41,789 bases of DNA from Octopus bimaculoides (Eukaryota), in the NCBI RefSeq assembly GCF_001194135.2, contig NC_068982.1:77390946-77432734 (forward strand), in the 5' to 3' direction. Of this stretch, positions 1-41,789 are shown piece by piece; the stretch's first letter is position 1; each line of letters opens with the position of its first letter. The notes below the pieces were generated by a model. That model saw only the letters and a program-made list of their open reading frames with translations, was not told the DNA's origin and did no database searches. The position numbers were made by a program, and so were the translations under genes.

Positions 1-451
1 CAATCGACAGACAAATCTCTGTACGACCATTAGCGAAAACCTCGAAGAAAAATTTTCATAACCCAAGATGAAAAAACGACCGTGCGAACTCAAAAAGGAA
101 AAATGGTGACGAATGGAAAAACAGAGGACTCCTTTTTTTTTAAACGTGACACACGGTCGAAACCAAAATATATATCAAAGATGATATACAAGTAATTACG
201 TTATACTACGAACATTAGTGAATTCGTAAATACCAGTAATGAGACGATAGAACAAAAAACAACCTTATGAAATGAATAACAAGAGTTATTGTGTGGCNNN
301 NNNNNNNAGTCTCCATGGCCGTATTTGTTCTTTAGTCGAGTACACCAGTTATAAGTTGGTAGTCCAGAGTCCATGCTGCGTTTTTCTTCGTCGGGGGTCA
401 CCAGTATAGTCCGAAAGTGGGTTATTGCAGCTCAGCGGGCTGCGTGATCGA

Positions 452-470
452 ATCACGTCGGGGGTCACCA
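452..470 (-). promoter_or_regulatory. Primer-binding site complementary to the tRNA-Trp 3' end
   Basis: Plus strand reads ATCACGTCGGGGGTCACCA, which is the metazoan tRNA-Trp 3' end ATCACGTCGGGGTCACCA with one extra G. It lies 1 nt from the LTR end. A second, partial copy is at 389-403. Confidence 0.8.
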
Positions 471-471
471 G

Positions 472-837
472 TATAGTAGAAAGGGGGTTATACATCTTTA
501 GATTGTATACCTGACTTTCCTACTATAATATTGAGGAATATAAACGGAACGCTGAACTCCAGACTATCAACTTAAAGAACATTTATTCAGGTGGTAAACA
601 TACATATCTTTAGTTCTTGTTGTTACAGCTTCTGTGTGTATGAGCATAGTTGTTGGGACGTTGTTCTGTAGTTGTGAGCGAGCTGTCGAGTGTAAGTCCG
701 AAAGATGTAGAGAGACAGCTTAAATACGTCCATGCTCAATCGCTGGTCAGTGAGAAAGAGAATGAATTGAGCGGGAAACGCTTGGTTGTTTAATTCTACG
801 CATGCGTAAGACTACGCATGCGCACGGCGTTACTACA
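472..837 (-). mobile_element. LTR of a Gypsy-type retrotransposon (5' LTR, followed by PBS)
   Basis: On the minus strand it starts TGTAGTAACGCC and ends CTACTATA, directly followed by a PBS. A diverged inverted homologue lies at 11588-11966. Confidence 0.8.
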
Positions 838-1193
838 AGAGTATATTCTCTATGTGCCTGGTGTAAAAGACACCTGAAAGTAAGTCATAGTCAAGCGAGA
901 CAACTGACATAGATCCGTTCTCGAAGCGACAGACATCGATATTTCGTCCTTGTTTTGAATTATCGCTGTCGCATACCGAACAAGGCCTGTTGCAAGCCAT
1001 ATCGCCGACTGTGACTAAATGCTAAATGCCCCAACGTTTTATGTCACGAAAAAAAAAAAATCCAAATATGAATTAGAGGCAGCTCGAGGTACATAAACAA
1101 CATCGAACATACATACACAAGGTTGTTAGTTTGTGGGTTGGCTGCGGTTTTTATGCGTCAGAGAATATATTTTCTTATCTTATATACTTTTCT

Positions 1194-1693
<500 letters not shown>

Positions 1694-1877
1694 TGTGCAT
1701 AAATAGAGATATACTCACATATACACGTACACGCACACACACAAACTCACAAACAGACACACACTCATAACCAGACACACTCATAAACATATACACTTAT
1801 AAACACACACACGCACACACAAACACACACGAGGGAAAATGAAATAGAATCAAACGATTATAAAATGCAAACTCCAA

Positions 1878-2068
1878 GAGAGAGAAAGAAGGAGAGAGGG
1901 AAAGAGAGAGAAAGAAGGAGAGAGGGAAAGAGAGAGAAAGAAGGAGAGAGGGAAAGAGAGAGAAANNNNNNNNNNAGAAGGAGAGAGGGAAAGAGAGAGA
2001 AAGAAGGAGAGAGGGAAAGAGAGAGAAAGAAGGAGAGAGGGAAAGAGAGAGAAAGAAGGAGAGAGAGA
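1878..2068. repeat. 26-bp purine minisatellite (AGAGAGAGAAAGAAGGAGAGAGGGAA)n
   Basis: About 7 near-identical units, interrupted by a 10-N gap. Confidence 0.9.
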
Positions 2069-2505
2069 GGAATTAAAATATCAAAATACGACAACAGATT
2101 GACCAAGATCACAATGGTTTTTAATTTAACCCAAGAATTAAAATATTTTAAAGAAATGCACGACTAAAATCAGCCCTACCGTTGACATGACGTTTACGTG
2201 CTAAATTGCAGGATAGAGATTAGCAAAGCTACGGAAGTAACATCTGCTGATTTTAAGTATGTATAAAATAAGTTTGCTGTCCAAAACTGGAGAGTTGACA
2301 CACTAAACTCGATAACTAGTACAAGGCAAGGTCACACAGGATATTATTACGTACTGCTAACGTTACTTATACATCTACTGTTACACTTTAATAACCTTAC
2401 ATATACTTGTATTAAACATCGTTGACCACTTTAAGCCCGTTTTGTCTTAAAGTAGATAGATAGACAGACAGACAAATATATAGAGATAAACAGATATACA
2501 GACAC

Positions 2506-2566
<61 letters not shown>

Positions 2567-3043
2567 AGAGGTAATGATGAAGGGAGTGAAGAAAATTTAT
2601 TTGGTTTAACCGTTAATGTCGTCGTCAGAAGAACGCGGTGCAGAATTATTACTTGTATCTTGTTTTTGATATCACTGCAAACGTAGGTACACACACACAC
2701 ACACCCACACACACACACACACACACAGATGGACGCAGAGGAGGCGCAAGGTGACTGTGGATGAAGAGGTGTGAGCCTTGGAAGAAGTAGTGCTACAAGA
2801 GGTAGTGCTAACTGTGCACAAAGCTGGAGCCTTATCAAGCCTGGTTGGGTCACCTGGGTGAAGATGGCTGAATGTTGAATGATCCGAAATACCTAATAAC
2901 CCACATGAAACATCAGTGATGTTGTGTGTAGGCGCATTACAGGATGATGTATGGAAAAACTAATATAATATAATATAATATATCATACAGGATGGGTCAA
3001 AAGTCACGTACCAAAACAGTCGCCATTTTGTTTATGTACAGGC

Positions 3044-3685
3044 ATGGAAGTGTCGTCAGCCGGGCCTGTCCAAAATCCGTCCAGAGCGACGAAAGTGTTC
3101 TGCACGCTCTCGTCCAGTGCCCGAGCATTGTTGACTTCTGGGTTTATGTCGAACACCTACTGTCGCAAGTAGGACGAATCCAGCTATCGACTGAGTCCAC
3201 CTTGAAGATCGCCCCGCCTCCTTTCTTTGGCCAGGAAGAGCAGACGGTGTTTTTTTGTCTGGTGGCCTCAGCGAGAGAGGTTGTGTGGTGAAGCAGGTTG
3301 AAAATGCTCTTTGGCTAAACCTTTATCAACTTTTTCAAGTTCCACTTGAAAAGGAAAATGAGAGTAGAGAGAAAAGTGCAGCCTCCATGCAATTTTGTCA
3401 AAAGGTGGGTGAATGTAACTCGAATGGCCCGAGTGAACAGGCCTACTCTAAGCATGCGGCTCAAGATCAAGGGCAGAAGAAGAGGAGAGGGCACTTGCCC
3501 AAGAGGTCAGAGTGATCGTAGTTTTTGTGGGGTTTTCACGAGCAGCCCTTGGAAGTCTACCTCTTTTGGGGATTTTATTATTATTGATTTTCCTTATTCA
3601 CACCTTCGAATCCCACTCGTTTTTTGTACTGTCCTGTATCGCCCCCAATCTTTTATATGAACTCTCAGTGGTTAATAAAGAAAAG

Positions 3686-3686
<1 letters not shown>
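3044..3686 (+). mobile_element. 5'-truncated L1/Tx1-type LINE: ORF2 C-terminal zinc-finger region and 3' UTR
   Basis: CPKSVQSDESVLHALVQCPSIVDFW (C..HxxxxC, zf-RVT-like), continuing through stops/frameshift to FVKRWVNVTRMARVNRPTLSMRL. Ends with AATAAA then (ATT)n at ~3687-3720. Confidence 0.7.
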
Positions 3687-3720
<34 letters not shown>

Positions 3721-3721
<1 letters not shown>

Positions 3722-3910
3722 TAAGGCGAAGAGCATTTCGTCCGTCTTTATGTTCCGAGTTCAAATTCTGCCGAGGTCGACCTTGCTTTTCATCCTTTCG
3801 GAGTCGATAAATCAAATACCAGTGAAACACTGAGGTTGATGTAATCGGCTNNNNNNNNNNNNNNNNNCCCCCCGAAATTGCTGACCTTGTGCCTATAGTA
3901 GAAAGGATTT
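3721..3910 (+). mobile_element. Octopus-type tRNA-derived SINE fragment
   Basis: GTTCAAATTCTGCCGAGGTCGACCTTGCTTTTCATCCTTTCGG matches the full copy at 20173-20403. Confidence 0.8.
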
Positions 3911-4185
3911 TAAATTTATTACATTGGTCAACAAAGTAAAAATTTATTTTCTGGCATAAAATCTTAGAGTTGCTTTAGACTAATTTTTGACTGACCTCCA
4001 ATTTGTTCTATGACATTAAAATTTTATGCCATAGGTATATACCTTTATTTACCTGGAGCATACCAAAAGTTAACATTACACTACTATTTGCAAGAATTTT
4101 GGCTGGATTGTCATGCTAATTTTGAATATGTTCAAGCTGAGTTTTGCTTTAAAACCCTTCCTCTTTTCTCACATGTGAACTGAAC

Positions 4186-5648
4186 CACTGTGATTTAGCT
4201 ATGGATACAACATCAAAAAGAAGGACGTATTGTTAAGAGCCCGATATCTTGTTACATCTGTGGCAGCTTCACTCCACAGGCTCAAGGGTACAACATTAAT
4301 AACTTTACCAAGAAGGTGCATCATACTAACAGTAAAGTAACACTTGGAAATCAGGACAAAACATGAGCTCCCCACAAACTTTGCAAAACCTGTGTTGAAA
4401 CTTGGTGTGGTGAAGCAATTCATCAAAGCTCTTTATCACAGTGGAAACTCCTTCAGATATATATGCACAACCTTTTCAAGTCTCAGGGACGAGAAGAAGG
4501 TAGGAATATTTGATGGACCTCAAATAAGAACACTCCTCGGGGATCCACATTTTGTTGCAATAATAAGTGCGGCAGAGGTTAGAGATTGGACTGCCTTCTC
4601 TGATGTGGTGCGGAATTTCCTCGGGAATGGGAAAGCTGACAGCTATCGCGAGATTGTGGAGGAGCTGCTCTTGACTTCGCAAGCACTTAGATGTAAAATG
4701 AGCATTAAATTGCACTACTCACACACAGGGCCCGCCTTGGGAGGTGCGGGACCCAACTGGGTGAGGTGAGGGGGGAATTTTTGAGGGTACACCCTACCCC
4801 ACCCCTTCGATTTCCGTGGAAAAAAATTATTTGCGGTATATTAAGAGATTAGATTATTTGATAGCACAAGANNNNNNNNNNAAAAAAAAAAAAAAAAAAC
4901 GAGGAAAAATATTATTTCCCACCAAAATTGAGTTGGGTGTTTATATAAATTTGTCAAAAATTTTCACCATCAATAAGCGAAACTACATTTAAATTACATT
5001 TTTAAAAAATATTCTGGCAAAAAATGAAAAGAAATTTAACAAGATCCCATAGAAACTTGTATCTGTTGCATGAAAAGCAAATTAATAATTAGAATTTTTC
5101 GGAAGCTGGTTATATACTTGCCTTATACTTTTTTCTATAACTTCTGTTGTAGAAAACAGTCCTGTCTGCCTGTTTCATAGCTGTATGGTTCTGGGTTTAG
5201 CACCACTGTATGACAGCAAATGTCTCCTACTATAGTTTCGCGCGCACGCGCGCGCGAATGTGTTTGTGCTTGTCCAAAAACCTAAATGTGAGTCATTGCA
5301 AAGAGATATTCTCTTTGAATCAAGGGACAAGAAATTTTATCTCACCTCCCCTTCTTTCTCTCTATTTATCTCTCTTTCTCACTGCACACACACACACACA
5401 CACACACACGCGTATGTATATGTATACAGTTCACCACACTAAAAAAATACATATACGTACAATCATACACATACAAGCAAAAACATACATACGCATACAT
5501 TGACACAAATACAAAGACTTCAACAAAATCACTATGAAAAATAATTGAACTTTTCACTTTTGTTTTGACAGAAATTTCTGTGGACAAAATATTGAGCACA
5601 TATTTAGCCTTTTGCATTTATCATTTTTGTTTTATTTTTTGCTTTCTT

Positions 5649-5719
<71 letters not shown>

Positions 5720-6421
5720 ACACTTTAACTGAAATAAAAGTTTCCCCAAAATTAAACATACAAAGTATATTTATAGTGGCTCACACATACAAACATACGG
5801 ACACATATATACATACAACTCATCATACACTTAAACAACCACATACATACTCCCACACATACACAAATATTTTACCCAAACATGCCCATAAACACTCCCA
5901 AACATTCACATACACACATGCATATTGACACTTACACTAAAAATACAAGCAAGGTAATTTTGACCCAAGCAATTTTGGATGCCATGCGTCGCTAAAATGT
6001 AGAAAGTATCTTTTTTTTAAGGATCATTTTTATGAAGATTTTTTTAAACTTCAAGGAGACCAACCTTGATTAAATGTTGCAGTATAGGATGTGGCTTCCT
6101 TGAGCGCTGGGCCCAATTGGGAGCAATCGGTCCAATTGGCTTAAGGCCGGCCCTGCTCGCACAGTCACTTGGGTGAATTGCCAGAGAACCTGGATGATGT
6201 TAACGAAGCACTCTTTTGGAATATTTGTGGTTTTCGTCACTGTTTACAGTTTTGCTCCAATTGTTTTCAAATTTGGTGTATGGATTAAGTTTTGTATATT
6301 AGTTATGAAAATGAAATTCATTTTCCCTATAAATCCATAATCAAAAAGTTATTAGCCTTTCAAATTTGCAAAATTTGGGTATTTTAATCAATCGGAAGCG
6401 AGTCTTTTACACATCACCGTG
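4186..6421 (+). mobile_element. Decayed DNA transposon with a transposase of the LHIKLG...KLHxLHSHL..PENL family (probably CMC/Chapaev3-like), split by a hAT insertion
   Basis: Translation KLGVVKQFIKAL...GIFDGPQIRTLLGD...VRNFLGNGK...MSIKLHY at ~4395-4725 resumes at 6164 as SHLGELPENLDDVNE. Possible short termini CACTGTGAT (4186) and ATCACCGTG (6421). Superfamily name is from memory; outer ends are uncertain. Confidence 0.6.
4726..6155. mobile_element. Non-autonomous hAT-type element (1430 bp)
   Basis: Termini CAGGGCCCGCCTT...AAGGCCGGCCCTG. 8-bp TSD CTCACACA (4718-4725) / CTCGCACA (6156-6163), one mismatch. Confidence 0.8.
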
Positions 6422-6699
6422 GCAAAAGACTCTGTTTTCATTGTAACATACTATGCAAACGCACAAGAAGGAGTGTGTGTGTGCGCGCGCGCGCAATGGA
6501 AGTAGGATGGTGAGCATTCAACTCCTGTTGGTTTGTTTGTAGTTTTTAAATATTTAATTTGCTCGCGAAAATTTTAATGTTAAGTTCATTCGTGTATATT
6601 ATGGAATAAATGAATAACAAATTCGGATTCAACGTCAAAAATTACATCTATATGATACATAAAAAATTGTTTTAAAGATAATTGTAAACAGTGACGAAA

Positions 6700-6960
6700 A
6701 CCACAAAGATCCCTCTTTTGTTAATCTGGCTTTAGTCACAACACCAACGTATGCAACATTCTCATCGATTCCAAGATACTCGTAGTTTTCATCATTACAC
6801 TTAGGGGAGATAGACAAGCCAGTGATGTACATGTTCTCTGATCGAGAATCTCTCCTCAGTTGATTATCATGTATGAGCATTTATCTTGTCCAAACTCCAT
6901 TCGTATGTCTTGTAACAATGCCGTTGTAAACGACCGTGCGAAATGAAGGCGACGAGAATG
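6700..6960 (-). mobile_element. R4/Dong-like non-LTR reverse transcriptase fragment (C-terminal part)
   Basis: QDIRMEFGQDKCS and, after a frameshift, NYEYLGIDEN; typical of the late RT domains of RLE-type elements. Confidence 0.6.
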
Positions 6961-7851
6961 GCTCCTTTGCACATCACCCGGTCGATACAATACATATGAA
7001 AAGAATAAATGCGTATAAGTGCCAGAAGGAAAAGAGAGACACAACCGGGTAGAATGTTTAAGAGAAGATTTTATTGATAGGTTAACATGTGTGTCTGTTT
7101 GTGCGTCAAACATGGATGTATGCGTGTGCGATAAGTACAGAGCATTGAAAGAGTCTATAATATGACGTTAGAAGAATGTTCAGACAAAAGGATGATAAAT
7201 ACCAGTTCGTAGTCAATGTACACGATAGTTGAAATGCTGTATCAAGAAGTTGTGGCTGTAATGCAGAGCCGGTTGAGGTACCTGTCGTACGTGAAGTTGA
7301 TGCTACGATGCTGCTGCCGGTCACTTGTTACAGGAGGTCTCGCAGGTTGTATTTGCTGTTAACCATGGTGAAGTAATTCACAAACAGTGTTGGAACCTGT
7401 GCGAGTGTTGCTGGTTGCTGTGTACGTAGAGAGATGATGTTGATGTTAGGACGAATGCTGGCGACAGAGATGGAGATTACTGAATGCTGCTTGGACGAAG
7501 TTGATGAGTCTCCATGTGGTTGCTGTTGTATCGTCGCTGGAACTGGCTGTCTTGTGTAGTCAGTGGCTAGACCTCAAAAGGTCTGGAACCGAAAGACATC
7601 GAGACAGTGTGCAGCAAGAGTTTTATATGGTGCAGTCGGCTCACCGGAGGTTTAGAAGAGACTGTCTCACGTGACCTTATTTGAAGGCTGCAAATTAGTT
7701 GGGTTGCATATTGGCGCGCAATAGAGCAAGAGACAAATTGTGCCAATACCAACCAATCAGAGTAGTGGACACAACAGGGTCCAAAAGGGCGGCCGAAGGA
7801 TAGCTGTTATCTACTACGTCCGTATTTATGTATATATAACAGAGAGAGAGT

Positions 7852-7908
<57 letters not shown>

Positions 7909-8039
7909 TATTTCCTCTCAAGCGTACGCTACACTGTGATTAGTTCTAATTGTCTTTTGATGTCGGTCATATTACTAGATTATAACTTTAGGTCATCAAC
8001 AAAAAAATGTGGGGGTAACATTAATTTTATTCTTTTCTG

Positions 8040-8380
8040 CCTATCTCAGCATGTAACCTTGGCATTTTGTTAACAGGGCTGATACGGGGTTCACTGCCAA
8101 TACAAACAATATCATAGATAAACTATCACCCAAGAATATGCCTGCTGATAGCTTAATTCTGTTGCTTTTGTTGTTGTCAGTGATAACTGGGTGGACCATG
8201 TTATGGCCAGTCTTTCAATGGTATTCACTATAGCAGCTGGTACTTTGTCAAGGTGTAGTAATTCTATCATCCATAAGTGAGGAACAGAGTCGAAAGCCTT
8301 CTTATAATCTAGCCATATTGTTAAGAGATTACTGTGATGTTGCTTGACTTCCTTAAGGACAGCTTTGTTGAGGAGGAGTC
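8040..8380 (-). mobile_element. R4/Dong-like non-LTR reverse transcriptase fragment
   Basis: WLDYKKAFDSVPHLWM and, after a frameshift, GIFLGDSLSMILFVLAVNP (GIFQGDSLSP-like). The 5' junction abuts the (TACA)n tract at 8381-8413. Confidence 0.8.
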
Positions 8381-8413
8381 GTATGTATGTATGTATATAT
8401 GTATGTATGTATG

Positions 8414-9062
8414 TTATCAATCAGTTTCATTTCTGTATTTCTTGTCAATAGAGAAAGAGCCGGACTCTAACATAGGATTCAAGGCTCCTTCATTGGAACT
8501 TTTATCAACATCATCTAGGTATTTGTGCATATGTGTGTGTGTGCAGTATTTGGTGTTAGTGTATGCGCAGATTTGTATGTTTGTTTTATGGATGCGTTTT
8601 TATGTATATATTTTCATGTCTAGATGCATGCATATGTATTTATGTGCTAAATTTTTGGAAAGTTTTACATATCTTTACAGTTCCATTGATGGCTTGAATC
8701 TGTAGTCTTCTAATCAGCCTTTTTCTTTCAGGTTTTGAGAACCCTAATTTTTCCAGGTTTTTATTGAGGCAGTTCGTTACATATCCCAATGCCCCAACAA
8801 TCACGGGTATGAATCTAAACTTGTAGTCTGGGTGGAGTATCTGCAAATTTCTCAGTAGCTCGGTGTAGTTGTTATTTTTTTCTCTAATCTTTAGTGTGAT
8901 GTTGACATCCGCAGGACAGCTGATTTCTACTACTGTACACAGTTTCTCTTCTCTGTCCCAGATTACTATATCCGGTCTATTATATCTGCATTTTATTGAG
9001 GTTGTTATTGGGACATTCCACCAATACTCTTTCATATTGTGAGTGATAATGGCATCTACCTC
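8414..9062 (-). mobile_element. 5'-truncated R4/Dong-like element: restriction-like endonuclease domain and 3' UTR
   Basis: NRPDIVIWDREEKLCTVVEISCP...K...Y...IPVIVGALG is the RPD..(D/E)..K RLE signature. Bounded on both sides by (TACA)n. Confidence 0.85.
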
Positions 9063-9289
9063 TATGTATGTATGTATGTATGTATGTATGTATGTATGTA
9101 TGTATGTATGTATGTATGTATCTGTGTGTATGTTGTATAAATGCGTTTTGCCTACGGCTTATTCAATCTGTATAATTGAAGAAGCTATTAGTTCCTTCAC
9201 ACACATTCATATATATATACTCATACATACATACATACATACATATATATGTCTATGTGTGAGTGTGGGTATGTGGTATTATAGTCACA

Positions 9290-9547
9290 GGCTGAATATC
9301 CATTCAGGTGTGCCAAACCGTTTCCGTTCAATCAGCTGCATCCAACCGTCTCATTTCAAAACGAGGAACTATAATGGGGAACTACACCACCCGACAAACA
9401 GGGAATTATGATATGTGTCAGTTGAATTATTTACTTAGAATCAAGAGTCATAATCTCAATTTGCCAAGATCTTATCTTCTCTAATTTTGAAGTTCCAGCT
9501 CCTAAATCAACAAATGTTGAATGCTGTAACGTATTATCATAAAGCAG
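9290..9547 (+). repeat. Dispersed repeat, copy 1 (copy 2 at ~10721-10990)
   Basis: Shared blocks GCTGAAT..TGTGCCAAACCGTTTCCGT..GAGGAACT..AAACAGGGAAT..CATAATCTCAATTTGC.AAGATCTTATCTT..CTCCTAAATCAA..TGTAACGTATTATCATAA in both copies. Confidence 0.8.
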
Positions 9548-10567
9548 AAAATCCGTTCCCATCGTCAGAGTTGCGAACGCGCTGTAACATCTTCTTTGTT
9601 TGTTAAATATTGACCAAATTCCAAGCCTATACTGTCGAAATATAAGGTCTTTTTTTCCATCTTTTTTCTTTTCGTTTTTTTTTTTTTTCAAATTGCCTTG
9701 GGTCAGTTCTCTTTGCTTTGCATATTCCCCTTGCCCTGTATTGATTTCTATATGTAGGGAACAGCCGATTCAGTCCCCTATTTATGACTGCCGTCTATTT
9801 TTATTCACCCTGAAAGAATGAAGGGCAAAATCGACCTCTAAATATTTATTTCTTATTCAGGCATAAGGCCAGCAATTCTGAGGAAATGTTTTGCCAACCA
9901 CACTCACTCCAGTACTTGACTGGTACTTCATTTTATCGACCTCAAAAATATGAACAGCAAAGCTGACCTCAAAGGAATTATCATAAAGCCGAAATACCAC
10001 AAAGCATTTTGTTTTTGTCGATTCTCTAATGATTCTGCTAGCTCGCTATCGTTGCAAAATAAATCCGACCCTGAACCTATTTTTAACCAATACAACCAAG
10101 GGAAATAACTTTTAAAGAGATAAGCAGGGGAGAGCACTTATTTCGTTTACCAGGATAAAAATATAATTTTTCAGGGAACGTCATTTTTTATTTTATCAAT
10201 TTCAGTGTCTTAAGTCGTATTTATTTATCGACTTCCGAGAGATGTCTTGAGAATTTGACGGTAGTAGCTACTTCTAGCGAAATAAATATTGCTTTTTTCT
10301 TGGTACAATAGTAGTAGGTTTTAGTAGAGATATCAATAGATGCCGTTTCGACGCTGATTCATTTGGCATTAGACGTTTTAATGTTTCTCTCGTGTTTCTC
10401 TCCTCACCCACCTTTCTCTCTGCTTATGTGCCTGCGTGTACATCTCTTTATGTGAATGGGAGGGAAAGCGTTAATGCCAATTGTATTCAATTGATAATCT
10501 TTCTCTCTCTCTCCTTTTCTTTCTATATGTGTATATTTCTGTGCTTGTGTGTGTGTGTGTGTGTGTT

Positions 10568-10622
<55 letters not shown>

Positions 10623-11039
10623 GCGCGCGTGTGCGTGCTGTATGTATGTATATATATGTGCGCGCGTGAGACTTTTTATGTGCATTTACCTCTGTCATCA
10701 AAAACTACTGTCGCTAAAACAAGCTGAATGTTCATCCAAATGTGCCAAACCGTTTCCGTCCACACAGCTGTTCCCAAGTGTCTCATTCCAAAATGAGGAA
10801 CTGTAATGCGTAGGTACTACACTACCCCACAAACAGGGAATGATAGTATCGATGATATATGTTAGTTGCATTATTCACTTAGAATTAGGAATCATAATCT
10901 CAATTTGCTAAGATCTTATCTTTTCTAATTTTACAGTACGTGCTCCTAAATCAATAAGTGTTAAATGGTGTAACGTATTATCATAAGGTAGATCTCTGGT
11001 TGCGTTATATATCTATTCTGATTGTTACATAGAATAAAA

Positions 11040-11370
11040 TAAACTTAGATATGTTTCGACCAACAGTTGGCCCCGGATACGTTTAACTTAGTAGCACCAC
11101 CTGATAGAATCTATTAGGTCATTTTAAAGTCAAGTTTTGTGGTAGCATGACCCATTCAAATAGGGAGTTGTTGTTGACTGGGATGTATCCAGGTAAAGGT
11201 GTTTGTTTGGTATCCTTTAAAGAAATTTGTTTGTTTGGTATCCCTTGAAGAAATTTGTCCAGATTTCGTTTGAAAGTGGTGGAATCTTTTTCTTTGATTT
11301 GTTTTACGGTAATGTTAAACAGAGCTGGGACTGTTGAGGAAAAGTAATTGTGTTGCAATGTATTTATGTG
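11040..11370 (-). mobile_element. CR1/L2-group LINE 3' end fragment
   Basis: HNYFSSTVPALFNI...TFKRNLDKFLQGIP...PGY...NNSLFEW, a typical ORF2 C-terminus. Confidence 0.55.
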
Positions 11371-11587
11371 TTGTGAGTGTGAATTGTGTATGTGTGTGTG
11401 TGTGTGGGGGGGCATATAGTACGGGGTCCTAGCCTTTGATTGATTCTGAATTTTGTGTTAAGGTTGTTTGGGCAATGCTAAGGGCATATACTTCATATTG
11501 TGCAAATGATATAGAATATATATTATATTAACACCATAATATGACAGATTAAGAAGGTATTCAACCTCAGAAATTCACTAATAAAAG

Positions 11588-11966
11588 TGTAGTAACGCCG
11601 TGCGCATGCGTAGTCTCACGCATGCGTGGAATTCAACATCCAAGCGTTCCCGTTTTATTCTTTCTCTTTCTCGACTGGTCGGCGATTGAGCATGGACGTG
11701 TCAAGCCTTCTCTCCATCTTTCGAACTCACGTCAGACAGCTCACATCAACATTCCAATGTCTCAGCAACCATGCTCACACACAGAAGCGGACAATCTAAG
11801 GCTGACTCAACACAGAAGGCGACTCAACAACCAAGAGTAAAGCTGTCTATTTTCTACCTTAAATAAATATTATTTGTGTTGATAGTTTGGAGTTCTGCGT
11901 TCTGTTCATTCTAATTTAATATAGGAAAGCAGGTGTACATCTAATGATGTATAACGCATTCCTATA
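11588..11966 (+). mobile_element. Solo LTR, same family as 472-837
   Basis: TGTAGTAACGCCGTGCGCATGCGTAGTC...CTATA, flanked by a 4-bp direct repeat AAAG (11584-11587 and 11967-11970); no PBS follows. Confidence 0.75.
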
Positions 11967-11989
11967 AAAGCAAACTATTCCACGGTGAG

Positions 11990-13070
11990 GTTAGAACTCA
12001 AAACAGAATACCACAACAAATATCGCAAGACATTTTACTCGACGCTCTAACGATTCTGCCAAATATTTATTTCTAATTTAGGTACAAAACCAATAATTTT
12101 TGAGAGGAGAAGTCGATTATTACGACCCCAGAACTTGACTGATACTTGATTTTATCGGTACCGAAACGACATAGTGCATAGTTGATTGCAGCGGGATTTG
12201 AACTCAGAGCATAAAGTGTCAGAACAAATACCGCAAATGATTTTGTCCCATGCTCTGGTTATTCTGCCAAATGATGATTTTATATGTCGGCACAAGGCCA
12301 GCAATTTTTGTGGGAGTGTAATAGTCATTTACATTGGCCCTAGTTCCTGATTGGTACTTTATTATATTGACCTCAAACGGATGCAAAAGCAAAGTTGAGC
12401 CAGAAAAAATGCCGCTAAGCATTTTGTCTGACGCACTAACGATTCTGCCGAATCACCGCCTTGACTCTGCCAAATAATCCTTTCTACTAAAGACACAAGG
12501 CCTGAAATTTTGGGGGAAGGGACTAGTCGATTAAATCGACCCCAGTGTTCCACTGGTACTTAATTTATCCACCCCGAAAGGATGAAAGGCAAAGTCGACC
12601 TCGGCGGAATTTGAACTCAGAATGTAACGGCAGACAAAATACCGCTACNNNNNNNNNNNNNNNNNNNNNNNNNNNNNNNNNNNNNNNNNNNNNNNNNNNN
12701 NNNNNNNNNNNNNNNNNNNNNNNNNNNNNNNNNNNNNNNNNNNNNNNNNNNNNNNNNNNNNNNNNNNNNNNNNNNNNNNNNNNNNNNNNNNNNNNNNNNN
12801 NNNNNNNNNNNTTTGTAAATTCTCACCACTAAGGATTTTTATTTCTTTATTGCCCACAAGGGGCTAAACATAGAGGGGACAGACAAAGGGATTAAGTCGA
12901 TTATATCGACCCCAGTGTGTAACTGGTACTTAATTTATCCACCCCGAAAGGATGAAAGGCAAAGTCGACCTCGGCGGAATTTGAACTCAGAATGTAACGG
13001 CAGACAAAATACCGCTACGCATTTCACTCGGCGCGCTAATGATTCTGCCAGCTCGCCACCTTAGACTCTG
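11990..13070 (-). repeat. Head-to-tail cluster of at least 5 same-orientation SINE copies
   Basis: Repeated order GTCGAT..GACCCCAG..GGTACT..GAACTCAG..GATTCTGCC at ~12050, 12260, 12445 and 13045; includes the gap 12649-12811. Confidence 0.75.
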
Positions 13071-13075
13071 CCAAA

Positions 13076-13370
13076 TACGTGGCACTCCGTCGGTTACGAC
13101 GACAAGGGTTCCAGTTGATCCGATCAATGGAACAGCTTGCTCGTGAAAGTAACGTGTAAGTGGCTGAGTACTTCACAGACATGTCGGGGAGATTCAGCGT
13201 GACACAGTGTCTGACAAAGCTGGCCCTTTGAAATACAGGTCCAGCAGAAACAGGAAGAAAGAGCGAGAGAAAGTTGTTGTGAAAAAAGTACAGTAGGGTT
13301 CGCCACCACCTCCTGCCGGAGCCTCGTGAAGATTTAGGAGTTTTCGCTCAATAAACACTCACAACGCTTG
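13076..13370 (+). mobile_element. Second abundant Octopus SINE-like repeat
   Basis: GTTGATCCGATCAATGGAACAGC.TGCTCGTGAAA..GTGGCTGAG..GATTCAGCGTGACACAG..GCTGGCCCTTTGAAATACAGG recognised from memory as a common cephalopod repeat. Confidence 0.55.
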
Positions 13371-14339
13371 GTATGGAAATTTAAACTGCGATCCTATCAC
13401 CGCGAGACCGCTGCCCAAACCATTGGGCCATTGCGCCCCTCCCCGCAACTCTGCCAAATAATAAGATAACGTTATGGTTGATCTATTATAACAAATAAAC
13501 GAGAGAGTGGGGAGAAAGAGAGAGAGAGAGAGAGAAATGTGAGAGAGGGAGAAAAAGGGTAGAGAGAGATGGTGACCATAGAAACATTATCGCTGTTGTG
13601 AAAAGGTTAGAATCAATGCCAGTAAATTATCTAATGCGTATTATATCACCAACGATTCAGATATTTATTGTCCTATAAGGAGAATTTTTTCTCTCGAGAC
13701 ACCTTGTACAGCGTTCATATTATCTTTACATTTTTGCATGTCCGAATGCTACTCGACCATATTAAATAAAACCGTAATCGTCTTCCTCCTCCTCTAAAGT
13801 TGCTGGTTTTGTATCAAAGTTTGAAACTGTTGTTAGAGTACAAAAGCTCAGAACAAACACCGCTTAAAATTTCCTGTATCTGGATTGGTACTCTCTTATT
13901 GATAAAAAAAGGACAAAAAAAAAAAAGCAAAAAAAAAAAAGAAAGTTGGTGGGATTTTAACGCAATTGGTGGAGCATCGGATCAAAAGCTACAAAGCTCT
14001 AACGATTCTGTCAGTTTTCCACTGGGACGTAACTAATCATCATCAACAACCCCTGGGCATTAAAGTCTCGAGTCCTAAGACTCATAGGATCGGCTACCTG
14101 TTTTGCAAAGCGTATAAGTGTCCGAGATCACAACGCTAGTCTGCCCCAGGGTCAATTAATTAGCAGCTGAGTGAACTGGAGCAACGTAAAATAAAATATT
14201 TTGCTCAAGAACACAACCCCACCCAGTCTTCCGATCGTGAGTGCAACATCTTAACCACAAGTACACACGTTTGACTAAAATTAAATACATAAATATTCAA
14301 ACAAAGAAAAACTGGTAGAAGAAAGAAGGAAGCTGCAAC

Positions 14340-15300
14340 AAAACTGAAATCAGATTGGTGAGAGGCCAAAGCTGAAGAGGTACAGTACTATGCAGATAAA
14401 AACGATATGAAAGCATTTTACTCAGAACTTCGAGAAGAGGCACAACAAAACTGATAGCTCTTGACGGGCAAAACGGTACTCCGGGAAAAATCAGAGATCC
14501 TAGATAGATTTACCAATCATTTTAACAGGTTACTTAATATCTCAGGCTTTATGGACTTTACCGCCTTCGAGAAGGTTACACAACAGCTAACCATCCAATC
14601 CTTAGATGACAAACTATTTACAAGGAATTCAATGATGCAATGATGCAAAGAAGGTAAAGGCACCTGGCAAATGTAACATACCCGCTGCAGTCGGGAAGCA
14701 TGGAGGTGTGAAGCTTATTAAAAGCCTGTATAACATTGTGCTCCAGATCTGGGGGACGGAAACAAGCAACACCATCTCATATAATGCACGACTGGACCAG
14801 AAAATCACACAAAATGAGCAGGCTGCAGGGGAGGCTGTGGAAAAATAGGCATGTTTCTACACGTGTCAAATGTAAGGTATACCAGGCTATAATGATTTCT
14901 TCCCTGCTGCAATGTGCTGAAACCTGAACGGTCTGTAAAGCTCAAGTAGACAAGATACATGCATATATGAGAAAGATACGACGAATTATGAATATCGCTC
15001 TCTTTGACAAGATCAAGAATAAAGAGACCTTACGGCGTGTTGGTCTACCTCCTATGATGGAAATCCTCATTGATAAAAATTTACGTTGGTTGGATCATAT
15101 ACACATGATGAACAACAAATCCTTTACTTCCAACTATGCAAGAGGAAAAGAAACTATAGAAAACCTAGACTGAGATTCAAAGATACTACAAAAAGGAATG
15201 TGAGGTGGAAAGGAATTGATCATAATAAATAGCAAACCCAAGTGAAAAACAGACGAATTTGGAGAAACTTTAAATCATGCCAAAGCCATGAACAGTCATA
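14340..15300 (+). mobile_element. Decayed, internally deleted RTE/BovB-type LINE
   Basis: WWEAKAEEVQYYAD, ILDRFTNHFNRLLN, RLWKNRHVSTRVKCKVYQA...LL, LRWLDHIHMM; multiple frameshifts. Confidence 0.75.
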
Positions 15301-15344
15301 GTCGTGACGGCTGACGGCAGACAAAGATGATACGTAGTCCTCCC

Positions 15345-15785
15345 GGTGGAGATGGAGTATATGTAATCTGGGTATACCCCCACTTTTAAATTTTGTTTTT
15401 TTACGGAATCCTATGTTTCAGACCATGGAGAATCCGATTCTGGAAAAAATTTTTCAAAAACCTCAATTTCAAAATTTCGATCTCCCCCCCCCCCGGTTTT
15501 TATATAGATCCACAGGGTAAACCTAACCCTAACTCAAACCCTAACCCTAACCCTGACCGTAACCCTAACCCTAACCCTAACACTAGTTTTGTGAGATTTG
15601 GCTGTTATTTCTAGCATGTAAATAGCCTGCTTGGTGGTGGTGGTGGTGGGCGGTGTAATTGAAATTTTTCAAAAATTTTTTTTTCAGAATCGGAATCTCC
15701 ATAGCCTAAAACGTGGGATTCCGTAAAAAAATTAATAAATAAGGGGGGGGGGAAAGGTTCAGATTACATATAGTCCATCTCTACC
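15345..15785. mobile_element. 441-bp MITE with ~120-bp TIRs, 8-bp TSD and internal (CCCTAA)n
   Basis: TIR GGTGGAGATGGAGTATATGTAATCTG / CAGATTACATATAGTCCATCTCTACC. Perfect TSD GTCCTCCC at 15337-15344 and 15786-15793. Telomere-type hexamers at ~15520-15582. Confidence 0.88.
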
Positions 15786-16108
15786 GTCCTCCCTGCTTAT
15801 TTCCCTTAGAGACTTAATTTCTTCTTTCTTTTCTTTTCTTTTTGTCACTTCCAATCCATTTAGTGTTTCTGATAAACATTTCATCCTTCAAATCCTTTCC
15901 TTCTTCCGGCAAATAAGTTTATCTCACTCAATGACCTATTTATCGATCTATATCGACCTTTTGCTTCACTGGATTCTTTATTGTTTACAACAAAAAACAT
16001 CCGACAAAGTTTTTCTCCCACGCAGAACTTAATCGACAACCTTTGTATTTCTTACATCGGAAGTAAGTGAAAAATTTATTTATCTTATTATTTATTATCT
16101 ATTTAGAA

Positions 16109-16579
16109 CAGGAGTGGGGAAACTTTTTAGTGCGGCGGGTAAAAATTTCCAAAGAAAAAGGTTCTTGGGTGGATCACAAGTTCTAACTGTGTAAATCTTG
16201 CATATATCTATGTATAATTCGAAATACATTAAGAAAGATAAGTTTAACACATTAAGTTAACGCACAACATCATTAACGCCGACTCTGAATTTAGGATGCT
16301 TATATTACGAGGTATTCTTTATTTTTCAGCTAGAGTGTAGTTGGGTCTGAAGCGGGTGGTACAAACCTAGCAATATGTGTTTTATAGTGAAAACAAAATG
16401 TCGATACACTTGGTAATTACCAGATGATTTTCTGTTCGAGTCTAACCGTTTTAAATCGTAGTAGAAACGTGACCTATGTCGCAAATAGACATACGAATAT
16501 TGTATAAATTTTATAATTGAAAAATTTACTATATTTTATACATACGAATATACTAGCCTGCGGGGGTTCCCCCACCACT
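16109..16579. mobile_element. hAT (Charlie/Buster-like) MITE
   Basis: CAGGAGTGGGGAAAC...GTTCCCCACCACTG; 8-bp TSD ATTTAGAA / ATTTAGAG. Confidence 0.75.
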
Positions 16580-17329
16580 GATTTAGAGTGAGGATTGGGT
16601 TCAGAAAAAGCTTTTGGAAAACTGAAAGTTAAACGTGGTATTTTTGGCGATCTTTCGTTTGTATGCCGTATTTTTTCCTTTAAAGTTTAGTGCGGGAATG
16701 GGGAACCTTTTTGAGTTAATATAAAGATCTTCACCAGTTAACAAAAACACAAAAACCCCAGCCTGCTGGGTATTAACAACTTTGTAGAAAACAAATATGT
16801 ATCTCTCTCTCTCTCTCTGTGCCGTTTAAAGGTATATATATATACAAATTCATTAAAAGATATCCATTTTCCTTAAAGCTATGAGGGAAAAAATCGAATG
16901 TTGTGAATTTTCCGAAGTCCTCTCCCCACCCCTTTGGAAAAGATTTTACACACCAATTTCATTATAATCGTAAATGTATGCCATTTGAAAGGTATTTATA
17001 TAAAATTTCATCCCCAAAAAACCCATTTTCCTAAAAGTTATGAGGGAAAAACTCTGATCTTGTGAATTTTCCGAAGTCCTACTCACCCATTGCTTTCCGC
17101 GCATTGTTGTTTTCATATTTGTTTTCTACACTTTTTTTACACTTGTTGCACTATTTTTTTTATTTTGTTTCCTGGTAATAATGTCAACATTAACCAATCT
17201 TATCAAAAAGACAGCTTATGAACATCAAGAATATAACATATTCAAATATTTAATTTAGGCAAGTAGGTACATTTTATACAAATTAATGACTTCTTTGAAT
17301 TTGCTTTTTTTTTTTTGAGAAAGCATTTT

Positions 17330-18510
17330 GATATCAGGCTCTAACATAGTGGTTCTTAGTTTCAATTGGTTCTCCGAGTGCTCATCTTGTCAATTGCGTT
17401 CTCAGCGAATTTTTGATTTGCGTCAAGTACGAGAATATGGATTCACAACAGTATGTTGAAGAAAAGAGGATTTTCTTCCGCATTTTCCCAAATTTCGAGA
17501 TTTGTCAAACAGAGATTTCAGTATATTATCTTCAGACATTTCAATAAACTTCATTTGTAACTTTTCAGGAACCTCTGATACATCAACTAAGTGTGGCCGA
17601 AAAGCAAGTTTCAGAGTGATGTTAGGTTTTTCAAAATCATTGAATCTTTTATTATATTCTTCTATTAATGAATCTAAAACTTACTCCTATTCTTCAAAAG
17701 ATTCATAGATATCTTCTTCATTTTCACTCATTACCTTTGTAAGCTGAGGAAAGTGTTCTGATGACAGTTTTGATTGAGCCAAAAGGAACTTGATAAACAA
17801 CAATTTTTTTCTAAAATCCCAAATTTTTTTTACCACACATCATAAATACATTTATTTTTGCCTTGCAACAAAATGTTTAACTCATTTTGTTTTGACATCA
17901 CATCACATAAAAATGTAACATCTCTGTAAAAATTTGGATCTGATAAATCACAATGTTTGTTGTTTTCTTTGGAAAAATCTATTATTTGCCTTCATAAAGA
18001 CAAAATTTTGACCAATACTTTCCCTTGCGACAACCAGCATACTTTTGAGTAATAAGGCAAATCCACATTAATTACTTTGTCATCCATCATCAGCATGTTT
18101 CAAAATTGACAATGCTTCAGGGTATTTGCTCGAATATAATTTACAATACTTATAACCTTCCACAGAGTGTCATTTAATATGACAGATTTTTCACAGAGAT
18201 TTTGCTGATATAAAATACGGTGCAATAAATCCTTCATATTCAGCCTTTATATCTGGAGCACCACTTACCAAATTAGTAAAATTTAGTCCTACTTTATGAC
18301 ATTGCTCTTTGAAGTTGTTAAAAATAACTGTCCCTCGTGTCCTTCCTTTAAGGGTGCTTAAAGCAAATAATTCTTCATATAATTGAAAATTATCAGCTAT
18401 AGCACGAATAAGATACAATACTTGTGCTGAATCTGTGGACTCTGTCAATTCATCCAAAGCTACTGAGCAATATACATTTTCTTTTTGGATTATATTTTTC
18501 AAATGCTCTA
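17330..18510 (-). mobile_element. Decayed hAT Charlie/SPIN-type (GTF2IRD2/EPM2AIP1-like) transposase
   Basis: SVALDELTESTDSAQVLYLIRAI...EELFALSTLKGRTRG matches the ALDESTD..DxAQL..FIR..EEL...KGxTxG motif; broken downstream. 3' extent approximate. Confidence 0.75.
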
Positions 18511-18519
18511 ATACATTAC

Positions 18520-19060
18520 AGGCCAGTTGTCGGATTCGGTTTGATTTCAGATTTCAAATTTCAAATTCCCTTGCCTCAACAGGTCTTCGCAAGCAGGGTT
18601 TTTAGGGCTTTAAAGATACGAATTAGTGAGCTGGCTACACTTCTGGCAGAGGTCACAGATTATGCTCTCACTTGCCTTGCCAGGTCTTTTCACGTACTGC
18701 ATATTTCCAAAGGTCCCAGTCACTGGTCATTGCCTCGGTGAGGCCTAAAGTTCAAAGTTTGTGCTTCACCACCTCATCCCAGGTCTTCCTGGGTCTACCT
18801 CTTCCACAGGTTCCCTCAACTGCTAGGGTGTGGCACTTTTTCACACAGCTATCCTCATCCATTCTTGCCACATGTCCATACCAGCACAATCGTCTCTCTT
18901 GCACACCACAACTGATGCTTCTTAGGTCTAACTTTTCTCTCAAGGTACTTACACTCTGTTGAGTATGCACACTGACATAACACATCCATCGGAGCATACT
19001 GGCTTCGTTTCTTGCAAGCTTACGCATGTCCTCAGCAGTCATGGCCCATGTTTCACCGCT
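18520..19060 (-). mobile_element. RTE LINE 3' fragment
   Basis: RNEASMLRWMC...ERRLCWYGHVARMDEDSCVKKC...EGTCGRGRPRKTWDEVV. Confidence 0.85.
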
Positions 19061-19624
19061 TCACTCCTTTTCTCTACAGTTAAAAAAGTGAAGGTGTGTG
19101 ACCCAGTGGTTAGGGGTATTTGGCCCACGATCTCTCTCACTCTCTCTATTTCTCTCGTACTTCATCTCTAAAACATTTAAAAACACAAAACGAATGCTGT
19201 CACCGCTCACTGTCTCTTTCACTCTCTCTCTTTCTCTTTCACTCTCTCTCTCTCTTTCTCTCTCTTCCTCTCTCACTCTCTTCCTCTCTTACTTCCTCTC
19301 AGTCCTCCTCGCTCTCGCTTTGCCACTCACTTCTTTAAAGTAATTGTGACACATATGACTGGTATGTACAAAAAGAACAAATTAGCATATTAATATTATT
19401 GATTGACCTTAAAGCTTTTCCCATATTGAAGTTCAATAAGCTGAAATAGATTTTTTTATAGCTCACAGCAACTTGATTTGCTTTGAAGGCAAATAGAAAT
19501 CTAGATTGAAGAAGTGGAACACGTAAAATCCAGGCTACATAGGTATTCTAGCTAACTAGCTAAGAAACATGTGTAGCCTGGATTTTACTGTTCCACCCCT
19601 TCAGTTTGGATATATATGTGTGTG

Positions 19625-19790
19625 TGACGAGCTTCCACACAGTTTCCATCTACCAAATTCACTCACAAGACAACGATCAGCATGGGGCTTCAGTAGAAGA
19701 CTCTTGCCCAAGATGTTAGTCAGTGCAACTGAACTTGGGACCATGTGGTTGGCAGGCAAGCCTCTTAATGACACAGTCATGATTGTCCTA
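19625..19790 (-). mobile_element. SINE fragment, same family as 36201-36560
   Basis: Reverse complement of the GGTTCAGT..GCACCTTGGGCAAG..CTTCTAC..GATTTGGTAGATGGAAAC pattern. Confidence 0.6.
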
Positions 19791-20172
19791 GTGTGTGTGT
19801 GTGTGTGTCTTAAAAGTACAGATTTGGTGTAACATTTTAATGTTTGACTACTCCTTTCAGTTTTCTATCTCAATTCCCTGTACTTTTCCGTTATTGGGCG
19901 TTTTTTTTTTCTACTGCAAGTCTTATTTGTTAACACTCATCTGTATTGTTTATTCTCTGTCCCACATTGCTTTCCTTTGTTCTCAACAACCTTACTAAAA
20001 ACCACCTGCCTCAACTCCTACCTCCTTACTTGTGCAAGGCAGGAATTCAACTGACCTTGTTTTCTTTTTCATTCCTTTCACCTTGTTTTATATTACTTGG
20101 TTTGTAGTCCTTGGTTTGTATTACTAACTTCAGTAATACAATACTCTTCACCACACACACACACACACACAC

Positions 20173-20403
20173 GGCGGTGAGCTGGCAGAACTGTTAGCAC
20201 ACCTGGTGAAATGCTTAGCGGTATTTCGTCTGCCCGTTACGTTCTGAGTTTAAATTCCGCCGAGGTCGACTTTGCCTTTCATCCTTTCGGGGTCGATTAA
20301 ATAAGTACCAGTTACGCACTGGGGTCGATATAATCGACTTAATCCGTTTGTCTGTCCTTGTTTGTCCCCTCTGTGTGTAGCCCCTTGCGGGTAGTAAAGA
20401 AAT
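20173..20403 (+). mobile_element. Full-length Octopus tRNA-derived SINE
   Basis: GGCGGTGAGCTGGCAGAA (box A-like)...GTTTAAATTCCGCC (box B-like)...CCCCTTGCGGGTAGTAAAGAAAT; flanked on both sides by (CA)n. Confidence 0.85.
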
Positions 20404-20594
20404 AACACACACACACACACACACACGATATAGCTCCTACATTTCATCATCAGTTACCTATATAGAAGGTGTAGACTGTACTTGTTTGCATGATGACTGT
20501 CTCAGGAAAAAATAAAACTGTTTTTATTTTTTGAGATATGTTTGTCAAATTCGGATCAGTTTCAGTTCTATATTTAAGAGATGAGGAATTATAT

Positions 20595-20708
20595 ACATTA
20601 TTTACATTATTTACATTTGACGGATATTTGTCCGTCAATTGTAACATAAGTGTTAACAACAAACAAAATGAGGACAAATAGCCGTCAATTGCAAATAATG
20701 TAAATAAT
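20595..20708. repeat. Short inverted repeat (hairpin, ~37-bp arms)
   Basis: ATTATTTACATTATTTACATTTGACGGATATTTGTCC ... GGACAAATAGCCGTCAATTGCAAATAATGTAAATAAT. Confidence 0.75.
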
Positions 20709-20741
20709 TGGGTCAGTTTGTCATGATATGTTCTGTTGATT

Positions 20742-21782
20742 TCACTTGATGAACCCACCTTTGGCCTTAATGACAGCCTCCAGGCAACCTCAGAACCATC
20801 TACAGGCCTTCATCACTATCTCCTGTTTAAGATCTCTGAAGGCCCTGGTAGTCCTGAGCCTCAGCTCATCCTTTGTGTTGCAGCTGGATTTGTTGATCTC
20901 TCATTCCACCGTACCTCACACAAAGAAGTTAAGAAGGCTGCAGTCAAGCAAGTTCAAGGCCAAATGTCAGGTGCTGTGTGATCGAAGAAATTCTCTGACA
21001 GGTCTGGGTTTTTCCTGCTGGTGAGACAGGTGCAGAGTCTTGATGCCACATGTATGGCCTTCCTGCAGCTACCCGGTTGATCTAGGGCTTCACCTCCTTG
21101 CTCAGAATAAGGATGTAATTGTCAGTGTTTAGCATAAGACTCTCAGGGAAGAAGTGGGGTGGCATGATATAACCTTCACTGCTGACGACACTGAAGACCA
21201 TGATTGTCACTGGAAATTTTGTCTGCATGACTCTGGGAACATCCTTGGGTGAGACAGTGAGCCATCTGTTGTTCTGGGAGTTGATCTTCTGGTCTTGACA
21301 GAAATTCATCTTGTCGAGGAGAACTGTAGCATGTCTGGCTCCAAAATGTGTTTCAACTTGTTAATCAGCTTTTTGGTATGCTTGAGTTGCTTTTCCTGCA
21401 TTGCCTTGGACAGAAATTGTCCCTTCCACATTTTGTATGAAAAGTAATGAATACCTTCATGCACCACCAACTTGATGAGCTTTTTATCCACAGCTTTCTC
21501 CCATACAATGGCATGCATCGACTTGCTGGGATCATTGTTGATTTGGATTTTAGTGACAAATTCTGGTATTCTGATGGCATTAAATCATGGGTTTTCTTCT
21601 CTGCTGTTACCTTGTAGTCAAATCTAGAAATCTTCCAGATCCTTTCTGACCTTTTCCACCATCCTTCTGCTGATGTTGAGGAAGTCTGAAATCTCCTTGT
21701 TTGTCCTTCCAGTACAGATTCTAAGGAGAACTCCATGCCTCTTCCATAAATTGGGTAGGAGTGAGGTGTCAGAATTTTCCAT
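20742..21782 (-). mobile_element. Tc1/mariner (maT/DD37D-like) transposase pseudogene, nearly full length
   Basis: MENSDT...HGVLLRICTG (HTH region), NFCQDQKINSQNNRWL...KFPVTIMVFSVVSSEG, WHQDSAP, ending EAVIKAKGGFIK-stop at 20742-20744; frameshifts and stops throughout. Confidence 0.85.
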
Positions 21783-21850
21783 TATCATTATTCTGCCAAA
21801 GAATAAAGCAAAAATGGTTATTGTGTTTAAGAAGAAAAAGACTGACACTC

Positions 21851-22110
21851 ATCATCATCATCATCATCATCATTTAACGTCTGTTATCCATGCTGGAATG
21901 GGTTGGACTGTTTGATTTGGCATGGTTTCCACGGCTGGATACCCTTCCTATCGCCAACCATTCTGTAAGTGTAATGGGTGCTTTTACATGTCACTGGCAT
22001 GGGTGCCAGTTACATGATACCAGTATCTGCCACAAGTTGGTTTGATGGGTCTTCTACTCAAGCATGGCATGTTGACAAAGGCCTCAGTCATTTGTCATTG
22101 CCTCTGTGAG
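21851..22110 (-). mobile_element. RTE-type 3' tail with (GAT)n end
   Basis: (CAT)n TTAACGTC..TCCATGCT..GGGTTGGAC; same family at 41451-41789. Confidence 0.65.
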
Positions 22111-23838
22111 ACCCAATGAGAGTGAAAAAAGTATGTGTAAAAATTAGCAGTTGAAAATTGCAAATGAATACCGTCTACACCCTGTGTGTGTATGTGTGAG
22201 TGTGAATTGTGTGTGTGTATGTGTGCATGTGTATTTGTGTGTGTATGTGTGTGTGCACATATGCACACACCTTTGGTGTTGACTCTGTGTGTATATGTAC
22301 GTGTTCGGATATGTAACATAAGACTGATATCTTTTAGGTCTATATATTTTTTGTGTATTTATTGATTTTATTTCTTAAAAAATGTTTCAAGACAAGAATC
22401 AGAAACAGTCAGATATGTACTTTATAAAATCATAGTTTGCATCAAAAAACATACAAACTCCAGCGATGTCGTATTCATTCTCCTCCACCCAGTTTCCACA
22501 AGACTTGCTTCTGGGTTCTCTCTCTCGGCCGTCAAACTATGATTTTCAAAAAAGTTTTTTTCTTGCCCTAATATTCATAAGGTTGGTTACCTGATTTCTA
22601 TGGTATAGAAGTGACTGAGATCACAACATTCCCCTGAACACATCTGTTGCAGGGTTCAAAGCCAGTAATTTGGTGGGGGGGCAAGTCGATTATGTAAAAC
22701 CCCAATATTTTATTTCATTGATCCCCAAAGAAATGGGAAGCAAAGTTGATCTTGATGGAGTTTGAACACAAAGAGCCAGAAGAAGTAGAGATAGCTTTAT
22801 AACACTCTCATTCTCAGAGGGCATGTATACCCTTTGTCCCCCTCTTCCCATCTCTTTCTCTATCTTGTATTCATGCTTTCTCACTATCTGTCATGTCCTT
22901 TTCCTTGTTTTCTCTCCTCATTTATTGCTAGCTACTTAACTCCATCTCTCACATCTTTCTAAAATAGTCATTGATGTCAGGGTAACATTCTCTCTGTATA
23001 TTCAAGGTATATTCTCTCCCCACCCTCTTTCTCTTTCTACTTCTCTCCATTTTCACTACCCCACATAGCTATAATATCTAACAGGAAAATAGATAGATGT
23101 ATTCTTCTAACAACCACTAAAAAAGATAGTTAAGAGAAAATTTAGAACACTGAGGAGAAAGAAAGAAAGGTATGTAAATACAATGCATCAAACAACCACA
23201 AAAAGAATTAGTTATGAAGACAAGTTAAAGTATTGTGGAGATATGGAAATGAGCAGTGTAACAGTAGAGAACCAGAGACAGCCCTGTAAAAAGCAATTGT
23301 GTGAAAATGTATGCAGATGCACAATTACACCAATACATGTACACATACAATAATCCATATATATCCAAGTATGCACTTCAAAAATTCCAATTAAGCCTTG
23401 TTCTCTGAACCAGAACAAAGGTCAACCCCAAATATTTAACCTACAAAATTTCCAATTAAGTCTCAAGATGCTGCTTTACAATTAGAAGAGAGTAAGAGCA
23501 TCCCTACCCATACATACAAACACACACCTTAATAACTTTGTAATGCAATCCTTACATCTTTAGAATTAGTATTCAAAAACTTTCATTATCCTACCCATCC
23601 AGATACATCTAAAGTCTACCTGTCCTTATAAAAAATTACAAACACTTTATTAACTCCACAGTCATGAACAGCTTATCCTTGAGCAAAACTCTGGAGTAGA
23701 CTATCACCTTTTAATATACTGCACACATATATGCACACTCATATGTTTCTTGACTGTCATTATGTAAATATCCTGACAAACCTAAAGTTCCTCACATGAC
23801 TCTCACCACATTTCTCTTTCCCTCAATGTCTCGTGTGT

Positions 23839-23900
<62 letters not shown>

Positions 23901-25350
23901 TGGCAGTTCTTTCTGTCTGAAAATCATGAGGAAGAGCAGCTGCTTACATGTAGGGTTGGAACCGCAACTGCCAGTACTATCCAGTACCTGTCATTTTTGG
24001 CACTTCTCCATCACTGCAGGGCTTTTCTTCCTATTTGCACTTAGTAGTTTTAACCCTTTAGTATTCAGATTATTTTGTCAAGTGTAATGCTTATTTATTT
24101 ATGTTGATTTAAATAACTCATGCATTATCTTGTAGCTTTGAGATTTTGATGATGTTATTTATTTTTAGCATGGCATTGTAGGATTAATGTAAGAGGCTGG
24201 ATCCTGTCAGTTTGAATGTAAAACAGGTAGAATATTTGGGGCCGGATATGGCTGGTTTAAATGCCAAAGGGTTAAAGGGGATGAGAGAGTGGATACTTTC
24301 ATAAGAGTGTGAGGGGGAAATAAACAGGTGTAGGTAGAGTTTAATATGAGTGATGAACTAGAGTGGGGGTGCAGTTGAGAGGGAAATACCAATATGGAGA
24401 GGGGTGAGATGGGAAATATAGGAGTGACTTAAGAAGGGGAATAGATCAGATCAGAAAGAAGTTGAATTATGTACAAATAATAGAATAGATCAGAAAGAAG
24501 TGGGATTATGTGCAAATTGTAGGAGCAGTGGAAAAGGAGGCATAGAGATACATAAGGGGCTATAATAAGTACGATATGATGATAGATATAGAATTTTGAT
24601 AACTGTTCTTCTGCATGTGACATCATAGAGTATATGAATTAATCCTATTACAAGTTTACATATCTTTGTCTTTCTCTGAAAAAATTCTATGGGTTTACAT
24701 ACAGCCCACCCAGCAAGAGTATGTAGGGTCAATGACCAAAGAGTAATAAGTGCAATCTAGTTACTCTTTATCTCCCTGTGTGTCTGTTGATTCAGAGTCT
24801 GATATTTATGTTATTCCCTGTATTTTCCTTTTTCTTACATCTTTATTATCTTATCTTCTTTCTCTTTTTGTAGACCGAGTTATGTATACATATATAAGTA
24901 CATATTTAATGTTCCTGTTTAGATAATTCTATATAAGAATTATTGTTGTTTCAATATTTTAATCTATAAGTAAGTCAATAAGGACTCAAGTATTTCTGTT
25001 ATTTAAATTGCTGAAGGTAATAGATAAAAAATAAATAACCATTAAATATTTAGCTCCCTAGTCTAGATAATCATTATCTTGTCCATATATTGTTAAACTT
25101 AATGCCAAACTAAGTAACGTATTCTATTCTCTGTCTTTTTAATTTCCATTGTAATTCTTTCGTTCTTTCTATTTATTGTAGTATCTTCTTGTTGGAAGTT
25201 GACCATGTGCTCATTAGAAGAAATGAAACCAACCTTTTGAGATGGACATAATTTTTATATATCATCTTTAGTAAACAACAATTGAAATTGGTTTAAGCAT
25301 TGGAATATGAACTGAATTTTAAGGAAGGAGAATCTGGAAAATTGTTAAAA

Positions 25351-28300
25351 ATGTCAGAAAAGCGAAAACATTCTCATTTGGATTGTAAGATTCCCAGAAA
25401 AGTACCAAAAAAGGCTTCATTTAAAATCATTTCTAAACCAAGTTTGGAAGATATAATTCCCCATAAAGTAAGAAAAAAAACTTCAATTAAAACAATTACT
25501 AAAATTGTTTCAGAAAAACAAGGTTATAATCTATGGATTAATAATAAAATTGATCTGCGTAAAATATATTTAACAAATTTCCTTTGTGAGTTATTTGCTA
25601 TGAGAGATAATGTAAGTGATCCAGAGTTTCACAAGGAAGCTCTGGTGAAGATAAGCACAGTTATAAGGGAAATTGCCTCATGGAATTATACAAGTTTGCC
25701 AAAAACCATTTGGTACTTGAAGAAATTGAGCAAAATACATCATGGTTCAAACCCACCATTTCAAATGTTACATCACAAAGTAAAATTTCGACCAGTTCAA
25801 GAAATTACTACTCAGTTTGTGAATTTCAGCCTTCTTTCTGAACAGTTATCATTTATTAATATATCAAAGATTTTAATGCTTTATGATGTTGCTGTCATTT
25901 ATGACTCCTACAGCTTGTCTATAAATTACATTAATCAAGATGGACTTTGTGAAACTTACAATTTTAACTCTCCCATCACAGATATGACACAAGTGGGAGA
26001 GCATACTGTTATGGGAAGTCTTCCTTTCAGGAATAAAATCATCTTAATTCATCCTTTCAGTATGCAATTGATAAATCTTGACCATGGTTTTTATAAACTT
26101 TCCTATGTAGAAGGAACAAAATTTGTTGGTGTGAAGTTGTTTTCTAAAACAATTTACCTTGTGGACTGGATTCAAAGAGATATACATGCTTTATTTAACA
26201 TTAATCACTTCATTTCATCAATTGCTGTTGGACCTCGAAAATTTATTCTGGTGGCTTTCAGTGGCATTCCTTGTGTTACCTGTTATAATCTCCAGGGCAG
26301 AAAATTATTCCAGTTTGATTTTCCATTCAATGATAAACTGACAGAAATTGTAGCCAACCAAAAATATTTCTATTTCTTTGAAAACAATAATATTTTCAAG
26401 GTTTCAGAATTTGGTGGCATTTCTAAGAGAATAGTTGAAAGAACTCCTCAAAAGATTTATCTTCAACAAAACAATCTTGTTTTATTCAGTAATTTTAAAT
26501 ATCAAATTATCAGCCCTAATTTCTGGCCACAACAAACCTATTTTTCTCATAATCAAAGTCCAAGGTATCTCATCAGTCTAGATATTGAAAATGCATGTGA
26601 TATAAGGGCTGTAATACCAATATCAAGACATTGTTTTATAATTATTTATTTAAAAGATTTCATAAAGTTACTCATTTTTCGTGATGAAAACAAAATTATT
26701 GAACATTCTTTAACCCTGGAATCACCATTGATTGATGTCTCTCGATGGGCTGAGGACAAGATCATTGTTTCATTTGGCAGGAAATTCCAAAAGATCTCCT
26801 GGGACAATTATAATCTTGTTGCAACAAATATACAAGAGACTGCAAGTGAAATTTACATCCAAATTAGTCATATTATATCAGACAAATTTGTATGTTTAGT
26901 AGATGGACATAAAGCTCAACTACATATCATATGTGTGACAGAAAGTAAAATTGAACCTATCGAGTTTATAAATTTGGAACATGGAAATGTCTCCATTGCA
27001 GCCTCCCCACTCAATTTAATGGTAGTTGACAAAATGGATAAAAAACTTATGATTTTTTCTACTCACGGAGAACAATTATTTCAAATACAGCTTCCTGTGA
27101 TTGAACAGCCAAGGAAAGTGTATTCAGATATCCTTTATTTTTATGTAATTTCTAACAACAACTCAATTAGGACATACAATATATATGGACAGCTAAAGAG
27201 AGAGTGGAAAATTCCACGTCATTTTCTGCCAGTAATTGGTGTTCAGAAAGGGACAGTTACCATTGTGGACCCAATAAACAGTATACTTCATTGCTATAAA
27301 TTTCTTTGTGGTGATGGGTATCAAGTTCCAGTGAAGACTCTTAAAGACACCACAAGCACTGATATAATTTATGATGACCAAAATCAAACCAAAGCTATTA
27401 TTGGTTCTGTATGTCTTGTGCCCAATGGTCAGTTAGCTATTGCTGAGTGGGGAAAAAATAAATTGTTACTATGTTGCAAGAAAGGAAATATTAACCATCA
27501 GCTTAGTGTACCATCTCCAATTACTGATATCTGTCGATGGGATTGCAACAATTTAGGATTAACATTACCTCTTGAAAAGCAACTCTGGATTTTTGATTAT
27601 GTTTCAAATCATATTAGAGTAAGTTCCCTTGAACAGCCATATGTTCTCATACGTAAGTTAGATAATGACAGGGCTATTTGCTACTGTGACAAATCTAACT
27701 GTCTAGATATAGTTACAATAAAACTCACTAGTCAACAACCAACCAGACATTTAGCTATATGTCCCAGTTATATCAAATCTTTACATTTGTGGCACAACAA
27801 TATTCTGGCACTCACCAAAAGTCAATTGTTGGAATACAACACTTCTTTTTGTGGTTCTCCTACTATTTTATATCCCAAATTTGGTTCTGGAAGCTGTCTG
27901 TATGGTGTATGTTCTGACAAAACAGCCATATATTTAATTGATGACTCACAAATGTTTTCATTCAACGAAGAGACATTAATGGTTTGTGATTATGTGTCTT
28001 GCCAGCAGCTTAAATCTTTCATTGATCAACTTGATATCTTCTCTTGTACAGCAGTTGTTACTGATACATTATCATCTGTAGTACATCGTCAAGATTTATC
28101 AATGAGATTAAGTAAACATGTCTATCAAGTACCACATACTTATAAAGACACAAAGAGGATCATTATTTCAGCTCTGTTAATTACAGATAACAATTTAATA
28201 GCAATCTGTGATAAAAACAACTGCAGCGTAAAGATATTAACTTTTAAGGGTGAACTAATTGATACGCTGGATTTGAACTCATCACCTACAGGGATTTGTC

Positions 28301-30375
28301 ATTGTTTATCCAATAGTTTTGCTATTTCTACCAACACAGACAAACTGTTAACAGTTCAAGTTCAGTTTCCTTTAACTTATGTCAGCTTTAAGACATGTAA
28401 GAACTACAGATGCATCGCTTCATTCTCGGATGGACGTTTAGTATGTAGCTGGACAGACGATGGAAGCGATGGTCTAAGTATAGTTGATTTAAAATCATCT
28501 GTTTGTAAGGAAAAGCACATAAATGGTTGGAATGAAATAAGGAGGAAAACTATTCATGATATGACAGTTACTCCCAGTGATGAAATAGTGGTTCACTGTT
28601 ATGATGAAGATGATACTTTTAGTGAAGTAATATTTTTAAATATCCATGGTCAAATCACAAAGCAAGTAACTCCTCTTAATATGTCCCTGCCTGTTAGTAT
28701 CACTAGTGATAAACTTTATATTTACATAATAACAAGTCAACCAATTGACTACTATTACAGGGTCACACGTTTGTCGATGGATGGCAAATATCACAGCATG
28801 TTTCTTCATCCGCATGAGTTAATTGATGAATCAGTGTTAACTGCTATGAACTGTCGGGGACCACGATTTGTTATGGTCAACAGTTGCAATAATCTCTATA
28901 CAGAAGGACTGTTGACTCTTGATAGAGAAATACTTTCATTATCTCATCTCCAATGTGATAACTTCCCAGTACAAGTGAAAGATTTTGATGTATCTGAGAG
29001 AGGTCAGATTGTTATCTATGACAGAAAGAATGACATTGTTAAATGTTTTAGAAGTGGTGGATTGTTTTTGTGTCACAAGCAAATTAATTTCATAGTGGGA
29101 GGTTTATGTTTCATTGAGACAGGGAATATTCTAATCACTGTGCCCCAGATAAGAGAAATACAGGAGTTGAGTAAAAAAACTTTAAGTGTTAAGAGGGTAT
29201 TTAATACTGAAATACCGTATTGTAAAATACACCGAAAAATCCACAATCTTTATTGGTGTCTGGATTTAGAATCAACTGAATGTCATCTTGTTAAAATAGA
29301 AAATAATAACACTATTGTAATTATTGAGAAAATTCTGCTTATCCAACATCCTGGATATCAGTTTTGGTTCAATTCTGAAGAAGAAACAAATAGATTTAAC
29401 CAAGAAGGGAAATTGCGAAATAGTCAAGGTTTGTACATTCAAGCTATAAAAAGATCCAGAAATTGTAACAAGAGATTGCTAAAACAAGCTGGTGATTATA
29501 TTGCAAGTTGTAGAGAGGGATCAAATATTGTAGCAGTAAGGAAATTGCCATGGAGAAAGGAAATTGTTTGTATTCCTCATTTAGTAGATAAAACTTTAGA
29601 AACCTCTCACTATGGAGCACATTTTCTTCTTCTGGACAACAATAAAATGGTTGTAAGTTATAATGACAATGTAATAGTAGTAAGAACTAAAGAAACAGCA
29701 ATGGCAACATCTGAAAATTTACACAAATTCAAAACTGATGCTGAAGTTAGTAACCTTTGTCAATGGAAGCAGGAGAGTCTTGTTTTTTGTCTCCCTTCAG
29801 AAAAACAATTTGTATTTTATAATTCTGATTTCTCTTTACAGAAAAGAATATGTACAGACAAAAGCTATGAGTATATTGGCAAAACCAGCAATAATTGCTT
29901 GGTATGTTGTAGAGGGGGTGGAGTAAAAAGGTTAGGGAGAAGTGAGATATATAGTGGTGCCTGTATAGATATATTGCTCATTGAAGATAGCACTTATGTT
30001 TACAAGAGTCAGAATGATATAACTGATGGTATTATATATGATATAGCTGTGATGTTAGATGGTGACGTTGTGGTGAGTGGAGAATTTGAAGGTAAAGATT
30101 CAGTTTGTTGGTTCAACCATGATATCATCAAGATAATAGTAGTACCTGTAATTGGAAATCCAAAACGAATCACAGCCTTTGGACAGTATGCTTACTACTT
30201 TGACTGGTATGGTATTATATATCGTGTCTCCATTGATGGTGATTGCCAGAGATATATCACTACAGACAACAGAGAAATTATTACAGTTCATGATTTACAT
30301 GCCTCAGATTTCAGTTTGATTTTGTTTGGACAATTTGTTGAAAGTGATAGTGCTATCTGCTTTTACCAAATATGA
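25351..30375 (+). CDS. Single-exon ~1674-aa protein: basic N-terminal region plus six tandem NHL-like/6-bladed beta-propeller units
   Basis: 5-kb stop-free frame in ~31% GC DNA. There is an in-frame TAA at 25294-25296, so the first ATG (AAAAATG, A at -3) at 25351 is the likely start rather than the TTG at 25300. A motif series recurs every ~220-270 aa: SPITDMTQV (~25969), SPLIDVSRW (26722), SPITDICRW (27514), SPTGICHC (28282), IVGGLCFI (~29092), EVSNLCQW (29743). Unit 4 (IISALLITDNNLIAICDKNNCSVKILTFKGELIDTLDLNSSPTGIC) resembles mollusc TRIM/NHL propeller blades. ORF reality is high confidence; the fold is inferred. Confidence 0.88.
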   Translation: MSEKRKHSHLDCKIPRKVPKKASFKIISKPSLEDIIPHKVRKKTSIKTITKIVSEKQGYNLWINNKIDLRKIYLTNFLCELFAMRDNVSDPEFHKEALVKISTVIREIASWNYTSLPKTIWYLKKLSKIHHGSNPPFQMLHHKVKFRPVQEITTQFVNFSLLSEQLSFINISKILMLYDVAVIYDSYSLSINYINQDGLCETYNFNSPITDMTQVGEHTVMGSLPFRNKIILIHPFSMQLINLDHGFYKLSYVEGTKFVGVKLFSKTIYLVDWIQRDIHALFNINHFISSIAVGPRKFILVAFSGIPCVTCYNLQGRKLFQFDFPFNDKLTEIVANQKYFYFFENNNIFKVSEFGGISKRIVERTPQKIYLQQNNLVLFSNFKYQIISPNFWPQQTYFSHNQSPRYLISLDIENACDIRAVIPISRHCFIIIYLKDFIKLLIFRDENKIIEHSLTLESPLIDVSRWAEDKIIVSFGRKFQKISWDNYNLVATNIQETASEIYIQISHIISDKFVCLVDGHKAQLHIICVTESKIEPIEFINLEHGNVSIAASPLNLMVVDKMDKKLMIFSTHGEQLFQIQLPVIEQPRKVYSDILYFYVISNNNSIRTYNIYGQLKREWKIPRHFLPVIGVQKGTVTIVDPINSILHCYKFLCGDGYQVPVKTLKDTTSTDIIYDDQNQTKAIIGSVCLVPNGQLAIAEWGKNKLLLCCKKGNINHQLSVPSPITDICRWDCNNLGLTLPLEKQLWIFDYVSNHIRVSSLEQPYVLIRKLDNDRAICYCDKSNCLDIVTIKLTSQQPTRHLAICPSYIKSLHLWHNNILALTKSQLLEYNTSFCGSPTILYPKFGSGSCLYGVCSDKTAIYLIDDSQMFSFNEETLMVCDYVSCQQLKSFIDQLDIFSCTAVVTDTLSSVVHRQDLSMRLSKHVYQVPHTYKDTKRIIISALLITDNNLIAICDKNNCSVKILTFKGELIDTLDLNSSPTGICHCLSNSFAISTNTDKLLTVQVQFPLTYVSFKTCKNYRCIASFSDGRLVCSWTDDGSDGLSIVDLKSSVCKEKHINGWNEIRRKTIHDMTVTPSDEIVVHCYDEDDTFSEVIFLNIHGQITKQVTPLNMSLPVSITSDKLYIYIITSQPIDYYYRVTRLSMDGKYHSMFLHPHELIDESVLTAMNCRGPRFVMVNSCNNLYTEGLLTLDREILSLSHLQCDNFPVQVKDFDVSERGQIVIYDRKNDIVKCFRSGGLFLCHKQINFIVGGLCFIETGNILITVPQIREIQELSKKTLSVKRVFNTEIPYCKIHRKIHNLYWCLDLESTECHLVKIENNNTIVIIEKILLIQHPGYQFWFNSEEETNRFNQEGKLRNSQGLYIQAIKRSRNCNKRLLKQAGDYIASCREGSNIVAVRKLPWRKEIVCIPHLVDKTLETSHYGAHFLLLDNNKMVVSYNDNVIVVRTKETAMATSENLHKFKTDAEVSNLCQWKQESLVFCLPSEKQFVFYNSDFSLQKRICTDKSYEYIGKTSNNCLVCCRGGGVKRLGRSEIYSGACIDILLIEDSTYVYKSQNDITDGIIYDIAVMLDGDVVVSGEFEGKDSVCWFNHDIIKIIVVPVIGNPKRITAFGQYAYYFDWYGIIYRVSIDGDCQRYITTDNREIITVHDLHASDFSLILFGQFVESDSAICFYQI

Positions 30376-30679
30376 ATGCATTTTACTAACTAAACAGGAA
30401 ACTATAAAGGCCAAGCTATCTTTGGGCTGCATGCATCTCTTAAATCCTTATTGCAAAAGTAGAAATCAGCAAACAAGAACTACATTCTGTGTATAGACTT
30501 TTTTGTGCAATTTAATCTGAGGAAGAATCAAAATATTCTTAAACTTTCATGTTTTCTTTGATATTTGTCACCACTAGAATATGGTGACAATGCCGTTATA
30601 AATATGTATAAATTATCATAGCTTACAAAGGCTCACAGCTGCATTGGCTGGAGTATTTTCTGTGATGCAGACCTAGCTA

Positions 30680-31624
30680 CCGTGTTTCCCTGAAAATAAG
30701 CCCTACCATGATTTTTCAGGATGTTTTTAATATAAGCCCTACCCCAAAAATAAGATACAGTCAAAAATGCATCAGCAAGGCCATGTGATGTTTGCAAAGT
30801 AAGCGAACTAGTGCAGCTTGGCTAAAGTCTGTACTAAGCATGCATGCACGGAGTTGACTCCCTTGTCCCCCCCCCCCGACAAGATGAGTGCAAAAAGAAA
30901 GAGTTATTCCATGGAGTACAAGAAAAGAATTGTGGTAGAATCACATAACAAGAATCTTACGGCTTTGTGTAAAGAGATGATGTTGGATCTCTGAATAGTT
31001 CGAAAATGGTGAGCAGAGTACAATAATCTCAACCGACAGGTAGATGATGGAAGTGCTAAGAAGTGTGGATCAGGTCGACAACCATTATTTTTGGAGCTGG
31101 TAGATATCACCCTGGGATGGATTACTGACAGAAGAACAAAGGCTTTGGTTGTACATAGGGTTGATATTCAAGAATTTGCTCTTGCAATGGTACCACAGTT
31201 GGATATACCCCCAGATAGTCGCATTGCCAATGCACTACAAGCAAGGTACTTGGACAAAAAGTGTTCATTTAAGGAAAGTTATATTACCAAACATGAGAGA
31301 TTGGGGTCCATGATTTTACAAGAAGTGGATTTGCAAGAAATTCAGTCTGAAGTTCAGGGTTTGATGATTTATGACTATGTTCCAGAAGAGGACAAAATGT
31401 TTCTATTTGACTAAAAACAATAAGCAAATAAATAAACTTTTGATAACTAAAAACATGGGTATCCTTTTTACAATTTTTTCCTTTTACACGAGGACATGAA
31501 ACTTTTTTGTCTTTCTTGGATTTTTTCCGCAAAAATATAAGACATCCCCGCAAAAATAAGCCCTAGTGCATTTTTTGGATGCAAAATTATTATAAGACCA
31601 GATCTTATTTTTGGAGAAACATGG
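30680..31624 (+). mobile_element. Internally deleted pogo/Tigger-type DNA transposon
   Basis: TA|CCGTGTTTCCCTGAAAATAAG...CTTATTTTTGGAGAAACATGG|TA. Encodes KRKSYSMEYKKRIV and LELVDITLGWITDRRTKALVVHRVDIQEFA (CENP-B-type HTH); no DDE domain remains. Confidence 0.85.
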
Positions 31625-31626
31625 TA

Positions 31627-31900
31627 TGTGCTGTTGGGAGGACAGACTTGATATTCCTCATCAGCTAAAGAAAACAACAAATATCAGGACTTGGTTAATA
31701 AGACCTTTGTCAAGGGATATCATGCAGCCTCATTCCTTATTGAAGTCAATTGCTGTGGATTTGCCACAAGTTTGTTGTGCTATTTTCCGTAGATGACTGG
31801 CCTGGAACCCAAACAGCTGAAGAAAGCCTAAGGAAATTGGCATGGCAGCTGAAACCTGCTCAAGGTGGCTGTGGTTGTCTGATTGCTAATGGAACCCTTC
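31627..31900 (+). mobile_element. Decayed RLE-type (HERO/NeSL-like) retroelement C-terminus
   Basis: Across a frameshift: WEDRLDIPHQLKK / KYQDLVNKTFVKGYHAASFLIEVNCCGFA, resembling VPWE...KYxxL...P(I/V)EVGCRGF. Confidence 0.5.
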
Positions 31901-33136
31901 TGCGGGCAAAAAATAATGTCCTCACTGCCCCACTCAGGTAAAGTGTACAGGTTAAGGAGTGAAATGCTCATGATTCTGAAATACCTGCTGATGATATGGA
32001 AGAGTTTCTGACATTGTGATTGATTTAGGAGAAGAGCTTGCCATTACATCTGAGTAACCCAGTAGTTTCTGCACGGGGCAAAACATCTCCAATATTTGTT
32101 TCACCAGTGGTTGCCATGAAAGCCTTTAGAGATTGTAAGTCTTTAACATCTGTAGACAATCCAATTGGCTTTAGGTGTAATAAGAACTAAGTGTTTTCTT
32201 GTTACTATATATTGTCTGTTTTGGTGCCAGTGAACATAACTAGGTTACCATATCTCCATTGTTGGCCAATTTTTGAGTCTCTGTTCACACAGTATACACA
32301 CCTACTGAAAAGTGTTGAATTTTTGTATGGATAAGGGCTGAGAAAGAGAGGGAGTATTCTATGGTTTTGTTAACAAAGTGTATGAAGTTAGAGATGAATG
32401 TCACTAGGGCAATTAAATATCAGAGAGATAATTAACATATTGGGTGGATGTGATGAGGGCAATTAAATGTAATATAGATAATTAACCCATAATGTACACT
32501 CAAATTGATAGAGGGAATGTTGGAGGTTGTTCCATTGATATATGCTATGATGAGACATAAGGACATGACTAGAAACTTCTGATCCTTTGTTATTACAGTC
32601 AAGTAATCAAAATGAAGTGTAATGTGGGTGAAGTTCTATGATTCATATAAAGAAAAACCTGACATTTAATGATTGAAAACCTATTGTATCAGTGCCAACT
32701 ATTAAGATTCTGGTATATGGAGTTTATCATAGGCAAATTTAACCAAGTTATGATCACTGCAACCATTTAAGGAGTTACCTCCACAATCTTGAGGGCCTGT
32801 TTTAAAGCAAACACTATGAAAAAAAGGAGGATCCTCTGAGAAAGCTCTTTTATTTATTAACAACGCAACTTTTAATTAATGTCCCTTCTCTTCAATTATT
32901 TGTTGTTTTAAAAAAAGGAACTAGAAAATGTGCCTGCTTATTTATTCCATTATCACTTTTGGTACTAACCCTTCTGAGGCACTCCTGGTTCTGTGATACA
33001 AATTTCCTATTATAAAATGACCTTAATTAAAACATTCCATCAAAATTTCTTTTTCATTCATGTTTTATTTTCAGGTGTATCTAACTGTCTTACCTGGATG
33101 TTAAAATAATAAGGATGATGATGATGTATGTATGTA

Positions 33137-33960
33137 TCTGGACAAGACTGTTGTAATGTTCCAGCCTGAACAAGGAAATCCATATGTGGAACCAGCTATC
33201 TTGGTTGAAGGAACAATTCTGAAAGTGGTAGATACCTTTGTCTATCTGGGCAGCACACTCAGCCGTTCTTGCTCCCTGGATGGTGAAATATCTTTCAGGC
33301 TGCAGAGAGCAACTGATTCCTTCCGGTCTCTTCAGTCTCGTGTTTGGTCCCAGCATGGCATCACAAGGCAAACAAAAATTGCTGTGTACCGTGCTTGTGT
33401 ACTAACATCGCTCCTCTACTCGTGTGAAACATGGACTCTGTACAAATGTCAGGTAAGGGTCCTTGAACGCTTTCATCAAAGATGTCTCAGACACATTCTG
33501 AATGTTGGCTGGACCTTAAAAACTCCAGACACACAGGTCCTGAGGACAGCTGATATCTTGAGTACTGAGGTGATGTGCATAAGCACCGGTTACATTGGAG
33601 TGGATACCTTATTAGAATGAAAGATAGCAAGATCCCCAAACAGATGCTATATGGGGATCTTGTGAATGGAAAGAGACCCCGGCAGAAACCAAGGCTCTGA
33701 TTTAAGGACTGTGTCAAGTCCTCATTAAAGGCCTGGGCGAACAATGTATGTCATTGCCACAGATGGAGGAAGCAGTTTAAGGAGGGGGTTGACACTTTTG
33801 AGAGAGCACGTATTCAGCATGGAGAACTTAAGTGTGCTGCTCAAAAGCACACTGCTGGTGTAGTGAATGGGGAAAGCTTGGTCTGCAATGTTTGCAGTCA
33901 TGTATGCTTGTCAAGAGCAGGGCTCATTAGCCACCAACAGAACTGCAAATGCAAAATATA
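33137..33960 (+). mobile_element. 5'-truncated RTE/BovB-type LINE
   Basis: KTVVMFQP...LKVVDTFVYLGSTLS...TKIAVYRACVLTSLLYSCETWTLY...LERFHQRCLRHIL, then KIPKQMLYGDL. The 5' junction lies in a (GAT)n/(TATG)n tract. Confidence 0.88.
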
Positions 33961-35081
33961 AGTTAGTCCTAGAGCACACAATGTCCCTGAAGGTCAGCAA
34001 TGGTCTTCCTCGGTCACAAGTGGATGGCCATCATCATGTATTCTTTTTCTCTTTTTAATTTAGAGTTAATCTTGACTGGCCACCTGCTTAGTAGCAAGGT
34101 TGTAAAGAAAGACATCTTATTTTGTTCTTCATCCTTTAAATCTTAAGAAAGTCTTGCAGATTTTTATTGTTCTAGATATCATGATATTTTGAAGCATATA
34201 AATCAAAGAGTTGCATTCTCTCCCAAAGAACAAGTTCAGCCATACTTTGATCAGTTGGTTGGCACATAGCTAATGATAATATTGTGTGTGTGTGTGTTTT
34301 GTGTGTATCCTTGTCTAGCCATCATATGATGGTTCTAAATGAACATCATCATACAAGTGAGGATGTTTGTTTCTTGTCTTCTGTGAAAAACATGTCTGAC
34401 CAAAGGGAAATATTACCATACTTGAAAACAGGAGAGTGTTGGTGACAGGAAGGGTGACCAGCTGTAAAAAATTACATCTGATGCATACAAACATGGAAAA
34501 GTGAATGTTAAATAATAATCATCAACATCATATCAAGTTTTGTCAAATGAAATAAAACCTACAGACCTGTCAAAATGTAATTGAATAGCAATTAAGAGCA
34601 TCATGTTGTCATGCATGCACACCCACACACATGTTCAGAGATAACACCAATATTTCAAATGTTGACTCATTCTGATATTAAATATCGTTAGGATATCTAT
34701 CCTAGATCATTGAAAATTTTTGTTGTAATTTTGTGACCTGGGAAGACTTACATTTAACTCTTGAGAAGTAATGTATTTATTTGAGTAATGTGTAAAATCC
34801 CAAATATAAAAAAGCAAAAATATTTTGTGGGTATACTGTCATGCACACTCACACACACACACACATATATATAATTATACATATATAAACAATAAATTAA
34901 ATAAATTGTTAAATAAGTTGTTAGATTGTCAGCTGAATCTCTCAGTTAATTTATTGTTTGTAATTTGTATTATACCCCTATTTCTGTGGCATTTAACTGA
35001 CGTACCAGTGAACTGGATGTTTTACACACCCCTTTGAAGGAATTTCTTTCCTTAGTTTGTTACTTATATATATATATATAT

Positions 35082-35580
35082 NNNNNNNNNNNNNNNNNNN
35101 NNNNNNNNNNNNNNNNNNNNNNNNNNNNNNNNNNNNNNNNNNNNNNNNNNNNNNNNNNNNNNNNNNNNNNNNNNNNNNNNNNNNNNNNNNNNNNNNNNNN
35201 NNNNNNNNNNNNNNNNNNNNNNNNNNNNNNNNNNNNNNNNNNNNNNNNNNNNNNNNNNNNNNNNNNNNNNNNNNNNNNNNNNNNNNNNNNNNNNNNNNNN
35301 NNNNNNNNNNNNNNNNNNNNNNNNNNNNNNNNNNNNNNNNNNNNNNNNNNNNNNNNNNNNNNNNNNNNNNNNNNNNNNNNNNNNNNNNNNNNNNNNNNNN
35401 NNNNNNNNNNNNNNNNNNNNNNNNNNNNNNNNNNNNNNNNNNNNNNNNNNNNNNNNNNNNNNNNNNNNNNNNNNNNNNNNNNNNNNNNNNNNNNNNNNNN
35501 NNNNNNNNNNNNNNNNNNNNNNNNNNNNNNNNNNNNNNNNNNNNNNNNNNNNNNNNNNNNNNNNNNNNNNNNNNNNNNNN
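35082..35580. other. Assembly gap (others at 298-307, 1966-1975, 3851-3866, 4872-4880, 12649-12811)
   Basis: N runs. Confidence 0.99.
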
Positions 35581-35619
35581 GGACCAGCATCCTGTGACTT
35601 GGGAAAGCCCTTTGATTTT

Positions 35620-35656
<37 letters not shown>

Positions 35657-36102
35657 ATACAAAAATAAGAGGAATGACCAGCAAAAGTGGACTCCTATAT
35701 GCTAGAAATAGATGCCGAATCATCTAACCACGAAAAAAATTATATGTTCTCAGTAAAAATTCAGCGACACAACAGACTGTAAAAGGGCAAGACAGATGAA
35801 AAAATACTAAATAAAAAAAACGATTAACCTACGTACCATGGTTTCACCTGTTAAAATTTACATAAGTAAATATCTGCATATTTACTTATCCTGCAGATAT
35901 TTACTTATGTAAATTTTAACATGGTACGTAGGTTAATCGTTTTTTTATTTAGTATTTTTTCATTTGTCTTGCCCTTTTACAGTCTGTTGTGTCGCTGAAT
36001 TTTTACTGAGAACATATAATTTTTTTCGTGGTTAGATGATTCAGCATCTATTTCTAGCATATAGGAGTCCACTTTTGCTGGTCATTCCTCTTATTTTTGT
36101 AT
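35657..36102. repeat. Near-perfect 446-bp palindrome (foldback)
   Basis: Arms of ~210-220 bp, from ATACAAAAATAAGAGG to CCTCTTATTTTTGTAT. I see 2 substitutions and one 10-nt indel, with a 13-nt loop TATTTACTTATCC. Confidence 0.92.
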
Positions 36103-36200
36103 GTAATATAATTTTAATCTTCAGATTTTTTTAATATGCTAGACCACTGGTTCTAATTGATTAATATCAATTTCTACCCTCATAAATAAATTATATATAA

Positions 36201-36560
36201 GTGCAGGCATTGTTGTCTGGCTAGAAGTTTACTTCCCAATCACATGATTCTGGACTCAGTCCCACTGCACCTTGGGTAAGCATCTTCTACTATGGCCTCA
36301 GGCCAACCAAAACCTTGTGAGTAGATTTGGTAGATGGAAACTTGTGTCCTTGTGTCTGTGTTTGTCACCATCACTTGACAACCAGTGTTGGTGTGTTTAT
36401 GTTTCCATAACTTAGTGGTTTGGCAAAAGTGACCAATAGATTAAGTACCAGGCTCTAAAAAAAAGTACTGCGATTGTTTCATTTGACTAGAAATTCTTCC
36501 AGGTGGTGCCCCATCATGGTCGTAGTCTAATGACTGAAACAAGTATAAAAGATAGAAAAA
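36201..36560 (+). mobile_element. Diverged Octopus tRNA-derived SINE (third family)
   Basis: GCAGGCATTGTTGT..GACTCAGTCCCACTGCACCTTGGG..GATTTGGTAG..ATGACTGAAACAAGT, A-rich tail. Confidence 0.65.
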
Positions 36561-36569
36561 AAATGATTA

Positions 36570-36935
36570 CAGGGTGCATTAGCTATTTGAGAACAAAACT
36601 TTTAAGAACTATAAGTATTCCAAACCTTAACTATATATTCTCTCTTTTTTCAGCCCAAACATGAAAGCTTCAGCTTTAATGCAGACAATAATTAGGCATA
36701 CCATTCTCATCACCCTAACCACCAATCACAGTAATTGTGAGATTGTAACCTTCTTAAATGTTGCCAAGTCCTTCATGCTTAAGATTAGAAAAGACCTTCT
36801 GGCCTTTGATGGGAATGTGTTTTTCATAGCTAACAGGAAAAAAATATTTCTCAACATTCAAACATTGTTAGAAAAGTTGAGTTTGTTAAGCAAGTCCAGG
36901 TCATCATCAATGAGAATCTTGGCAAGGCAATGATT
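36570..36935 (+). mobile_element. Tc1/mariner 5' fragment (related to 20742-21782)
   Basis: TA|CAGGGTG terminus; RHTILITL...HSNCEIVTFLNVAKSFMLKIRKDL (HTH region). Confidence 0.65.
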
Positions 36936-37119
36936 TTGTTTGACCCATGCAAGCTAGAGAAAGTAGTTAAAGCAACTCTGATGTCAACACTGAAAATGCT
37001 GCTGTTGATGATTTTGCTGTTTTTTTGTTTTTGTATATTCCTCTTGTTATTCTTATGGATTCCTATGTTTTCATTGCTACAATTATTTTCGCACTTTTTC
37101 TACATGATTTTTTGCAACG

Positions 37120-37200
37120 AATATGATCATTATTGGGATGTAACTCTGGAGGAAGCAATTGCAACAAAATCTCCAAAACAAATCAGAGATCTGTTTTTGG
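37120..37200 (+). mobile_element. Possible Helitron Rep/helicase fragment
   Basis: DHYWDVTLEEAIATKSPKQIRDLF resembles the Helitron D..W..TLEEA....SP.QLR.LF motif; very short. Confidence 0.4.
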
Positions 37201-37749
37201 TGCATGATTTAAGACCCTTTGGGGTGAGGTGCTTAAAAGCTATTTACTAGTTTAAAAGCCGCCCTATCGGGTGGCTCTGATGCTACTGTGTGCGTGTGTG
37301 TGTGTATCGAGCAGCTTACTGTCACAGTTTCTAGTACTTTATTCTCTTCATAACACAAAGATATGTTGCGGCAAACGAATACCGAAGGCTTTCAGTGTTC
37401 TGATTTCTGTAAAGCATTCACGTTTCGTATTTACATAACAGAGCCGAACTACACACAGCTCGGTAAACTAGCCTCTTCGGCATTAGGGTCTGTGTATGAA
37501 TTTGTCTTTTGAAATCAAGTTTCCTCGTCCGAGTTAGCAAAGCCAAGGGAAGTAATTCATACATATTACAAGGGGGAGTACTCAGGGACTTTGAAAGCTA
37601 TAAATCTTAAGCTGAGGAATCATACTGTAGCTATGTTCATTTCTTTCTTAAAGACCTTAGTGTAGTAAGTGAAGATAAAGTAACCATCTTATTGCTATAA
37701 ATCACCTGGATGTTAAATTTAGGTCTATTAAATCTAAAATTTATTTATA

Positions 37750-37894
37750 CCATATTTACTCGTGTATAAGTCGCATTTTAGTATACTTGATTTTAACTGA
37801 GAAAACGGAGGTTCAACAAACAGAGGGGAAAAATTAATGCTAAATTAGGGGTGCAGCTTATTCACGAGTACGACTTATGCACGAGTTAACAAGG
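37750..37894. mobile_element. 145-bp Tigger/pogo-type MITE (degenerate relative at ~39730-39890)
   Basis: TA|CCATATTTACTCGTGTATAAGTCG...CGACTTATGCACGAGTTAACAAGG|TA. Confidence 0.75.
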
Positions 37895-38604
37895 TATGTT
37901 TAAGAAATATTTAAACTGTAAAAGAACGGAGAATGTATTTATGATGTTTAATTTTTGTATTCTACATCGACAGGCAGGAATCTGTGGGGTGGGGGGTGGG
38001 GGTGAGATGACTGAATCGCTTCAGGAATCACGCAGCTGGGCACAGGGAGTTTATAACTAATGAGACATCTCAAATATTTCTCAGAAGGGAAAACTCATGT
38101 CCTGGAAGGAAGGTGCTAGTTTCTAACAAAGATACAAAACTCCATTGTTGGAATATAAATAGCAAAAACGAATGTCACATTTTGGACTTGAGAAAAGTCT
38201 TTCATGTCTTTACTGTTCTGTTTACAGATTGTACGTGTAATGTATGTGTTAGCTGATCGATTTTCATGTATTTCTGTTTGAATGTATATATGTATGTTTG
38301 TATGTATGTATGCATGTATGTGTGTGTCTGTGTATGTATATGTGTGTATGCATGTATGTATGAATGTCTGTATATGTGTATGTCTGTACGTGTGCAAATA
38401 TGCATATATGTATGCATGTATGTAAAATTAACTATGCTAATTGTTGAGCAAAAAACTTTATGCTTATAACCCTAAAACATTCAGAAAAATCACTTGATTA
38501 ATTTGATTTTGTAGTTTATGTTTTAGTGGAGACTTCATTGGGTCATTAATGATAAGTTATATAATTTTAATTAAAGTACTTCACATCATTCTCTCCGCTG
38601 ATCT

Positions 38605-38637
<33 letters not shown>

Positions 38638-38638
38638 A

Positions 38639-38723
<85 letters not shown>

Positions 38724-39949
38724 CATTGATTTCTAAGTTGGGGAAGAATTGTAACTGACCTGAGCTAAACAATAACAACAGCAATAATGTAAGCTATGGT
38801 GGAAACTGTACATGGGCCTATTAGAAATAGCAGCCAAATCTCCCTGAAATTGCATCCTACTGGTACGAATAATGTGTTTCTGGGTCTTCTATACAAGAAT
38901 AAGTCAGAATGGTTGTAGCTGGAATGCCTTTGTTCATAGATTTGTACAATCAGGGCTGGCTGGGTTAATCCCAGTTTTACAGCTGCTAACAATAATCAGT
39001 TACTGTAAAACTAGGGTTAGATTATGATAACACTGTAAGAAAATTAAAAATTTTTTTGTCTTTGGTCACTAAGTGTTCTTTCCTATTTGTTTCTATCTAG
39101 AAATCAAAGGAAATAACTACTGTTCCCTTCAAACTTTGCTGGACATTAATGTTTTGAAACTTACCTATTTTCCATATTTCAGACTGATTCAGTGCTGAGT
39201 TGCTGAAGCAGAAATATCATTATAGAAAATGTTCTGCTCAATATCACAGATTTGCTTGTCATTTGCTTGACCTTAATCACTTGAGAATGTTTCTTAGTGG
39301 CTGACAATATGTGCATCTCTGATCATGAGCAAGATTAGTGGGAGAGTATCATAGTCATGTGTTGAGAGGGATTCTTTGGGGTTTGAATAAATGTAACAAA
39401 AGCAAAGTTTGAAGGAAATATTAGCCATTTTTCATACTTTCAAGGGGTAAGCAAATAGGAAATAACAGTTGCTACCCAAGGACAAAAACCATGTTACACT
39501 GTCTAATTGCTGATATAACCAAATATTGCTAACTTTTGTTTTAATGAAGTAATATTTGTCTTTAGCAAGTTAGATAGCTGGCGCCTGCAGTTGTATCTAT
39601 CCACACATAAATATTTCTACTCATTCATTCAGATATATCCATCCGTTGATCTGTCTGTCCATTCCTTGTCCCTCAACTAAATAATGGTTTCTAATACAGG
39701 CAGAAAGCCACAAAGAAAGGTTATTAATTACATTATTTACTCATGTATATGTCACACTATTTTATACTTGATTTTAACTGAAAATACTGGGGTGCCACTT
39801 ATACATGCAAAAAAGCTAAAACTATGAAGGGGAATGGTTTTATACCAAGGCTTAATGCTAAATTAAGAGTGTGGCTTATACATGAACTTTTAATTGAAGT
39901 ATAAGGCCTTGGGGGAAGCAGAGTTGTTGATTTTATTGGTTTCAAATTT

Positions 39950-40630
39950 TGACAGAAGGCCAGTAATTTTTGGGGAGGAGTAAGTTGATTACATCAACCC
40001 CAGTGCTCAACTGGTACTTGTTTTATCAATTCTGAAAGGATGAAAGGCAAAGTCAACCCCAGTGGAATCTGAACTCAGGACGTAAAGACCAATGAAATGT
40101 TACTAAGCATTTAGCCTGATGCAGTAATGATTCTGACACCAGTATTTGACTGATATTCTATTTTGTTGACCATGAAGAGTGAAAGGCAAAGTCAATTTTC
40201 TTGTTTCCTTTTGCTAAAACTTTATACTTTATTGTCATAGAAAGTTGGCTATTTAGTGTTGTGTGTATGTGTGTGCTTATGTGGGTGTTGTATGTGTGTG
40301 CATATATTTTTTTAAATCATTTTTCTTGAGCCACAAGACTTATAAAACAGGTTTACCAGTTTGCATGGCATATAAACGACCAGGATCATAACAACCCCTT
40401 GAATTAGATGCTAGTCCATTGCAGGTTTCAAAGCCAACAATTCTAGTGGAGAGAGGATTAGTCAATTACATCGATTCTAATACTTGACTTAGTACTTTAT
40501 TTTATCATTGTCAAAAGGATGAAAGTTGATCTCAGTGGGATTTGAACTCAGAACATAAAGAGCCAGAAGATATGCCACCAAGAATTTTGTCTATCATACT
40601 AAAGTTTTTGTCAGCTTGCCAGGTTGTGTG
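39950..40630 (-). mobile_element. Two to three decayed SINE copies (20173 family)
   Basis: ACCCCAGT..ACTGGTACT..GAAAGGATGAAAGGCAAAGTC..GAACTCAG at ~39995-40080, with partial copies at ~40160 and ~40510. Confidence 0.65.
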
Positions 40631-40769
40631 GATATATGTACTCATAAATATTTGTATTCCTCTTTCTGTCAACCTCAGCATGTCCCAAGATCCAATTTTG
40701 TCTCTTTCTACTCTCTTCCTTCTCTCTACATGACAATGTTTTACTTGCCACCATGTCTAACAACATTCA

Positions 40770-41195
40770 CTCTTACAGAGATGTGATGACACTACTCTTT
40801 ATTCTCCAACTATGCACCATTCACTCACAACCAAGACCCTACACATCAAACCTGTATTAACTTCATAAAGAGAGGCTTTGAAACATCCTACAATAGCAAT
40901 ATATCAATCTCATCTCTTTCAACACCAACAACCAACCCCAACTCCTCTAATACTCCTCATATCAAAACATCATTGCACCACAACCACCTTAATCATATAA
41001 CAGCACTCAGTTAGAGTCCTCGGATTCACTCCAAGTGCTATATCTTACTATCATCTAGGACCTCTTCTCGTGAAAGTACATCCTTATCTTAGCTAGGACC
41101 ACATCTCAATGACTGGTCCTTCTCTTCAGGACCAAAATATTCTTTAGTCCCAAACAATTACTGATACCCTACAAAGCTCAGACGTTTGAAAAATA
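40770..41195 (+). mobile_element. Highly decayed LINE RT C-terminal fragment (CR1/Jockey-like)
   Basis: Stop-riddled ISFNTN...LARTTSQ*LVLLFRTKIFFSPKQLLIPYKAQ, resembling ...YF..QL.LYKAQIRP. Confidence 0.5.
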
Positions 41196-41450
41196 GATTC
41201 AGTTGGAAGTCACTATAAGCTAACAGGAAACGGAGCTAGCTTAAACAAAAATATACTGTCCATTATGAGGCAGAGTTGTGGCTAATGTCATCCAGAATTT
41301 TGCAGAGCGATGCTAGCATAAAGGAAATAGGTTGTTCATGATGTGACAAATTGAGAGCTGATATAATTCAGAATTAGCCTTGCAAAGTTGATGTGAAAAA
41401 CAAAGAGGCTGTTCCATGATGAAGAAGCAATGTTAGTGGTCTGCAGTCTA

Positions 41451-41789
41451 TCATCATCATCATCATCATCATCATCGTTTAACGTCCGCTTTCCATGCTA
41501 GCATGGGTTGGACGATTTGACTGAGGACTGGTGAAACCGGATGGCAACACCAGGCTCCAATCTAATTTGGCAAAGTTTCTACAGCTGGATGCCCTTCCTA
41601 ACACCAACCACTCAGAGAGTGTAGTGGGTGCTTTTACGTGTCACCCGCACGAAAATGGCCACGCTCGAAATGGTGTCTTTTATGTGCCACCCGCACAGGC
41701 CAGTCCAGGGGCACTGGCAATGATCTCGCTCGAAAATCCTACGGGAGCCAGTCAGGCGGTACTGGCAACGGCCACGCTCAAAATGGTGC
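41451..41789 (-). mobile_element. RTE-type 3' tail with (GAT)n end, runs off the window
   Basis: (CAT)n CGTTTAACGTCCGCTTTCCATGCTAGCATGGGTTGGACG. Confidence 0.7.

Follow-up and report, generated by a model that had tools for sequence, protein, structure and literature searches.

A family of octopod proteins with six tandem NHL-type β-propeller units, the fifth of which is reduced

Cephalopod genomes are noted for lineage-specific gene families, few of which have been interpreted structurally. Located within the 41,789-nucleotide stretch of Octopus bimaculoides DNA analyzed here (the window) is a long open reading frame that raises the question of what kind of protein it specifies and whether it represents a functional gene. 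The surrounding DNA is 30-34% in G+C content, yet the reading frame runs for 1674 codons. It spans positions 25300-30375, and its first ATG, from which the codons are counted, lies at position 25351. The product contains 1674 residues and has a molecular mass of 193 kDa. Transposon debris and assembly gaps make up the neighborhood of the coding sequence. An earlier note, prepared from the DNA letters, had described the product as six tandem NHL-like propellers. The features are as follows.

25120..25182, + strand: candidate splice acceptor of the 5′-untranslated region, a polypyrimidine tract leading up to AG, judged from the sequence alone
25351..30375, + strand: full coding sequence of 1674 codons and a stop codon, with no intron inside it (list of open reading frames, translation)
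25351..25854, + strand: N-terminal non-propeller region, residues 1-168 (composition, alignment of paralogues, no Pfam match)
25855..26589, + strand: propeller unit 1, residues 169-413 (leave-one-position-out profile E-value 1.9e-12, covering almost the whole unit; alignable with the other units)
26590..27387, + strand: propeller unit 2, residues 414-679 (leave-one-position-out E-value 1e-17; Smith-Waterman z scores of 9.2 with unit 1 and 7.3 with unit 3)
27388..28152, + strand: propeller unit 3, residues 680-934 (six-bladed AlphaFold2 model; Foldseek)
28153..28959, + strand: propeller unit 4, residues 935-1203 (six modeled blades; leave-one-position-out E-value 2.5e-18)
28960..29604, + strand: reduced unit 5, residues 1204-1418 (three recognizable blades, an insert, and one further modeled blade)
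29344..29472, + strand: insert within unit 5, residues 1332-1374 (charged, predicted to be disordered or helical; pLDDT 25-35)
29605..30372, + strand: propeller unit 6, residues 1419-1674 (six modeled blades; leave-one-position-out E-value 2.2e-20)

The six units follow one another in tandem and are about 215-270 residues in length. When they were compared by the Smith-Waterman method, with each pair scored against 100 shuffles, the z scores were 9.2 for units 1 and 2, 7.3 for units 2 and 3, 6.8 for units 3 and 6, 6.2 for units 4 and 6, and 4.4 for units 3 and 4. Unit 5 reached at most 2.9 against any other unit. In a stricter test, five of the positions, taken from six paralogues, were combined into a profile, which was then searched against the omitted position. 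All six positions were recovered in this manner with E-values of 1e-7 to 6e-26. Unit 5 of the window protein gave a value of 9.5e-16, with the match limited to its first ~125 residues (residues ~1217-1330), and the same half-match was observed for all of the paralogues. These unit-by-unit tests replaced a BLASTP search of the whole protein against itself, which returned the identity match alone since off-diagonal matches are culled. With every position significant against the profile of the other five, the earlier reading of six homologous units in one intronless frame is borne out. The HMM-defined starts at residues 169, 414, 680, 935, 1204, and 1419 fall within a few bases of those given in the earlier note. 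The three motif series on which that note was based occupy common alignment columns in all six units, save that the third is absent from unit 5, exactly as had been claimed.

The model of unit 3, calculated with AlphaFold2, has a pLDDT of 83, a pTM of 0.83, and 24 strands. Its best TM-scores in Foldseek are to the NHL domain of TRIM2 (7b2r, 0.70), Pizza6 (0.70), and the NHL domain of Thin (0.67). A model of units 4-6 displays 24 strands in unit 4, where the pLDDT is mostly 80-90, and 25 strands in unit 6. Unit 5 is composed of 12 strands, a 43-residue disordered basic insert, and then four additional strands at a pLDDT of 55-70. The pTM for this three-unit model is 0.54, such that the arrangement of the domains is uncertain. 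Confidence in the predicted fold of unit 5 is only moderate. Closed six-bladed propellers with four-stranded blades of about 40-45 residues each are thus predicted for units 3, 4, and 6, but not for unit 5. A propeller fold is probable for units 1 and 2, to which it is assigned by homology. Overall, the protein appears to contain five complete six-bladed NHL-type modules together with a module at the fifth position that has been cut to about four blades. The NHL-type fold previously proposed is supported by the models, by the Foldseek match to TRIM2, and by the profile matches, and there are indeed six units. The claim of six full propellers must be amended, however, in that unit 5 is reduced and interrupted by a disordered insert, a feature conserved in all of the paralogues.

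Preceding unit 1 is a basic region of 168 residues, with a pI of 10 and a net charge of +17. It contains a 22-residue tandem duplication (residues 11-32 and 33-54) and, immediately ahead of unit 1, a KFRP motif. When this region was considered as a possible remnant of a TRIM coiled coil, an hhalign comparison with the RBCC region of TRIM-like matches returned a probability of 0.1%, and the idea was abandoned. A composition check of the window protein revealed no hydrophobic N-terminus, signal peptide, or membrane segment, and the N-termini of the paralogues likewise have no hydrophobic start. In a Pfam search with the whole window protein no domain reached the threshold; RING, B-box, transposase, reverse-transcriptase, and WD40 domains were all absent, and neither RING, B-box, nor any other Pfam domain was found in five full-length paralogues. 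The description of the protein as propeller-only therefore stands with respect to recognizable domains, but not with respect to its N-terminal region.

This is a new architecture constructed from a known fold. To our knowledge, six propellers on one intracellular chain lacking a catalytic or zinc-finger module are rare for animals. The nearest relatives outside of the octopod family are the TRIM-NHL proteins (TRIM2, TRIM3, TRIM32, TRIM71/LIN-41, Brat, and Thin, as well as P0025 and P0030 from Sepia pharaonis), which share the six-bladed propeller type and are homologous at the profile level. Whereas these contain an N-terminal RING, B-box, and coiled coil followed by a single C-terminal propeller, the window protein has none of the three and carries six tandem units; it also misses the Pfam NHL threshold, and any E3 ligase or RNA-binding activity is putative at most. 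LRP1, LRP2/megalin, LRP4, LRP5, and LRP6 similarly position several six-bladed (YWTD) propellers on one chain as a multi-ligand platform, and the leading Foldseek matches of the three-unit model include megalin and LRP4, though at global TM-scores of only 0.2-0.3. These receptors, however, are extracellular and anchored in the membrane; they have a signal peptide, and EGF and LDL-A modules separate their propellers. The window protein lacks all of these features, and the blades of the receptors belong to another sequence class (Ldl_recept_b). DDB1 (a Foldseek match of the same model, with a TM-score of about 0.2), CPSF160, and SF3B3 are alike in being intracellular, almost entirely propeller, and adaptor platforms in ubiquitin-ligase or RNA-processing complexes. 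They are built, in contrast, from three interdigitated seven-bladed WD40-like propellers and have no sequence relation to the window protein.

An exhaustive profile search identified six-unit relatives in octopods only, namely O. bimaculoides, O. sinensis, O. vulgaris, and Argonauta hians. All are labeled "uncharacterized", in keeping with the earlier failure to match the gene to a named one. Among them are LOC106873529 and LOC106880634 of O. bimaculoides, LOC115216371 of O. sinensis, and Ahia01_000013500 of Argonauta hians. There are many paralogues, several of which share one 29-Mb chromosome of O. vulgaris. The window protein does not stand alone but belongs to a multigene family of octopods. 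The paralogues are 27-33% identical to it and follow a common plan, with the N-terminal region ahead of six units of which the fifth is reduced. The plan also recurs in paralogues that were left out of the profile building. The window gene and its orthologues constitute the most divergent branch sampled. For 36 of 36 units, the nearest neighbor is the unit at the corresponding position of another paralogue, its score being 4-10 times that of the best match within the protein. On this basis, the sixfold layout is older than both the radiation of the paralogues and the Octopus/Argonauta split. A literature search for the paralogue locus names, or for tandem NHL propellers in cephalopods, returned no paper. 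It is now possible to interpret this family of octopod proteins of about 190 kDa as NHL-type propeller arrays that derive from the TRIM-NHL lineage. The outgroup closest to the family is the C-terminal propeller found in cephalopod RING/B-box/NHL proteins of the TRIM-NHL type, which, after the family itself, are the next best matches of the unit profile (E-values of 1e-17 to 1e-9).

The locus is orthologous to that of O. vulgaris because the flanks are collinear. In that species the orthologue is annotated as one 4989-nucleotide coding sequence. The two coding sequences are 96.7% identical with 0 gaps, whereas identity in the flanks drops to 89-90% and gaps are numerous. For the whole coding sequence against O. 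vulgaris the dN/dS is 0.44-0.49 (p<=7e-6), which is not near 1, the value that the earlier note had proposed as a check between octopus species. Unit 6 is the most constrained unit (0.21-0.37), the N-terminal region is near-neutral (0.75-0.90), and the unit 5 insert lies at about 1.1; no unit shows a dN/dS consistently above 1. A value of about 0.45 indicates rather relaxed constraint. Given a frame of this length in DNA of such low G+C content, intact in three species, with this dN/dS and free of indels between gapped flanks, positions 25351-30375 represent a real single-exon protein-coding gene under selective constraint. In two species the open reading frame of the closest paralogue is broken, a pattern suggestive of birth-and-death turnover within the family. 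It is to this broken paralogue that two gene models, one of them plainly chimeric, fuse MIB2-like ankyrin and RING exons; no such exons are present in the window or at the orthologous locus of O. vulgaris.

The best explanation overall, to which we assign a probability of roughly 55%, is that a constrained octopod gene encodes a six-propeller array serving as an intracellular platform of non-equivalent binding modules. Lacking a signal peptide, a membrane segment, and a catalytic domain, the protein is probably intracellular. Since each position is separately conserved, which suggests six distinct binding specificities, the protein most likely functions as a binding platform whose six propellers are not equivalent but differ in the ligands that they bind. 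The net charges of units 1-6 are +3, -2, +1, -7, +9, and -10, and as basic charge does not prevail among the units, proteins seem likelier ligands than RNA. The basic N-terminus and the unit 5 insert, which holds much of the positive charge of that unit, may serve in nuclear targeting or in non-specific nucleic-acid contacts. An adaptor or decoy role in ubiquitin-ligase pathways is proposed on the grounds that RING E3 ligases make up the outgroup and that the two gene models noted above join MIB2-like exons to the closest paralogue. Such a protein would provide a natural example of a single-propeller recognition module turned into a multivalent platform. The finding alone does not answer a long-standing question, and the function proposed is drawn from sequence and models, but the architecture provides testable hypotheses with regard to the ligands, a partner E3 ligase, and the site of expression.

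Several TRIM-NHL propellers bind RNA, and the units are homologous to them. The protein might thus be a multivalent RNA-binding regulator in which the top face of each propeller binds a short RNA motif, in the manner of Brat, LIN-41/TRIM71, and Mei-P26. A tandem array of six would then recognize motif combinations or bring mRNAs together in clusters. The strongly basic N-terminus and the basic unit 5 insert are consistent with such a role. The overall charge, however, is neutral or acidic in four of the six units, and the closest matches in structure and sequence are TRIM2 and TRIM3, with the RNA binders Brat and TRIM71 scoring weaker. We consider this alternative unlikely.

Slightly more doubtful is the proposal that the family consists of fast-evolving, lineage-specific sensors for innate immunity or genome defense, the propellers of which recognize pathogen or transposon products. 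It is compatible with a scaffold and differs in its emphasis on an arms race. The restriction to octopods, the many paralogues with several on one chromosome, the relaxed constraint, and the apparent birth-and-death turnover are all in keeping with it, as is the kinship to TRIM-type E3 ligases, which are used for antiviral defense in many animals. The stability of the six positions since before the Octopus/Argonauta split, however, does not suggest rapid diversification, and the lack of any unit with a dN/dS consistently above 1 likewise argues against it.

A bolder and still more tentative extension is that these proteins form an octopod-own class of giant intracellular recognition proteins. 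The TRIM-NHL propeller would have been freed from its RING and B-box, amplified sixfold, and its copies specialized, so as to recognize RNA or protein ligands in combination and deliver them to separately encoded RING ligases, for example those of the MIB2-like genes that adjoin some of the paralogues. If true, octopods would possess a split, multivalent TRIM-NHL system for octopod-specific RNA regulation or defense against viruses and transposons.

With respect to the platform of NHL-type propellers favored here, the class of the units deserves comment, for they might instead belong to the WD40, YWTD/LDL-receptor class B, or SGL propellers. Direct Pfam and PDB sequence searches with the whole protein gave sub-threshold NHL and TRIM71 hints alone; the Pfam NHL family (PF01436) scores 9.7 bits (E-value 1.2) against a cut-off of 20, by virtue of a weak match at residues 945-962 in unit 4. 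When the unit profile was searched against the PDB, the top matches were designed WD40-like WRAP-T proteins, via summed weak repeat matches, and part of the signal is therefore generic to propellers. VPS16 and WDR36 were also matched, and the Foldseek E-values are alike across many propeller classes. The same profile nevertheless recovered the NHL chains of TRIM2 (E-value 2e-5) and TRIM3 (1e-4). In a library of 1.84 billion proteins, searched exhaustively, it matched NHL-bearing proteins at E-values of 1e-17 to 1e-5; a word-indexed homology search gave just one protein. Matches from outside the family carry a Pfam NHL domain in 56 of 103 cases, a B-box in 25, and WD40 in only 4, and the leading families do not include Ldl_recept_b. 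The best natural matches are RING/B-box/NHL proteins, such that the kinship to TRIM-NHL propellers, originally put forward from motifs, is sustained at the profile level. One of these, P0025 from Sepia (E-value 6e-17), is a bona fide TRIM-NHL protein, with its RING, RBCC region, and NHL domain matching chains of TRIM2, TRIM3, and TRIM28 at 1e-14 to 1e-11. WD40 propellers typically have seven blades and a WD40 signature, whereas the models here are six-bladed, no Pfam WD40 domain is present, and the top TM-scores go to two NHL domains and to the NHL-derived Pizza6. Another propeller class is thus highly improbable. Large multi-stretch matches from outside the octopods (P0028, P0031, P0045, and others) were set aside as generic propeller matches that do not belong to this family; those with names are WD40 or STAND NTPase proteins of metagenomic or cyanobacterial origin.

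Least probable of all, and disfavored, is that the locus is a decaying retrocopy, a transposon-borne reading frame, or an annotation artifact: the coding sequence is intronless and lies amid transposon debris and assembly gaps, and its closest paralogue is disrupted, but the 5-kb frame is intact, constrained, and indel-free at an orthologous locus, no terminal repeats bracket it, a tblastn search of a phage collection gave no match, and it encodes no transposase or reverse-transcriptase domain. A contig (L001) considered as evidence of expression was rejected, and its loss lends this last alternative some weight: it carries the putative intronic acceptor region, ends in repeats, and hence looks genomic rather than transcript-derived. 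The 940-bp gap in its alignment with the window is not a GT-AG intron but a TA-flanked MITE-like insertion.

The window gene (25351-30375, plus strand) encodes a protein of ~193 kDa composed almost wholly of NHL-type propeller modules, six in number and non-identical, with conservation position by position. The fold is known but its arrangement here forms a new architecture. The reading frame, 25300-30375 on the plus strand, is the single outstanding ORF in the window, and its first ATG, at 25351, yields 1674 codons, which accounts for the "1674 aa" of the earlier note. The closest database protein is P0001, a "hypothetical predicted protein" from O. vulgaris in which 94% of residues are identical across 99% of the length. 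P0002, derived from a public read-set assembly, is a second orthologue (85% identity). The O. vulgaris annotation places the CDS in a single exon and the closest paralogue likewise forms one contiguous block, and therefore the description "intronless" is valid for the CDS. A polypyrimidine tract and AG at ~25181 may constitute a candidate 5'-UTR acceptor. The start codon is not the same among the models for three species.

The six units begin at the following positions, all on the plus strand.
Unit 1: aa 169, nt 25855
Unit 2: aa 414, nt 26590
Unit 3: aa 680, nt 27388
Unit 4: aa 935, nt 28153
Unit 5: aa 1204, nt 28960
Unit 6: aa 1419, nt 29605

In a MAFFT alignment, the three motif series originally noted fall in the same columns across the six units, with the third absent from unit 5, as had been stated. 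Smith-Waterman scores between units, judged against 100 shuffles each, define a connected set far above chance, with z values of 9.2 (units 1 and 2), 7.3 (units 2 and 3), 6.8 (units 3 and 6), 6.2 (units 4 and 6), and 4.4 (units 3 and 4). Unit 5 is marginal by this measure (z at most 2.9). Stricter and more sensitive was a leave-one-position-out test, in which profiles from five unit positions of six family members (the window protein and five paralogues) were searched against the omitted sixth. All positions were recovered with E-values of 1e-7 to 6e-26; the match to window unit 5, at 9.5e-16, is restricted to its first ~125 residues. From these sequence comparisons the sixfold repeat is judged to be real, and the six tandem units proposed earlier are confirmed.

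The AlphaFold2 model of unit 3, calculated from an alignment of the remaining units and the paralogue units, is all-β, with 24 strands forming six four-stranded blades (pLDDT 83, pTM 0.83). Its best superposition in a Foldseek search of the PDB is onto the TRIM2 NHL domain (7b2r; TM 0.70/0.65, rmsd 4.2 Å), with TM values of 0.70/0.71 for Pizza6, an NHL-derived designer protein, and 0.67 for the Drosophila Thin NHL domain. Units 4-6 were modeled jointly from 14 family sequences (mean pLDDT 73). Units 4 and 6 contain 24 and 25 strands, respectively. Unit 5 displays 12 strands, or three blades (pLDDT 70-91), followed by a charged, low-confidence insert of 43 residues (aa 1332-1374, pLDDT 25-35) and four further strands (pLDDT 55-70). 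On these strand counts, five of the units are predicted to be full propellers with six blades each, and the remaining one to be a reduced module with about four. The structural interpretation of the earlier note is thus supported, with corrections regarding the family and N-terminal region and unit 5, which was counted as a propeller but is reduced according to both its modeled strands and its half-length profile match.

The best Pfam NHL score for the protein is 9.7 bits against a 20-bit cut-off, and hence no call was made. The natural matches of the unit profile to PDB sequences were the NHL domains of TRIM2 (E 2e-5), TRIM3 (1e-4), Thin (0.013), and Brat (0.04). An exhaustive HMMER search with the profile against 1.84 billion representative proteins returned 343 at E<=1e-3. 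The best matches beyond the octopod family are aligned over their C-terminal ~200 residues, which contain weak NHL repeats, and carry a RING and a B-box N-terminally; these include P0025 (E 6e-17) and P0030 (E 2e-13) from the cuttlefish Sepia (Acanthosepion) pharaonis. By its sequence P0025 is a bona fide TRIM-NHL protein, with a RING similar to those of TRIM2/TRIM3, an RBCC region similar to that of TRIM28, and a C-terminus similar to the TRIM2/TRIM3 NHL domains (E about 2e-11). Pfam NHL was present in 56 of the 103 non-family matches scanned, B-box in 25, RING in ~16, and WD40 in four. Therefore the profile matches, the identity of P0025, and the Pfam content support the proposed TRIM-NHL relationship by homology and not by fold alone. 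Fold and profile homology make the protein a member of the NHL-type propeller superfamily that scores below the Pfam NHL threshold. It is not a TRIM-NHL protein, for it lacks the RBCC present there and has six propellers. Nor is it an LRP/YWTD receptor, having none of the signal peptide, EGF/LDL-A modules, and membrane anchor of that group.

No hydrophobic N-terminus or membrane segment was found in the protein, which looks intracellular. Its N-terminal 168 residues (pI 10, net +17) bear no detectable resemblance to the RBCC of TRIM-like proteins and are poorly conserved among paralogues, save for a KFRP motif directly before unit 1. Residues 11-54 (window 25381-25512) contain a 22-residue tandem duplication, DCKIPRKVPKKASFKIISKPSL / EDIIPHKVRKKTSIKTITKIVS, which could be a bipartite nuclear-localization-like signal.

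All HMMER matches at E<1e-30 were octopod proteins with one exception, P0018, an unnamed 6267-aa protein from a 131-kb ENA contig. The named ones are labeled "uncharacterized" or "hypothetical" and include the following.
O. bimaculoides: LOC106873529, LOC106880634
O. sinensis: LOC115216371, LOC118768184, LOC118768537, and others
O. vulgaris: several models sharing one 29.19-Mb chromosome
Argonauta hians

Full-length members outside the profile-building set have 150-240 non-repeat N-terminal residues followed by six units, with unit 5 matched over its first half only in every case. No Pfam domains were found in the full-length members examined. The protein, read earlier as propeller-only, belongs to an octopod gene family and has a basic N-terminal region. 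When 36 units were compared all against all, the nearest neighbor was invariably (36/36) the same position in another paralogue, with scores 4-10 times the best within-protein score. Therefore the amplification to six units and the reduced form of unit 5 both predate the family radiation and the Octopus/Argonauta split. The exhaustive search, whose library includes cuttlefish proteins, revealed no six-unit relatives in squids, cuttlefish, or other animals, and a search of a literature library found no paper on these loci or on such a cephalopod architecture. Named large multi-stretch matches outside octopods, from metagenomes and a cyanobacterium, were rejected as family members, being WD40 or STAND proteins. 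The A. hians proteins P0011 and P0156 are longer (1913-1925 aa), with an ADNTRMV-type heptad tandem repeat at the N-terminus; the spacers around their units 5 and 6 are also larger.

The closest paralogue (P0003/P0004, ~31-33% identity) contains a six-unit block in O. vulgaris (L003 14574-19423, in OX597817.1) and O. sinensis (L004 10034-14807, in VCDQ01005691.1). Its frame is broken in both: L003 has an in-frame stop at 17946-17948 and shifts frame near 18809, and in L004 the frame changes near 12808-12894; the annotated models bypass these places with "introns." The copy is likely a pseudogene, or else reflects assembly error. In the O. vulgaris models P0022 and P0179, MIB2-like ankyrin and RING exons are fused to closest-paralogue copies at the same junction, ...DDHYMQIPRFDC, and in O. 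sinensis one linking exon (L004 1992-2039) sits upstream of the paralogue at a distance of ~8 kb. P0179 is plainly chimeric, at least in part, because it is also joined to an AGC-kinase tail. No MIB2-like ankyrin-RING exon was found in the window. Given the disrupted paralogue, the chimeric P0179, and this absence, the fusion is a weak lead toward a ubiquitin ligase.

Propellers of the NHL class are ligand-binding modules, and in the nearest relatives, the TRIM-NHL proteins, they form the end of the RING E3 ligase that recognizes substrates or RNA. Since the six are separately conserved, the protein would provide a platform on which each propeller has a different binding site. It may work like the multi-propeller platforms megalin/LRP2, LRP4, DDB1, IFT-A, and the UTP proteins, which match the three-unit model at global TM values of only 0.2-0.3. 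RNA binding by the units is a live rival, and Brat and TRIM71 are RNA binders. The best matches, however, are to TRIM2/TRIM3 rather than to these, and the propellers are not generally basic (net charges of +3, -2, +1, -7, +9, and -10 for units 1-6). For these reasons, and in view of the MIB2-like exons, the favored reading is that its ligands are proteins and that it serves ubiquitin-ligase pathways as an adaptor or decoy. Immune sensing is also a live rival. A non-NHL class of propeller is disfavored; Foldseek gave similar E-values for many propeller classes and the profile also gave generic matches to designed WD40-like repeats. The protein lies outside the WD40 class. The architecture and octopod restriction are unusual and well supported.

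That the gene is non-functional is likewise disfavored. Three species retain the ORF intact, and Nei-Gojobori dN/dS ratios are 0.46 (window versus O. vulgaris), 0.49 (window versus L001, a 7.2-kb contig from a more distant species that looks genomic), and 0.44 (L001 versus O. vulgaris), with Fisher p-values of 7e-6 to 8e-14; the earlier note had named a ratio near 1 together with absent expression as evidence against its reading. Ratios approach neutrality in the N-terminal region (0.75-0.90) and lie at ~1.1 in the unit 5 insert, whereas the propellers fall mostly at 0.2-0.6, with unit 6 the most constrained. Over 5025 nt the window and O. vulgaris CDSs are 96.7% identical with zero gaps, versus 89-90% identity and 34-181 gap positions in the collinear flanks.

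In the 3' flank lies a ~940-bp MITE-like insertion (30680-31619) with a duplicated TA target site and, at its termini, imperfect inverted repeats, TACCGTGTTTCCCTGAAAATAAG / reverse-complemented TACCATGTTTCTCCAAAAATAAG; it is present at the O. vulgaris locus and absent from L001. A SINE-like short dispersed repeat at 36192-36304 (minus strand) and 19684-19767 (plus strand) also occupies the 5' end of L001 (1-118), where it marks the end of collinearity with the window. The window is eukaryotic in character, has a G+C content of 30-40%, and contains microsatellites, transposon fragments, and assembly gaps, including the following.
8112-8420, minus strand: retrotransposon debris, ORF with a weak RVT_1 (reverse transcriptase) match, E 3e-4
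18752-19042, minus strand: retrotransposon debris, RT-derived by eye, no Pfam match
33132-33620, plus strand: retrotransposon debris, RT-derived by eye, no Pfam match
298-307: assembly gap (run of N)
1966-1975: assembly gap
3851-3867: assembly gap
4872-4881: assembly gap
12649-12811: assembly gap
35082-35580: assembly gap

The long "ORFs" at 34993-35668 are artifacts of the last gap. A 61-nt inverted repeat (arms 35759-35819 and 35940-36000, 98% complementary, 120 nt apart) adjoins an assembly gap.
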